In this document: in pieces, positions 1 through 64,000 of the stretch
Position numbering within the stretch: position 1 is the first letter of the stretch
How the letters are laid out: each line of letters begins with the position of its first letter
DNA from: Methanotrichaceae archaeon
GTDB taxonomy: Archaea; Halobacteriota; Methanosarcinia; Methanotrichales; Methanotrichaceae
Assembly: GCA_963748825.1 (NCBI GenBank)
Contig: CAVVKN010000022.1
Coordinates: forward strand, 64,001 to 128,000
Direction: 5' to 3'
DNA length: 64,000 bases
Program-made: the position numbers and the translations under genes
The notes under the pieces: model-generated
The model's database searches: none
Seen by the model: only the letters and a program-made list of their open reading frames with translations
What the model was told of the DNA's origin: nothing

Positions 1-73
1 CAAAAGCTGCTTTCGTGATCTCCGATATCGCTTTGATGTCCGACTTGATCTCATTGCGGATAACGATGTTCAT
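1..73 (-). CDS. GNAT family N-acetyltransferase (YhbS-like), N-terminus only; runs off window
   Basis: Manual translation from ATG 73: MNIVIRNEIKSDIKAISEITKAAF, a typical GNAT N-terminus; GAGGTG RBS upstream. Confidence 0.7.
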   Translation of the reverse strand, partial: MNIVIRNEIKSDIKAISEITKAAF

Positions 74-107
74 GTCCAACTCACACCTCGTGCTTTATCT
101 ATTGACT

Positions 108-166
108 GCTAAACAACGTGCATCTACCCGCGGCTGAAACCCGTTCGGGAAATGCCTTGGTTGGGC
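108..166 (-). mobile_element. Degenerate integron attC-like site downstream of the DUF3795 gene
   Basis: Minus strand GCCCAAC-CAAGG-CATTTCCCG...CGGGTAGATG-CACGTT-GTTTAGC: R''/L''/L'/R' layout with 5- and 6-bp spacers. Confidence 0.6.
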
Positions 167-190
167 TTTCTGTAAGTCCTTTGATCATTT

Positions 191-623
191 CTAGCGCCAT
201 GTGTGCTGACAATAAAGACATTGCGATTTATGAACACAGAGTATCTCACCGCATTTAGGGCAGCTCCACCTTTCTTTTTCGTTTCTGATGAAATGCCTTA
301 TGCCGAATTTTCTAATGTTCTCGAGATTGCCGATCATGCTCATGCCATACTTGGTTCTATACCGCTTATCCAAATGGTTCAGCCTGACGCAAGGAAAGCT
401 GTCACAACCAAAGCAGTACTTGACTTTAGCGTTCACCATCTTCTCACAGTTCTTGATTCGACATACTACGCAGGATTTCGATTTGAGGCTGTCGTCACCT
501 CGGCAACCGGGGCATGGTTTCTTATCTCTTGTGAATGCGACGGCAGAGGCGGCAATTCATTCCGCAGGGAGCGATTAGCTTCGTGGAAATTGCGGTCGTT
601 TTTGTCGATCTCTTTGATGTCAT
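191..623 (-). CDS. DUF3795-like Cys-rich protein, one frameshift near 540-545
   Basis: ATG 623 gives MTSKRSTKTTAISTKLIAPCGMNCRLC; after a +1 shift it continues AFTRDKKPCPGCRG...CRIKNC..CFGCDSFPC...WSCPKCGEILCVH. Confidence 0.75.
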
Positions 624-665
624 GACATGATCCTGTAGAGGCTATGTGAGGCCATCATTACTTAA

Positions 666-727
666 GCCCAACGACCAAAATCAGCGGCGGCGCGTTTCGC
701 GCCTTACGCTGGATTGGCTGGTCAGTT
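666..727 (-). mobile_element. Integron attC-like site upstream of the DUF3795 cassette
   Basis: Minus strand AACTGAC-CAGCC-AATCCAGCG-(GGCGCGAAACGCGCC hairpin)-CGCTGATT-TTGGTC-GTTGGGC; extra base in L'', GTTRRRY core; R'' AAC mutated to GAC. Confidence 0.7.
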
Positions 728-1052
728 GCCCAAGACCTTCTTCCGTCTCAATAATTGTGCTGTGCTGAAAAATGGTCGAATGCTCTCCCTCTGTTCTTTT
801 TATTTCCCCACTACAGTGTTCTGACCAAACACACATCTTCTCCAGTAAAGAACGAATCTAGAAATCCTTATATATGAATAAATTGATTTGCCTTTGAATT
901 AATATTACTTTGGTAGGACGTGTTGATGCTGGATAAAGAACTGCCAATGATCCATAGTAAAAGATTGCCCCTTCCTCTGTCGGAGGAAAATAATGAATCC
1001 TGCCAGGACAATAGCGCTTGCTGCGACGCAGAAAATACTCTGGCCAGGCTTT

Positions 1053-1394
1053 ATGGAGATCAGAGCATTAGCTAGAGAGCGATGTCTCCAGGTATGCACT
1101 CAAGTAAAAAAGATAGATGAAGAGGATTTAACTGCCGAGATGAAGGTCTTTAAGGCTGCAGCGGATGCGACCCGCCTCAAGATTCTCAAACTTCTAAGCG
1201 GAGGAGAGCTTTGCATTTGTGAGATAATGCTGGCTCTGAAAAGACCGCAGTCCTCCATATCCCATAATCTATCCATACTTGAGGACGCAGGCTTGGTAAA
1301 AGAGAGAAAAGAGGGAAAATGGTGTCGCTACAGGATCTCGGATGGGGCAGTTACTGATATGCTCAACTTAGCCGGACGGCTTAAGAGAAAGTAA
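1053..1394 (+). CDS. ArsR/SmtB family metalloregulator
   Basis: FKAAADATRLKIL...ELCICEI...QSSISHNL..LEDAGLV..RKEGKW; start codon uncertain. Confidence 0.9.
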   Translation: MEIRALARERCLQVCTQVKKIDEEDLTAEMKVFKAAADATRLKILKLLSGGELCICEIMLALKRPQSSISHNLSILEDAGLVKERKEGKWCRYRISDGAVTDMLNLAGRLKRK

Positions 1395-1410
1395 TTGATT
1401 TGCCAATGGG

Positions 1411-2219
1411 GTGGACAATATGGTTGGAGGACAGGCAGACGTTAAGCTCGTGAGCAACGCCATGGCCAATGCCACGAGAAGGAAGATCATGGCCATGCTG
1501 GTTGAGAAAGAGAGAACTAGAGTTGAGGTCGAGCAGGCAGCGGGAGCCAGCATGCTGGACTATCACCTGCAGATGCTACAGCAGGCGGGCCTTGCCGATA
1601 TGAAGGAGGACCTGATCGTCCTGACCGATTTCGGAAAGAATTTCATGGATACCAAGACCGAGAAGCCAGCCGTTGCCAGGAAGGACCTTTCCGGAACCGC
1701 GCCCCTGCAAGATAACTGAGGTGCGGCAGCTTCTTGCCCTGCATTGCCGATGTCTCCAAATTTCGCATCATCGCCCGGCTGGAGCCGAATTTGGGCGGGG
1801 CCCTAAAACTACTGGAGCCTCTCTTTCCCAGGGCCAGGTTCTCTGAGAGGATCGGAGCCCTCATCATTCAAAAGGGCAATGTCCTCATCACCCTCTACTC
1901 TACAGGCAACGTGACCATGACCATGATCAGCAGCGAGGCCGAAGCCCGGGCAGTTTTGGAAAGCCTGAAAGAGACCATCAATAAGGCCATCGCTAGCGGC
2001 GTAACTCCCGTTCCCAGGGAGAAGGTCAAAGTGGATCACGCTGAGGTCTACAAATATCTGCCCAAGACCGACTGCAAGATCTGTGGAGAGCAGAGCTGCT
2101 ACGCCTTTGCCATCCGGCTGGTGGGAGGAGAGACAGCTTTAGAGAAGTGCACGCCCCTTCTAGAGCCCAAGTTCGCCACCAGCCTGGAGACGCTGCGAGC
2201 CCTGCGAGAGTATTTGTGA
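1411..2219 (+). CDS. Winged-HTH plus (Fe-S)-binding fusion protein, split by apparent frameshifts at ~1708-1733
   Basis: ORF 1411-1719 is ArsR-like HTH (LDYHLQMLQQAGL); ORF 1734-2219 has PCIAD and LPKTDCKICGEQSCYAFA...CTPL; the bridging frame reads ITEVRQL. Confidence 0.75.
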
Positions 2220-2275
2220 ACGGTATGTTGTGAGCAGTATGTTATGAGTAGTATGGAAAATTTGAGGACTCGCAG

Positions 2276-2647
2276 ATGGGCACACTGACCATCATCCTGA
2301 CGGACGGGCCTTACATCTCGCAGTATGCCGAGATGGCCTACAAGATTGCTAAAGTGGCCCTGAAAGCGAATGCGCACAGAGTAAATATCTTCCTCTATCT
2401 GGATGCGGTTCATATCCCCAAAGCCGGCCAGAATCCCGCTTTTTTTGCCAATGCGGGAGAGCTCTTTGCCGAACTGGCCCGGCTGGGGACAAAGGTGGAG
2501 GCCTGTCCCAGGTGCGCTACAGCGCGGGGCTATGCGCCCGAGGTTGGAACCAGCGATGACTATGTAGAGGGGATCAAGATCACCAGCCTCTACCGCCTGG
2601 CACAGATGCTGGAAGAGAGCGACAGAGTGGTGACTCTAGCAAGATGA
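2276..2647 (+). CDS. DsrE/TusD-like sulfur relay protein
   Basis: LTDGPY, IFLYLDAV, CPRCATARG, ESDRVVT. Confidence 0.85.
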   Translation: MGTLTIILTDGPYISQYAEMAYKIAKVALKANAHRVNIFLYLDAVHIPKAGQNPAFFANAGELFAELARLGTKVEACPRCATARGYAPEVGTSDDYVEGIKITSLYRLAQMLEESDRVVTLAR

Positions 2648-2985
2648 GATCGCTTTTCTTTCTTCTGGACAGTGCCCCCTACGGCAGCGAGAAGGCATTC
2701 GGCCTGCTCAATGCTGCAGCGGTGTCCAGCAAGATGGACGTAGTCGTGGGCCTGTATGGAGATGGCGTCTACCTGGCCCTGGCCGGTCAGGACAGCAGAG
2801 CTCTGGGACTGCCCAATCACTCCGATATCCTCTACGCCTATCCGGAGATGAGGATCTTAGCCCATGAGCTCTCCCTGGCAGATCGAGGCCTTATGAGCGC
2901 CGGCCTGGTGGAGAGAGTGGAGCTAATGGACGAGGAGAAGTTCTTTGAGGAGATGCTGGAATCGGATGGCATTATACTTTTATGA
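2644..2985 (+). CDS. DsrF/TusC-like protein
   Basis: SAPYGSE, GLYGDGVY, SLADRGL; ATGA overlap with upstream gene. Confidence 0.8.
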   Translation: MRSLFFLLDSAPYGSEKAFGLLNAAAVSSKMDVVVGLYGDGVYLALAGQDSRALGLPNHSDILYAYPEMRILAHELSLADRGLMSAGLVERVELMDEEKFFEEMLESDGIILL

Positions 2986-3305
2986 GAATATTTCTTTTGA
3001 CAAAGACGCCACACAGCGAGCGCACAAGACTCTGCCTGCGACTTGTAGCCGGCTCTGTTGATGCTGTGGTCTATCTGGCCGGGGATGGAGTCTACAATCT
3101 ACTGGGCCGGGCAGAGGCCGTTGAGGCAGGTCAGGCCGGCCAGGATTTGGTGACGCTTGTGGCCAGGAATAGAATCATAGCCTGCCGGGAAGACCTGGAG
3201 GCGAGGGGAATCTCTGCTGAGGGAAAGGCAACTGTGCCCACCGATTTCTATGAGAGTCTGGTTGATGACATGATGAGGGATGGCAGCCAGGTTTATTCCT
3301 TTTAG
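2982..3305 (+). CDS. DsrH/TusB-like protein
   Basis: TKTPH, LAGDGVY, EDLEARGI; third gene of a coupled DsrEFH-like triad. Confidence 0.8.
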   Translation: MRIFLLTKTPHSERTRLCLRLVAGSVDAVVYLAGDGVYNLLGRAEAVEAGQAGQDLVTLVARNRIIACREDLEARGISAEGKATVPTDFYESLVDDMMRDGSQVYSF

Positions 3306-3420
3306 CTTTTTCTTTGCGGCAAATTATTTAAAAAATTATAGATTTATAGAGATAATATCTTTTTTAGCCCACTTCAAATTACAGAAACTCGGCACACTAC
3401 CAGTATTGCTCAAGGTTAGG

Positions 3421-4191
3421 TCAATAATCAAACCCTCGGATGAAATTGGCTATATTATGCTGAAGATTTGCATTGTATCCGCCTTCCAGAATGGCGAAGC
3501 GCCTCCCCTGGCATCTATTCTCCGCGGCCTCTCGGACGGCCTGACCTATTTTGAAGAAATCGTCATTTGAAAGCAGTCCCCCCCAATCCTCGATATAAGT
3601 GTCGAAACCGGCCGAGACACCAACGATGTCATATTCGAAGCCCTGAAAGGCTGCCTCGACCTGTCTCCTGTAACCGCTGGCATCCATGGTCAGGTAATCG
3701 AAGTTGGCATCCACTGATCCAGGATTGACGATCTTGACATCGTGATCTCCCCGGAATATGCTCACCGTTCCATCTCCAAAGTGCAGATCGATATCAATTA
3801 TCAGCACCTTCTGAGCCCTCGGCCTGATCCGCTTCACGGCTATTGCCATGTTGTTGAAATAGCACATCCCCCAGGCCCGGTTAGCGGCGGCATGATGCCC
3901 CGGCGGCCGGATCAGCGCGAAAGCGGGCTCACCTTGAAGGGCCAGCTCGGCGGCGCAGATGGCCCCGCCCGCTGCTAACGATGCTGCTTCAAAGTGCCCG
4001 CTCCCTCTTACGCGATCGATATGCTCTTTTCCATGCACCTTGCCGATGTCCTGCAGGCTGCAATTCTCCGGCTCTACGAACTCATAGCCGGCCTTTCGCA
4101 GCTCAACTGCCGGCAACCTCACTCGATCCGGATTTTCAACCGGGTTGGCCGGATATCTTTCCTCATATTTTTTGCTGTATACAATTTTCAC
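3421..4191 (-). CDS. Histone deacetylase family protein
   Basis: ENPDRV, RPPGHHA, GMCYFNN, DIDLHFGDGT, SAGFD, LEGGY. Confidence 0.95.
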   Translation of the reverse strand: MKIVYSKKYEERYPANPVENPDRVRLPAVELRKAGYEFVEPENCSLQDIGKVHGKEHIDRVRGSGHFEAASLAAGGAICAAELALQGEPAFALIRPPGHHAAANRAWGMCYFNNMAIAVKRIRPRAQKVLIIDIDLHFGDGTVSIFRGDHDVKIVNPGSVDANFDYLTMDASGYRRQVEAAFQGFEYDIVGVSAGFDTYIEDWGGLLSNDDFFKIGQAVREAAENRCQGRRFAILEGGYNANLQHNIANFIRGFDY

Positions 4192-4552
4192 ATTTCTGAA
4201 GTTGAGTTAGGAAGACTTAATCCATTCGACCGAAACAGTTGTCTTATATTCGATAAGTACGTAATGTAATTAAATTAATTTCGCTACTGATTAATACCAT
4301 TGCAGGATAATAATCTTGGAAGTTAAAGGAATCTCTCTAGCATTAAAGGAACGAATAATTAGCCTAATGTTCCTTTTTTGATAAAGGATTCTATCTTAGG
4401 ATATTGGGGGAATTTTAATAATTTTATGCGAATGTGGCGAGATTATAGATGGAGATACATTCAAAGATTATATAAAAACTTCTGCAAATCCCTCGACGCC
4501 AACTATTGGGCATAAAAAATGCGGGCATGTATTCAACTTTATTGATGGAAAG

Positions 4553-4750
4553 ATGCCTAAGCTCTATTCATCGAAGAAAGAGCTGAAAAGCATAGCTTTA
4601 AAATTTGCAGAGAACCATAAATTCAGTTACGAAGATATCGAACGCCTACTGGTTGAAGTTGACCGGCTAAAGTCATCTGGAAATCTTTCAGACGGGGAGA
4701 TCCTGATTGCAGCCTTCCGAAAAATTATGACGAAAGAACGTTTATACTGA
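4553..4750 (+). CDS. Small hypothetical protein
   Basis: 65-aa charged helical ORF after an AT-rich intergenic region. Confidence 0.5.
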   Translation: MPKLYSSKKELKSIALKFAENHKFSYEDIERLLVEVDRLKSSGNLSDGEILIAAFRKIMTKERLY

Positions 4751-4922
4751 ATTTGAAAGTAGTTGCTAACAACACCTTCCCCCAAATTAAGCTCATCCGA
4801 CCTGAAACTTGCTGGTGAAATATGCGTTCTAGCATTGAGAGTTGCAGCGGCGTCCCACATTTCCCCACAGACCTCCGCTCCATCACAAGGGCTATATGAT
4901 ATGTCTTCCAAGGCATGAGGCG

Positions 4923-5267
4923 ATGCCCAATTTCAATGTCCTGCTGGAAGGTGCCTGGCTGGTAAGAGATGTCAAGACTGAGGATGACGCCATCGGTGTG
5001 GCCATCTCGGAAGCCGGCAAGCGATTGAATCAGAGAAAGATGGACTTCGTCGAGGTGGAGATGGGTCAATGGGACTGCCCGGAGTGCAGCGAGCCTTTGC
5101 CCGGCGTATTTCTCGTCGCCAGCACAGCCCTGGTGGCGTTGCTCTTTGAGATGAAGATATTCAATGCAGAAAGTGAGGAGCATGCCGGGCGCATAGCCAA
5201 ATCTTCTATTGGAAAAGCACTGGGGGCCATACCACTAAACGTTCTGGAGACGGATCAGATCAATTAG
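4923..5267 (+). CDS. DUF555/UPF0212 family protein
   Basis: LEGAWLVRDV..DDAIGVAISEAGKRLN, CPEC, FNAESEEHA.RIAKS.IG. Confidence 0.9.
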   Translation: MPNFNVLLEGAWLVRDVKTEDDAIGVAISEAGKRLNQRKMDFVEVEMGQWDCPECSEPLPGVFLVASTALVALLFEMKIFNAESEEHAGRIAKSSIGKALGAIPLNVLETDQIN

Positions 5268-5273
5268 CCTTTT

Positions 5274-7582
5274 TCAGAAAAATCCCTTTCTGTCGTCGCC
5301 GGAGCTTTTTGGCTTAGGTTTTGTGGCAGTTTTTGCTGTAGATTTGGCAACACCCAATCCCAGCGACCTAGCCAGCTCCCTGAGATCTCTTTTGCCCGGC
5401 TTTGCAGCTTTTGTTCTCCTGGGCATTTGCAGCTCCTCATGACTTGTCTTATTCTCGGGAGGTTTCATCATCTTCCACTCCGCGATTTTTTTTAGAATTA
5501 TTTCTCGGCCCTCTTTTGCGTCTACTAATATCAAATCCTCTCTCACCCAATCCGGCAAAAATGAATTGACGCCGCCCAGGCTGTCATCCCCAAACCGGCG
5601 ATCGCAGAACAAGAGCACCCCCCTTTCCGATTCAGCGCGAATGACTCTTCCTGCTGCCTGCAGTCCCCGGTTGACGGCCGGCAGGGTATAGGCGATGAGC
5701 ATTCCCTTGGCCCGGCCATACTTTCTGGTATAGTAGCCGTTGATCTCTTTTTGAATCTCATCGTATGCAGCCAGGGGCAGGCCAACCACAGCCACCCCGT
5801 TTAAAGCCTCGCCCTTGTAATCAATTCCCTCGGCCATCTTTCCACCGCATACACCCGTTAAGACGCCTCCGCCCCGCCCGGCCAGGCGGAAGAAATCCTG
5901 CAAAATAGATGGCACATCATCGCTGCTTCGAGGCTCTACGCATAGCTTCTTTCCCACCTTGCGGCAGGAGGTGAGACATATTTCTCGGTAATTGTTCATC
6001 ATTGGATAGGAGGTAAAGAAGATGGCCACATTGCCGGGAACGCATTCTATTATCGATTTTATGTGCCCGGATATCTCCTCCCTATTGTCCGCATCTTCCC
6101 TGATCTCCAGTTGAGTAGTTGCCTTTTTTGCAGCCATTAGCAGGCGGTTTTCTTTGGGAAAGGGATTGGGCAGGCTGAGCTTTTGCGCCCTGTTCTCTTC
6201 ACCCAGACAGTAAAGCTCATAGGCCTCCAGGGGCGAGAAGGTGCCGGAGAGCATAATAGTCGCATTGATGTTGTCGGTGATGCGCCGGATATTGGCGGCG
6301 GGATCGATATTGTTGACCTCAAGACGCGCAAATTTCCTGCCGCCCGAACTCGTTACGGCGATCTTTCTCTGATAGGAAGAATCCTTTTCCGCCGTCTCTA
6401 CATCCCTGAGGTAAAGCAGCACCAGTGCAAGACTGGGCTGAATGTCGCCCTGCAGGTTCTCGCGATCGCCTTCTGCGAGATTCAGGTCGGCTACAGCCAC
6501 GGCAACATCGGAGAAATTAGATAGCGCTTCATCAATATCTTCGATGCCATCGTAAAGAAAGGAGCGAAATAGATCTGCGTCCAAGAGAGCCTCCCCTTCC
6601 GGCATCCTCTCCTGCTTGCTCAGCAAAAATCTCTTCAGCCGGGGAAGAAGAAGGCGTATAACTCTAATTCCCTCCCGTCTCCAGGAAGCCTTTTCTCGCG
6701 TCTCTTCCAGCCGGGCCTGGCCCAATGTGCCCTCGAACCTCTCTACCTCTTTTTCCGCCAGATCTATCATGCGCATGGAAAGAAGGCGCGAGTTCATGGC
6801 CCGCACGGCATCGCCCAGGTTATGCGCCTCATCGATGATCAGGGTAACCTTTTCTGATTCCATCTCCAGCCACGGAAGATGATATCTTGAAAGTCCGGGG
6901 AAAAGAGATGGGAATAGTTCATGATCACCATGTCGCAATTTTTGGCATAGAGGCTCATGATCTCGTAAGGACAGATTCCCTGGCAGGATTCCGTTAGTCG
7001 GGATGGCGGTGTGATTCTCTTCTTCAAGCCTTCCACTACATCCAGTGCAAGACTTGATCGCCGGAAATGGACCGTTCCGTTCAGCTCGAAGCCCTCTCTG
7101 CTCCTCAGGTAATAGGGACAGAAGGTTCTGTAGCCTGGCTCCTCCTCCGGCATGTTGTCGGAAGCAGGGTCATAGATGCTTCCGCTGCTCTTGCCGATCC
7201 TTGAGGAGACATAATTTTTTGTCCACTCTCTTAGCCGGGAGCAGCCGGCATAAACGCTCTCCCCGCGAAATTCATCTTCCAGAGGACAGATCTTCTGCTT
7301 GCCCACCATATAGGCTATTTCCGGCCTGTGCCGGGTCTTTGACCAGATCTTGTTTACTTCGTCGATGTAGATATTGATCTGAGAGACCGTTCGCACAGCA
7401 ACAACTGTTTTCCCTGTAGCTGCAGCTAAAACCGAGCAAATGCAGCTCGTTTTTCCCGTGCCGGTGGGCGCGTCTATCATCAGCACGCCATGATCGCCTT
7501 TGCTTACAACATCATAGACCGCGTCTAACATCCTATCCTGGTAGGGCCGGAGCGATTCATAGGGGAAATAGTCCAGGTACAC
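5274..7582 (-). CDS. XPD/Rad3/DinG-like ATP-dependent DNA helicase, frameshift near 6875
   Basis: APTGTGKT and Fe-S Cys motifs in ORF 6839-7582; IIDEAHN, SGT, EGIDY, QAAGRVIR in ORF 5274-6938. Confidence 0.9.
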
Positions 7583-7696
7583 AAAAGAAGGATGATACTA
7601 GGAAGAGATAAATGCTCTCCACAGGGCGAAAATGAAACTCGAAATAGAAAAGTTAAAATTGTATTGGAGACTTGGTAAACCAAGGCAGCACTGAAG

Positions 7697-8299
7697 GTGG
7701 GGATGATGAAGAGGATCATAGTAATTTTATTTATGATTGTGGCAGCAGCAGCTCTACTGCAGGCGGCATCTTCCAGCAAATCCGATTCCATTGGATCCGT
7801 TTTCTTTACACCCGGAACAGACATCAAAAAGGTGGAGGATAAAATGGCTGAGGCTTTGGTCAGGCTCGATTCCTGGAAGAAGGCCCGAGCAGAAGAAAAG
7901 AGAGAACCGCTTGTCAGCGAGATCGAAAAGGCCAAATTGTCCAGCAGCCCACCGGTCAATTTAGCTCTGAATAATTCAACTCTCAATAATATCAGCATCA
8001 ACAGCTCGCTTGGGAATTCTTCCCTTCTCAACTCCTCGGTAGCCAAAGTCTCTGATGCCAATGAAGATCGACTGAAATCCAATGAGGTTGTTTCATCAGA
8101 TCCTGCAAAAATCGATGCAAATAACCTGTCAGCCCGGCAGAATGTTGGATCCAGCTCCAAGGGGAGCTTTAACGGCTACTACGGCATGACCGCCACCCGG
8201 CATGAGATGGGCAAGAGCGGTATAAATTCTAAGATGTTTTTGAGCGGGAACTTTGAGATGGACAAGACTGTCAAATTCCAGGACCAGGGCGTCGATTAA
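7697..8299 (+). CDS. Secreted hypothetical protein
   Basis: Signal peptide, Asn/Ser-rich linker, C-terminal LSGNFEMDKTVKF. Confidence 0.7.
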   Translation: MGMMKRIIVILFMIVAAAALLQAASSSKSDSIGSVFFTPGTDIKKVEDKMAEALVRLDSWKKARAEEKREPLVSEIEKAKLSSSPPVNLALNNSTLNNISINSSLGNSSLLNSSVAKVSDANEDRLKSNEVVSSDPAKIDANNLSARQNVGSSSKGSFNGYYGMTATRHEMGKSGINSKMFLSGNFEMDKTVKFQDQGVD

Positions 8300-8314
8300 G
8301 TCGCGGGGCAGAGA

Positions 8315-9559
8315 ATGAAATGCATTGCTTTTATTTTTATTTTTCTTGTCCTGCCGGTTTGCTTTTCGGCTCAGGCAGCCGAGCCCAAAGAGGAGTGGAA
8401 TTTAACCTTTGGGGGGCAGTACGGAGATGGAGCCTGGTGTTTGCAGGAGACTCTGGACGGCGGCAATATCCTGGTGGGAAATTCTGCATCTAGAGGAGAG
8501 GGAAGCGACCTGTTCCTGATCAGAACCGATGGATTGGGAAAATGCATCTGGAGCAAGATCCTAGGAGGATCGGGAGAGGACGTGGGATACTTCGTGCAAG
8601 AGACGAGAGACGGCGGATTTATTGTCACGGGAAGCACAAAATCTTTCGCCATGGGCGAGGAGCTCTTATGGCTTGTCAAGACGGACGGCAATGGGAGCCT
8701 CAGTTGGGATAAAACCTTTGGCGGATTTGTATCCTCTTCCGGGGATGGCGGGTGGTCTGTTGATGAGACCGATGACGCAGGCTTCATCACAACCGGATAC
8801 ACTCAATCACTGGGAAGCGGCAGAAAGGATCTCTGGCTGATTAAGACCGATGGACAGGGCAGCAAGATCTGGGATAAAACCTTTGGCGGGCGGGAAGATG
8901 ATGTGGGCATGTCCGTCTTGCAGAGCCGGGACGGCGGATATATTGTGGCTGGACGGACTGCATCCTTTGGCAAAGGAGGAGACGACATCTGGCTCCTTAA
9001 AACCGATTCCAGGGGAGAAGAGCTTTGGAACGCAACCTTTGGCGGTAAACAGGATGATGCCGGCTTTCAGGTTGTAGAGCTTAGAGATGGCTATGCTGTG
9101 GTGGGCAGGACAGAATCGGGCTCGGATAAGAAGAAGATCATTCTCATTAAAGTGGATCTTGATGGCCAGAAGCTGTGGGAGAAGACTTTCAAGGGAAGCT
9201 CGGCCTCTTCACTGCAATCGACTGCAGATGGCGGCTTTGTCATTGCAGGAAGAATAGACAACAAAGAAACCGGAAGAGATGCGCTCGTCATTAAGACCGA
9301 TTCCACAGGCAGCGAGGAGTGGTCGATGACCTTAGGAGGCAGCGCAGACGATATCGGCACCTTCGTAATTCAGAGCAGAGATGGCTCATATACGCTGGCT
9401 GGCATAACCAGCTCCTATGGGCTTGGAAGGGAGGACGCCTGGCTGGTCAAGATTCGAGAGGGACCGCCAAGCAAGGAAAATGAGACACAATTGAAGAAAT
9501 TAGTATTTCCAAATTCTGCATCGCTCAATTCAGCATCATCCAATTCAACATCGACCTAA
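8315..9559 (+). CDS. Secreted beta-propeller repeat protein
   Basis: Signal peptide and about 7 repeats of WDKTFGG..DD.G.SV.QT.DGG.IVAG...D.WL.KTD..G. Confidence 0.85.
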   Translation: MKCIAFIFIFLVLPVCFSAQAAEPKEEWNLTFGGQYGDGAWCLQETLDGGNILVGNSASRGEGSDLFLIRTDGLGKCIWSKILGGSGEDVGYFVQETRDGGFIVTGSTKSFAMGEELLWLVKTDGNGSLSWDKTFGGFVSSSGDGGWSVDETDDAGFITTGYTQSLGSGRKDLWLIKTDGQGSKIWDKTFGGREDDVGMSVLQSRDGGYIVAGRTASFGKGGDDIWLLKTDSRGEELWNATFGGKQDDAGFQVVELRDGYAVVGRTESGSDKKKIILIKVDLDGQKLWEKTFKGSSASSLQSTADGGFVIAGRIDNKETGRDALVIKTDSTGSEEWSMTLGGSADDIGTFVIQSRDGSYTLAGITSSYGLGREDAWLVKIREGPPSKENETQLKKLVFPNSASLNSASSNSTST

Positions 9560-9618
9560 CATGTTCAAGCAGAAGCTACCGGAAATGAGATTAGCGGAGA
9601 AGAAAAAATTTTTAAAAG

Positions 9619-10356
9619 ATGAGATGCATAGAGCCACTGATGCCAACACACGTCAGGATCTCTGAAATAGGCCTCTATCTGCGCTGCCCCCGGCTGATTT
9701 ACTTTGAAAATCTGAGAAGGACGCCCAAAAAGATCGATACCAAGCAGATCCTCCTAAGAAGCCTCATGCTCTCTTTTTCCCAAAAAAAAGATCTGGAAGG
9801 CCAGCTAAAAGAGAGCCTGGCCAGGTTGGAAGCGGAACTGCCTTTGGTTTATGAGATCGAGCCGGATGAGATGGAGCCGGCCTGCCGGGAGCTGGAAGGA
9901 GAGATTGCCGGTATTGCCCAGGGCCTGGCCGGGCACCTGGACCTTCTGCTTCCCTGCCAGGCAGAGGTTGACCTTTTTTCGGATAAATTGGGCCTCTCCG
10001 GCAGGCTGGACCGCCTGGCACCGGGCAGCACTCCTTCCCTCATCCGCACGGGCAAAGCCCCGCAGGACGGCATCTGGAAAAGGGACAGGCTCATGCTGGC
10101 GGGTTATGCCCTGCTCTTGGGCGAGAAGAACAAGACGCATATAAATCAAGGACTGGTGGAGTATCCGGCCCTGGCCCTGGTTCGAGCCGCTGAGATCCAC
10201 AGCGTAGACAGAGCACGAGTGCTGCGCATTCGAGACAGAATAAGGCTGATAAAAGAAGGGCAGCTTCCCGACCGGCCCGAGGATGCACCCTGCCAGGCTT
10301 GCGAGGCGAGGGAGATTTGCGAGACCAGGCATAGTCTGGCGTCGAAATTCTTTTAG
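9619..10356 (+). CDS. Solo Cas4/Dna2-like PD-(D/E)XK nuclease with Fe-S cysteines
   Basis: YLRCPRLIYF, LSGRLDRL, C-terminal CQAC....IC; no CRISPR array or other cas genes nearby. Confidence 0.85.
   Translation: MRCIEPLMPTHVRISEIGLYLRCPRLIYFENLRRTPKKIDTKQILLRSLMLSFSQKKDLEGQLKESLARLEAELPLVYEIEPDEMEPACRELEGEIAGIAQGLAGHLDLLLPCQAEVDLFSDKLGLSGRLDRLAPGSTPSLIRTGKAPQDGIWKRDRLMLAGYALLLGEKNKTHINQGLVEYPALALVRAAEIHSVDRARVLRIRDRIRLIKEGQLPDRPEDAPCQACEAREICETRHSLASKFF
10229..10355 (+). repeat. Left direct repeat of island (3' end of the Cas4-like gene)
   Basis: TTCGAGACAGAATAAGGCTGATAAAAGA...GGCATAGTCTGGCGTC..ATTCTTTT recurs at 17885-18010. Confidence 0.9.
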
Positions 10357-10458
10357 GGATACTCCATTAACCACTTGATAAGGCCAGGAGTCTGCCAGGC
10401 GCGATGCATGCCCTCGATAATTTCTTCTGCCTGGTAGCATGACCCAAAGCTTTTTCGT

Positions 10459-13400
10459 GTGAGCAATGGTTGGGATAACCCGAGGGAGAGATATTTGGTG
10501 GCATCTGCGGAGATAATCAAGAAGGGGGACGTGTTTAATAATAGCGGCCTTTTTTCAAATCATTACTTAGAGAATATGATCCAAAAGGTCCCAGAATGGG
10601 ATGATGAAGCTCATCTCCTTGAAACCTTCTCGCGAATAAAAGAAATCTTCGATCGGAAAGGGAAAAATTTCGAAAGGTACGTTGAGGCCGATCTGGAACA
10701 CAATTGGGTCAGGCCGGTTTTTGACAAACTTGGTCACCATTACGGGGTTCAGGAAGGCTTACATCACGATCCCCTGAAACCCGATTATGCCTTCTTTCCC
10801 GATCTTGAGACTCTGGAAGAGGCTTATTCTCACAAGAGGGGCGCAGAAGATTTCTATAAGAAAGCCATTGCGGTTGGAGATGCTAAAGCCTGGAATGTGC
10901 TTTTAGATAAAAGCCGCCAGGGGAAAGCGCATCGAGAGATGACCAATCCTAGCTTTCAAATAGACGTTTATCTCCGAGCTACTCCGCCCAAGTGGGCGAT
11001 TCTCACCAACGGGAGAATGTGGAGGCTTTACCACGAAGACACGAGCGTCAAGATGGACTGTTACTATGAGGTAAATCTTCCAGAGTTGATTAATAGGATC
11101 GAGGAGACCGGCGATATCACGCTTTTCAAGTATTTTTATTTATTCTTCAGGCTTGAAGCCTTCCCCCAAGTCCCGCTCGGTTCATCTTTTCTGGATAGAA
11201 TCCGGGAGGAGAGCGCGGCATACTCCCAGAAGATTGGAACAGATCTGCAAGAGAATGTCTACAAAGCAATGAAGGTCTTGGCTGAAGGCTTTTTTGCAGA
11301 GCAATCAAACTCGTTGTCACATTTGACGGAAGACATAAAAGATGTTCAGAATAACTCCATGCGCCTGCTTTATCGCCTTCTATTCATCTTCTATGCCGAG
11401 AGCAGGAAGCTACTGAACACTGACAACAAACACTACCGGGAAATGAGTCTTCGCAAACTGAAGGAAGAAATCTCAGAAAAGATGGATCAGGGCGAGACTA
11501 TGCTTGCGGTCAGATCCACTTACTGGGAAGGATTAAAGGACCTGTTCCGCCTCATAAACGATGGTAGTGAAGCCTTTGGTTATCCTAAGGAAGAGTTCTA
11601 CATACCGGCATACAATGGCGGGCTCTTCGATCCTACGAAAAATCCGTTTCTCTCAGTGAAGAAGATAGGAAACTCATATCTGGCAGAGGCCATCGATCTC
11701 CTGGCACGTTCCCCCGGCGAGGGGAAAATGGTTTTCGTTGATTATTCGTCCCTGGACATTCGGCACCTGGGATCGATCTATGAAGGCATTCTTGAGTACA
11801 AGTTACACCTGGCTGAGGAGCCGATGGTGGCCATCAAAGAAAAGGGAAAAGAGGTCTGGTCGCTGAAAGGAGAGGCTGCCGGCAAGAAATTCTCAGATAG
11901 CGTTGAGGCGGGCTGCCTGTATTTGGTGACGGATAAGGGCGAAAGAAAGGCCACGGGCTCCTTCTACACACCGGAATATATCGTGAAGCACATGGTGAAA
12001 AACACACTTGCGCCACTGATCGATCCGATGATGGAGGAAGCAATGTGGTCTGAGGACCTGCGCAAGGATCTTCTCAAGAAGCTGCTCTCTCTCAAGGTTC
12101 TCGATCCGGCCATGGGATCAGGTCATTTTCTAGTTGAAGCTACGGATTACATTGCCAGGGAGATTATTCATGCCAAAGAGATAGCCAGACATGAGGATCT
12201 GGAATCTGAAGATATTGCGGAGAACGATATTCATTGGGCGCGGCGTGAGGTGGTCAGAAACTGCATCTACGGCGTGGACCTCAACCCAATGGCCGTGGAG
12301 CTGGCCAAATTATCGTTGTGGCTGACCACAGTTGCCTCTAACAAGCCCCTGAGCTTTTTGGACCACCACCTGAGATGCGGAAACAGCGCTCATCGGGGCG
12401 GAGCTGGATAAGCTCGCCACCTTGCCGGGCGGGCAGGCAGAGCAGACGCCGCTCTGGAGCTTTGGGCTGAAGAGCCACACGAGCGGGCTTCTCAAAAGGT
12501 ACAGCCTCATGGCGGCGCTGCCGGACGACAATTTGCAGATGGTCAAATGGAAGGAGGATCAGTTCCGCCAGATCAAGGAGTCGGAGCTCTCCCGCAGGCT
12601 GAACGAGCTTTCTAATGTCTGGCTGTCCACATTTTTCGGCAACAAAGTGAGTGATGACGATTACTACGAGCTGCAAAACCACCTCAGCCCGGAGAAGTTT
12701 CCGGACTGGGCCGGCCTGCGGGAGCGGGAGTGGTTCACACGGGCGCAGGCGCTGGGGCAGGAGAAGCGGTTCTTCCACTGGGAGCTGGAGTTTCCGGAGG
12801 CGTTTCAGGGGGAGAAACGGGGATTCGATGTGGTGATCGGGAATCCACCGTACGACGAGCTATCCGAAGTGGCTCTGGGACGAAAAATTGATGAGAAGAA
12901 ATATTTCCAAGAATCTCAAATATATCAAATAGCTGCAACCAATAGAATAAATCTATTACCGATTTTTCATAGCTTGCGCTTTAGATAAAATCAAAAAAAG
13001 AAGGTGTTCATGGATTCATTGTACCTATGTCCCTTCTTGGTGATCGTTTTACTTTTGAGCTTAGAAGTAAAATTTTAAATGAGTCGGATTTGCAGCAGGT
13101 TGAGGCTTTTCCACAAAAAGATGATCCCAAAGACAGAGTTTTTTTTGACGCTAAGTTGCCTACCTGTGTATACATTTTAGTGCTGGCAATCCCCGAGAAG
13201 TGCATTTCAAGGTCAGGACACACCCGGGAAAGGATCTCAAAATAGGATCGCCTTCATATCTTGCATCATCACCTGAGATAGTGAAATTTGATCCAATTAA
13301 CTTATACAATACCACTCTGTGATAACCATGAGTGGGATCTTGCCAGCAAATTTGCACTAAGTCCGATTCTGTGTCCTATTGGTGATATTGCTGCTCCAAT

Positions 13401-14394
13401 GTCCGGAGAAGTTATGTTTAACGAAGCATTCAGGCCATATCTAAGCGAAAATCCTGAAAATGCTCTTGTGCTTCGAGGCGGACATGTACAGACGCTATGA
13501 ACTAATTGACGACCCTAAGCAGGGGACACCTATTTTTATTAACAAAGAAAGATGGCTAGCAGAATTGAAGAGAGGGAACTTCGGCTTTTGCTCATTTGAA
13601 GTCGAGAGTTGTCTACCAAGAAAGGGCAGCTCTTGATAACTGGCGTCGCATTATCGCAACTTATCTTCCAGCAGGCAATATTTGTGGACATAAGATATGT
13701 TACTTTATTAATGCAAAGTATAATGAGCTTGCATTTTTGGCCATTTTCAATTAGTAGCGTTGTAGAGTGGAGGTATGGATTGGTTAGTACTACCAATAAT
13801 TTATCTGCCTACCAAATAACTGCAATACCTATTCCAAAGTTCAACTTCTCCACCCCCGCTCCCGAGCGCGCTCGCCTGGGGGCGGAGCTGCAGCAGCTCT
13901 ACGCCGAGGGCAAGCACGCCGAGATCCTGGCCCAGATGGAGGCCTGCCTGCCCAAAGACGAGGCAGGCAACTTCATCGCAGAGCAGGAACGTTCGGATGT
14001 AGTGCACGACCTGCTGGCCTTCCTGGCGGAGAGAATGCTGGAGATGAACAAGCAGAAGCAGCAGGAGATCAAAGGCTTCCTGGGATGGCTGGAAGGCTAC
14101 CTGGGCGCAAAGGTCGATGATCTGACGCCCAAGACCAAACTGCAGAGCTACTACGAACACGATTATGAGAGCTTTTTGGCGGTGCTGAAGAAGAACAGCA
14201 AGAAGCTGCAAGTCGATCCGGCCAGACGGGAGCCGGCGGAGGCGCTGCGGGCCGAGTTCGAGGGATCGCTGGGCAAGCTGATGCCACTGCGGGAGAGGAT
14301 CAGGCAGACGGATGAACTGATCGACGCGGTGGTGTACAAACTGTACGGGCTGACGGAAGAGGAAATAAGAATCGTGGAAGGAAATGCAGCTTGA
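10459..14394 (+). pseudogene. Type IIG (Eco57I-like) restriction-modification enzyme with multiple frameshifts (real or assembly artefact)
   Basis: KPDY...DAK nuclease, ILTNGRMWRLY, YNGGLF, GSFYTP, LDPAMGSGHFL, YGVDLNP, GNPPY; indels at ~12387, ~12955, ~12998 and several more in 13200-13760. Confidence 0.85.
13855..14382 (+). repeat. RM C-terminal module, copy 1 (in frame)
   Basis: GC-rich PAPERARLGAELQQLYA...IDAVVYKLYGLTEEEIRIVEG, repeated at 15144 and 17031. Confidence 0.9.
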
Positions 14395-14429
14395 GAGAGT
14401 ATGCGGATTATCAGAGGAGGAAAGGTGCG

Positions 14430-14873
14430 ATGGATCTGATTTATCTTGATTACAATTGCTTTCAAAGAAGATTCGATGATCCCAGCCAGATAAGGATCCA
14501 GCTTGAAGCTCTGGCCTGCGAAGAGATCTTTCTGAGGGCTGAGATTGAAGAGGTCCAATTAGCGTGGTCCTTCATGCATGAGGATGAGACCTTGCTTTGC
14601 CCCTTCCCGAATAGATTGAACGTTGCCTTCATACTTTCCACTCTTTGCAGGATAAGAATTGGACCTGAAGAGCAAATCTATGAATCCGCCCTGGAATTTC
14701 AGAGAAGATCCAAGATGACCTCAAAGGATGCTATCCACCTCGCATGTGCCCATTTTATCAAAGCCGATTACTTCATAAGTTGCGACAATAGACTTGTAAG
14801 GCAGGCTAAGAAAATAGGATTGAAAATGGCGATCTTGAATCCTGTGGATTACATTAGAATGGAGGATCTATGA
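14430..14873 (+). CDS. PIN-domain (VapC-like) toxin
   Basis: IYLDYNCFQRRFDD, DAIHLACA, ADYFISCD, LNPVD. Confidence 0.85.
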   Translation: MDLIYLDYNCFQRRFDDPSQIRIQLEALACEEIFLRAEIEEVQLAWSFMHEDETLLCPFPNRLNVAFILSTLCRIRIGPEEQIYESALEFQRRSKMTSKDAIHLACAHFIKADYFISCDNRLVRQAKKIGLKMAILNPVDYIRMEDL

Positions 14874-15082
14874 CCGATAGAGCAAGGGCAATGGACGAAG
14901 CAAAGCTTAGAGTTCTTGGAATAGATGCCTTGAATAAGGCTTTAGGTCCCGCCGAAGCGCTTAGATTTCTAGCTCTCTTCCACCGTGAGCCAACTGATTA
15001 CGTTGAGGTCTCTAAAAAGCTTTACGAAAATCAGAGTGTGGAAGAAATCTTCAAGCGGGCCAAAACGCATTGGAGAGGCTGA
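14870..15082 (+). CDS. Putative antitoxin partner of the PIN toxin
   Basis: 70 aa, GIDALNKALGP..ALRFL...DY; ATGA overlap. Confidence 0.7.
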   Translation: MTDRARAMDEAKLRVLGIDALNKALGPAEALRFLALFHREPTDYVEVSKKLYENQSVEEIFKRAKTHWRG

Positions 15083-15143
15083 AATTCAAGATAATTGCTT
15101 TTCCGGAAGACATAGAATTCTCTCTTAAGGTCGACTTCACACG

Positions 15144-15683
15144 CCCGCGCCCGAGCGCACCCGCCTGGGAGCGGAGCTGCAGCAGCTCTACGCCGATGGC
15201 AAGCATGCGGAGATCACAGGCCCCTGGTGGATGTCTGCCTGCCCAAAGACGTGGCTGGCAATTTCATCGCAAGCCAGGAGAAATCGGATGTGGTGCACGT
15301 TCTCCTGGCCTTCCTGGCGGAGAGAATGCTGGAGATGAACAAGCAGAAGCAGACGGAGATCAAAGGCTTCTTGGGCTGGCTGGAAAGCTACGTGGGGGCC
15401 AGAGTGGAGAACCTCACGCCCAAAGACAAAGCTGCAGAGCTACTACGAGCACGATTATGAGAGCTTCCTGGCGGTGCTCAAGAAGAACAGCAAGAAGCTG
15501 GCCATCGATCCGGCACGCCGGGAGCCGGCGGAGCTGCTCCGGGCCGAGTTCGAGGGATCGCTGGGCAAGCTGATGCCACTGCGGGAGAGGATCAGGCAGA
15601 CGGATGAACTGATCGACGCGGTGGTGTACAAACTGTACGGGCTGACTGAGGAAGAGATCAGGATTGTGGAAGGGAAGGCTTGA
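15144..15683 (+). repeat. RM C-terminal module, copy 2 (orphan, frameshifted)
   Basis: Near-identical to 13855-14382; ends VEGKA*. Confidence 0.9.
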
Positions 15684-15853
15684 TATGCGCGTGATGTTAT
15701 CCTGCAATTTCTTGATTCATTATTCCGAGAATTCAGTTGATTGCGATACAGATATATACTCGTGTAGATTAATCAATAAGGCATTAGAGACATTATTGAA
15801 AAATAAAAATCTAAAAAATGTAGGATTGGAATTACTAAGAGGAGGGGCAGAAC

Positions 15854-16555
15854 ATGAGCGTGTTGTCCGATGTCAGGCTATTAGAAAAGATCTACGATAA
15901 AGAACTCAAAATAGAGCCCTTCGTCTTTGACAATATCCAGCCCTCCTCCATTGATCTGACCCTGGATAAACGAATACGAACTCCTAAGAGAGGCATTGAG
16001 CTTAATGCATTTGATGCCGATATCAAGGAATGCTTTGAAGAGAGAATTCTTGATGAGTACACCCTCAAACCAGGAGATTTCATTATCGGCCAGATTAAGG
16101 AGAACATCGGCCTTTCCAAAAGGATGACCGGCCTCATTCAAAATAGGAACAGCCTGATTCGTCTGGGAATTAACGTGGGACTATCGTCTTACATCAATCC
16201 TGGCTATTTTGGTCAATTGCCCATAGTCATCCACAATTTGGGAAGCTTCTCCGTGGATCTGGTTCCTGGGATGAGGATCTGTCAGTTGGTCATATTTGAT
16301 GTCGAACCCGATCCCGAAAGAGATTACAGCCAAAGAAAAGACGCCAAATATCTGGGAGAAAGCGACGTCGGTTTATCTAAATTATACATGGATGTGGAAG
16401 TTGAAGAATACTTAAAAGAGTACAATAAAAAGAGCACCAAAGAGATTGATAAAAAGGAACTCATTGAATTCTTGGAACAAAGAATAAAAGAGAAGGCCAT
16501 AGACACACTGAAAGGTCTGACGGACGAGGAAAAACAAAAGATTGGTCTGCTATAA
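15854..16555 (+). CDS. dCTP deaminase/dUTPase-fold protein with substituted catalytic residues and C-terminal helical extension
   Basis: IQPSSIDLTL, NRNSLIRLG, INPGYFGQLPIVIHN, PGMRICQL, KDAKY; strong GAGGAGGGG RBS. Confidence 0.85.
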   Translation: MSVLSDVRLLEKIYDKELKIEPFVFDNIQPSSIDLTLDKRIRTPKRGIELNAFDADIKECFEERILDEYTLKPGDFIIGQIKENIGLSKRMTGLIQNRNSLIRLGINVGLSSYINPGYFGQLPIVIHNLGSFSVDLVPGMRICQLVIFDVEPDPERDYSQRKDAKYLGESDVGLSKLYMDVEVEEYLKEYNKKSTKEIDKKELIEFLEQRIKEKAIDTLKGLTDEEKQKIGLL

Positions 16556-16556
16556 T

Positions 16557-17000
16557 ATGGAAAAGAACTTCAAAGACTTAATTCAAGAGATCAGGCCGTA
16601 TATCGTCAAGGGCATTCAAGATGCAAAAGTTAGTGAGTACGAGCAGAGCTATAAGAAACGGAATGGGAAAAAGCCGTCTGCAGAAGAGATTAACCAGTTT
16701 ATTTCTATTCTAATCGCGAATGGAACAGTAAAGAGCGATGCAGATGAGATTGTAAATGAATTAATTAATAAATATAGTAAAAAATTATTAGTAAAATTAA
16801 TAATAAATTCATCTATTTCACTGGGTTCTGCCGGATTGTTCCTGGTTTATATCTTAATATATTTAAAAACTGTTTTGGGATTGAATATTGTTAAAGAGGA
16901 TTACCTCATAAGCGCGCCAAATTTCATACTAGCTATAATATTATTTTTTATTGCCATCGCCCTATTTGTCATTTCTGTTTCAAAAAAAGACAAAGACTGA
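16557..17000 (+). CDS. Hypothetical membrane protein: soluble helical N-terminus plus 2 C-terminal TM helices
   Basis: ATG 1 bp after the upstream stop; two hydrophobic stretches; very AT-rich. Confidence 0.75.
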   Translation: MEKNFKDLIQEIRPYIVKGIQDAKVSEYEQSYKKRNGKKPSAEEINQFISILIANGTVKSDADEIVNELINKYSKKLLVKLIINSSISLGSAGLFLVYILIYLKTVLGLNIVKEDYLISAPNFILAIILFFIAIALFVISVSKKDKD

Positions 17001-17030
17001 CTATCGTCTGTCCGCATCTCTGCCGCCAAT

Positions 17031-17211
17031 CCCGCGCCCGAGCGCGCCCGCCTAGGGGCGGAGATGCAGCAGCTCTACGCCGATGGCAAGCATGCGGAGA
17101 TCACAGGCCCCTGGTGGATGTCTGCCTGCCCAAAGACGTGGCTGGCAATTTCATCACCGAGCAGGAACGGTCGGACGTGGTCCACTACCTTCTCGCATTC
17201 CTGGCAGAGAG
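17031..17211 (+). repeat. RM C-terminal module, copy 3 (truncated)
   Basis: CCCGCGCCCGAGCGCGCCCGCC...CTGGCAGAGAG; shares the +2 lesion of copy 2. Confidence 0.9.
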
Positions 17212-17291
17212 GGCTGATAATTGGTGCCTCCTCTGATGTAAGGGCCTACATGGATAAATGGTGATCTGCTAAAGCCGCGGTGCTTCAGCCT

Positions 17292-17531
17292 TCATCCTTC
17301 GGCACTCTTCCCCCCAGCCGGTGTCATTTGATAAGTCATCTCACCCGCAGTCGGATGTCTCGCCACATACCCAACTGAGACCAGCCTTTTCAAAGCTTTC
17401 CGAGCCATTTTAACCTCTAGAAATTTCTTTATAAACGTGTGTTGAGGGACGTGTGCTGATTTACTTCCATCAGTCGCAACGCAAATCTTCGCCAAAGCCA
17501 ACTGCTTATGTTTATATTCAAAGCACCTCAA
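17292..17531 (-). CDS. Small winged-helix-like hypothetical protein
   Basis: ARKALKRLVSVGYV.RHPT...TYQMT pattern; start uncertain. Confidence 0.45.
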   Translation of the reverse strand: MRCFEYKHKQLALAKICVATDGSKSAHVPQHTFIKKFLEVKMARKALKRLVSVGYVARHPTAGEMTYQMTPAGGKSAEG

Positions 17532-17540
17532 TAAGATAGG

Positions 17541-17849
17541 ATGGCAGGTCAGACAGTTGAAGCCGTCCAGGCCCGGCGCGCGATTGGTGGAGATACTGAT
17601 TGGGAGTTATATGAGCTTATAGATGAACGTCCAAGGCTAAGCATTTATGAGCTGGCAAAGCTGAAAGGCTGGACGCATGGCCGGGTCCATAAGGCAGCAA
17701 AACGCTTAGAAAAGAATGGCCTGGTAATAGTGGAACTGGTAGTTGATGGCAGCCGCGTGAAATCATTGGTGAGGCCACTTGAATGGTGGGAAATGATGAC
17801 GCCGGATGAGTTGGAGAAGTTCAAGCAGATGGATATTTCCGTAACTTAG
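17541..17849 (+). CDS. Winged-HTH DNA-binding protein
   Basis: LSIYELAKLKGWTHGRVHKAAKRLEKNGLV. Confidence 0.75.
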   Translation: MAGQTVEAVQARRAIGGDTDWELYELIDERPRLSIYELAKLKGWTHGRVHKAAKRLEKNGLVIVELVVDGSRVKSLVRPLEWWEMMTPDELEKFKQMDISVT

Positions 17850-17884
17850 GGATTTGATAGAAAAGTACCTTTAACCACATCGTT

Positions 17885-18010
17885 TTCGAGACAGAATAAG
17901 GCTGATAAAAGATGGCCAGCTTCCCGACCGGCCACGAGGTGCACCCTGCCCGGCTTGCGAGGCAAGAGAGATCTGCAGGGTGAGGCATAGTCTGGCGTCA
18001 AGATTCTTTT
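17885..18010 (+). repeat. Right direct repeat of island (orphan Cas4-like 3' end)
   Basis: Diverged copy of 10229-10355; first 28 bp identical. Confidence 0.9.
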
Positions 18011-18035
18011 TATGCACGAAGTGCAAACCTATACC

Positions 18036-18043
18036 TTATAAAG
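18036..18043 (+). promoter_or_regulatory. Candidate TATA box of the DRG GTPase gene
   Basis: TTATAAAG about 100 bp upstream of the ATG. Confidence 0.4.
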
Positions 18044-18138
18044 GGGGAGCCTCATTTGCTGCTACGAACCAAGAACATTTTCAAGCTGACGGCAGGGCCT
18101 GCTGTTCTTGGCAGGCCTGCCAATTAAGAGGATAATAA

Positions 18139-19242
18139 ATGGCAACCATCGAGGAACAGATCAAGGCGCTGGAAGAGGAGATCTTTAACACTCAGAAGAA
18201 CAAGGCTACTGAGCACCATCTGGGCAAGATCAAGGCCAAGATAGCGAAGCTAAAGGCGCAGCAAGAGCTTCAGAAGATCAAGGGCGGCGGCGGGGGCAGA
18301 AGATACTACATCAAGAAGTCGGGAGATGCAACTGTGGCCCTGGTGGGCTTTCCATCGGTTGGAAAGTCAAGTCTGCTCAACCACCTGACCGCTTCCAAAT
18401 CAGAGGTTGCCGCATACCAATTTACTACCCTGGAGGTCATTCCGGGGGTCATGAAATACAAAGGCGCTGAGATCCAGATACTTGATATGCCCGGCATCAT
18501 CAAAGGAGCCGCCAAGGGCAAGGGCCGGGGCCGAGAGGTCATAACGGCAGCTCGCGCCGCGGATATAATATTACTATTGGGTGACGTCTTCAACTACAAG
18601 CTGAATATTTTGGAGCGCGAGCTTTACGATGCGGGAATCCGGCTTGACAAACAACCCCCCAATATTCACATCACACAGGATAAAAAGGGCGGCATAATCA
18701 TACGCAGCACTGTGCCGCTCACCCACATGACGGAGTTTGAGGTCGCAGATATCATTCGCGCCTACGGAATTGTCAATGCCAATGTCACTATCCGCGAAGA
18801 CATAGATACCGACAGCCTGGTGGATTTTCTGGCAGGAAACAGGGTTTACATCCCTTCCGTGGTGGCCATAAATAAGTTCGACCTTCGATTCGGAGACGTA
18901 GAGAACAAGATCAAAGAGGAGCTTAACAGGGACTATCTGCCACTTTCTTGCGCCACCACCCAGGGCCTGGAGGAGATGAAGGAACTTATTTACGATCGGC
19001 TTGGCTTCATTCGCGTCTACCTCAAGCCGAAAGGGGGCAAAGCAGACCTGGAAGAGCCGTTGGTCCTCCTGGACGGAAGCAGCGTCAGATCGGTTTGCGA
19101 GCATCTTCATCGCGACTTTGTGAATCTCTTCCGCTATGCTCTGGTCTGGGGCAAGAGCGCCAAGTTCCCCGGTCAATCGGTGGGGCTGGACCATGAGCTC
19201 AGGGACAGCGATATACTCTCCATAATTACCAAGAGAAGGTAG
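18139..19242 (+). CDS. DRG/Obg family GTPase with TGS domain
   Basis: NKATEHH, GFPSVGKS, YQFTT, DMPG, NKFD, WGKSAKFPGQSVG. Confidence 0.95.
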   Translation: MATIEEQIKALEEEIFNTQKNKATEHHLGKIKAKIAKLKAQQELQKIKGGGGGRRYYIKKSGDATVALVGFPSVGKSSLLNHLTASKSEVAAYQFTTLEVIPGVMKYKGAEIQILDMPGIIKGAAKGKGRGREVITAARAADIILLLGDVFNYKLNILERELYDAGIRLDKQPPNIHITQDKKGGIIIRSTVPLTHMTEFEVADIIRAYGIVNANVTIREDIDTDSLVDFLAGNRVYIPSVVAINKFDLRFGDVENKIKEELNRDYLPLSCATTQGLEEMKELIYDRLGFIRVYLKPKGGKADLEEPLVLLDGSSVRSVCEHLHRDFVNLFRYALVWGKSAKFPGQSVGLDHELRDSDILSIITKRR

Positions 19243-19435
19243 GAAAACGAGGAAGAATAAACAGCAAAGTACAAAATGAAGCCTCAGGAGAAATAACATT
19301 TTGCTCTAACCGTTAAGTATATAAGCTGAGCGGTTCTTTACGTGATGCTGGACTCGTCGATTCAAATAGATTTGTTGAGATGTTTCCAGGAGCAGTTTCG
19401 ATTCTTTGAATCGATTCAAAAGGTAAGTGGATTAA

Positions 19436-19633
19436 ATGTTTGAGAGAAAATATGAAAACAGCGGTAGCAGCAGAAGTGGCTACAATAGCGGTCCTAGAGA
19501 AATGACAGATGTTACTTGTTCTGAATGCGGTAAACAAACACAGGTGCCCTTCAAGCCGGATGGGTCCAGGCCGGTATACTGCAGCGAATGCTACCAGAAG
19601 CATAGACCTGCCCGATCGCCCGGTAGATACTAA
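19436..19633 (+). CDS. CxxC-x17-CxxC zinc-finger protein
   Basis: REMTDVTCSECGKQTQVPFKPDGSRPVYCSECY. Confidence 0.9.
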   Translation: MFERKYENSGSSRSGYNSGPREMTDVTCSECGKQTQVPFKPDGSRPVYCSECYQKHRPARSPGRY

Positions 19634-19823
19634 ACCTTCAATATTTCTTAATGATCTATTTATAAGAGGGCAGCATCCGTCGATAGCCGGAACCTTGAAC
19701 GAAGGCAAAATGCTTCACGCCCTCGCGATTTTTTGCTCTGATGGACGAAATAATGAATGTTGAACGGGTTATAAATAATGATAATCGAGATAAATTTGAA
19801 ATCTGGTGTGGGGTAGAATCGAA

Positions 19824-20153
19824 ATGAAACAACCTGAAAGGCAAGACATAGCGAAGTTTGACGGCATAATCTCTGAGCTAGGAAGAAGAGGGATAGTTGT
19901 GCTGATGCATCGTCCCACTCGCTGGGGTTATGTCGTGGACGCGGTCATTCCTTCAATCAAGATCGTCATTCTAAAGATGCCGGATCTGACTAAACAGGTC
20001 AAAGTGGCCATGAGCCAGTTTCGGGATCTGATTAACAGGCTTGAGAGCGATGGATATCAAGTCATGGTCATTCCCAAGAACAGCATGGATGAGGCACAGG
20101 TCAAAGCCTTCTGCGATCGTATCGCTGCTGAGCCAGCTCTAGCTTCAGCCTGA
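19824..20153 (+). CDS. Hypothetical protein, possibly a degenerate DUF559/Vsr-like fold
   Basis: GYVVDAVIPSIKIVI...LESDGYQVMVI. Confidence 0.55.
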   Translation: MKQPERQDIAKFDGIISELGRRGIVVLMHRPTRWGYVVDAVIPSIKIVILKMPDLTKQVKVAMSQFRDLINRLESDGYQVMVIPKNSMDEAQVKAFCDRIAAEPALASA

Positions 20154-20205
20154 TTTTTTCTTATTTTGTCCGATTTGTGCTGCTGATGCATTCTTAATTC
20201 GCAGC

Positions 20206-20667
20206 TTACTTAGAGGCGGGTTTGGCCGTCTCCTTGCGTAGCTCCAGCAGCTCCTGGTAGATTATCTGAAGCGCCTTATCCTGGGCAGCCAGGTTTTCTA
20301 GCACGGCACGGCTCTCCTCTTCTGCCCGGAGGTTCATGAGGTAATCATTATGAGCCTTGAGTTTATCCTGGCGGTTTTGACTCATCATAATCAGAGATGC
20401 TGTGTAGGCAGACTGCAAAGAGAAGATCAGATTCATGAAGATGAAAGGATAAGGATCCCAGGCGCGAATGTAAGCAGTAGCATTGAGGATTACCCAAACG
20501 ACCACCAGAATCGATTGTATCAGTATGAACCGCCATGAGCCTATGTTTTTGTACACCCAATCGGCAAATTTCTCCCCCTGGGTCGTTGGACCGGTATCAA
20601 TCTCGCTGAGCTCGCGCACAGGGGCGTGATTGTGCTCAAATGGCTTAGGAAAGTTCAGTCTCTTCAA
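20206..20667 (-). CDS. DUF1003 membrane protein
   Basis: IGSWRFI, WDPYPFIFMNL, IMMSQNRQ. Confidence 0.9.
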   Translation of the reverse strand: MKRLNFPKPFEHNHAPVRELSEIDTGPTTQGEKFADWVYKNIGSWRFILIQSILVVVWVILNATAYIRAWDPYPFIFMNLIFSLQSAYTASLIMMSQNRQDKLKAHNDYLMNLRAEEESRAVLENLAAQDKALQIIYQELLELRKETAKPASK

Positions 20668-20719
20668 TGGTGGGCCTCCGCAGGGCCTCTATATTGCCAA
20701 ATAGTTTTATAGGCATTGC

Positions 20720-22096
20720 CTAGAGGTTTACCTCCTGCCGATCTTCCGATAGGTTGATCGACAAAACGGCGGCCATGGTGCTGTTTGCTTCTCCCTGCCC
20801 CATCATCTCCAGCTTCACTCGATCTCCCTCTGCCACCCAGGGAGCAGTGCGATCGGCCAGATAATCCAGAAAGTTTGCATCCAGGCTGTAAAAACCGTTC
20901 GAAGCGACATTGGTCATCTTCTGCTGACCTGTCCTCTCATTTCGAGCAACGATTGTGATATTGGAGGATGTTGAATTGTTGGTGCTGGTGTTGATCCTGC
21001 CGAAGATGGGATGAAGCCTTGGCACTGTAAATCCGGAAAAGCCTTGCTCCTGGAAGGAGAACTTCTCGCCAGACTTTGATTTAAGTGTCCCCTGCAAAAT
21101 AGAGACCTGCTGGAAGATGAGAACGCTGGGCAATGGAGGCCGGTAGTCGAGAGTTGTTGCAGCGCTCTTTTGCACATCAACCGCCAGATCCAGGGTGTAG
21201 TCTCCGTTATCTGCCTCTACATTATAGGCGTCAGGAAAGATTCCTGCCGTCATATTGTCAAATGAGTAATTTGAATTTGAATAATTCAGTTTGATCTGCT
21301 TATCTGAGAAGACGATTCTCTTGCCGTCTTTCTCTACTCCTAAAAATGCCACTCTTTGCTCACCCAATATCTCGGCGAATGCCAGGCTGAATCCGTCCAG
21401 GGGAACAGAAACAGAGGCCCTGGTGATTTGAGGATCGCTTAGGGCAAAGCGGCCCCAGGCATGCTCGTGATAGCCTATGCCCTGCAGGCTTCTTGTCCTG
21501 TTGCCGATGGTAAGAGTGCCGGTTACCTGAGCAGAGGGCATGTAAACCAACCACTTAATCCAATCACCCTTGAGGTGGCCGATATGCACCTGAACCGGGA
21601 CGGCAAACCAGGGGCGGGCCGTGGGCTGATAAACCAGATCCCAGCGGATAGGATCACCTGTGGCACTGTCCTCGACCTCACCCCAGACGCGCAGGTTCGG
21701 CTCTTCCTCTGTGGAAAAGCCGCTCTTGTCGATGTCAAACATGGGGGAGTTTCTGTCACCTCCATAACCGCGGCTGTGGTGTTTGCCCATGGCATGAGGC
21801 TGGCCATCCTGCATGGCCACAGCCTGCACCAGAATCTTTCTTTCAGAGGAAATATTATCCGGATCGCTGAGGAGGTAGACTACCTGGAACTGAGTGTCAT
21901 TATCCGCTACATCGAAGTACCACCACTCATTGTAGAGCTGGTCATCCACGCCGTTGGCCATATAGTGGTAGGCATCGTCCTTGGGAGAGGCATCGACCGC
22001 CCACCCATTGCCCGATAAAAAAAAGAATGCGACGATTGCTATCATCGTTAATTGCATAAGTCTCCTCTGGATCATTATATCATAATTGATTATCAT
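20720..22096 (-). CDS. Secreted CrtC/AttH (lipocalin-like hydratase/cyclase) fold protein
   Basis: Signal peptide, EWWYFD, GTLTIG...GIGYHEHAWG. Confidence 0.7.
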   Translation of the reverse strand: MIINYDIMIQRRLMQLTMIAIVAFFFLSGNGWAVDASPKDDAYHYMANGVDDQLYNEWWYFDVADNDTQFQVVYLLSDPDNISSERKILVQAVAMQDGQPHAMGKHHSRGYGGDRNSPMFDIDKSGFSTEEEPNLRVWGEVEDSATGDPIRWDLVYQPTARPWFAVPVQVHIGHLKGDWIKWLVYMPSAQVTGTLTIGNRTRSLQGIGYHEHAWGRFALSDPQITRASVSVPLDGFSLAFAEILGEQRVAFLGVEKDGKRIVFSDKQIKLNYSNSNYSFDNMTAGIFPDAYNVEADNGDYTLDLAVDVQKSAATTLDYRPPLPSVLIFQQVSILQGTLKSKSGEKFSFQEQGFSGFTVPRLHPIFGRINTSTNNSTSSNITIVARNERTGQQKMTNVASNGFYSLDANFLDYLADRTAPWVAEGDRVKLEMMGQGEANSTMAAVLSINLSEDRQEVNL

Positions 22097-22382
22097 CCCA
22101 AATATAGCTATCCTTTCATCTTTTGCTCTTCAGGGTCTTTTGCATGGATCGCGCCGAAGTCCCATAGCAGGCCTACTCCATCACACCGCCGAAGGCCCCC
22201 GCAGATGAGAACGTGGCCCTGCGAATCAATGAGCCGGCCCAGCCCAGTGGACAATTTTCCGCACATCAGGGCTGCAAATCTCCCGACCACAATTGCAATT
22301 CGCATTGCCTTCCGCAAAAGCTAGACTGAAATAATAGTATCGGCTAAACAGTGAACTGCATTAGAGCAGAAGGAAGAGATGA

Positions 22383-22874
22383 ATGGACAAGAGATCAGTT
22401 CTAAGAGCGTTTTTCCGGTTTGTCAATCGATTTATCGTTGTCCCGGCATTTCGGAGAGGCTGGGGACGGATCATCTCCAATTCCCTCACAGGAGATATTA
22501 TGGTGCTGAGGATAGCGGGCAGAAAGACGGGAAAGATTCTCTATACTCCGGTGAGCTATGCCCGGATCGGGCCGAACATCTACTGCTATCAGGGAAAAGA
22601 GACGAAAGGACAGTGGTATCTGAACCTTCTGGCCAATCCAGAGGTTGAGGTTCTGCTGCCCACCGGTCGCTTTTCCGGGCGCGGGGAAGAGGTCAGTGAC
22701 ACTACAGAGAAGCTACAGGCGATAAGGCAGATCCTGTTGGGCAGCGGCCTAAATCGCTCCATGTACGGATTCGATCCAAAGGCAGCAACGGATGAGGTAG
22801 TGCGGGAGAGGATCGGAGACACCCCCGTGGTCCGGATTAGGCTCGATTCGATGAAACCCGGATCCTTAAGCTAG
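22383..22874 (+). CDS. F420-dependent (Ddn/DUF385) nitroreductase-like oxidoreductase
   Basis: GRKTGK..TPV, WYLNLLANPEVEV. Confidence 0.85.
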   Translation: MDKRSVLRAFFRFVNRFIVVPAFRRGWGRIISNSLTGDIMVLRIAGRKTGKILYTPVSYARIGPNIYCYQGKETKGQWYLNLLANPEVEVLLPTGRFSGRGEEVSDTTEKLQAIRQILLGSGLNRSMYGFDPKAATDEVVRERIGDTPVVRIRLDSMKPGSLS

Positions 22875-23114
22875 GCATAGACGAGAGGGATACTGCCTTT
22901 CCTCGATCATGCGGTTCCTCTTCGTATCGAATGGGTAATGGAGCAATTGAGTCCTCTGTGAGTCCTCCGTTAGCTTCTCGTGTCTTTTCGTGGTAGGTTG
23001 TTCGTTACCATTTGGTTATGACCAGTGCTAACGACGTTTCAACCATATCTTTGCTCGATGCAGAATGTTAACCGAATGCGAAAGCTATAACATTCTCCCT
23101 TCCAGAGTTAAATT

Positions 23115-24008
23115 GTGGACTGGCTTTTCCTATCTCTCGTGGGCGCAGCTGCTCTCGCCGTTACCGGAGTAATCGACAAGTTCATCCTGGGCAGGTATGT
23201 GCGAGATCCTCTGGCCTACCTGGCAGCCCTGGTGGTAATGCAGCAGATCCTCATCGTGGCCATCCCGGCCTATTTGGGATGGGGATTTGTCTACCCCCAG
23301 ACTCTTTATGCCCTGGCGACAGGCGGCTGCCAGGTGGTCCTCTGGGCCGCGTACCTGTTTGCCCTTCAGGTGGAGGAGACCAGCAGGGTGGCGGCCTTAG
23401 TTTACGTCTTTCCCGTCTTCGTCTTTTTGGGGGCATATCTCTTTTTGGGGGAGACTCTTGCTGCCAAAGATTATGCAGGAGGCGTCCTGCTAGTCTGCAG
23501 CGCCTTATTGATATCTTACCGGCCGACGCAAGGGGGCAGGCCTGCCGTCATCTCCCCGGCTCTAAAGTACATGGCCGTCTTCTGGGTATTTACTGCCGCC
23601 TATGCCCTGGCCGCCAAATACCTTCTCGCCTTCATGAATGAATGGCATCTGATCCTCTGGTCATCTCTGGGCAGCATGCTGGCGGTCTTGCCGTTCTTGG
23701 GGCGTGAGTCGGTCCGAAATGAGTTTGCCGCATATTTCCGTGGTGGCCCGTTTCTGCTCTCAGCTCTCCTGGCCGATGAGGTTTTCGACTTCCTGGGCCG
23801 AGGGGCCTTCATCTTTGCCTATGCGCTTGGTTCCGTAGCCCTGGTCTCCAGCGTGGCTGCTTTGCAGCCTTTCATTACCCTGGTCTATGTCATCCTCCTG
23901 GGGCTGTTTGTTCCGGGAATTCTACAAGAAGAGCTGGATAGAAAAACGATGGCTTTGAAGACTGTCGCTATTCTCCTGATAGTAGTAGGTGTCTATCTGG
24001 TTTCTTGA
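23115..24008 (+). CDS. EamA/DMT family transporter
   Basis: About 10 TM helices, VIDKFIL, FLGETL. Confidence 0.85.
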   Translation: MDWLFLSLVGAAALAVTGVIDKFILGRYVRDPLAYLAALVVMQQILIVAIPAYLGWGFVYPQTLYALATGGCQVVLWAAYLFALQVEETSRVAALVYVFPVFVFLGAYLFLGETLAAKDYAGGVLLVCSALLISYRPTQGGRPAVISPALKYMAVFWVFTAAYALAAKYLLAFMNEWHLILWSSLGSMLAVLPFLGRESVRNEFAAYFRGGPFLLSALLADEVFDFLGRGAFIFAYALGSVALVSSVAALQPFITLVYVILLGLFVPGILQEELDRKTMALKTVAILLIVVGVYLVS

Positions 24009-24012
24009 TTTG

Positions 24013-24337
24013 TTAGAGCTTCAATGGCAAGAAGAAGAATGCCAGCCCCAGGATACCGTATACAGCGAGCAACATCGCCCCCTCCAGCCAGTTGGACTCT
24101 CCGTCCAGAGAGACCAGGGCCGAGATCATGGACGCTGCCGTGAGTGCGATCAGCTCCAGCTGATTGAACTGCAATTGAGAGGCTGGGGTCCATCTTATTC
24201 TGCCTGGCTGCCTGAACGGAGGCCAGGTGCTCGGCCACATTACCAATGATAGGAACGATGATTATTCCTACGAAAAAGGGCGTGAGGCCCAGAACAGCCG
24301 TGACCGCTTCCACCGATGCCACTAAGAGCTCGCTCAT
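24013..24337 (-). pseudogene. Ca2+/H+ exchanger (CAX) C-terminal remnant with internal deletion
   Basis: SELLV.SVE...[14 protein letters not shown] in one frame and [16 protein letters not shown] in another. Confidence 0.8.
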
Positions 24338-24565
24338 CGGGTCGGCCTCACTTTAGCAACTGAACATTTAACATTAGATTTTATTTATCCTTTAAAAAGC
24401 TCGCGAAGAGAAATCCAACTCATCCTGAGGTCAAGTCATGAACAGAGCAGGCAAAACAGATGCCAAGGATGATACTGTATTAGCTGCATCAAATCTAAAG
24501 AGAGTTGATCGATTATTGGCATAAATATTTAAGTATGAAACGGAATAACCATAATGGGTTATAAA

Positions 24566-24694
24566 ATGAAAGTTACCTATACAGATAAGAGTGGGAAAAA
24601 GATAGAACAGGCTTTTAGCACTGAGGATGAAGGCAAGAAGCTGAAGGAGAAGCTCAAAGGTCAAGGTGTTACTGACGCAAAATGGGAATGGTAA
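24566..24694 (+). CDS. 42-aa small protein (below the ORF-track cutoff)
   Basis: MKVTYTDKSGKKIEQAFSTEDEGKKLKEKLKGQGVTDAKWEW*; AT-rich upstream region. Confidence 0.65.
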   Translation: MKVTYTDKSGKKIEQAFSTEDEGKKLKEKLKGQGVTDAKWEW

Positions 24695-24992
24695 ATCGAA
24701 ATCAACCCTTTAGGACGCTGCAAAGCTGACCATTCACTTTTTTGCCTGCGTTTTAATAGCCTCTATGCCTTTTGTTGCGAAATCTGCTTGGTGATCAAGC
24801 TTCTTTGGCTTCGTCTTTGCATAAGGAAGTGCAGCAAGTACAGTTTCATTACTCTTGATCCCGACCGGAAATTCGTCCTCCTATCCGCGAGCAAAAATAG
24901 AAGTATAGACGGCTAAAAGCGCTAAAGTCATTTCCTAAGACTTCATTAGACCATCCCGTTTTCATCGAGCAAGTTATGATATATTATGAAGG

Positions 24993-25511
24993 TCAAATTT
25001 TTAGTTCGCATATGTCACCACAATTCTTGCATAGAACTTCAATTTTTTTAATATTTGTTAAATCGGGCAAAGCTCGCGTCACAGCACTTAGACTCGGTTT
25101 ATTCGTGTTCTTGCTGCCTATCTGCTTGTTTCGTCCTCTTCGCATATTTTGGTAAGCGATCTCTGGGTCCAATCTGTATTTCTCTATATAGCGTTCCCAT
25201 GATAGGTATTCTCCGAAAGCAGAAACATATATTGGATCGCCTACAACTGGTGTGATCTTTCCTGACGGTAGAGTCCATTCAAAACCTTCTGGTGGTAAGC
25301 ATAGCCATTCATGGTCTCCAGGATCAGGATCGTTAAAATCAAAGAATAGAGTGTTAAGTGCACCACAATGGCTGCAGGTAAATGTGTATTCGCAGATAGT
25401 ATTCGCCCCGGTTGATTCGAGATCCAATTCGTTTGATTCTTGACATTGGTGGCATTTAGCACTAATTTCTATTCCCATGTTTATCATCCCCTTGGAAGGG
25501 TTTATGTCCAT
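24993..25511 (-). CDS. Hypothetical multi-CxxC zinc-ribbon protein
   Basis: CHQC, CSHC and C-terminal CKNC. Confidence 0.6.
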   Translation of the reverse strand: MDINPSKGMINMGIEISAKCHQCQESNELDLESTGANTICEYTFTCSHCGALNTLFFDFNDPDPGDHEWLCLPPEGFEWTLPSGKITPVVGDPIYVSAFGEYLSWERYIEKYRLDPEIAYQNMRRGRNKQIGSKNTNKPSLSAVTRALPDLTNIKKIEVLCKNCGDICELKI

Positions 25512-25778
25512 GACAGTATAAATAATTATTGTTTATTTAGGCTGCACATAGATCCAAAATACGACGAAATATTTTTGAGATGGAATATCATGTGGATTTC
25601 TGATTCTTACTACAAGGGGTGCGTGGAGCTATGGGGAAGAGAAAGAGGATTGACAAGGTGGGCGCAGCCCAAGAAAGACTGTTGGGAGATCGTTACAAGT
25701 TTTTCCTCTCAAACCATAATCAGAGGATAAACTTTAAGATTGTTTGTGTGATACTATATCAAGGCGGAGGTTAGTGGA

Positions 25779-26351
25779 ATGAGATTAGCAAGCATAATGT
25801 TATCAGCTATATTGCTTTCATGTTTATCTATTCAAGCCCATGCTATTGATGCAGGTGTCATCGCAGTGCCAAGCATGAACGTGCCAAATATGGACATGCC
25901 AGATCCAAACCCCAAGCCGCTAGTCAAGCCAAACGACAATCCTACCCAAGTCCTCAGCCAAACCGATAGCATGAGTCCTAATCAAACACAGGTGGCTCAA
26001 ATGCAGCAAGTGGGCGGGCCAATGGACGTGAGCGGCAAATGGTCGATAAGACTCAATGATAGAACAGGCACCTCACTTAGCTTGACCCTATGGTCGTCCG
26101 GTGGAACCAAAATTATGGGTTATGGCACTCTGATAGAGAAGGGCACAGAGAACCCTTTAACTGCCAGAGGATCTGTAACTGCGCAGGAACTCACATTGAC
26201 AGCTATGTTGGCTGCACCCGAATACGCCAACCAGAAATTTGATGAGTGCTATTTCGACTTGTTTATGTTAAACAATACTCTGTCGGGAACTTATGTCCTG
26301 TCGGGTGGGCTGTCCCCAGGCAAGGGAAATGCCACGGCAATGAAGCTGTAG
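25779..26351 (+). CDS. Secreted hypothetical protein
   Basis: Signal peptide, Pro-rich linker, DVSGKWSI beta-rich domain. Confidence 0.7.
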   Translation: MRLASIMLSAILLSCLSIQAHAIDAGVIAVPSMNVPNMDMPDPNPKPLVKPNDNPTQVLSQTDSMSPNQTQVAQMQQVGGPMDVSGKWSIRLNDRTGTSLSLTLWSSGGTKIMGYGTLIEKGTENPLTARGSVTAQELTLTAMLAAPEYANQKFDECYFDLFMLNNTLSGTYVLSGGLSPGKGNATAMKL

Positions 26352-26908
26352 GCAGCGCAGGCATATCAGAAACGTGGATTGCCTCTTGCTCCTGACATGG
26401 AGTGATCTGCCAGCTCTTCAGCATTTTTTATGCGTGTAAATGTGTAAACCGTCCCACTCTAAAGTCCTTAAGCCTCTTTGATAATGCCTGTGGCAATATC
26501 ACCTTCTGATTTCGGTACGAATCGATTTTCTCACAGGGACTTTCACAGCGGCTGACATGATAATCTCTTCGCCTGTTTAGGCTGTGAGGATTGCGAAAGA
26601 TGCGTTTCCTCCATTTAGATCCCTGTGCTGATGGCCAGGCATCCATGGCCTTGGCGAGGATGCCGTTTGCCAAAGATCTGCGGTTCCGGATACTGGGTGC
26701 CGGATAGAGGTTCGAGGCAGTGCCTCCCGGCTAATCTGCCTGCTTAATCCGGACAACCTGCACATTCATTTCCTGCAATTTCCCCCCCGTGATCCTCTCT
26801 GCCCAGCCACTCCTCCTGCCCATCCACCAGGGCAATCCCGCTAAAAAAAACCATATGCAGAAAACTATAAAGTGTAAGAACGAATAATAGTATTAAGGTG
26901 AATCAAGA

Positions 26909-27232
26909 ATGAAAGAAGAAATTTTCTTTGGCGAAGGAATGGCCAAGACCAAGATTGAATATCCCGACCTCTACAAAGCCATTGTCGGACTAAACGAGGC
27001 CATCTACACCGGCAAAGCCCTGGACTACAAGGCCCAGAAGCTGATTGCCATCGGCATCAATGCCGCTGCCTCCGACGACCGGGCCACCAAGAAGCAGATG
27101 ATGAGCGGCATGAAGGAGCTTGGCATTACCAAGGACGAAATTGTTGATGTCCTGAGAGTGGTTCTGCTTACTTCCGGAATGCCTCCCTTCACCAAGGGCA
27201 TGAAGACTTTGTATGAAATACTGGGAAAATAA
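26909..27232 (+). CDS. Carboxymuconolactone decarboxylase (CMD/AhpD-like) family protein
   Basis: ALDYKAQKLIAIGI...GITKDEIVDVL..SGMP. Confidence 0.85.
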   Translation: MKEEIFFGEGMAKTKIEYPDLYKAIVGLNEAIYTGKALDYKAQKLIAIGINAAASDDRATKKQMMSGMKELGITKDEIVDVLRVVLLTSGMPPFTKGMKTLYEILGK

Positions 27233-27313
27233 AAATTTTTTTGGCTTTGATTCTTTTTTTTACAGAATACAACGAGGAACTCTTCATCATAAATTGCACT
27301 GGCCATAAGCCGG

Positions 27314-28864
27314 TCAATCCGATATCGCCTTCTTTCGCAGCAATCGGTTATAGGCTATGGCAAATCTGTGCGCCTCATCTCTGATCTCCTGCACATAGAG
27401 CGATGCCTTATCATTTCTCTTGATCTGCAGCGGCCCGTCTAAGCCCGGCACGTAGATCTCCTCCTCGCCCTTGGCCAGGGAGATGATGGGAATCTTCAGC
27501 CGCAACTCCCGCAGCTCTGCCAGCGCCGAGGAGAGCTGCCCCTTGCCCCCGTCGATGACAATGAGGTCAGGCAGCTCCTGCTTCTCCTCCTTGAGGCGGG
27601 AGTAGCGGCGGCGAACTATCTCAGCGATGGAGGCGAAATCATCCACGCCCTGCACGCTCTTGATTTTGAAGCGCCGGTAGTTGCTCTTGTCCGGCCTTCC
27701 CCCCCGAAACTGCACCATGGAGCCCACGGAAAAGGTGCCGGCCAGGTGGGAGATGTCGAAGCATTCGATGACCTGGGGAGTCTTGGGCAGGCGCAAAGCC
27801 TCCTGCAGGACCTGCATCTTCATTCTGTCGCCAAAAAAGCCGATCTCCACATTCTTTTTGGCCAGCTCCAAGAGCTCTTTCTTTTCCCCCTGCTTGGGGA
27901 CGGTGACATGCACCTTTTTGCCCTTGACGTGGGAGAGGAAATCCACCAATGACTCATCCAGCGGCTCTTCCAGTATCAGCTCCTCGGGCGGCTCTCGCTC
28001 CGAGTAGTACTGCACCAGGAACTCCTCCAGGAAGTTCTCGCTCTGGGCAAAAACGTAGTCCTCTTTTCCCTCCAGCGTTCCCCGGTAGACCTTGAAGAGC
28101 ATAAGAAAGACGCTGGAGCCGTCCACCTGATAGCTGAGAACATCCTGATCGTACTTGCGGCTTTTCTCAACCTGCTGCCTCTCCTGCAGGTGCTGCAAAG
28201 CTGCGATCTCATCGCGTAGCTCAATTGCCCGCTCGAACTCCTGCCGGGCGGAGAGCTGTGCCATCTCCTTCTGCAGAGATTCGACCAGCTCGCTTGTCTT
28301 GCCCCCCAGGGCCGAAGCTGCCCTTTTTACCCTGGCCTGGTAGTCTGCCTCTCCTATCTTGCCGAGACATGGGCCGGTGCAGTGGCCCAGATGGTAGCGA
28401 AGGCATGCGCGCTTGGGCAGCCTTTTGCAGGTGCGCAGGCCAAAGGTCTTGCGAAGGAGCTGATAGACAAATGTCCTCTCCCGAGCGGATGTGAAGGGGC
28501 CGAAGAACGAGCCCTTGCCAGCGGCCTTGCGGGAGATCCTGATGCGAGGGAATTTCTCTTCCGTGAGTTCTATGCAGGCATAACGGGAGGAGTCTTTGAG
28601 CTTGATGTTGTAGCGGGGCAGATGCTTCTTGATAAGAGTGTTTTCCAGGAGCAGCGCTTCGACCTCGGTATTGGTGACGATAAAGTCCACCGCCTTTGCT
28701 GCTGATACGAGAGCCTCCGTCCTGGGGCCGTGATCCTGCTTCTGGAAATAATTGCTCACTCGCTTCTTGAGATCTCGGGCTTTGCCTACGTAGATCACCT
28801 TGCCCTGGTCGTCTGCAAAGAGATAGCATCCGGGATTGTGAGGAAGAGAGTCCAGAGAGATCAT
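27314..28864 (-). CDS. uvrC: Excinuclease ABC subunit C
   Basis: PGCYLF..IYVGKA GIY-YIG domain, ECFDISH, DDFASI, PDLIVIDGGKGQL, RDEAHRFAI; lacks the C-terminal HhH. Confidence 0.95.
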   Translation of the reverse strand: MISLDSLPHNPGCYLFADDQGKVIYVGKARDLKKRVSNYFQKQDHGPRTEALVSAAKAVDFIVTNTEVEALLLENTLIKKHLPRYNIKLKDSSRYACIELTEEKFPRIRISRKAAGKGSFFGPFTSARERTFVYQLLRKTFGLRTCKRLPKRACLRYHLGHCTGPCLGKIGEADYQARVKRAASALGGKTSELVESLQKEMAQLSARQEFERAIELRDEIAALQHLQERQQVEKSRKYDQDVLSYQVDGSSVFLMLFKVYRGTLEGKEDYVFAQSENFLEEFLVQYYSEREPPEELILEEPLDESLVDFLSHVKGKKVHVTVPKQGEKKELLELAKKNVEIGFFGDRMKMQVLQEALRLPKTPQVIECFDISHLAGTFSVGSMVQFRGGRPDKSNYRRFKIKSVQGVDDFASIAEIVRRRYSRLKEEKQELPDLIVIDGGKGQLSSALAELRELRLKIPIISLAKGEEEIYVPGLDGPLQIKRNDKASLYVQEIRDEAHRFAIAYNRLLRKKAISD

Positions 28865-29034
28865 GCTTGGAAGATCACTATATTTTCAGGCTATTTTATT
28901 GTATCTCTAAAAATTCGTTAATGAATTGAATCATGTTGAAAAAATCCGTATCTGCAGAGCAATCGGCATTTCGCCAATGATGCAGAACCGGTCATTCTTG
29001 TCTCCCAATAGATCGCAAAAAATTGCTAACCGTC

Positions 29035-30072
29035 TCAGGCGGTAGCTGCAAGATCTCCTTCCCCATCATTATTGCTGTTATCGATGCCGCCTCCCAGTCC
29101 CATGCAGTTGCATCTTCCATCAGCCCATTGGCAGCCTGGATTGCTCTCGCACTCTGCTACCGGATTTGGTGCAGGATTGAAAGGCTCAGGATCTGGCTCA
29201 GGGTTGGGATTAGGGACGGGTCCGGGCATAGGCTCAGGATCCAGCCCCCGGCAGAGGCACCGGCCGTTGATCCAATCGCATAGAGAATTAGCCTCGCATT
29301 TTTGCTTTTCCGGATCCACAGGATCTAGTCCCCTGCAGTAGCATTGGCCATTGGACCAATCGCAGAGAGGATTTTTCTCGCATTCCTCCTTGGGGCCGGG
29401 TTTAGGGGTTGGTGGATTGGGTTTGACATAATTGCCTACCGCATAGACGTCGATGATTACGGCATTGCTGTATCCGCTGTTGGTGGAGAATATGCTGCTG
29501 TGCCGTCCTGGCGCATCGGCATAGTACCAAATGTAGTAGTATCCGGGCTGCACCAATCCCAGGTTATTTCCCAGCACATAGCCGCTTGGATAAATCTCGT
29601 ACATGGTGACGGGAGACGCCTGAGGTACGAAGATCAGCTCTCTCGTCCATCCGCCCCAGGGCAGTGTGGCATAGAAAGTCCAGCTCACGGCTCTCTCTAT
29701 CCACAGGCCTGGATTATTGCTGGGGAAGGTGGTCGAAAAGTCGTTCCAGGCCAGGTAATCTCCGTTGTAGTACATGTACCTGGGCGGACTCGTAAGAACT
29801 GCGGAAGGCATCAACTTTTTCAGATCCGTTGTGGGTGGAGCCTCCTCCGTATAGGCGGCAATCTCCGTTCCTGCGTCCGCAGAAGTCGCCTGAGGCGCAC
29901 CGGTATCAACAAAGGCATCTTGCACATTGCTGAGTGGAACCAGAGCACTGAAATCGGATATAGTCATATTCTTTGCATTGATATTTCCCGATTGGTCCAG
30001 TCCTCCCAAAGATAGGCTGCAAAGGAGGAGGGTGGCTATAGCAATCCGAAATAGCAGATGTTCGGTTTTCAT
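29035..30072 (-). CDS. Secreted protein with Tyr-rich domain and three C-terminal 4-Cys repeats
   Basis: Signal peptide; CEKNPLCDWSNGQCYC, CEANSLCDWINGRCLC, CESNPGCQWADGRCNC with Pro-rich linkers. Confidence 0.75.
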   Translation of the reverse strand: MKTEHLLFRIAIATLLLCSLSLGGLDQSGNINAKNMTISDFSALVPLSNVQDAFVDTGAPQATSADAGTEIAAYTEEAPPTTDLKKLMPSAVLTSPPRYMYYNGDYLAWNDFSTTFPSNNPGLWIERAVSWTFYATLPWGGWTRELIFVPQASPVTMYEIYPSGYVLGNNLGLVQPGYYYIWYYADAPGRHSSIFSTNSGYSNAVIIDVYAVGNYVKPNPPTPKPGPKEECEKNPLCDWSNGQCYCRGLDPVDPEKQKCEANSLCDWINGRCLCRGLDPEPMPGPVPNPNPEPDPEPFNPAPNPVAECESNPGCQWADGRCNCMGLGGGIDNSNNDGEGDLAATA

Positions 30073-30418
30073 TTCCTTCACTCTCTTTATTAAATTGCCA
30101 ATTTTGCCAATACTACTATTTCTTACCTTATTTTTTAATTGTTTAAGCCCGGACAATGACGACCAAATGGACTAAACGATGAGATATTTCTTGAGATCGC
30201 TCCAGAAATCATCATCATTTTCGCACGGCCTTTTGGTCCTTACTTTTCATCATCACCTGGTAATCCCTACTCATTACGTATAAATTTTTTGTACTGTTTG
30301 CCGGAGATTTGTTAAGATGCCTAGAAATGTTCGACAGCAAGATATCTCTATTAGCCTTGATTATTGTCCTATCCCTGATCGTGATGACTTTGCAGGCAAA
30401 TGCTGTTAATTGCACACT

Positions 30419-32134
30419 TCAGGCCAGGAGGAAGTGTAGGGCCGTTCCGACCAAGAGCGCCGCCACCAGCCGGAGTGCCACGGATTTCAGGGTTCCAGAG
30501 ACGCCCAGCTCCTTCAGCATCACCATGAAGGTGGCCACACATGGAAAATACATGGCCAGCACCACAGAGGCGACCACTAGTTGCACCGCCGTCATGTCCA
30601 GAGGTGCGAACATGCCGATACCCACATCCTTTCTCAAGAAGCCGATGATCAATGCCGTAGCGGCGTCGCTTGGCAGCCCTAAAAGGCCGGACACGACCGG
30701 CCGCAATGCCTCGCCGATGAGACGCATCAAGCCGGAGAGGTAAAAGAAGTTCATCACTATCATGCCTAACGCAATGTAAGGCACAGCCTCTTTCAAAAAT
30801 TCGCGAATGCGAATAAATGTCTTTTTGAGCAGCGAACTTAAGTTTGGCATGCGGTAGGGTGGGATCTCTAAAAATATCTCGGGAGACTCTCCCCCGATAA
30901 ACCTGTGCAGCAGGAAACCTGTCACCGCGAAGGTGGTGAAGAGAGACATGTACACGGCGAAAATGTACCTCAGGCCGTAGGGGGCCAGCATGCCAAATAT
31001 CATGGCCGATTGCGAGGCGCAGGGAATGGCCATGGTCATAAGCGTGGCCGCCAGATACCTCTGCTTGGGCGACTCCAGGATGCGCACGGAGAGGACGGCC
31101 GGCACACTGCAGCCCATGCCCAGGACGCAGGGCAGAATGGCCGCCCCATGCAGTCCGATCCTGTGCATGAAAGCGTCCAAAATGATGCTCAGCCGGGGAA
31201 GGTAGCCGATGTCCTCCAGGACTCCCAGCACCAGGTAAAAGGGAATGAGGAAAGGCAGGACAACGCCTAACGGAATATAGAGGCCGGTGGTGAGAATGCC
31301 GAAGGACTTGAGCAGCTCAGGAGACGTTCCGATCAAAATGTCATGCAGCAAGGGCGAACTGATGTGGTTTTCCACGACTTCAGTGATGAACTGGGTGTAA
31401 ACGATGAATATCGGGTCGGTGATCTTCACTTGCAGCAGCTCTCCCGTTTTGATCACCAGGCTGAAGGAGAAATAGAGCACCAGCAAAGCGATGGGAATTC
31501 CCGTCAACGGTTTAATGGAAATGTCTTCCAGCTGGTCAAAGAGAGATGGGTGGCGGTGCATGACCTTCTGCGTCCTGGCCGCGATCTCGCCGATGCGCGC
31601 CCATCTCTGATCCGAGGAGGCAAAGTGCATGATGGGAGGCGTCTTCGCTTTGGCCAGGGCCCCAACCAGGTCGCGGATGCCCTGGCCGCTCACGGCCACT
31701 GTGGGAACTACGGGGACGCCCAATTCCGTCTCCAGGGCGGCTACATCGATCTCGATGCCTTTTCTGGTTGCTGCGTCCCAGAGGTTGAGGGCGACAACGG
31801 TAGGCACACCCCACTCCAGGATCTGCAAGGTGAGGTTGAGGTTTCTCTCCAGATTGGTGGCATCGATGACGTTCACCACCACATCCGCGCCCTTCAAGAA
31901 GATCTTGCGGCTGACCTCTTCCACTCGGGAGGTTGGGTCGAGGGAATAGACTCCGGGAGCATCCACTAGGGTGGCCATCTGCTCGCCCAATTTCATGCGC
32001 CCTTCCGTGTACTCCACGGTGGTGCCGGGGTAGTTGGCGGAGATGACCTCGATTCCCGTCAGCCGGGAGAAGATGACGCTCTTTCCCACGTTGGGGTTGC
32101 CCATGAGGAGTATCTTCAGGGCCGTGTGCTCCAT
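30419..32134 (-). CDS. feoB: Ferrous iron transporter B
   Basis: GNPNVGKS, NYPGTTVE, DAPG, LEDIGYLPR, GCSVPA, EIPPYRMP, YFPCVAT. Confidence 0.95.
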   Translation of the reverse strand: MEHTALKILLMGNPNVGKSVIFSRLTGIEVISANYPGTTVEYTEGRMKLGEQMATLVDAPGVYSLDPTSRVEEVSRKIFLKGADVVVNVIDATNLERNLNLTLQILEWGVPTVVALNLWDAATRKGIEIDVAALETELGVPVVPTVAVSGQGIRDLVGALAKAKTPPIMHFASSDQRWARIGEIAARTQKVMHRHPSLFDQLEDISIKPLTGIPIALLVLYFSFSLVIKTGELLQVKITDPIFIVYTQFITEVVENHISSPLLHDILIGTSPELLKSFGILTTGLYIPLGVVLPFLIPFYLVLGVLEDIGYLPRLSIILDAFMHRIGLHGAAILPCVLGMGCSVPAVLSVRILESPKQRYLAATLMTMAIPCASQSAMIFGMLAPYGLRYIFAVYMSLFTTFAVTGFLLHRFIGGESPEIFLEIPPYRMPNLSSLLKKTFIRIREFLKEAVPYIALGMIVMNFFYLSGLMRLIGEALRPVVSGLLGLPSDAATALIIGFLRKDVGIGMFAPLDMTAVQLVVASVVLAMYFPCVATFMVMLKELGVSGTLKSVALRLVAALLVGTALHFLLA

Positions 32135-32341
32135 TGGTCGGGTCTCATACTTAGGATATTCATTTCATGGTTAGGATATTTTATACTTAACTGGTGCGGT
32201 GCAGAGAATCTGATTTCAGATAAACAGGTTACCACACCAAATAGCCAAGAAAAAAAGATGGTGAGACAAGGGAACGCAAAGCCCGAATTCGCAAAGGTTC
32301 CTTATCTTTCTGGTTTTGCCATTCAATTGAACTAGACTGTT

Positions 32342-32905
32342 TCAGATCATCTTAACTTGGATTGTATTCAGCAGGTTCTCACTCAGATTCATCGGGATAT
32401 TGGCAAGAATCTCTACTTTGGTCATTCCCACGGAGATGTTGTAAGTCTCAATTTCTTTGCTGTCCAGCCAATATTTTGCAATAGTTGTATTTACGACTTT
32501 GCCGTCTTTCTCATATGTTTCGATAGCTACAAGGCCTGGTTTGCCATCAATAATACTCTCGGATAAGTTGCCATCCATTATTGTTCCGATGGCTTTCTCG
32601 TAATTCAAGGCGAGGTTTAGGTATCTGAGATCTTGAGATAGATCTGCGCATTCCCAGACCGTTTGATTAATTACAGCAATAACAGCTTGGGTATCGTTAG
32701 CAAATTTTATATTTAAGCTTGAAGTGGTGTTCGCATCATCCCAATTCGGTGATACCGAATATTCCATTGTTGTATTCAGGTCAAATGAGACGTTGTAAGG
32801 CCCAACAGATACTTCCTCAGTCTTTGCCGATGCACCTGCAACCAGCAAGACCATTAAAATTAAAACATGCATCATCTTCATTATTAATCCTCCGGTATTT
32901 CTCAT
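32342..32905 (-). CDS. Secreted hypothetical protein
   Basis: Signal peptide, GPYNVSFDLNT, IDGKPG, LLNTIQV. Confidence 0.7.
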   Translation of the reverse strand: MRNTGGLIMKMMHVLILMVLLVAGASAKTEEVSVGPYNVSFDLNTTMEYSVSPNWDDANTTSSLNIKFANDTQAVIAVINQTVWECADLSQDLRYLNLALNYEKAIGTIMDGNLSESIIDGKPGLVAIETYEKDGKVVNTTIAKYWLDSKEIETYNISVGMTKVEILANIPMNLSENLLNTIQVKMI

Positions 32906-33029
32906 GACAAGAAATTTTTTCCACTAATAGTAATATGTTCTATTGCAATTATATATAGTTAAGGATTGATGCTGTAAGGAAAATGATGCAGTTAATTCTT
33001 GTATGTATTGCGATCAAAATAGATGAATG

Positions 33030-33365
33030 CGCAAAACCTCCTGGGTCTTCTACCAGATCTCGTCATTGCGGGCACATCGCGGGTCTCTAGATAAGCTTCA
33101 GGGTGCTTCGACTGTGGCACCTTTACCCTGGCGATGGCTTCTACCAGTCGTAGAAACGGCGCCCATAAGACCGGAGCCACGGGAAAGCCAATTCATTCGC
33201 CCTTCAGTGTACTCCAAGGTGGTGCAGGGGGTAGTTAGCAGAGATGACCGCGATTCCCGTTAGCCGGGAGAAGATGACGCTCTTTCCCAATGGAATTTCC
33301 CATGAGCAGGATCTTCGGGGTAGGAGTCTCCATTGGTTGGTTATCATGCTTAGGATATTCATTTT
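33030..33365 (-). pseudogene. Decayed, internally deleted second copy of the feoB 5' region
   Basis: 33188-33365 aligns with 31987-32166 including upstream TTAGGATATTCATTT; 33036-33085 resembles ~31563-31610. Confidence 0.8.
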
Positions 33366-33586
33366 ATTAATACCATTACTATCAATCGGGTTGAACTCAG
33401 CTCAAAAATTGCCACATTTCATAAAGATCAAGGCACTTGAAACATAAAGTTCAAATAGTATTAGGATAAATCAGTATTAAAAAAATTAGTTTGAAATAAA
33501 GAATAGCAAGAGATGCGGGTATTCTTCAACCGTCTGAGGGGATGGATGCAGCTTTCCCGAAATCCTGCTTGAATCAACCGGCTTAA

Positions 33587-34066
33587 ATGAAGGGGGAGGA
33601 TAAAACGTCAATGTTGATACCTATCGGCATAGTTATGCTGAGTGGCGCAGTAGGCGGAATTGTGAATGCACTGGTGAGCGACAACGGTTTTGTCAGGCCC
33701 AGTGAGGAGACGGCGGGCGATGTCACCATAATCCGCCCCGGCTTTGCAGGCAACATACTTCTGGGAGCCATGGCCGCCTTCATCTCCTGGGGCCTTTACG
33801 GAGCCTTCAGCAATGCGATAATCTGGGGTGCGAACACGGGAATGGGAATGGAGGATATAACCGTCTCCATCTCATCCATCGCCGGCGCAGTCCTGGTGGG
33901 GATAGGCGGAGCCCGCTGGCTGACCAACGAGGTGGACAAGAAGCTGCTGCGAACAGCAGCGTCCGCGGCTGCCGCCTCCAAGGCGTCGTTTGACGATTCC
34001 CAGAGGATTGCCCGGGCCACCCCGGCCCAGGCATTCAATATCGCCAAGAAGATGTACAAAGAGTGA
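33587..34066 (+). CDS. Hypothetical membrane protein
   Basis: Three Gly-rich TM segments (GAVGGIVNAL, GAMAAFISWG, GIGGARWL). Confidence 0.7.
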   Translation: MKGEDKTSMLIPIGIVMLSGAVGGIVNALVSDNGFVRPSEETAGDVTIIRPGFAGNILLGAMAAFISWGLYGAFSNAIIWGANTGMGMEDITVSISSIAGAVLVGIGGARWLTNEVDKKLLRTAASAAAASKASFDDSQRIARATPAQAFNIAKKMYKE

Positions 34067-34082
34067 GAAACTAAAGGCCTGA

Positions 34083-34910
34083 ATGGGCCATTACAATCAC
34101 AGAGTGCATGCGGGCAATGCTGGGGACGTCTGGAAGCATTTCCTCCTGCTGGAGGCGGCAGATTGCCTCCTCGACCCCGACGGCAGGCTGGTTTATGCGG
34201 AAAGCCATGTGGGACGTCCCGAGTATGCCCTGAGAGCGCCCGGTGATTGGGAAGGTGGAATAGGCAAAATATGGCCGCGTTTGCCTTCCCTCAGAAATTT
34301 TTGCTATTTTGATATCATGGCTGATTTGAATCCCGAAAAACCGTATTCATTCCCCCATTCAGAACCGGTTTTGAGCCCCTTGCTTTATCCCGGATCGGCC
34401 CGCCTTATCTATGAGCTGGCGAAGAGGAAAGGAGCAAGTCTGCAAGCCGATGTTTGGGATAATGATCCGGGTGTAGCCAGCTCTTGGGAGAGCTTTACTC
34501 AGGCGGCAGCGGCAAAGTCTACTGGGTCATTTCAGCCGGCTAAAATCGTCTTTCACCAGGGAGACGGCTTTCTTGGAGTGCTGTCCCGGCTGAGAAGATC
34601 TCCTGCGGGACTCCTTCTCATCGATCCTCCGTACATTGATCCCGAAGATGTCCGGCTCGCCGAGAAGCTGCTGCAAAGAGCGAAAGACCTGGGATGGATT
34701 GTGCTCTGGTGGTACATGATGGACATGAAGACCGCGCCGGATGACTTGCAGACATTCGAGCTGCAATTTGCCGAGGCAGGGCTTGAAGGCGGAAGATGGA
34801 AAGGAGCTGTCGTGGCTTTTGCCGGAGGTGATAGCGAGCGGTTTGACCATCTCATTAGCCACGTTCACCTGCAAATACAAAATTTCATCAGAATACTTAA
34901 ATTGGAATAA
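34083..34910 (+). CDS. RlmJ-like adenine-N6 methyltransferase
   Basis: YNHRVHAGNAGDVWKH, YPGS, DGF, LIDPPY. Confidence 0.8.
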   Translation: MGHYNHRVHAGNAGDVWKHFLLLEAADCLLDPDGRLVYAESHVGRPEYALRAPGDWEGGIGKIWPRLPSLRNFCYFDIMADLNPEKPYSFPHSEPVLSPLLYPGSARLIYELAKRKGASLQADVWDNDPGVASSWESFTQAAAAKSTGSFQPAKIVFHQGDGFLGVLSRLRRSPAGLLLIDPPYIDPEDVRLAEKLLQRAKDLGWIVLWWYMMDMKTAPDDLQTFELQFAEAGLEGGRWKGAVVAFAGGDSERFDHLISHVHLQIQNFIRILKLE

Positions 34911-34926
34911 TCCAGAAAGATATCTG

Positions 34927-36924
34927 ATGGAGCAAGAGCTGCTAAAAGATGTAGTGGTCATATTCGTACTGTCTGTTGCAGTTCTCTTCCTATTCCACAG
35001 GCTTCGGGCACCTACAATTGTGGGCTTTCTGCTTACCGGGATTTTGGCTGGACCGCAAGGTTTCGGCCTGATAAGTGCCTCGGAACAGGTAGCCATCTTA
35101 GCTGAGATTGGCGTGGTCCTTCTCCTCTTCACAGTTGGAATGGAGGTCTCTCTCAAGGATCTCCTGAAGATCAAGAAATATGTTCTTGTGGGCGGATCGC
35201 TCCAGGTAATTCTGACTATTTTAGTAGTTTTTGCCATTCTTCTAAGGATGCAGGTGCCCATTGGAGAGGCACTGATGCTAGGCTTTCTCATATCTTTGAG
35301 CAGCACGGCCATCGTTCTTCGCATCATTCAGAAAAAAGAGCAATTCGATAGCGTCTATGGCCGGACGACCCTGAGCATACTGATCTTTCAAGATATTGCC
35401 GTCGTTCCCATGATGCTAATTGTGCCGCTGCTTCCTGGGGCGATGCAGACGACGCTGCAATCGCCCTTGCTGATTTTGGCCAAAGTCCTGGGCCTGATCG
35501 CTCTGGTAATACTGAGCGCCAAGTGGATTGTGCCCCAAATTCTCTATCACATCGCCAAGACGGGGGACCGAGAGCTGTTTCTTCTCAGCATCGTTGCCAT
35601 CTGTCTTAGCGTGGCCTGGATAAGCTCGCTGGCCGGGCTATCATTGGGCCTCGGCGCTTTTTTTGCCGGGCTTATAATATCCGAGTCGCCCTACAGTCAC
35701 CAGGCCTTTGGCAATGTGATGCCCCTTCGTGACGCTTTTACCAGCTTCTTCTTCATCTCCATAGGCATGCTCCTCGACCTGAATTATCTCCTGCAAAATC
35801 CGGTTTATATAATTTTGGCCGCATTGGCAGTTATGGCTCTAAAAGCCTTAGTCGCCGGCTTTACTGTTTCCATTTTAGGCCTGCCGCTGCGCATAAGCGT
35901 CCTTGTGGGACTGGCTTTATGTCAGATCGGTGAATTCTCTTTCATACTGTCCAAAACAGGTTTTGATAGCGGCATCATCTCCGTGGAAGTCTACCAGCTT
36001 TTCCTCGATGTTGCCGTGCTGACCATGGGTGCCACATCCATCCTCATGGCTGTTTCACCAAAGGTGGCAGACAGCTTTTTAAGGCTTCCCATCCCGGATA
36101 GATTGAGAAATAGAACACTGCCCATGGCGGTAGCAAGAGATCCTCAATGGAGAGATCACCTGGTCATCATCGGCTACGGTGTAAATGGCAGGAACGTGGC
36201 CATGTCTGCCCGGTCGGAAGGCATACCATTTGTCATAGTTGAAATGGATCCGGACATAGTGATGCGGGAAGAGAAAAAGGGGGAGCCGATCCGTTTCGGC
36301 GATGCCTCCCAGGAAGCCGTACTGCAATATGTCGGAATTAAAAGCGCAAGAGTGGCGGCAATAGCCATATCAGATCCTGCAGCTACTCGCAGGATAACGG
36401 AGCTGGCGAGAAGGATGAATCCCGGCCTGTTTCTCATCGTCAGAACGCGCTACCTGCAAGAGATGAATCCACTAAAGGAACTGGGAGCAGACGAGGTCAT
36501 ACCAGAGGAATACGAGACCTCCATAGAGATCTTCGCCCGGGTGCTGGAGCGCTATAATGTGCCCAGAGAAAAGATCGAGCAGTTCATTGATCACATCAGG
36601 TTGGAGGGCTATGAGATGTTTCGGAGCCCTTCCCAGGAACCGTACTGCAATGCCAATTTAAGCATGTTGAGCGATGAGATACGCTCCTTTAAGGTTCTAC
36701 CCGGATCACAGGCTGAAGGAAAATCGATTGCATCGGCAAGCCTGGAAGGGCAGGGCATCAAATTTTTAGCCCTGCACAGAGATCTGCAGACGATACCTAA
36801 TCCGGATAGCAAAATGCTGCTACAAGCAGATGATGTTGCCGTTCTCATGGGACCGGGAGAGAAAATAGACCAGGCGGGAAGATGGTTTTCGGATTCTATC
36901 ATATTGCCCCAAATTTACCGTTAA
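34927..36924 (+). CDS. CPA2 (KefC-like) cation:proton antiporter with RCK/TrkA domains
   Basis: AEIGVVLLLF, SLSSTAIV, FQDIAVV, QIGEFSF, IIGYGVNG. Confidence 0.9.
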   Translation: MEQELLKDVVVIFVLSVAVLFLFHRLRAPTIVGFLLTGILAGPQGFGLISASEQVAILAEIGVVLLLFTVGMEVSLKDLLKIKKYVLVGGSLQVILTILVVFAILLRMQVPIGEALMLGFLISLSSTAIVLRIIQKKEQFDSVYGRTTLSILIFQDIAVVPMMLIVPLLPGAMQTTLQSPLLILAKVLGLIALVILSAKWIVPQILYHIAKTGDRELFLLSIVAICLSVAWISSLAGLSLGLGAFFAGLIISESPYSHQAFGNVMPLRDAFTSFFFISIGMLLDLNYLLQNPVYIILAALAVMALKALVAGFTVSILGLPLRISVLVGLALCQIGEFSFILSKTGFDSGIISVEVYQLFLDVAVLTMGATSILMAVSPKVADSFLRLPIPDRLRNRTLPMAVARDPQWRDHLVIIGYGVNGRNVAMSARSEGIPFVIVEMDPDIVMREEKKGEPIRFGDASQEAVLQYVGIKSARVAAIAISDPAATRRITELARRMNPGLFLIVRTRYLQEMNPLKELGADEVIPEEYETSIEIFARVLERYNVPREKIEQFIDHIRLEGYEMFRSPSQEPYCNANLSMLSDEIRSFKVLPGSQAEGKSIASASLEGQGIKFLALHRDLQTIPNPDSKMLLQADDVAVLMGPGEKIDQAGRWFSDSIILPQIYR

Positions 36925-36999
36925 GTTTATCAGTTCTCTTGAGGATTTATTCGCATAAGGGGATCTCTACTGCGCAAAGCCTACCGTCTCACACTATCA

Positions 37000-38640
37000 T
37001 TGCTGCTCGTTTTGCTGATTTACAGCCTCGTCTTCATGGCACTGATGAGCCTTGAGGGCCAGTCCCAGAATGTGAATATTGCCACGGCTGTCTACTGGGT
37101 GGTGGTGACCATGACCACGCTGGGCTTTGGAGATATCGTCTTCAAAACCCCGATAGGATACTTTTTTACGATCATAGTATCTCTCTCAGGAATTGCCATT
37201 CTCTGGGCAGTGGTGGTTCCACTGGGCATAACTCCCAATCTGGAGCGATTGATCCGGGCCGCTCCCTCTTCCGCCCCGGAGAAGATGAACGGCCACATAA
37301 TTATTTCCGGATACAATCCCATTGTGGAGACATTAGCAGAGAGATTTTCTCTGCTGAAGATACCGTTTTTAATCATCGAGCGCAGAGAGAGCGTAGCCAG
37401 AAGCATCTATAAGAATTATCCCGTGCTCTGGGGAGATCCTTCCCAGGCAGAGGTGCAACGAAAATCGAGCATCAGCTCCGCCCGGCTCTTCATAGCCAAC
37501 GAAAATGACGAGCTGAATGCCGAGGTCATTTTAACATTACGAGAAGTCTCGGATATTGAGATCATAGCTCTGGTAGACGATCTGACCAGATCCAGGTTCC
37601 TGAGATATGCGGGAGCCTCCCGCATCATCTCGCCTAAAACACTGCTCGGGACTTTCATCGCCCAGATCACCTCTCTGCCTATGAGAAATGTATTTCCGGG
37701 ATCCATCCAGCTCTTTGGCGATCTTCTCCTGGTGGAGTTGCCCATCTATCCGGGTGCGGAGTTGATCGGAGAGAAGCTGGAGGAAATAGGCATAAAGAGA
37801 TCGGGCGCAGGCATCGTGGGCATCTGGCAAAGAGGAGTCTTTCATCCTAGCCCCGGGCCCGAGGAGACCGTGCATTCCAACTCGGTGCTGATGGCAGTGG
37901 GAAATATCGAGCAGCTTTCCGCCATCAGGGATCTCACCTTAGGCACTCGCAAGGAGGGCCCTCAAATAATCCTGGGATATGGGGATGTGGGAAAACGGGT
38001 GGCTGCAGTTCTATCGGACTGCGGAACAAATCCAACGATCCTGGACCGGCGTGATTTAACAGAAACCGCCTTTGTGCATATAGTCGGCGATGCTACGGAA
38101 GAGGCCGATCTACTGCAAGCAGGAATCAAAGAAGCGGTGGGTGTTCTGATCATGCTCAACTTAGACTCGGATGCCATTTATGCCACACTTCTCGCCAAAA
38201 ATCTTAACCCTCATGCTTTTGTGGTGGTGAGAGCCAATCACCTCAGGTCGGCCGAGAATATCTACCGGGCCGGTGCGGACTATGTAGCATCCGTGCCAAT
38301 CGTAGCCAGCCACATGCTGGCCAGGATCATCCAGGGAGAAGAGGAGAAGCTGGATCTCTTATATGAGGATCTTGAGCTGAAGATATTCCATGTAAGCAAG
38401 AGGTCGCGCTTAGCGGGAAGAACCCTGGGGGAGCTGGATCTGCCACAGATGTTCGGCTGCCGGGCGGTAGCTCTGGAGCGGATGGGCCAGGCCATTGCTG
38501 TGCCGGACATAAAGACGGTAGTAGAAGGAGGCGATATTCTGGCACTGATGGGCAGCCCGAAGGGCATTGAGGCCTTCAGCCGGAAATACGATCGAAGGAA
38601 AGACTGGAAGAAGAGAATGAAGATCCTGCTGCAATTTTAA
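37000..38640 (+). CDS. Potassium channel with tandem RCK/TrkA-N/C domains
   Basis: TMTTLGFGD selectivity filter, ILGYGDVG, GADYV. Confidence 0.9.
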   Translation: MLLVLLIYSLVFMALMSLEGQSQNVNIATAVYWVVVTMTTLGFGDIVFKTPIGYFFTIIVSLSGIAILWAVVVPLGITPNLERLIRAAPSSAPEKMNGHIIISGYNPIVETLAERFSLLKIPFLIIERRESVARSIYKNYPVLWGDPSQAEVQRKSSISSARLFIANENDELNAEVILTLREVSDIEIIALVDDLTRSRFLRYAGASRIISPKTLLGTFIAQITSLPMRNVFPGSIQLFGDLLLVELPIYPGAELIGEKLEEIGIKRSGAGIVGIWQRGVFHPSPGPEETVHSNSVLMAVGNIEQLSAIRDLTLGTRKEGPQIILGYGDVGKRVAAVLSDCGTNPTILDRRDLTETAFVHIVGDATEEADLLQAGIKEAVGVLIMLNLDSDAIYATLLAKNLNPHAFVVVRANHLRSAENIYRAGADYVASVPIVASHMLARIIQGEEEKLDLLYEDLELKIFHVSKRSRLAGRTLGELDLPQMFGCRAVALERMGQAIAVPDIKTVVEGGDILALMGSPKGIEAFSRKYDRRKDWKKRMKILLQF

Positions 38641-38745
38641 TGGCGAGAGATTCCAGGACGTTCTTGAGCTGATACAGTATATTTTTAAGCCATTCTGGCA
38701 ATGTTCAAGTAAAATAACATCGGATATTTGTTGAGAGATAAGATC

Positions 38746-39816
38746 ATGACGCTCCGTCTGATAGAGATTGGCCTCCCTAAAAATAAGCAACACGCAGTGG
38801 AAGAGCTAATAAGCGGTAGAAAGGAAGTGCTCGATTTAACAATTCAGCCAGCGGTAGGTTTCTGGAAGATTCCGGTACAGGGTGACTGGAAGACCCGCTT
38901 TTCGACCGATAAAATTCTTATCAGGATGCTGGTGCTGACAGAGGGAAGCCAAAACCTGCTCGATCTGCTGGAAGAAGCGTTCTCAGAGGAGGACGGCTTC
39001 AGGATAAATATCTTCGCGCTGGAGGCATCCTTTCCCAGTATCTCCGAGGAGGACAAGATTGAGGCAGACTCTTCGGATGAGGAGGAAAAAAAACATAAGG
39101 GAAGGGTGAGCCGGGAAGAGCTGCATGATGATCTGGAGAAGGGAGCCATGACCTCCAAAATTTATATTTCTATGATAATCCTCTCTTCAATTGTTGCAGC
39201 AATCGGAGTCATCAATAATAACGTGGCAGTGATAATTGGGGCTATGGTTATAGCTCCTATGCTAACACCCAATGTTTCCCTGTCTTTGGCGACAGCTCTT
39301 GGTGATTTGTCGCTGGCGAAGAGCGCCCTCAAAACCATCTTTTTGGGCATTTTCATCGCCATAGTTCTATCTTTTGCTCTTGGACTCTTACTACCAGTAG
39401 ATCCTTCTTTGCAGGAGATATCATCCAGAACCAGTTTAGGGCTAATGGACATCGTCCTGGCATTGGCTTCCGGCGCAGCAGGAGCTTTATCCTTTACATC
39501 AGCCGCTCCCGCCGTCCTTATCGGTGTCGCAGTGGCGGTTGCTCTCATGCCACCCTTAGTTGTGTTTGGATTGCTTTTAGGGGCAGGCTACTATTCGCTG
39601 GCTTTGGGTGCTTTGCTCCTATTTCTGGCAAATCTCATTTCTGTTAACCTGGCAGGAGTTGTCACCTTCCTGGCCCAGGGAATTGAACCCAGGACCTGGT
39701 GGGAAGCCAAGAAAGCAAAGGAAGCCACTGTGCTAGCTATTGTGGGCTGGGTATTATTATTAGCGATTCTAATAATAATAGTGTTCTCTGGGGGCCATCA
39801 AATCCTTAAACCATGA
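38746..39816 (+). CDS. TIGR00341/DUF389 membrane protein
   Basis: SREEL, IIGAMVIAP, GVAVAVALMPP. Confidence 0.9.
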   Translation: MTLRLIEIGLPKNKQHAVEELISGRKEVLDLTIQPAVGFWKIPVQGDWKTRFSTDKILIRMLVLTEGSQNLLDLLEEAFSEEDGFRINIFALEASFPSISEEDKIEADSSDEEEKKHKGRVSREELHDDLEKGAMTSKIYISMIILSSIVAAIGVINNNVAVIIGAMVIAPMLTPNVSLSLATALGDLSLAKSALKTIFLGIFIAIVLSFALGLLLPVDPSLQEISSRTSLGLMDIVLALASGAAGALSFTSAAPAVLIGVAVAVALMPPLVVFGLLLGAGYYSLALGALLLFLANLISVNLAGVVTFLAQGIEPRTWWEAKKAKEATVLAIVGWVLLLAILIIIVFSGGHQILKP

Positions 39817-39885
39817 CCTGCCCGCATAATCCTTTGTAAAAATTTTAGGGAAATACTTATATTTTTTAACCGCAAAGGGGAAACG

Positions 39886-41370
39886 ATGCCATCAATTACC
39901 CATCTTCTAATTGGAATGATCCTGATTGCCTCTATAACCTCATCGCAGGCAACCGTCATCACCGTCGGACAGCAAGGCTGCGATTTCTACCGAATCGAAG
40001 CTGCTATCGATTCAGCCGGTCCGGGAGACATCATCGAGGTCCACAGTGGAGAATACTCCGTCAATCTGAATATAACCACTCCCTTCCTGGTTCTTCGAGG
40101 CATGGATACAGGAGAGGGCAGGCCCGTCCTGCGAGCTGGAAGTTCCACAGCCGATATCGAGGAGCGCGGCACTGGCATAACTGAGATGATTGTGAAGTCC
40201 GGGGGTACGGCCATAGCCATCCGGGAATTCGGATGCACTGTGGAAGGCTTCGACATTACAGGCGTCACCTGGCCGATTCCCTATGGATCTGGCGAGCATA
40301 ACGACCTCATAGGCAATGCTGCCATCAGAGTCTACTCCGACGGGAATACTATATCCAACAATACGTTTTACGGCAGCGACCTGACGGCCATTGGCCTATG
40401 GAATTGCAGCAACAACAAGATCATCAATAACACCATAAAAGACATCCCCTTTGGCTATGCAGTCGAGCTGTACAACTCAGATGGCAACAGCATTGAGGAC
40501 AACTTGCTGCTCCATAATGACTGGGGCATTGAGATGCAGAGAAGCGACTCAAATACTGTTGAAGGCAATGAGATAACAGATAGCATCAACGATGCCATAA
40601 GAGCCGTAAAATGCAACTTTTCCATAATTTCAGGCAATACAATTACAGGGAGCGGCTGGGAGAGCGAATATGAGGGCAATGGAAACGGCATATATCTGGT
40701 CGGATCTATGGGCCTTATTTCCGACAATATCATCCTGTTCAACAGAGGACATGGCATTTACATTGAGAGCATCTTCTGGAACAATTATCCGGCGGATGAG
40801 TCCTATGATAATTTTATCTATCGAAATAAAATTAGGGACAACGGCAAAGGCGGGATTGCCCTGGCAAAGAGCTGGCAGAATTCGCTATGGGAGAACAACA
40901 TCACAGCAAATCAAGGCGATGGCATAAGCTTCACCTTGAGCCACAACAATACAATTGAATCAAATAACATCAGCAAGAACCGGCACGGGATATTCCTGCA
41001 CCAATCCAACTATACAAAAATTGCCAATTCCACTATCATGGATGAAGCAAAAAGTGGCATTATTCTCGATCAATTCTGCATAGGAAATGCTCTTGCCGCT
41101 AACATAGTCTCCAATAACACCGAAGGCATCAATGTCTCGGGCGGCTCTTATGGGAATGCCATTTTTGGAAATAATATCACCTTAAATGCGCAGTCAGCCT
41201 GGGACGAGGGAGCCAATTCCTGGGATAAGGAAGGCAGGGGCAACTATTACGGCCAAATGGATTGCAGGGACCTGGACGGTGACGGCATTTGCGATTCGCC
41301 TTACCTGATTGCCGGCGGCTCCAGTGTGGATCGCTACCCTCTGGCGAGCTGGACGAGAACGCCCAAATGA
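39886..41370 (+). CDS. Secreted NosD-like parallel beta-helix protein
   Basis: IEAAIDSAGPGDIIEVHSGEY, Asn-rich PbH1 repeats, GNYY...DGDGICDSPY...DRYPL. Confidence 0.9.
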   Translation: MPSITHLLIGMILIASITSSQATVITVGQQGCDFYRIEAAIDSAGPGDIIEVHSGEYSVNLNITTPFLVLRGMDTGEGRPVLRAGSSTADIEERGTGITEMIVKSGGTAIAIREFGCTVEGFDITGVTWPIPYGSGEHNDLIGNAAIRVYSDGNTISNNTFYGSDLTAIGLWNCSNNKIINNTIKDIPFGYAVELYNSDGNSIEDNLLLHNDWGIEMQRSDSNTVEGNEITDSINDAIRAVKCNFSIISGNTITGSGWESEYEGNGNGIYLVGSMGLISDNIILFNRGHGIYIESIFWNNYPADESYDNFIYRNKIRDNGKGGIALAKSWQNSLWENNITANQGDGISFTLSHNNTIESNNISKNRHGIFLHQSNYTKIANSTIMDEAKSGIILDQFCIGNALAANIVSNNTEGINVSGGSYGNAIFGNNITLNAQSAWDEGANSWDKEGRGNYYGQMDCRDLDGDGICDSPYLIAGGSSVDRYPLASWTRTPK

Positions 41371-41400
41371 TCTCATCTATCCATCTCAAGAGGCAGTGAT

Positions 41401-43311
41401 ATGGGAGACGAATTAACGGAAGAAATCAAAAGCAAATGGCCTAGCAAGTTCCGGGAGCAGGAGCGCTTCATTTTTCAGGAAATTCGCCCAGGCAACCGGA
41501 TATTCGTGGGCACGGGCTGTGGCGAGCCTCAGTATCTGGTCAGCTCTCTGCTCAATTTCGTCAAGAACCAGCCCAAGGCCTTCCTGGATGCCGAGCTGAT
41601 CAACATAGTTACCCTGGGTGTGGCACCCTACACGGACGAAAAGTTCAAAGACAACTTCCGGCTCAACTCCTTCTTCATTGGAGACAACACCCGAAAGGCC
41701 GTAAACCAGGGCGGGGCCGACTACACACCTATCTTTCTCTCTCAACTACCGGCGCTGATCCGATCGGAGAGGATACCTCTTGATGTGGCCCTCATCCAGA
41801 CCACGCCCCCCGACAAGGACGGCAACATGAACCTGGGCGTCAGCGTGGATATCGTTCGAGCGGCAGTGGAGAAGGCCGGAATTGTGATCGCCCAGCCCAA
41901 CTCCTACATGCCTGTTGTGGAAGGGGACGGCTGGATCAGCATGGATGACGTCGACTATATCATTGCAAAAGATGAGCCCCTGCTGGAGTACATCGAGGAT
42001 GTGCCTGGCGATATTGCTCAGAAGATCGGAAGGTACGTATCCCGCATCGTGGAAGACGGCTCTACCATCCAGGTAGGATACGGCAGCATTCCCAATGCAA
42101 TTGTCTCCTGTCTGCAAGGAAAAGAGCATCTGGGTGTGCACACGGAACTGCTTAACGACGGCATTGCAGGACTGATGGAAGATGGAATAATAGACAACAG
42201 CCAAAAGAGCATCAATCCAGGCAAGAGCATTGCCACCTTCTGCATGGGCCGGCGCCATACCTTCGATTTCCTGAGGGAGAGGAGCTCGATAGAGTTTCGC
42301 ACTATCGACTACACAAATAATCCACTCATCATTGCTCAGAACAGGAAGATGACGGCCATCAACAGCGCTCTGGAAGTCGATCTCACCGGGCAGGCCACGG
42401 CTGAGTCGCTGGGGCACAGCTTTTACAGCGGCATCGGCGGCCAGGCAGACTTCATGCGCGGAGCGGCCCTTGCCCCTGATGGAAAGACCATTCTCGCCCT
42501 GCCCTCCACAGCGCAAAGCATGGGACTGGATGCATCTCCAAGAGGACCGCTTGTCTCCCGGATTGTGCCCTTCCTGAAGGAGGGGGCGGGAGTGACCTTA
42601 ACGAGGGGCGATATTCACTATGTCGTCACAGAATACGGCATCGCCTACTTGCACGGCAAGAGCATTCGAGAGAGGGCCATGGACCTCATCTCCATTGCCA
42701 ATCCCAGCTTCCGGCTCTGGCTGATAGAGGAGGCAAAGAGGCTGCATCTCATTTATCCCGATCAGGCCTTCATTCCCGGCATAAAAGGCGAGTACCCCGA
42801 GGATCTGGAGGTTCAGAAGACCACCCGCACCGGTCTGCAGCTGCTCTTGCGGCCGATCAAGATCAGTGATGAGCCGCTGCTCAAGGATTTCTTTTACTCT
42901 CTATCCGATGAAAGCATGTATCAGAGGTTCATCTCCGCCAGGAGAGACATTCCCCATGAATTGCTGCAAAAGTTTGTGGCGGTAGACTACTTCCAAAAGA
43001 TGGTACTGGTAGCCGTAAGAGAAGAGGATGAAAGGGAGTCGATCTGCGGACTGGGCCAGTATGCCTTGAACAACGATATGTACACGGCAGACGTAGCTTT
43101 GGTGGTGAGGGACGACTGCCAGAAAAAGGGCGTGGCCGGAGAGCTGCTCAGCTATCTGACTTATCTTGCCAAGAAACAGGGGCTCCTGGGCTTCACGGCC
43201 GAGGTTCTGGTCGGAAATGAGCCAGTCTTCCGGCTCTTCAAAAAAATGGGATTTGACGTGAGCAAGAGAAACGAGGAGGGCGTCTACGAGATGAAGGCCA
43301 TGTTTCGATGA
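41401..43311 (+). CDS. Acetyl-CoA hydrolase/CoA-transferase fused to a C-terminal GNAT domain
   Basis: GCGEP, LGVHTE, SGIGGQADF, VVTEYG; then LRPIKISDE...VVRDDCQKKGVA. Confidence 0.9.
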   Translation: MGDELTEEIKSKWPSKFREQERFIFQEIRPGNRIFVGTGCGEPQYLVSSLLNFVKNQPKAFLDAELINIVTLGVAPYTDEKFKDNFRLNSFFIGDNTRKAVNQGGADYTPIFLSQLPALIRSERIPLDVALIQTTPPDKDGNMNLGVSVDIVRAAVEKAGIVIAQPNSYMPVVEGDGWISMDDVDYIIAKDEPLLEYIEDVPGDIAQKIGRYVSRIVEDGSTIQVGYGSIPNAIVSCLQGKEHLGVHTELLNDGIAGLMEDGIIDNSQKSINPGKSIATFCMGRRHTFDFLRERSSIEFRTIDYTNNPLIIAQNRKMTAINSALEVDLTGQATAESLGHSFYSGIGGQADFMRGAALAPDGKTILALPSTAQSMGLDASPRGPLVSRIVPFLKEGAGVTLTRGDIHYVVTEYGIAYLHGKSIRERAMDLISIANPSFRLWLIEEAKRLHLIYPDQAFIPGIKGEYPEDLEVQKTTRTGLQLLLRPIKISDEPLLKDFFYSLSDESMYQRFISARRDIPHELLQKFVAVDYFQKMVLVAVREEDERESICGLGQYALNNDMYTADVALVVRDDCQKKGVAGELLSYLTYLAKKQGLLGFTAEVLVGNEPVFRLFKKMGFDVSKRNEEGVYEMKAMFR

Positions 43312-43425
43312 TATTTATTTCCTATCACCAATCTTCTTGGCCTTTTTGACCCTCCTTGTGCAGGCGGGCCTCGTTTTCCAGGGCGTCGGTCCGCGCATGT
43401 CGTCTTAAAAGTTATATTATTATCA

Positions 43426-43647
43426 TTATGCGGAAATCCAATCCGCGCGGGAGATCCCAGCATCTTTTAAAATTGTTTTAATGAGACTTACATCTACGTC
43501 CTCGCCTTGATGCGGATTTGGCAAGATGATAACAGTGTCTCCGATGACCATGTAAGGGTGCTTGCTGCCATGGTGCGGTCCTTCCAATCCCAGCTTCTTC
43601 AGCTTCTTAATGAGGACTCGATAAGGAACGGGAATTATTCTACACAA
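43426..43647 (-). CDS. hicA: HicA family toxin
   Basis: LIKKLKKLG..GPHHGSKHPYM...LPNPH...ILKDAGIS; probable TTG start overlapping the hicB stop. Confidence 0.85.
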   Translation of the reverse strand: MCRIIPVPYRVLIKKLKKLGLEGPHHGSKHPYMVIGDTVIILPNPHQGEDVDVSLIKTILKDAGISRADWISA

Positions 43648-43891
43648 TGGCCATCGGCTCCTGAGAGACCCCGATCGCATAACCCTCAAGGGACGGAATG
43701 GCGAAGCCTCTTTGCAGACGAATGATAATCCATTCCTCAATGACCTCGATAAGATCTTCCCGGCATTTCTCAATAGTTTCGCCGGTGGCTATCACGCCAC
43801 GAAGACCTTCCACCGTGGCCATGTAGGTGCCATTTTCCAGGGATTCGTACTTCGCTCGCCCCAGAGCGGCTCCGATATACTCCGAGAACAT
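43640..43891 (-). CDS. hicB: HicB family antitoxin
   Basis: YIGAAL.RAKYE, GVIATGETIEKCREDLIEVIEEW. Confidence 0.85.
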   Translation of the reverse strand: MFSEYIGAALGRAKYESLENGTYMATVEGLRGVIATGETIEKCREDLIEVIEEWIIIRLQRGFAIPSLEGYAIGVSQEPMAIV

Positions 43892-44264
43892 GATGAGTTC
43901 TACTACTCGATGGGATTTAACTTTTATCGTTTGGTTTTGGTTTCATGAGGAGCCTTTTGCGCCGGCTGCGTCCTCCCACCAGTGTCCCCGCCCCGCTGGC
44001 TGCCAGCTCCTCCTGCATGGCCCGGAAAGAATCCCCCGGCAGGCGGGCCTCGTTTTCGAGGGCGGTGATATCCAGGCGCTCAACCTCAGCGGGCGCAAGC
44101 GCAATCTGTCCATTCAAGGGCTCAGTGGTTTGTCGTTTTGCAGGTCTTCCTCTTCTTGCCAACTGGGATGCATCTCCTGTATTCAAAGACAGAACAAGAG
44201 TATGTCAACTCTTCGCTTGACGTTGCCAAGATTGGGGGAGCGTTCCCTTAATTGTGTTTTTTAT

Positions 44265-44617
44265 TTAATAATCCTGAATATACCATCCCGTCAATATCTC
44301 GAAGGGTCTTTTTGCTAAATATAAGTGAGAATCGGATCTCTTCTCAATGCCGAATTGAATCTGCCCTTTGAGGATAGCGAGCCTCATCTTGGCTCTGGAA
44401 AAATCCCTTTCGTAGACCCATGAGCGATCTATTGTGGCGCTGCTCTGGCCTTTGCATTCCTCGCATTCATTTCCCATTCCCGCTTTGCCATTGATTCGCT
44501 GGGAAAGCACGGTTCCCGGCAGCGGGTGGGCAACCGTGAAGGAGAGATAATCGAGGGAAAGTGAGGTGGCAAACCTTATGGTCTTGAGCACTGTATCGTC
44601 AGTGTCTCCCGGGTAGT
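44265..44617 (-). pseudogene. Radical SAM protein C-terminal remnant
   Basis: YPGDTDDTVLKTIRFA..L.LDYLSFTVAHPLPGT with no N-terminal part. Confidence 0.65.
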
Positions 44618-44779
44618 TAGAACCGAAGTGGCAGAGTAGCCAAGCCTCCTCTTCCAGTGATCGATATACTTTTGGTTTGGGAACAGATGCCTGGCCGGAA
44701 ATGGTATCTGGTCCAGATGGGGCTGCAGATCCCTCTTTGGCGTCTGGATGGTAACGCCTTGTTGCGGATGTCGATAATC

Positions 44780-45589
44780 TTATCCGTAAGTCTCTCTAAT
44801 CAGTCCCAATGCCGATTCCTGCACCTGGTCCACAAATTTTGCAGGAACGTAGGATCTGGGCGTCTGCGAGCGGGCCAGGCAAATGAATTCCGGTTTGGCA
44901 ACGCTCTCCAGGACGCGCGAGACTCCAGCCAGCCTCTTTTTCATGACCTCATCCGGCGGACCTCTGTCGCCGTTTCCATACAGGCCGTCCAGATCAAAGC
45001 CTATCGCAGTGGGAAGAAGGCAATCTTGCAGATCCCTATGAAAATCATTCAGGGTTATCTTCCGGGGTGCAGGAAAGCTTTTGGCGCTCTGGCCCTTTAG
45101 CTGGATTAAGTCCTCATCCCAGACAATCCATTTGCCTTTTCTTTCATTTGGATGAGCGCTTCTCTCAGCTGTTCTGGGCGCGTCGATCATCTCTGATCCG
45201 GATACTCTTCCATAGGCATCTATTTGATTTTCCTGCGGATTGAAATGATATAGAGCCCCTACGACACTGTAGTGAAATCCGGGGCAGGTGAAATTGCCTT
45301 CGTTGATTTTTTCCCGGCAATAGTCCTGCAGGTAGGGCATTAGTCTTGCTATAAATTGGAACTTTTCCCTTCCTTCTCGGGCGGGCAGAGCCGGACAATA
45401 GTGGAACATGTCATGGTGGGCATCTATGCGTACTACTATCAGGCTACACTTATGGCGCAAGAATTCCTTGAACCAATACGGGACGACCTCGTTATGGGGA
45501 TCGATGATGACGATCTTTATTCCACCGATGAACAGCTCGACGGGGGAAAACCGGCAGGAACCTGGAGACACGGAAACCCTCCTGGGCAC
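44780..45589 (-). CDS. Arginase/UPF0489-like hypothetical protein
   Basis: DPHNEVVPYW, RIDAHHD, INEGNF, FDLDG; true start probably later. Confidence 0.6.
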   Translation of the reverse strand: MPRRVSVSPGSCRFSPVELFIGGIKIVIIDPHNEVVPYWFKEFLRHKCSLIVVRIDAHHDMFHYCPALPAREGREKFQFIARLMPYLQDYCREKINEGNFTCPGFHYSVVGALYHFNPQENQIDAYGRVSGSEMIDAPRTAERSAHPNERKGKWIVWDEDLIQLKGQSAKSFPAPRKITLNDFHRDLQDCLLPTAIGFDLDGLYGNGDRGPPDEVMKKRLAGVSRVLESVAKPEFICLARSQTPRSYVPAKFVDQVQESALGLIRETYG

Positions 45590-45753
45590 AGAGGCGGGGC
45601 GATTCTGTTATCAATTCCAAGCTTTGCTTTGCTAACTATTATTAGTGTATATTGTGGTCCTCTAAACTTAATAAATTTAACGCATGTTCACTGCCTATTC
45701 ACTCGACAATGATATGATGTTGAAGATCCAAGCGTTGAGCGAGGAGATGTTAA

Positions 45754-46224
45754 ATGAGATCTCGTAACAGTCTAATTCTTGCATTGCTCTCTGCCTCGAT
45801 TATCATCTGGCTGGGGGCAGCCCAGTGCAGCGTCGTCATCAATGAGGTGGAGGCAAACCCGGCTGGGGATGAAGATGCCTTCAAGACCCCCATAATGGCA
45901 TGGTTTGAGCTTTATAATAATGACGACAAAGAGGTGGATATCAGCGGGTGGAGCATAAATAACTCAGAAGGAAGATCTATGACACTTCCTCAGGGTGCTG
46001 TCATTAGAGGTTTGGATTATTACGTGCTGGATATGAGGTCCAAATGGCTGGATCACAGCGGAGAGGTTCTGGTGCTTCAGAATGCCACCGGGGCAGAGGT
46101 GGACCGGACGGCAGTTCTCAACGATGGAGAGGATAATGAAGGTGCCTGGACACGAGATCCGGATGGGAGGGACACCAACAGCACGGATGACTGGAAGTTC
46201 CTGGCCAGCAGTCGTGGATTTTGA
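45754..46224 (+). CDS. Lamin-tail-domain secreted protein
   Basis: VVINEVEANP, FELYN....VDISGW, EVDRT, RDPDGRDT. Confidence 0.85.
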   Translation: MRSRNSLILALLSASIIIWLGAAQCSVVINEVEANPAGDEDAFKTPIMAWFELYNNDDKEVDISGWSINNSEGRSMTLPQGAVIRGLDYYVLDMRSKWLDHSGEVLVLQNATGAEVDRTAVLNDGEDNEGAWTRDPDGRDTNSTDDWKFLASSRGF

Positions 46225-46778
46225 TGGGATACGAGATCTCGCTCAAATTGGCCTGGGATGAGCTGGACCGGCTCGCTTTGCAGGATTGCACCGTCTCCTT
46301 CCTGGGAGAAAATTACCAGTTGAGAGCAGGCGAAAGAGCAGTGCTGCAGCTCTCCGGCGCTCCTGCAGGGGAAATGGAAGCTGTACTCATTTTGCACTAC
46401 CTGATCGGCCTTTTGAAGCACGGCTTTCACACTACGGGCGAGTGGATCTCTTTCAAAGAGACCAAAGGCGGCAAGCTCTTCTGGCCTGCCTTCCAGGAGA
46501 GCTGCATCAAGCCGCTTGTGCAGAGCTTTCAGCGGGACCCGGAGGGCCTGATGCGGAATTTGTCGGCGCGCCTGGGAGGCAGAAGGGTAGAGGGCGGGGA
46601 TGTGGCTGTGGAACTGGCCACGTTTCCTGAGGTCCACGTCCGAATGCTCTTCTGGAAAGGGGACGAGGAGCTGCCGCCCGAGGCGAGCATGCTCTTTGAC
46701 CGGGGACTGACCGAAATCTACAGCACGGAGGATGTGGCGGTGCTTCTCATGGCTGTAGTGCAAAGGGCAATAAAATAA
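46224..46778 (+). CDS. DUF3786 domain protein
   Basis: LILHYL, EWISFKE..GG, W.GDEELPPEASMLFD, EDVAV. Confidence 0.85.
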   Translation: MGYEISLKLAWDELDRLALQDCTVSFLGENYQLRAGERAVLQLSGAPAGEMEAVLILHYLIGLLKHGFHTTGEWISFKETKGGKLFWPAFQESCIKPLVQSFQRDPEGLMRNLSARLGGRRVEGGDVAVELATFPEVHVRMLFWKGDEELPPEASMLFDRGLTEIYSTEDVAVLLMAVVQRAIK

Positions 46779-46971
46779 GTCCTGGCTTTGTTTTAGTAGA
46801 GTGATTTTCTCCCACCCGCTGTTTCGACTTCTCGTCGAAACTCTCGCTGATCCGCGGTCAGCGATATTTGTCCTTCGCAATCCTACGAGTTAAAACCATA
46901 TGAATAACCCAAATAGTAGTAATAGATGGACAGAGAGTACTAATCGTCAAAAATATCATGGAATGAAATAA

Positions 46972-47754
46972 ATGAAAGGGAAATATACAATTATTGGAGC
47001 ACTGCTTTCCATAATGGCTTTAGCTCTGCTCCCCGGCGCGGTGTGTGCGGATGACGACATCCTATTCCAGGTATCCACCATAGATGCCCTGCTGCAGGGC
47101 GTTTTTGATGGCTTTTACACCTTCGATGATCTCAAGACACATGGCGATTTCGGCATAGGCACCTTCGATTCGCTCGATGGTGAGATGATCGCCCTGGACG
47201 GGCATTACTATCAGATTAAGGCGGACGGTGTGGCCTATCCGGTGCAGGGCAATATGACCTCGCCCTTTTCCACAGTGACCTACTTTCAAGCTGATCAAAC
47301 CATAGCAATTCAAAACGCCAGCAACTTCACAGAGCTTTCCCGTCAGTTAGATGAGCAGCTGCCCTCCAGGAATGCTTTCTATGCAGTGAGGATCGACGGG
47401 ACCTTCCCCTACATCAAGACCAGGAGTGTTCCCAAGCAGGAGAAGCCTTATCCACGTCTGGCTGATGCAGTCAAGAATCAATCGGTCTTCGAGTTTACCA
47501 ATGCCACCGGATCTGTGGTTGGTGTCTGGGCACCTGATTTTTCCAAGGGCCTCAACGTCCCAGGATACCATCTTCACTTCATAACCGCGGACAGAAAGGC
47601 AGGAGGGCATATCCTTGATCTTCAGGTTGATGAGGCCGAGGCCAAGGTGGACATCACGGCCGGATTTGCCATGCAGCTCCCCACAACGGGTGATTTCTAC
47701 AATGTCGATCTGACCCAGGATCTGCAATCCGAGCTTCAGAAGATTGAGAAATGA
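46972..47754 (+). CDS. budA: Alpha-acetolactate decarboxylase with signal peptide
   Basis: QVSTIDALL.G, HGDFGIGTF..LDGE, RSVP.Q.KPY, GYHLHF, GGH. Confidence 0.9.
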   Translation: MKGKYTIIGALLSIMALALLPGAVCADDDILFQVSTIDALLQGVFDGFYTFDDLKTHGDFGIGTFDSLDGEMIALDGHYYQIKADGVAYPVQGNMTSPFSTVTYFQADQTIAIQNASNFTELSRQLDEQLPSRNAFYAVRIDGTFPYIKTRSVPKQEKPYPRLADAVKNQSVFEFTNATGSVVGVWAPDFSKGLNVPGYHLHFITADRKAGGHILDLQVDEAEAKVDITAGFAMQLPTTGDFYNVDLTQDLQSELQKIEK

Positions 47755-47814
47755 GGGGCAAAGTGCAATAGTTGGCACAATTTTTTTATTATTGGGCAAG
47801 ATGATGCAGCTTCT

Positions 47815-49354
47815 GAACATGCTCAATAGGCTGTGGAGGACTTGCTCCGCATAAGGAGTTGGGACAACCTTGGCATCGAGTAGCTCCCAGATATAATATC
47901 CAGAATATACTCGAAATAGCTAACTCCTTGCTTTCTGCATGTGTCAAGGATAGTCAATTGATTCTCCCAAGCGGCCTTGCCGGATTCGCTTCGAGTTCCG
48001 TAGCTGATCTTCCTCTTGATCACGCCTTCCCGCACAGCTATCTCGGAACCGTTGTTATGTAACGGCAGCTCAGGATAGATCAGTACCTTCAGTAACCTAT
48101 CCTTTCGCTTTCTCGTCGATGCTATTGTTTCATCCAGCATCACATAACCTGTTTTGGCTGTGGGCGAGAAGATGAAATCAAAGAACCACTCAAGATATAC
48201 CCCAAAACCACAATCAGGATTCTCTTTAAAATCCGCCAGCAGTTCATAATAGTGCCATAGCCGATCGATAAAACCACTCAGCAGAGTTCTATGTTGTTCG
48301 AGAACGGGTGTTAGTTTCCTATAATGCCGTATCTCATGTATCCAGCATAACCCCTGCTTTGAAGATATGGAATGGAATTGCTGGGCAGCATCCGAAACCA
48401 TTGGCTTGTCTATTTGCTCGCCTTCTTTTAATCCGAAAATGGATCTCAAATCATCTTTGCTTTTTCCACCTAGAATGAAGAACGAGCCGAACTGATCATT
48501 GCACACCACGTCCAGATAATGATTTTTCCCTGCGTGCCTGGCACCAGTGTCATCTATCTGAAAGTAATCTGCGTTCGCCATACCGGTTTTGAATATCGCA
48601 TTTTTTTCGGCGGTAAATTCTTCGCGCTTCTCTTCGATCATGATGTTTGAGATCGTGCCTTCAGAGATGATGGTGCCGATGCTCTCAAAGATCTTCTGGA
48701 TTTTGTTCTCGGTTACTCTTCCCAGGTTATGGAGGGTGATCGCGAATGCTTTCAGGCGGCTTCCAAAACTGGTCCCTTGCAGATCCTTTGGAAGTTTCGC
48801 TTCGAAGGTCTTTTTTAAGGAAGGCGAATAGAATCGCTCAAGAAGGCACTCCGTGTTGCATGTTTTAAATGTAATGTCTTGAATAACTACGCTGCGAAAA
48901 CCCTTTGGAATCGCATCATCTGGAAGAATGCTCCTTTCGACGCAGAACTTCTGAATGCGATCTATCTTGACTCTGGTTATTTTGGCTTCCTTTTTCCAGG
49001 GTTTGGATTTACCTACTTGATGATTGGGTTTGTCACGAGGAATATCAGGAACGTTTGGCAGTATCTTTGGTTTGCCTTTTTCATCTTTCAAACGCGCGAC
49101 TTCATCTCGAAGTTGCTGAATCTCCTCTTTGAGCTTTTTTATGATATGGTCTTGAACTTCAATTATATCTGAGGGATTACGAGATAGAGCCAGTATCTTA
49201 TCTAGATGCTTTAGATCAAGATGGTCGGCATTCAAGTGCGATACGTCCTGCTCTATACTTCCATTCACATATTTATGTTAGATACTATTACTATTTATAA
49301 TTTTACTATATTGGCTTGGTTTAAATCTGTATCCACATGATATTGAGCATGTTC
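47815..49354 (-). mobile_element. IS66-family (single-ORF, ISBst12-like) insertion sequence
   Basis: 14-bp perfect TIR GAACATGCTCAATA (47815-47828 and 49341-49354), 8-bp TSD CAGCTTCT (47807-47814 and 49355-49362). Confidence 0.9.
47823..49268 (-). CDS. IS66-type DDE transposase
   Basis: Coiled-coil N-terminus, IDDTG, VSD, LCWIHEIRH, LHNNGSEIAVR...KRKISYGTRS. Confidence 0.9.
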   Translation of the reverse strand: MNGSIEQDVSHLNADHLDLKHLDKILALSRNPSDIIEVQDHIIKKLKEEIQQLRDEVARLKDEKGKPKILPNVPDIPRDKPNHQVGKSKPWKKEAKITRVKIDRIQKFCVERSILPDDAIPKGFRSVVIQDITFKTCNTECLLERFYSPSLKKTFEAKLPKDLQGTSFGSRLKAFAITLHNLGRVTENKIQKIFESIGTIISEGTISNIMIEEKREEFTAEKNAIFKTGMANADYFQIDDTGARHAGKNHYLDVVCNDQFGSFFILGGKSKDDLRSIFGLKEGEQIDKPMVSDAAQQFHSISSKQGLCWIHEIRHYRKLTPVLEQHRTLLSGFIDRLWHYYELLADFKENPDCGFGVYLEWFFDFIFSPTAKTGYVMLDETIASTRKRKDRLLKVLIYPELPLHNNGSEIAVREGVIKRKISYGTRSESGKAAWENQLTILDTCRKQGVSYFEYILDIISGSYSMPRLSQLLMRSKSSTAY

Positions 49355-49566
49355 CAGCTTCTCGTGGAAATAATCGCAATCACCGGGGTCAACTGTCACT
49401 CGTGACAGTCTTTTGAGGATTTCGAAAACCATTAAAGCCAGTTGTGTCTTTTCTTCTGGAAACAGTTCAAATTCAAACCCGTCTCAAAAAGATGGCCTGA
49501 AAAGGATTAAGTCCTTCCTCCTCCCAAGGCTTATAATCGACCATAAAAACCCACGAGATAAGCGAA

Positions 49567-52497
<2,931 letters not shown>

Positions 52498-52561
52498 CTT
52501 CTGCTCTCCAACCGCTATGCTAAATATCATGTAGCAGCTTCGCTAAAATCAGGATGCTAAA

Positions 52562-53092
52562 ATGACCCGAATAATCGCTTTATCCGATACTCATCTAGAG
52601 AATGAGAAGCTTCCTCCCGCTGTGGCAGCGCTTGCCAGCAAAGCGGATCTCATCCTTCACGCCGGCGATTTCGTCTCCACGCAGTGCCACGCCGCCCTGG
52701 CGGCCCTGGGCCAGTTGGAGGCTGTGCATGGAAACTCGGATTGCTACGAGCTGAAGAAGCTCCTGCCAGAGAGAAAGGTGATCGAGGTGGAGGGGATCAG
52801 AATCGGCCTCGTGCACATGGCCTCGCACGGCCAAGATCTGGTGGGGGCGGAGATGATGGCAAGGGAGATGGATGTACAGGTGCTGGTCTTCGGGCATATC
52901 CATCGCCCTCTCATCGAGAAGGGCAAGCTACTCCTCATTTGCCCAGGCAGCACCACGCTTCCCCGCATGTCGGCGCCTTCTGTTGCCGAGCTGGAGATTG
53001 TGGACGGCAATGTGAGGGGCAATATCATTCCTGTGGGAAGCCCTGCCTGCAATTATCTCAAGTTCGCCGGGGAGCTGGCGAGAAAGGGCTAG
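52562..53092 (+). CDS. YfcE/MJ0936 family metallophosphoesterase
   Basis: SDTH, HAGD, GNSD, FGHIH, PGS. Confidence 0.9.
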   Translation: MTRIIALSDTHLENEKLPPAVAALASKADLILHAGDFVSTQCHAALAALGQLEAVHGNSDCYELKKLLPERKVIEVEGIRIGLVHMASHGQDLVGAEMMAREMDVQVLVFGHIHRPLIEKGKLLLICPGSTTLPRMSAPSVAELEIVDGNVRGNIIPVGSPACNYLKFAGELARKG

Positions 53093-53094
53093 AA

Positions 53095-53257
53095 CCTCGT
53101 CCCCTGCCCACTGGCAGGAATACCACTCTGCCCAGGATGTCGGCGCCTTCGGTGGCCGAGCTGGAGAATAGTGGACCGCAATGTGCGGGGCAATATAATT
53201 CCTGTGGGAAGCCCAGCCTGCAATTATCTGAAGTTCGCCGAGGAGCTGGCAGAAAGA
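53095..53257 (+). repeat. Orphan diverged tandem copy of the phosphoesterase 3' end
   Basis: Aligns with ~52932-53087 (TTLPRMSAPSVAELE...CNYLKFA) with indels. Confidence 0.9.
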
Positions 53258-53300
53258 GAAAAGCACAAGGATTCAAAAAATAGGATTAAAAAATTTCAAT

Positions 53301-53580
53301 TCATGCGATCATTGGCGCGAAATCCGTAGCATTGACCACGAACCAGACGCTGTTGACATTCTGGCCGAGGACATCTCCCGGCTTTGTATCTTTGTAGTAG
53401 TAGTAAAGTGGCCATCCTCTGTAGGCTGTCTGCTCCTTTCCATCCGTTCTTATGGCTGCTGTGAATTCTGAGGCGTTCAGGCTTTCTGGTACGGAGATAT
53501 TCTCCGCGTAAAAGGGAGGCCAGGCTACCATGCATTTATCGCAGCAGGTGCTGCTACCGTTGCCGGGTGCATCTTTTCGG
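53301..53580 (-). pseudogene. 5'-truncated Lipoprotein_15 (COG4315) repeat protein
   Basis: KDAPGNGSSTC..KC..AWPPF, RTDGKEQTAY.GWPLYYY.KD.KPGD.LGQ. Confidence 0.75.
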
Positions 53581-53589
53581 CAATTGTTT

Positions 53590-54882
53590 TCAGGATTGGA
53601 CCGAAAGAGAGCGTCTGTTCAACATTGCTGCCAGACCTCCCAGAATCACGAGGCCAAGACCGATGGCCATAACCTGCCAGTCGAGTTGGGCAAGCATAAA
53701 GGCGTTAAAGAATATACCCAGGACAGGAAGCAAAGGAAGCCTACCCCAGGAAAGAGGCACCTGGAAGGGACGATGTACCTCGGATTTTCGGTATCTCAGC
53801 ACAATTAGAGCGGCATTGATCACCATGAAGGTTACAAATACGGTGAAGTTGTTGACATTGGCCACAAAGGCGATATCCCCTAAAAATACAAAAGCCATGG
53901 CAAAGGTCATGGAAAGGAGAGCGGCAACCCATGGGGTTTGGGTCCGAGGATGGACCCGTGCCAGGATTTGGGGGAGGGACCCTGCCTGTGCCATGCCGTA
54001 GATGATTCTGGATGAAGCCAGGAGCATGAGCAGCACGGTGTTGGTTGTGGCAAATAGCGCCACAATCGAGATTATAGTGGAGGCATTGGGCCCTAAGGCG
54101 GAATATGCAATATCGGCAAAAGGCGCAGACGATTGGCTCAGCCTCTCCCAGCCAAGAACGCTCACAGCGGAAAATGCCACCATAATGTAGAGGACAATGC
54201 TCGCCGACATGGCCAGAATAAGGCCCCTTGGGATGTTTTTTTCCGGGTCTTTTGTCTCCTCGGAAAGCTTGACCATCTCCTCAAAGCCGATGAAGGCGAA
54301 GAATATCAGGGCAGATGCCTGGAATATGCCGGAAAAGCCCAGAGGCGACATCTCCAGCAGGTCGACTCTGCCTAGGTACGCAGTTCCCAATAGTATTATA
54401 AATACGAGCCCTGAGGCCTCTATCGCCGTGAAGGTAATGACCAGTCGGGCTGACTGCTTGATGCCCACAGAAACGATCGCGGAAAGAACGGCAAGCAAGA
54501 TAAGAGCCGAAGGCAATAAAGAAGCTCCTGTGAGCGCCTGAAAGTACCCGGCAAAGCCCAGGGAGACTGTAGCCGCTCCGATCACGCCGCTGAAGATGAT
54601 CAGCCAGCCGATAATGAATGCAGGAAAAGGTCCGAAGGCCTGAGATGTATATTCGTATTCTGCGCTAGCCTTGGGAAACATTGAAACAAGCTCGGCATAG
54701 GAAAGTCCCGTAAAGACGGCAACGATCGCTGATAGCGCGAAGGATATCCAGACGGCATTTCCCGCCAGGCCCGCCGCCTCGCCTATGAGCGCATAAATGC
54801 CAGCACCAAGGATAATGCCAATGCCCGATAAGGTAACCTCAAAGAGCCCTAACGTGCGCCGAAGCTGGACCTTTCCCTGCAC
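53590..54882 (-). CDS. APC family amino acid permease
   Basis: GIILGAGIY, SYAEL, FFAFIGFE, EETKDP, SRIIYGMA. Confidence 0.92.
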   Translation of the reverse strand: MQGKVQLRRTLGLFEVTLSGIGIILGAGIYALIGEAAGLAGNAVWISFALSAIVAVFTGLSYAELVSMFPKASAEYEYTSQAFGPFPAFIIGWLIIFSGVIGAATVSLGFAGYFQALTGASLLPSALILLAVLSAIVSVGIKQSARLVITFTAIEASGLVFIILLGTAYLGRVDLLEMSPLGFSGIFQASALIFFAFIGFEEMVKLSEETKDPEKNIPRGLILAMSASIVLYIMVAFSAVSVLGWERLSQSSAPFADIAYSALGPNASTIISIVALFATTNTVLLMLLASSRIIYGMAQAGSLPQILARVHPRTQTPWVAALLSMTFAMAFVFLGDIAFVANVNNFTVFVTFMVINAALIVLRYRKSEVHRPFQVPLSWGRLPLLPVLGIFFNAFMLAQLDWQVMAIGLGLVILGGLAAMLNRRSLSVQS

Positions 54883-55232
54883 AAATTATCCTGGACTGTC
54901 TTCTATTTATGGCTTTGTGAGTTGCAAAAATGTGAAAATTACTGGATGGCCTGCTGGCGCGAGGGCGACAAGACGCGCAATGCGCACCTGGAGCGCCAGG
55001 AAGATGGATGTTAAGGCTCCGGGCGGAAGTCTTGGACGATGAATGGAAGGCCGTGGCACGTTTGCTGGTAATCTTCAGAGACTATCCGCTAGGACATAGC
55101 CTAAATATATGGATTTCGTATCTGAGATTACGAGAGGGAAATGAGAACTCCGCACGTCTGGGCATGAGAATTAGCTGCGCAAACTTTTTCATTAGTTCTA
55201 CCAAATAGTCCATTATGGATGGTTCTACGAAA

Positions 55233-55526
55233 TTGAAATTTGTTCTTATATCAATATCAATAGTGCTGGCTATGATGAGCGCGTCTGTTCTGGGACAAGA
55301 ACATACAGCCGATTACTGGCTAACCCAGGGAGATAAATATTATAAAAATGAAGATTACAATGTTGCTCTTGATTAATCTATCGAAGCTTATAACAAAGCC
55401 ATCGAAATAAACCCAAAATTCGGGAGCGCCTGGCTTGGTAAGAGTATAATACTCAGGGTGCTTCATCGTGATTCCGAGGCAGATGCGGCCATCGCTAAAG
55501 TCTTTGAGACAATGAATAATGGCTAA
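55233..55526 (+). pseudogene. Secreted TPR protein remnant with in-frame stop
   Basis: QEHTADYWLTQGD...ALD*SIEAYNKAIEINPKFGSAWLGK...EADAAIAK. Confidence 0.65.
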
Positions 55527-55966
55527 TCTCAACCAAGGATGCTACGTGTTGCCTATATGCCTGTGTCAGCAAATCCTTGGCCGACCAGGCCTGTTAATAT
55601 TTTTATAAATAGCTTTCCAAACTCATTAAGGTCTTCTTATTATTCGCGATAGATTTTATAGCAATTTTTGATTTTACTGATAGTGATAAATCGCAGCCAG
55701 GCAGTTGTCGAAAATTCATTCCATAGCATGCTGCAATAGGCAGTTTGGCAGAAAGCATTTGGCCGATCTGGGAAGACTGTATAAGGTACTGTGTATAACT
55801 TGTAGGTTCTGGCGTGCATCTCGTTTTTGCAATCCCCTATCATTCCATATGCATTGGATAAACCATAAATTATCTTGGAATGTATTACTATCAGCGTTTT
55901 TGCGCTATTCGAAGGATATATCTCTAAAGACTGCCGCAATGATAACGGATTGGAGCTGACACATTC

Positions 55967-58156
55967 ATGCAAGGCATCAAAGACAAATTCCCCCATTTGC
56001 CGGAAAAGATCTCAGGACTGCGAGAGCTGGCCTACAACCTGTGGTGGAGCTGGCACCCCGAGGGCCGGGGGCTCTTCAAGCTCCTCAATCGCCAGGGCTG
56101 GTATCTGAGCAACCATAACCCAGTAAAGATGATCAACCGCATGAACAAGGGAGCGCTGGAGGCGGCCACATCCGATCCTCACTTCATGAGGCATTATGAA
56201 TCCGTGATGTCCCGCTTTGAGAGCTACATGGATCCATCCACTGGCTGGTTTCGCACTCGTGTAACTGATCCGGAAAAGTACAAAATCGCCTACTTCTCAG
56301 CGGAATACGGCCTGCACCACGCTCTGCCCTTTTATGCGGGCGGCCTGGGCTTTTTGGCGGGAGACTTTCTCAAGGAGTGCAGCGACCTTGGCTTGCCTCT
56401 TGTGGCAGTGGGATTCATGTACCCGCAAGGGTACCTTCGCCAAATGATCTCGCCGGAGGGCTGGCAGGTAGGGGCCTGCGAGATGATGGACCGGGAGAAT
56501 GCGCCCATTAGAAAGATGGTGGATTCCAATGGTGATCCTATCACCATTAAGGTGCCGGTCATGGACCCGCCTATTTATTTGGAGGTCTGGATGGTCCAGG
56601 TGGGAAAGACCAGCCTCTATTTGATCGATACCTCCAGCGAAGCCAATGACCCCTGGAATCGCATCATTTCCGACCGGCTTTATACCGGCGATCTGGAGCA
56701 GCGCCTGCGCCAGGAGATCGTCCTCGGCATTGGCGGCGTGTGCATCTTGCGCCATCTGGGAGTGAATTATTCCGTTCTTCATTGCAACGAGGGCCATCCA
56801 GCTTTTGCCGTCCTGGGGAGGATTCGGCAGAAGGTAGAAGGAGGAATGAGCTACCTGGATGCCTTCGAGCAGGTCCGTAGCACTACGGTCTTCACCACGC
56901 ACACGCCCGTGCCCGCAGGGCATGATGTCTTTTCCTATCAACTGATGGACAAGTACTTCGGCTCTTATCTGCCCACACTGGATCTCCCTCGGGATGAGCT
57001 CTTCCGTTTGGGGATGAATCCGGCCAAGCCGGAGGGCTTTAACATGACTGCCTTTGCCCTGCGCTGCAGTGCTTACCGAAACGCTGTGAGCAAGAAGCAC
57101 GGGGAGGTCAGCCGGAAGATGTGGCAGCAGCTTTGGCCCGAACTAACGGTGGACAAGGTTCCCATTGAGTACATCACCAATGGCGTGCATGTACCCTCCT
57201 GGATTGACCGGCGCCTGGGTGATGTGATCTTCAACCGCTACCTAGGGAGGACATGGCTGGAGGAGCACGATCAGCCTGCTATCTGGCAGTTGATCGACGA
57301 GGTACCGGATAGCGTTCTCTGGGAACATCATCGCTTTATGAAAGGGATGCTCATTACCAAGATAAGAGAACGGGCCCGAAATAAGTGGCGTAAATCGGGC
57401 TCGGATCCCAACAATGTCATGGCCTCAGGGGTGCTGCTCGATCCGGCTGCCCTCACTTTAGGCTTTGCCAGACGCTTCGCCTCTTACAAACGGCCCACGC
57501 TCCTCTTGCAGGATATGGCCAGGCTGGCAAAAATCGTGAGCGATCCCTGGAGGCCGGTGCAAATCATCTTTGCCGGCAAAGCTCATCAGGACGACCAGCA
57601 GAGCAAGCAGCTCTTGCAGCAGGTCTTCAATGCTGCCAAGGACCAGTCCTATGGAGGACGCATCGCCTTTGTGGAGGATTACGATGAGCTCTTGGCGCAG
57701 TATCTGGTGCATGGCGTTGATGTCTGGGTGAACAATCCCCTGCCGCCCATGGAGGCCAGCGGAACGAGCGGCATGAAGGCAACGCTAAACGGAGTTCCGC
57801 AGCTTTCTGTCCTGGACGGCTGGTGGATCGAAGGCTACAACGGCAAGAACGGATGGGCAGTGGAAGGCGCGGGAGAGGGGCCGGACAGGGACGCACGCGA
57901 TGCAGCGGCCATCTACGATCTGCTGGAGAAGGATATTGTGCCTCTGTTCTATGATGTGGACGAGGATGGTGTCTCGCACGGCTGGACGGCTGTCATGAAG
58001 GAGGCCATCAAGATGACCGGGCCGGGATTCTCCGCTCGCAGGATGGCCAAGGAGTACACAGAGAGGTTCTATCGCAAAGCCCTTGAGGCGGCCATGAAGA
58101 CGGATAGCGGAGGAGAGAGAGGGATCGTCAAGAGGGATATGTTCGGCGGCATTTAA
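55967..58156 (+). CDS. glgP: Alpha-glucan (glycogen) phosphorylase
   Basis: LAYNLWWSW, YAGGLG.LAGD, NEGH, FTTHTP, ARRFASYKR, EASGTSGMK. Confidence 0.95.
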   Translation: MQGIKDKFPHLPEKISGLRELAYNLWWSWHPEGRGLFKLLNRQGWYLSNHNPVKMINRMNKGALEAATSDPHFMRHYESVMSRFESYMDPSTGWFRTRVTDPEKYKIAYFSAEYGLHHALPFYAGGLGFLAGDFLKECSDLGLPLVAVGFMYPQGYLRQMISPEGWQVGACEMMDRENAPIRKMVDSNGDPITIKVPVMDPPIYLEVWMVQVGKTSLYLIDTSSEANDPWNRIISDRLYTGDLEQRLRQEIVLGIGGVCILRHLGVNYSVLHCNEGHPAFAVLGRIRQKVEGGMSYLDAFEQVRSTTVFTTHTPVPAGHDVFSYQLMDKYFGSYLPTLDLPRDELFRLGMNPAKPEGFNMTAFALRCSAYRNAVSKKHGEVSRKMWQQLWPELTVDKVPIEYITNGVHVPSWIDRRLGDVIFNRYLGRTWLEEHDQPAIWQLIDEVPDSVLWEHHRFMKGMLITKIRERARNKWRKSGSDPNNVMASGVLLDPAALTLGFARRFASYKRPTLLLQDMARLAKIVSDPWRPVQIIFAGKAHQDDQQSKQLLQQVFNAAKDQSYGGRIAFVEDYDELLAQYLVHGVDVWVNNPLPPMEASGTSGMKATLNGVPQLSVLDGWWIEGYNGKNGWAVEGAGEGPDRDARDAAAIYDLLEKDIVPLFYDVDEDGVSHGWTAVMKEAIKMTGPGFSARRMAKEYTERFYRKALEAAMKTDSGGERGIVKRDMFGGI

Positions 58157-58259
58157 ACAATTTTTCTTTTTTGGCTTTTTTGATTCATCTTCAAGGCATT
58201 CCCTTTGCGAAGGGTTTATCTACCTTCATGCCAACCTGATCGTTTCAAAGGGTTTCACC

Positions 58260-59330
58260 ATGATTTCAAAAGAAGATATTCAAGAGATTTTGAAGGGATA
58301 CGATAAGAACGATCTAACCATTGCTACCATCTGCTCACACAGCAGCCTGCAAATTTTCCATGGTGCGCGCCTGGAGGGCTTTAAAACCCTGGGAATCTGC
58401 ATCGGTCAGCCGCCTCGCTTCTACGATGCCTTTCCCTTAGCAAAGCCTGATAAGTTCTTCTCTGTAGAGAGCTATAAAGCACTCTTGGATTATGCAGAGG
58501 ATCTCGTAGCCGAAAACGTAATAATAATTCCGCATGGCTCTTTGGTTGAGTATTTGGGAATCGAGAATTTTGAGTCGCTGGCTGTTCCCACCTTCGGAAA
58601 CCGTCGCGTTTTGGCCTGGGAGAGCGACCGGGAGATGGAGCGAGAATGGCTTCTCAAGGCCGGAGTCAACGTTCCCATGCGATTTGAAACTGCGGAAGAT
58701 ATCGACCGGCCGGTCATCATAAAATATCACGGCGCCAAAGGCGGGCGGGGTTTTTTCATTGCCAAGACAAAAGAAGAACTGCAGTCGAAGATGAACACGG
58801 CGGAGAAGTACACCATCCAGGAGTTCATCTTGGGCACCAGATACTACATTCATTTCTTCTATTCGCCCATAAAACAGGATGGGTACCATCTTAGCAAGGG
58901 CTCTTTGCAGATGCTGGGCATCGATCGGCGCGTGGAGTCCAATGCCGACGAGATCTTTCGCATCGGAAGCATGAAAGAGCTGGCCGAGGCCGGCATCTAT
59001 CCGAGCTTTGTGGTCACGGGCAACCTGCCGCTGGTCCTTCGCGAGTCTCTCCTGCCCCGTGCCTTTGAGCTGGGAGAGAGGGTCGTGGAAACCAGCCTGG
59101 ACCTCTTCGGTGGAATGATCGGCGCCTTCAGCCTGGAGACGATAGTCACCGATGAGCTGGAGTTCAAGGTCTTCGAGATCTCGGCCAGAATCGTTGCGGG
59201 CACCAATCTCTACGCAAGCGGATCGCCTTACTCGGACCTCATAGAACCGGGCCTCTCTAATGGCCGGCGCATTGCCCAGGAGATCAAGTCGGCCAATGAG
59301 AAGAACCTGCTGCATGAGATCATAACCTAA
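58260..59330 (+). CDS. purP: Formate-dependent AICAR formyltransferase (ATP-grasp, PurP family)
   Basis: ATICSHSSLQI, PHGS, GAKGGRG, LRESLL, FEISARIVAGTN. Confidence 0.9.
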   Translation: MISKEDIQEILKGYDKNDLTIATICSHSSLQIFHGARLEGFKTLGICIGQPPRFYDAFPLAKPDKFFSVESYKALLDYAEDLVAENVIIIPHGSLVEYLGIENFESLAVPTFGNRRVLAWESDREMEREWLLKAGVNVPMRFETAEDIDRPVIIKYHGAKGGRGFFIAKTKEELQSKMNTAEKYTIQEFILGTRYYIHFFYSPIKQDGYHLSKGSLQMLGIDRRVESNADEIFRIGSMKELAEAGIYPSFVVTGNLPLVLRESLLPRAFELGERVVETSLDLFGGMIGAFSLETIVTDELEFKVFEISARIVAGTNLYASGSPYSDLIEPGLSNGRRIAQEIKSANEKNLLHEIIT

Positions 59331-59372
59331 AAAAGAAAGGCTTATCTTGGAGTGGTCTCTAGAGGTGCCAAT

Positions 59373-60563
59373 ATGTCAGGCCTGATTAAGACCTTCCAGG
59401 AGGCCACGCTGCTACAGTGCGGCTTTTTAGAGAAGCTGTTGGATCTGGATATGGCAAGCGTTGCTGCCTTTTCCGACTCCATGGTGGATTTTTTGAGACC
59501 GTCGCCGGACAACAAGTTCGTCTATGGCCTTGCGGCGGGCCGGTCCGCTCTCGCTCTTTACAGCTTCTTGCAGCTTATCCAAAATCACTTTGATAACGTA
59601 TTTCCTTTCACCCTGGAGGATCCCGTGCAAAGGCACTACCGCGAGGGCAAGAACCTGGGGATTGCCATCTCCGGCTCCGGAGAAACACAGGCGGTAAATA
59701 AATACATAAGTGATATCATCACTCTGGGCGGCGATATCAAGCTGATAACTGCCAATGAGAATGGAACAGCCTATAAGATGGTGAGCGAGTACGAGCGGGG
59801 TTCCGTTCTGGTGTTCACGGCCAGGACAAAACAGTCCACCGATAAGGATACGAGGTCCAGGCTCTCTCCCATGGGCACTGAGTTTGAGCTGCAGGTACTG
59901 GCCTTTTTAAATGCCCTTTTCGCAGATGTCCAGTCCCGGCTGAAGGGAGTCTGCGATCCAGCCTGTCCGGAATACCGCTCCACAATAAAGGACTTTGAAC
60001 AAAACGCTCGCCTTATCTCTCAAATGGACCCCGAGCATCTGGAGAACTGGTTTGGCAGGCTGCTACCCCGCAGCGGCAGATACATCATAGGGGGCGTTGG
60101 CAGATCCGGCCTGGTGGCCCGCGCCTTTGAAATGAGGTTCACCCACCTAAATAAAATCAGCTACTGGGAGAGAGATTTCAATACGCCCAGCTTTCAGATT
60201 GGAGACGTTTACATTCCCATAACCGGAATTGGCAACACCTATGAGGCCTTAGAGGGAACGGCCACGGCTCTGAGCAAAGGCGCTGATGTGATGCCAATCA
60301 CAGCCAATCCCTCCTCCCGGCAGGTCATGATGCTTAAGAAGCATGGCAAGGAGAAGGACATTGCCGTGATACCAGTAAAGCCAGAGTACAGGGAGCTATT
60401 CAGCGGAGACACGAGCTCCACCACCTGGCTGATGTCCGAATATACCAAATTCCGCAATCCAATCTTTGAGATCAACGCATCAGTGTTCACCAATAGCGTG
60501 GTGGCCGTGGGCGCGGAGTTTTTGGGCATCCTGGAAACGGGCATGAGAAGGATGCACGTATAA
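59373..60563 (+). CDS. Tandem SIS-domain protein (double 6-phospho-3-hexuloisomerase-like)
   Basis: Domain 1: AGRSAL, AISGSGET, PMGTEFE. Domain 2: GVGRSGLVARAFEMRF, ITANPSS, PIFE. Confidence 0.75.
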   Translation: MSGLIKTFQEATLLQCGFLEKLLDLDMASVAAFSDSMVDFLRPSPDNKFVYGLAAGRSALALYSFLQLIQNHFDNVFPFTLEDPVQRHYREGKNLGIAISGSGETQAVNKYISDIITLGGDIKLITANENGTAYKMVSEYERGSVLVFTARTKQSTDKDTRSRLSPMGTEFELQVLAFLNALFADVQSRLKGVCDPACPEYRSTIKDFEQNARLISQMDPEHLENWFGRLLPRSGRYIIGGVGRSGLVARAFEMRFTHLNKISYWERDFNTPSFQIGDVYIPITGIGNTYEALEGTATALSKGADVMPITANPSSRQVMMLKKHGKEKDIAVIPVKPEYRELFSGDTSSTTWLMSEYTKFRNPIFEINASVFTNSVVAVGAEFLGILETGMRRMHV

Positions 60564-60802
60564 ATTATATTGAAATGGATTGGGGATGATTCCGGACGCA
60601 AATCGGCGGCAAAGTCCGGTTCATCCAACTGTGGGATCCTGATTGTTTGGATTTGGACCTAAGCGATGGTGCCAAAGGCACATATGACATCGGAGGAGGC
60701 AATACTTACCTCTTTGCCTATGTGGTAGTTCCTGATGGTATCCCGGCCCATCCTCACGGCCCCTCCGGTCCATTGGGTCAGCTAAGGAATATCATAGTAT
60801 AT

Positions 60803-61567
60803 CTACTTCAAAGTTCTGTCAAAGAAGCTCACCATCTGCCAGAAGGCATCCTTGGCCGCAAAACTTTCCGATAGCTGGCCATCCTTGATCATGAAGCCAT
60901 GAGGCTCTCCCTGATAAACCTTCAACTCGAAGTACTTGCCGGTGGCATTCAATTCTTCAGCATAGCGATAGATATCCGAGACCTTGCTGGCTGCGTCATA
61001 GGTTCCATGAATTATCAGCATGGAATCATTTAGCTGGGAGATGAAGTCAGCTGGCCTAGACTCATTGAGGAAGCCTCCCGAGTAAGGGAAGCCGTAGAAG
61101 GCAACACCGGACTGGAAATCCATCTGGGGCAGAAAGAGCATTGTGTACCTTCCCCCGGCGCAAAAGCCGGTCAAACCCATCTTGCTGGAATTGACATCCG
61201 CTCTCTCTTTCAAGAAGGCCGAGCAATTCTCAATGAGCCGGCCTACCGTCTCATCGCTGGGAGTTCTGTTAAAGGTCTGCCACTGAGGAGCAATGACCAC
61301 ATAGCCTTCCGAGGCGAACTGGTCCGCCAGAGTCATGTATCCCGGCTCAAGGCCGTTAAAGGAGTGAATCATCACCACGCCAGGCCATTTGCCTTCTGCA
61401 ACAGGAACGGCCAGGTATGCGGGAAAGGTCATGTTTCCACTGGAAATATTTACGCTCTCGCTTTTCACCTGGCTTACAGCAGCATCCTTTTCACTTTTAT
61501 CCATCTGGGCGCAGCCTGAGATCGCTACCAGGGCGATCATCAGCAGACCCAGCACCAATTTGCTCAT
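60803..61567 (-). CDS. Dienelactone hydrolase family lipoprotein
   Basis: ISGC lipobox, GFCAGG, HGTYD, YQGEPHGF. Confidence 0.9.
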   Translation of the reverse strand: MSKLVLGLLMIALVAISGCAQMDKSEKDAAVSQVKSESVNISSGNMTFPAYLAVPVAEGKWPGVVMIHSFNGLEPGYMTLADQFASEGYVVIAPQWQTFNRTPSDETVGRLIENCSAFLKERADVNSSKMGLTGFCAGGRYTMLFLPQMDFQSGVAFYGFPYSGGFLNESRPADFISQLNDSMLIIHGTYDAASKVSDIYRYAEELNATGKYFELKVYQGEPHGFMIKDGQLSESFAAKDAFWQMVSFFDRTLK

Positions 61568-61609
61568 ATTTTTATTACCTCCTGCGATTTAATGTGAATG
61601 AAATTCAAA

Positions 61610-61790
61610 TCATATCATGGCTGCTCCATAGACAGAGAGAGCCTGATCTCCCGGCGAGAGAGTGTCATCGTTGAAGACGCGCAAGGCTCCGAAGCTGACG
61701 AACTCTGCGTCATAATAATCTCCAAAGCTGAAAGTGCCAGCGTCCGCTAAATGTCCCGTTTTGAATAGGGCCTTGTGCACGGTAAATGCT
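61610..61790 (-). pseudogene. Pirin N-terminal remnant
   Basis: GRWHF then frameshift to SFGDYYD..FVSFGALRVFNDDTLSPG, then truncated. Confidence 0.7.
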
Positions 61791-61859
61791 TTCCGGCGTT
61801 CTGATAGCAAGCATCATAATTTAGCCAGGTCTTATTCACAGTCAAATCATTTCCAATAA

Positions 61860-62696
61860 TCAGATCTTATCCGATCCAGTCAGCTCTTTTGTTAACCGCC
61901 AGAGCTTCTCCTGCAGATTTCGGTCGTAGCTGATGGGCGAGGAGCTCACTGCTTTGCATTCTTCGAAATAGCGGCCAGAGATCCCTTCCACCTTCGGCGA
62001 GCTGGCCAAGTAGACGGAAGTTCTCGCCCCCTTTTCCGGAGTATCCCCAGGATAATCTCCAAAGCCCGCCCGAAGCAATTTGGTTTTTATGACGCCAGGG
62101 TGCAGGCAGTTGGCAGTCACTCCTGTGCCCTGGAGCCGCTCCGCCAAAAAGTAGGTGAAGAGGATGAGGGCCAGCTTGGATAAAGCATAGGCGGCAAAGC
62201 CCTGGTAACTCTTCTCGCCTTGCAGGTTATCCCAATCCATCGCCCCATTCCAGTGAGCAATGGAGGCGACGTTGATGATACGGGAAGGCGCGCTCGCCTT
62301 CAACAAGTCGAGCAGCTCATGAGTGAGCAGGAATGGTGCGAGATAGTTGACGGAAAATGTGGTCTCCCATCCATCCTCCGTAATTTTGCGCTCAGGCTCA
62401 AATGTCCCTGCATTGTTTATGAGCAGGTGCAGACGGTCGTGCTCTTCCTTGACCTGTGCTGCCAGCCGTCTTACCTGCTCCTGGGAGGAGAAGTTTGCAA
62501 TGTAAAGATGCAAACGATCGCTTCCGGTTATGCGACGGATATCCGCTACCGCAGCCTCTCCTTTTCGTATATTGCGACCATGCAAGAGCACCGTTGCGCC
62601 CCGCCAGGCCAGTTCTAAGGCGGTGGCCTTGCCTATTCCATCCGTAGATCCGGTGACCAGAACAACTCTGCCATACAATTCCCTCGTCAGCTCCAT
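61860..62696 (-). CDS. Short-chain dehydrogenase/reductase
   Basis: TGSTDGIG, NNAG, YALSK, HPGVIKT. Confidence 0.92.
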   Translation of the reverse strand: MELTRELYGRVVLVTGSTDGIGKATALELAWRGATVLLHGRNIRKGEAAVADIRRITGSDRLHLYIANFSSQEQVRRLAAQVKEEHDRLHLLINNAGTFEPERKITEDGWETTFSVNYLAPFLLTHELLDLLKASAPSRIINVASIAHWNGAMDWDNLQGEKSYQGFAAYALSKLALILFTYFLAERLQGTGVTANCLHPGVIKTKLLRAGFGDYPGDTPEKGARTSVYLASSPKVEGISGRYFEECKAVSSSPISYDRNLQEKLWRLTKELTGSDKI

Positions 62697-63019
62697 TCCC
62701 GTCGCCTCCAAACCATCAGATCCACTCGCATCTGCGCAAACGCCATTCGCTTCGCACCATTCAACGAACCAATGGCCTCAATGCCATATTCGTGCCCATC
62801 AGACAATATCTCAATCGTTTTATAGAGCATCTTGATTCCTAAAATATCGTTACATATTATCTCATGATCCTATTTAAAAAATTGGGTATTCCAGCTAATT
62901 ATCAGATCCAGAAGTGCCCGCCCTCCCAGGAAGGTGTGAATCTGTTACCTGGACTCACCAGGGATGCGGCCAGCATCGGAGATCTGGCCTGAATCCTTAT
63001 GAATAATGGGAATATTACT

Positions 63020-64000
63020 CTATCCGCCTTTCAAACTTTTCACTCTCGTGAAGATCTGCTTCATGGTATCCTCGTTGCTCTCGGTGAAGGGAAAAGGCGA
63101 TCTTGTGAAGGGCTGGAAGTAGATTGGAACATCGTCCAGGCGGTAGAAGGTCCCGTCACACTCCATGGCATCAATCACGCCCGGCAGAACTACGTCGGAG
63201 AGCATAGTAGTAGGACAGGGTGCGATATCGATACAGGCCACTGGAATCTCGGCTAAATACTCAGCACAGGCCGCCGGAAAATGCGAGACCAGATCGGCGG
63301 AGACTATCAAAACAGCATCTATATCTCTTTCTCGGAGCAGGTCGACCGCGGTATACTCGCCCGGGTTGTAGCGAGGATAGCCGCGGGAGAAATCCAGGCC
63401 GAAAGGAAAGCCATAGAGATAGGAGGCGATCTGGTTGAAGCCAGCCACATTGCAATGACCCCGCAGGGCACCGATCACGAATTTGGTGTGAGCATTCAGC
63501 TCTTTTACCAAATTGAAAGCAGCTTCTGCGTTGCGATGTTTGCCATAGGATGAGGCGATCCCCAGGCCCACATAGATGGACCCAAAGTTGCAGCTCTTCA
63601 TCAGCTCAAGCATCTCTTCCATCTGGACGATGGAGACGCCGGTTACCTTTTCCACTGAGGGATGGGGCCTCTTGCCGTGCAAGAGTGTAAGCAGAGCTGA
63701 CAATAGCTCGTAATCGGTATTAGGACGAAGCTGGATATGCAGATCGGAATTTTCCGCAGTGATGCTCTTTCTCGGATCGACGGTGATGATGGTGCGATCA
63801 AACCGACCCCGCCTCGTCCAATAGCCTCGCGGGTAAACGGCATATCGGGACATGTGTCTGGGCATAGACTCCAGGGGATTTGAGCCCCAGTAGACGGCCA
63901 GGTCGGCTCTCGATTTGCTCTGGCCGGCGGTGGCGCCCACGCGCCCCGCTTCCTGGATGCCCATAGCTGTGGGCCCGTGACAGACGGTGGAGTTGGAATC
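63020..64000 (-). CDS. fwdB: Formylmethanofuran dehydrogenase subunit B (partial; 5' end outside window)
   Basis: NSTVCHGP, ADLAVYWGSNPLESMPRHMSRY, LRGHCNVAG, YNPGEY, GTFYRLD; Mo vs W isoenzyme not resolved. Confidence 0.9.
   Translation of the reverse strand, partial: DSNSTVCHGPTAMGIQEAGRVGATAGQSKSRADLAVYWGSNPLESMPRHMSRYAVYPRGYWTRRGRFDRTIITVDPRKSITAENSDLHIQLRPNTDYELLSALLTLLHGKRPHPSVEKVTGVSIVQMEEMLELMKSCNFGSIYVGLGIASSYGKHRNAEAAFNLVKELNAHTKFVIGALRGHCNVAGFNQIASYLYGFPFGLDFSRGYPRYNPGEYTAVDLLRERDIDAVLIVSADLVSHFPAACAEYLAEIPVACIDIAPCPTTMLSDVVLPGVIDAMECDGTFYRLDDVPIYFQPFTRSPFPFTESNEDTMKQIFTRVKSLKGG

Follow-up and report, generated by a model that had tools for sequence, protein, structure and literature searches.

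A catalytically altered dCTP deaminase-fold protein and its obligate two-TM membrane partner, a probable new module of toxin-antitoxin-like or anti-virus type in archaea and bacteria

Two adjacent genes in the window, the 64,000-nucleotide stretch of DNA analyzed here, encode a protein of the dCTP deaminase (Dcd)/dUTPase fold without the catalytic Asp and Glu residues, hereafter DcdL, and a small membrane protein, hereafter the partner. The pairing of the two is obligate, and the relatives of DcdL form a conserved clade and are not products of decay. The pair is probably a new toxin-antitoxin (TA)-like or anti-virus module common to archaea and bacteria, for which we infer an antiviral role and a sensor-to-effector mechanism. 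Both ORFs are found where the sequence-only reading had placed them, including the 1-nt gap, with the partner ATG at 16557 lying 1 nt past the DcdL stop. The features are collected in Table 1.

Table 1. Positions of the gene pair, its cassette and the neighboring repeats and genes in the window
Feature	Position	Strand	Description
DcdL gene	15854..16555	+	233 aa; Dcd/dUTPase fold; N115/V125; helical tail 181-233
AGGAGG ribosome-binding-like motif	15840..15845	+	8 nt before the DcdL ATG; read from the sequence
Partner gene	16557..17000	+	147 aa; N-terminal helical domain and two C-terminal TM helices
Low-GC cassette	15684..17030	+	GC 0.376; flanked by RM-tail copies 2 and 3
RM-tail repeat copy 1	13853..14394	+	in frame with the last type IIG RM fragment
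RM-tail repeat copy 2	15144..15679	+	87% identity to copy 1; frame split into two ORFs
RM-tail repeat copy 3	17031..17211	+	truncated, first 181 nt of the unit; 85% identity
Neighboring cassette between copies 1 and 2	14391..15082	+	PIN-like ORF and 70-aa ORF
PIN-like ORF	14391-14873	+	PIN 23.4 bits against a cut-off of 23.6; homolog at locus L017, 52 bits
70-aa ORF	14870-15082	+	antitoxin-like by position; no family match
Type IIG RM/DrmMI-like gene	10459..14394	+	broken into at least 5 ORFs; intact in L017 (1329 aa)

The Dcd/dUTPase fold proposed earlier for the first gene is confirmed. DcdL scores 95.7 bits with PF22769 and 112.7 bits with TIGR02274 (cut-off, 92.8), and its AF2 monomer model (pLDDT 90.1) matches Dcd and DCD-DUT structures in Foldseek with TM scores of 0.86-0.91 (target-normalised). 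The substitutions were read against solved structures and E. coli K-12 Dcd from NC_000913. In the alignment, GRSSLARLG...IDPGWSGCIVLE of E. coli stands opposite NRNSLIRLG...INPGYFGQLPIV of DcdL, which bears out the three exchanges previously read by eye, S111 to N99, D128 to N115 and E138 to V125 (E. coli Dcd numbering first). Two further changes, H121 to G109 and R126 to Y113, had escaped that reading. The Dcd active site includes Ser111, Arg115 and His121, and Arg115 is retained as R103 in DcdL. In trimeric dUTPases and DCD-DUT, which are homotrimers with shared active sites, the motif III Asp activates the hydrolytic water, and in Dcd the catalytic Glu (E138 in E. coli) activates the water used for deamination. 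DcdL has neither of these residues, needed for dUTP hydrolysis and deamination, respectively; it retains the triphosphate-holding residues and those of the C-terminal lid, namely R98, S100, Q144, Y158, K165 and Y166. Since the end of E. coli Dcd falls opposite residue 180, the additional tail comprises 53 residues, close to the ~55 estimated before, and helices are predicted at 181-189, 200-214, 218-221 and 224-229, in agreement with its earlier description as helical.

The conservation of the altered residues should be noted. We took the matches ranked 1-95 of the homolog search as the DcdL family and 8 matches as the outgroup. The position of residue 115 is occupied by Asn in 92 of the 95 members (T 1, gap 2; no Asp), and that of residue 125 by V in 56, A in 23, I in 7, T in 4, S in 2 and L in 1 (gap 2; no Glu). 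The outgroup has Asp at the former position in 8/8 and Glu at the latter in 6/8. As a clade-wide feature, the N/N/V signature of the sequence-only reading thus holds for the Asp and the Glu, which are absent in 95/95, but only partially for the exchange of Ser111 for Asn (N 77, S 16). The retained residues R98 (94 members), S100 (93), Q144 (92), Y158 (91), K165 (89) and Y166 (89) are well kept; Arg is found at the R115 position in 87/95, and the H121 position is G in 72, S in 12 and A in 7. Among the replacements, N97 and N115 hardly vary and P123 is present in 81/95. The best-conserved part of the family is the pocket region, NRNSLIRLGINVGLSSYINPGY.GKLPI. The dN/dS ratios are 0.03-0.09 for the DcdL and partner genes alike, wherever dS is unsaturated, a sign of strong purifying selection on both. 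Because none of the 95 homologs retains the Asp or the Glu, simple decay of the window copy is refuted. The replacement of Asp by Asn and of Glu by a small hydrophobic residue may be compatible with some other chemistry.

The N-terminal part of the partner is helical, and two hydrophobic helices follow at about residues 81-101 and 114-145, in agreement with the helical domain and the pair of TM helices described previously. In the model (pLDDT 93.3), a single long helix (57-107) spans from the soluble part into the first TM helix. The N-terminal domain carries the motif LRPxII..EY..YK..N.G..PS..IN.FI..LI..G...EAD. The partner belongs to no family in Pfam, NCBIfam, PADLOC or PHROGs, its model gives nothing at E ≤ 0.001 in Foldseek against the PDB, and its best score in the protein atlas, 0.84, is under the useful range. 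CorA/MRS2 appeared in low-probability Foldseek rows, which we do not take as evidence of relationship. Between the DcdL tail and the partner N-terminal domain there is a weak similarity (hhalign probability, 9.6%; pairwise E, 0.0033), values too weak for homology to be claimed.

We scanned 199 loci with HMMs of the two proteins (A2, A3). The loci were collected using DcdL as the query and the partner was then scored by its HMM; the locus sample is not neutral, because it was fetched with peptide patterns taken from the family. An adjacent downstream partner match is found in 62/62 N-type full-tail loci having at least 450 nt downstream, and in 23/23 such loci after de-duplication at ~90%. Near canonical or unparsed Dcd, no partner is found in any of the 116 loci, for which flanks of 5-6 kb were scanned. 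The spacing of the two genes ranges from −29 to +9 nt. The divergence of one gene follows that of the other, with r = 0.947 across 29 unique pairs; for pairs below 70% DcdL identity, r is 0.64. The partner genes at loci L025, L028 and L169 are truncated within their contigs. A fused DcdL-partner protein was found neither among the longer proteins nor, at ~380 aa, in the near-length search. The motif without Asp or Glu, the helical tail and the TM partner, whose co-occurrence the sequence-only reading had proposed to check, form a conserved unit under selection.

Both genes move together among archaea, bacteria and integrative elements. The pair is present in archaea and at least 8 lineages of bacteria, in many cases on an integrative element or beside restriction-modification (RM) or TA genes. 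The loci L162, L167 and L168 all differ in the host DNA on one flank of the pair; on the opposite flank, each carries a repressor-like HTH gene and then a gene of primase type (Prim-Pol/D5_N or VapE-like). The pair adjoins genes for a primase and a CI-like repressor at L096, has S24 repressors upstream at L040 and L182, and is preceded by two integrases at L035. Within the genus, DcdL exceeds the family cut-off in 3/19 genomes, and the partner profile has matches in 9/59, strong in 8. Such an accessory distribution agrees with the claim that DcdL is not the housekeeping copy. The widespread housekeeping Dcd-fold gene is a different one of 163 aa, found in nearly all relatives; a Dcd-fold, dUTPase-like gene separate from DcdL is indeed present at G000 C3. 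By tblastn with two versions of the partner, no match was found in 50,697 phage or 72,556 plasmid records. In metatranscriptomes, two runs from two studies each give a single short contig within the DcdL gene, one identical over its 229 nt and the other with 2 differences over 251 nt, for which DNA carry-over is possible; the partner gene is uncovered in these RNA runs, an absence that carries no weight.

The RM-tail repeats reported to flank the pair are real, the copies being 85-87% identical. The GC content is 0.416 in the DcdL gene and 0.32 in the partner gene, while that of the window is 0.505. In Methanothrix, the pair occupies one position in arrays of TA cassettes, the others of which include PIN, ParE/RelE and GNAT genes; the separators are ~535-bp copies of the 3′-terminal part of a type IIG RM gene. 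This context points to a fit with a TA/addiction cassette at least as good as that with a dedicated antiviral system. The term "defense island" applied earlier is only partly apt: RM, PIN-like, Cas4-like nuclease and split DinG-like helicase genes do neighbor the pair in the window, but the RM gene is broken. In other lineages, RM, Fic, MNT/HEPN, HicAB, PDC-S05 or AAA_21 genes occur within ~5 kb. Among 30 inspected loci, 18 have defense or mobile-element genes nearby and 12 have housekeeping or unassigned neighbors alone. The supposed enrichment at defense loci is thereby a moderate association in counts uncorrected for any background rate. No conserved third gene was found across the 30 neighborhoods.

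Tight bicistronic organization, mobility, patchy occurrence and neighboring TA/defense genes fit the layout of TA and abortive-infection systems. That the two genes form a single mobile and self-contained conflict module of this kind, mechanism included, is in our judgment an evenly balanced proposition. DcdL would be a trimer that binds a pyrimidine dNTP without turning it over. The lid may become ordered over the bound nucleotide, as in Dcd and dUTPases, and its movement would set the position of the added helical tail. The tail might conceivably touch the helical domain at the N terminus of the partner, taken here to be cytosolic, and so keep the partner inactive. Release could be triggered by a dNTP pool altered by infection, by a modified dNTP, by a DcdL-binding protein or by halted synthesis of the pair. 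The freed partner would then oligomerize via its two TM helices and damage the membrane, and the cell and any virus inside would be stopped. The specific version, in which a dead DcdL trimer senses either the state of the pyrimidine dNTP pool or a modified dNTP made by a virus, and lid and tail gate a two-TM pore-former, is put forward tentatively, as possible rather than likely.

The pair could instead be a purely selfish addiction cassette, in which DcdL is the antitoxin of a membrane toxin and the carrier array or element is stabilized with no antiviral role. The classic TA genes among the companions in the Methanothrix arrays, the adjacent or overlapping two-gene layout and the carriage on integrative elements all suit such a cassette. 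The nucleotide pocket, conserved with its triphosphate and lid residues intact, exceeds what a simple antitoxin needs, however, and RM and defense-family neighbors in several lineages also argue against it; we consider this explanation unlikely, though not to be dismissed. The two readings overlap, because phage defense is also a function of many TA modules. The conserved pocket bears on another alternative, an enzymatically active DcdL that performs a new pyrimidine-nucleotide chemistry at the membrane, where the partner anchors or regulates it, in a metabolic or nucleotide-modifying accessory role. Conservation of the replacement residues themselves (N97, N115 and P123) is in its favor, whereas the residues driving both known chemistries of the fold are missing throughout the family, no conserved third gene hints at a pathway, and the occurrence is patchy and tied to mobile elements. 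Such an enzyme appears improbable.

Similarly improbable is a phage or satellite pair serving its own element, for example in superinfection exclusion, lysis timing or counter-defense, with the cellular copies as remnants. A short-tail relative on viral contig L098 and the 150-aa two-TM protein next to it are flanked by a DnaB-like helicase gene on one side and holin, lysozyme and terminase genes on the other, and the repressor and primase genes at L096, L162, L167 and L168 and the S24 repressors at L040 and L182 point the same way. The available part of one report lists a "dCTP deaminase" among the accessory genes of a D. piger prophage (PMC12724379), a protein that may or may not belong to the DcdL family. 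Against this origin, full-tail family members account for only 2 of 39 viral-contig matches, the partner is without a match in the phage genomes searched, the Methanothrix cassette has no surrounding phage genes, and at least 9 loci are in plain chromosomal contexts. A decaying duplicate of the housekeeping dcd beside an unrelated small membrane ORF would account for the automatic annotation as dCTP deaminase and for the TIGR02274 score over the cut-off. This idea is refuted by the same residues being changed in 95 relatives from archaea and bacteria alike, by the obligate pairing and by the dN/dS ratios; the 163-aa protein as the housekeeping gene also speaks against it, and we regard it as having practically no chance of being right. 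The conflict-module reading is compared with known systems below.

DcdL shares the fold of Dcd and bifunctional dCTP deaminase-dUTPases (1XS1, 2QXX and 4XJC, the Dcd-family structures of E. coli, M. tuberculosis and B. halodurans, respectively), together with the N-terminal SSIDL strand, the RxS phosphate motif, RICQL and the Y...KY lid. It differs from them in that E138 is mostly V, A or I and D128 mostly Asn, with Glu and Asp in 0/95, in that H121 is G, S or A and S111 is Asn in 77/95, in the extra 53-aa helical tail, in the obligate link to a membrane protein, and in its accessory, mobile distribution instead of a core housekeeping one. The relation to dUTPases is one of fold only, with sequence matches at E of 1e-3 to 1e-9. 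Trimeric phage dUTPases are reportedly nucleotide-gated signaling proteins with the SaPI repressor Stl as their binding target, and herpesviruses have inactive dUTPase-related proteins. These give the fold a precedent for signaling or binding in place of catalysis, with a C-terminal arm ordered by nucleotide, as may hold for DcdL; the Stl-binding dUTPases differ from DcdL as active enzymes acting on a repressor. Neither the Stl-binding dUTPases nor the herpesvirus proteins are known to be paired with a membrane protein.

With the anti-phage dCTP deaminase/AvcD, DcdL shares an annotation name and a link to the pyrimidine dNTP pool. The fold of those anti-phage proteins is the Zn-dependent CMP/dCMP-deaminase fold, unrelated to that of DcdL, and they are active enzymes that defend by nucleotide depletion. 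Two-gene sensor and membrane-effector systems include RexAB, and CBASS, Pycsar, Thoeris and retrons have TM effectors. In CBASS, Pycsar and Thoeris, a signal-making enzyme (CD-NTase, pyrimidine cyclase or TIR) accompanies the TM effector. The pair resembles all these systems in combining a cytosolic protein, here a putative sensor, with a small multi-pass or two-TM effector, here likewise putative, and in being mobile and patchy; it differs in having no cyclase, TIR or reverse-transcriptase partner and in a sensor fold new for the role. PADLOC gave no cyclase or TIR match in the window region and the first 18 loci, and the other 12 were scanned with Pfam. The novelty claimed earlier agrees with PADLOC having no model for the pair: neither DcdL nor the partner matches any of its families at E up to 1, including the dCTP deaminase/AvcD models. 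In the literature searched, no description of the DcdL-partner pair was found. A "dUTPase" domain is among the predicted, unvalidated defense domains of DefensePredictor in the available part of PMC13092281; it gives an independent hint of dUTPase-fold proteins in predicted defense systems but may not belong to the DcdL family, and that part of the text makes no mention of a TM partner.

If the proposed reading is right, DcdL would be the first immune or suicide sensor on the Dcd/dUTPase fold, and thus a new sensor fold among prokaryotic conflict systems. The dNTP pool would be tied directly to cell suicide at the membrane, without enzyme activity or a second messenger. The module totals only 380 aa and is found in bacteria of gut and digesters as well as in archaea, a domain in which few defense or TA mechanisms have been tested; the same cassette would work in bacteria and in methanogenic archaea. 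Public records and NCBIfam label proteins of the DcdL family as dCTP deaminase; since the catalytic Glu is missing from the family, any pathway reconstruction in which they are counted as Dcd would be wrong. Delivery in Methanothrix would be by a previously undescribed array in which the 3′ end of a type IIG restriction gene serves as the repeat. These RM-tail arrays are an unexplained mode of TA-cassette accumulation and are worth a separate study.

DcdL has the Dcd/dUTPase fold, as the sequence-only reading had claimed. In profile searches it scores 95.7 bits against PF22769 and 112.7 bits against TIGR02274, exceeding the curated cut-off of the latter (92.8). Its AF2 model, built from 24 family sequences (pLDDT 90.1), superimposes on E. 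coli, M. tuberculosis and B. halodurans Dcd or DCD-DUT structures with target-normalised TM-scores of 0.86-0.91. The active-site residues, read by alignment to solved structures and to E. coli K-12 Dcd from NC_000913, should be noted. The three substitutions first recognized by eye are confirmed: Ser111 of E. coli Dcd corresponds to Asn99 of DcdL, the motif-III Asp128 to Asn115, and Glu138 to Val125. The alignment extends this list with Arg126, which corresponds to Tyr113, and His121, which corresponds to Gly109 adjoining a one-residue deletion; Arg115 is retained as Arg103. In this fold, the Glu and Asp have established catalytic roles. The alignment with E. coli Dcd stops at residue 180, so that residues 181-233 form an added tail of 53 aa, originally estimated at ~55 aa and predicted to be helical at 181-189, 200-214, 218-221 and 224-229. 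As judged from the catalytic residues, DcdL is outside the functional dCTP deaminases and dUTPases, despite passing the HMM cut-off.

A word-indexed search gave 103 homologues of DcdL at E ≤ 1e-5, which we divided by rank into the family (ranks 1-95, E ≤ 2.6e-25, at least 220 aa in 85 of 95) and an outgroup (ranks 96-103, E ≥ 1.2e-17, 179-203 aa, n = 8). At position 115, Asp is found in none of the 95 family members (Asn 92, Thr 1, gap 2) and in all eight outgroup proteins. Likewise, Glu at position 125 is absent from the family (0/95; Val 56, Ala 23, Ile 7, Thr 4, Ser 2, Leu 1, gap 2), and the outgroup has Glu in six and Gln in two. Position 97 is Asn in 92/95 family members and Gly in 8/8 outgroup proteins. 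The residues that hold the triphosphate or form the lid in Dcd are retained in the family: R98 (94/95), S100 (93/95), Q144 (92/95), Y158 (91/95), K165 (89/95) and Y166 (89/95). Among six Methanothrix copies, where dS is unsaturated, DcdL has a dN/dS of 0.03-0.06 and the partner one of 0.05-0.09. Simple decay of DcdL is ruled out by these ratios and by the complete loss of both Asp and Glu, and the alignment indicates that DcdL-type proteins are a conserved clade. Relatives of DcdL are named "dCTP deaminase" in public sources because the TIGR02274 cut-off is exceeded; this label is a systematic annotation error, as no family member has the catalytic Glu.

The partner gives no family match in Pfam, NCBIfam, PADLOC or PHROGs. 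An exhaustive phmmer search of 1.84 billion representatives yields only 52 clusters at E ≤ 0.001, mostly of 129-170 aa, the exceptions being six shorter ones (54-122 aa) and a single protein of 895 aa. Family members have the motif LRPxII..EY..YK..N.G..PS..IN.FI..LI..G...EAD in common at their N-terminus and, after it, two hydrophobic helices. The AF2 model (pLDDT 93.3) is all-helical, in agreement with the helical domain plus two TM helices first described, and its helix 57-107 begins in the soluble part and continues into TM1. Foldseek finds no match to this model in the PDB at E ≤ 0.001. The profile similarity of the DcdL tail to the partner N-domain is weak (probability 9.6%) and no more than a lead.

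We scanned 199 loci (80 genome-contig, 39 viral-contig and 80 metagenome-contig) with HMMs from the two family alignments and typed them by the sequence motif surrounding the Asp and Glu sites, giving 83 N-type, 105 canonical D-type (102 with Glu) and 11 unparsed loci; family-derived patterns were used to fetch them, so the sample is not neutral. The partner matches at 73 loci, all N-type (73/73), and is absent from all 116 canonical or unparsed loci, whose whole 5-6 kb flanks were scanned. Of 70 full-tail N-type loci, 62 have 450 nt or more of downstream sequence, and the partner is directly downstream in every one (62/62; 23/23 after ~90% de-duplication). Matches are partial at 11 loci. In seven of these, no more than 474 nt follow, so that the partner gene is or may be cut by the contig end; the gene is truncated inside the contigs at L025, L028 and L169, and at L036 it is a complete, divergent 153-aa ORF. 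In a divergent short-tail N-type group, the HMM detects a partner in only 4/12 loci, and at L041, L098/L186 and L193 the next gene encodes a helical two-TM protein of ~150 aa that the HMM missed. The short-tail pair of viral contig L098 is just upstream of holin, lysozyme and terminase genes. The proposed co-occurrence of signature, tail and TM partner therefore stands for the partner (62/62) and for the loss of Asp and Glu (95/95), but not for the Ser111 change, which is not universal since position 99 is Asn in 77/95 and Ser in 16/95 family members. Pairwise identities of DcdL and the partner co-vary (r = 0.947, 29 unique pairs; r = 0.64 where DcdL identity is under 70%), the partner being the faster-evolving protein; because shared descent alone could yield this co-variation, it indicates joint inheritance, not contact. 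No fused DcdL-partner protein was found in the near-length homologue search or among longer proteins. DcdL and the partner are an obligate pair.

The window's pair is AT-rich, as first described: the cassette between its flanking repeats has a GC content of 0.376, versus 0.505 for the window and ~0.515 for the immediate flanks. AGGAGG is found 8 nt upstream of the DcdL start codon. The RM-tail repeats noted beside the pair are general: every Methanothrix copy with enough flank sits between direct repeats of ~535 bp, which duplicate the final ~180 codons of a type IIG RM gene. A unit extends from near the peptide ...PAPERARLG.ELQQLYA to the RM stop codon. Each Methanothrix locus has 1 to 7 tail copies (seven in 7.4 kb at L022), and the downstream copies are frameshifted or truncated. 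DcdL and the partner occupy 18 of the 31 inter-copy cassettes listed; the other 13 hold PIN plus a small ORF, ParE/RelE-like plus small ORFs, a 251-aa GNAT protein, or an orphan 70-aa ORF. Judged by this company, the pair behaves as the neighbouring TA cassettes do. No integrase was found near the Methanothrix arrays. The type IIG RM gene is intact at L017 (1329 aa), and at L023 it contains an ORF of 436 aa that matches DDE transposases weakly.

Positions of the gene pair, the repeat arrays and other features (window coordinates unless a locus or contig is named)
Feature	Position	Strand	Remark
DcdL ORF	15854-16555	+	233 aa
Partner ORF	16557-17000	+	147 aa; start taken as the ATG one base past the DcdL stop
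Cassette between flanking repeats	15684-17030		
Cassette arrays with RM-tail repeats	13853-17211; L022 1-7461; L140, L144, L145		
Type IIG RM/DrmMI-like gene	10459-14394		broken into at least 5 ORFs
DinG-like helicase	5277-6938 and 6842-7582	-	split into two overlapping ORFs
Cas4-like PD-(D/E)XK nuclease	9619-10353		
Second Dcd-fold gene of the window's genome	G000 C3:41666-42088 (L002 1495-1986, minus strand)		163 aa
Short-tail pair, viral contig	L098 6001-8200		

Genes within ~5 kb of the pair were surveyed at 30 loci. RM genes are found at four (L017, L023, L153, L156) and TA or defence-family genes at five: MNT/HEPN with PDC-S09 (L028), SoFic with HicAB (L029), PDC-S05 adjoining the pair (L036), PDC-S04 Fic (L041), and AAA_21 with Bro-N (L188). 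Nine have mobile-element hallmarks (L035, L039, L040, L162, L167, L168, L180, L182, L098), and the remaining 12 have housekeeping or unknown genes only. Such RM, TA, defence or mobile company at 18/30 loci is a raw count and is suggestive only. In the human-gut metagenome contigs L162, L167 and L168, one side of the same pair adjoins a different host gene each time (histidine phosphatase, pyruvate kinase, ABC transporter), and the other side has an HTH repressor-like gene and then a primase-type gene (Prim-Pol/D5_N or VapE-like). The differing host flanks and common opposite side show transport on an integrative element, and the whole looks like a small, satellite-like one. Only 2 of the 39 viral-contig matches are full-tail members.

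The proposed check for a separate dcd gives a second Dcd-fold gene in the window's genome, on another contig (C3); its product keeps the Asp with Leu at the Glu position and therefore looks like a dUTPase. This 163-aa dUTPase-like protein is the widespread Dcd-fold protein of the genus. Among 31 related genomes, 28 have a match, and the 233-aa type exceeds the family cut-off in only three, all belonging to the genus (19 of the 31). Only these three DcdL genes, which lack the Glu, exceed the TIGR02274 cut-off in that sample. The partner profile matches 9/59 genus genomes (eight strongly) and 7/30 of those at least 90% complete. Outside Methanothrix, the pair is found at 37-61% identity in MAGs labelled Ca. 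Loosdrechtia, Leptospirales, Alphaproteobacteria, Bacillota, Halanaerobiales, Synergistaceae, Spirochaetia, Desulfovibrionaceae, Lachnospiraceae and Enterobacterales. The pair is accessory and mobile. A 1714-bp contig labelled Minisyncoccia (L019) carries a 95%-identical Methanothrix cassette copy with an RM-tail repeat; this probably reflects mis-binning of a Methanothrix contig, not transfer.

The pair combines a nucleotide pocket that looks inert but is conserved, a lid that is still intact, the extra tail, obligate linkage to a two-TM protein, purifying selection and mobility. DcdL may bind a pyrimidine dNTP without turnover, and the closing lid would position the tail, which would hold the N-terminal domain of the partner; on loss of this hold, the partner would damage the membrane. 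A shift in the dNTP pool, a modified dNTP or a viral protein could act as the trigger, as could a halt in synthesis of the pair. The pair is similar in logic to TA modules and to two-gene systems that couple a sensor to a membrane effector. Non-catalytic use of the fold has precedents in phage dUTPases, which signal to SaPI repressors, and in inactive herpesviral relatives of dUTPase. DcdL has no PADLOC match and is unrelated to the anti-phage dCTP deaminases described so far, whose fold is different, in keeping with the distinction originally drawn. A defence or TA role is a well-motivated hypothesis; that the pair is a conflict module in general has about an even chance, and the specific nucleotide-gated mechanism is a tentative, rather doubtful proposal. 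Full-text literature searches found no description of the pair, and we conclude that it is real, conserved and undescribed. In the literature, "a dUTPase" is among the predicted, unvalidated defence domains of DefensePredictor (PMC13092281) and a "dCTP deaminase" among the accessory genes of D. piger prophages (PMC12724379); either may or may not be of the DcdL family.

Elsewhere in the window, the DinG-like helicase, two ORFs of 200 and 414 aa that lack family matches, and the Cas4-like nuclease could together make up another defence-type locus (5277-10353).
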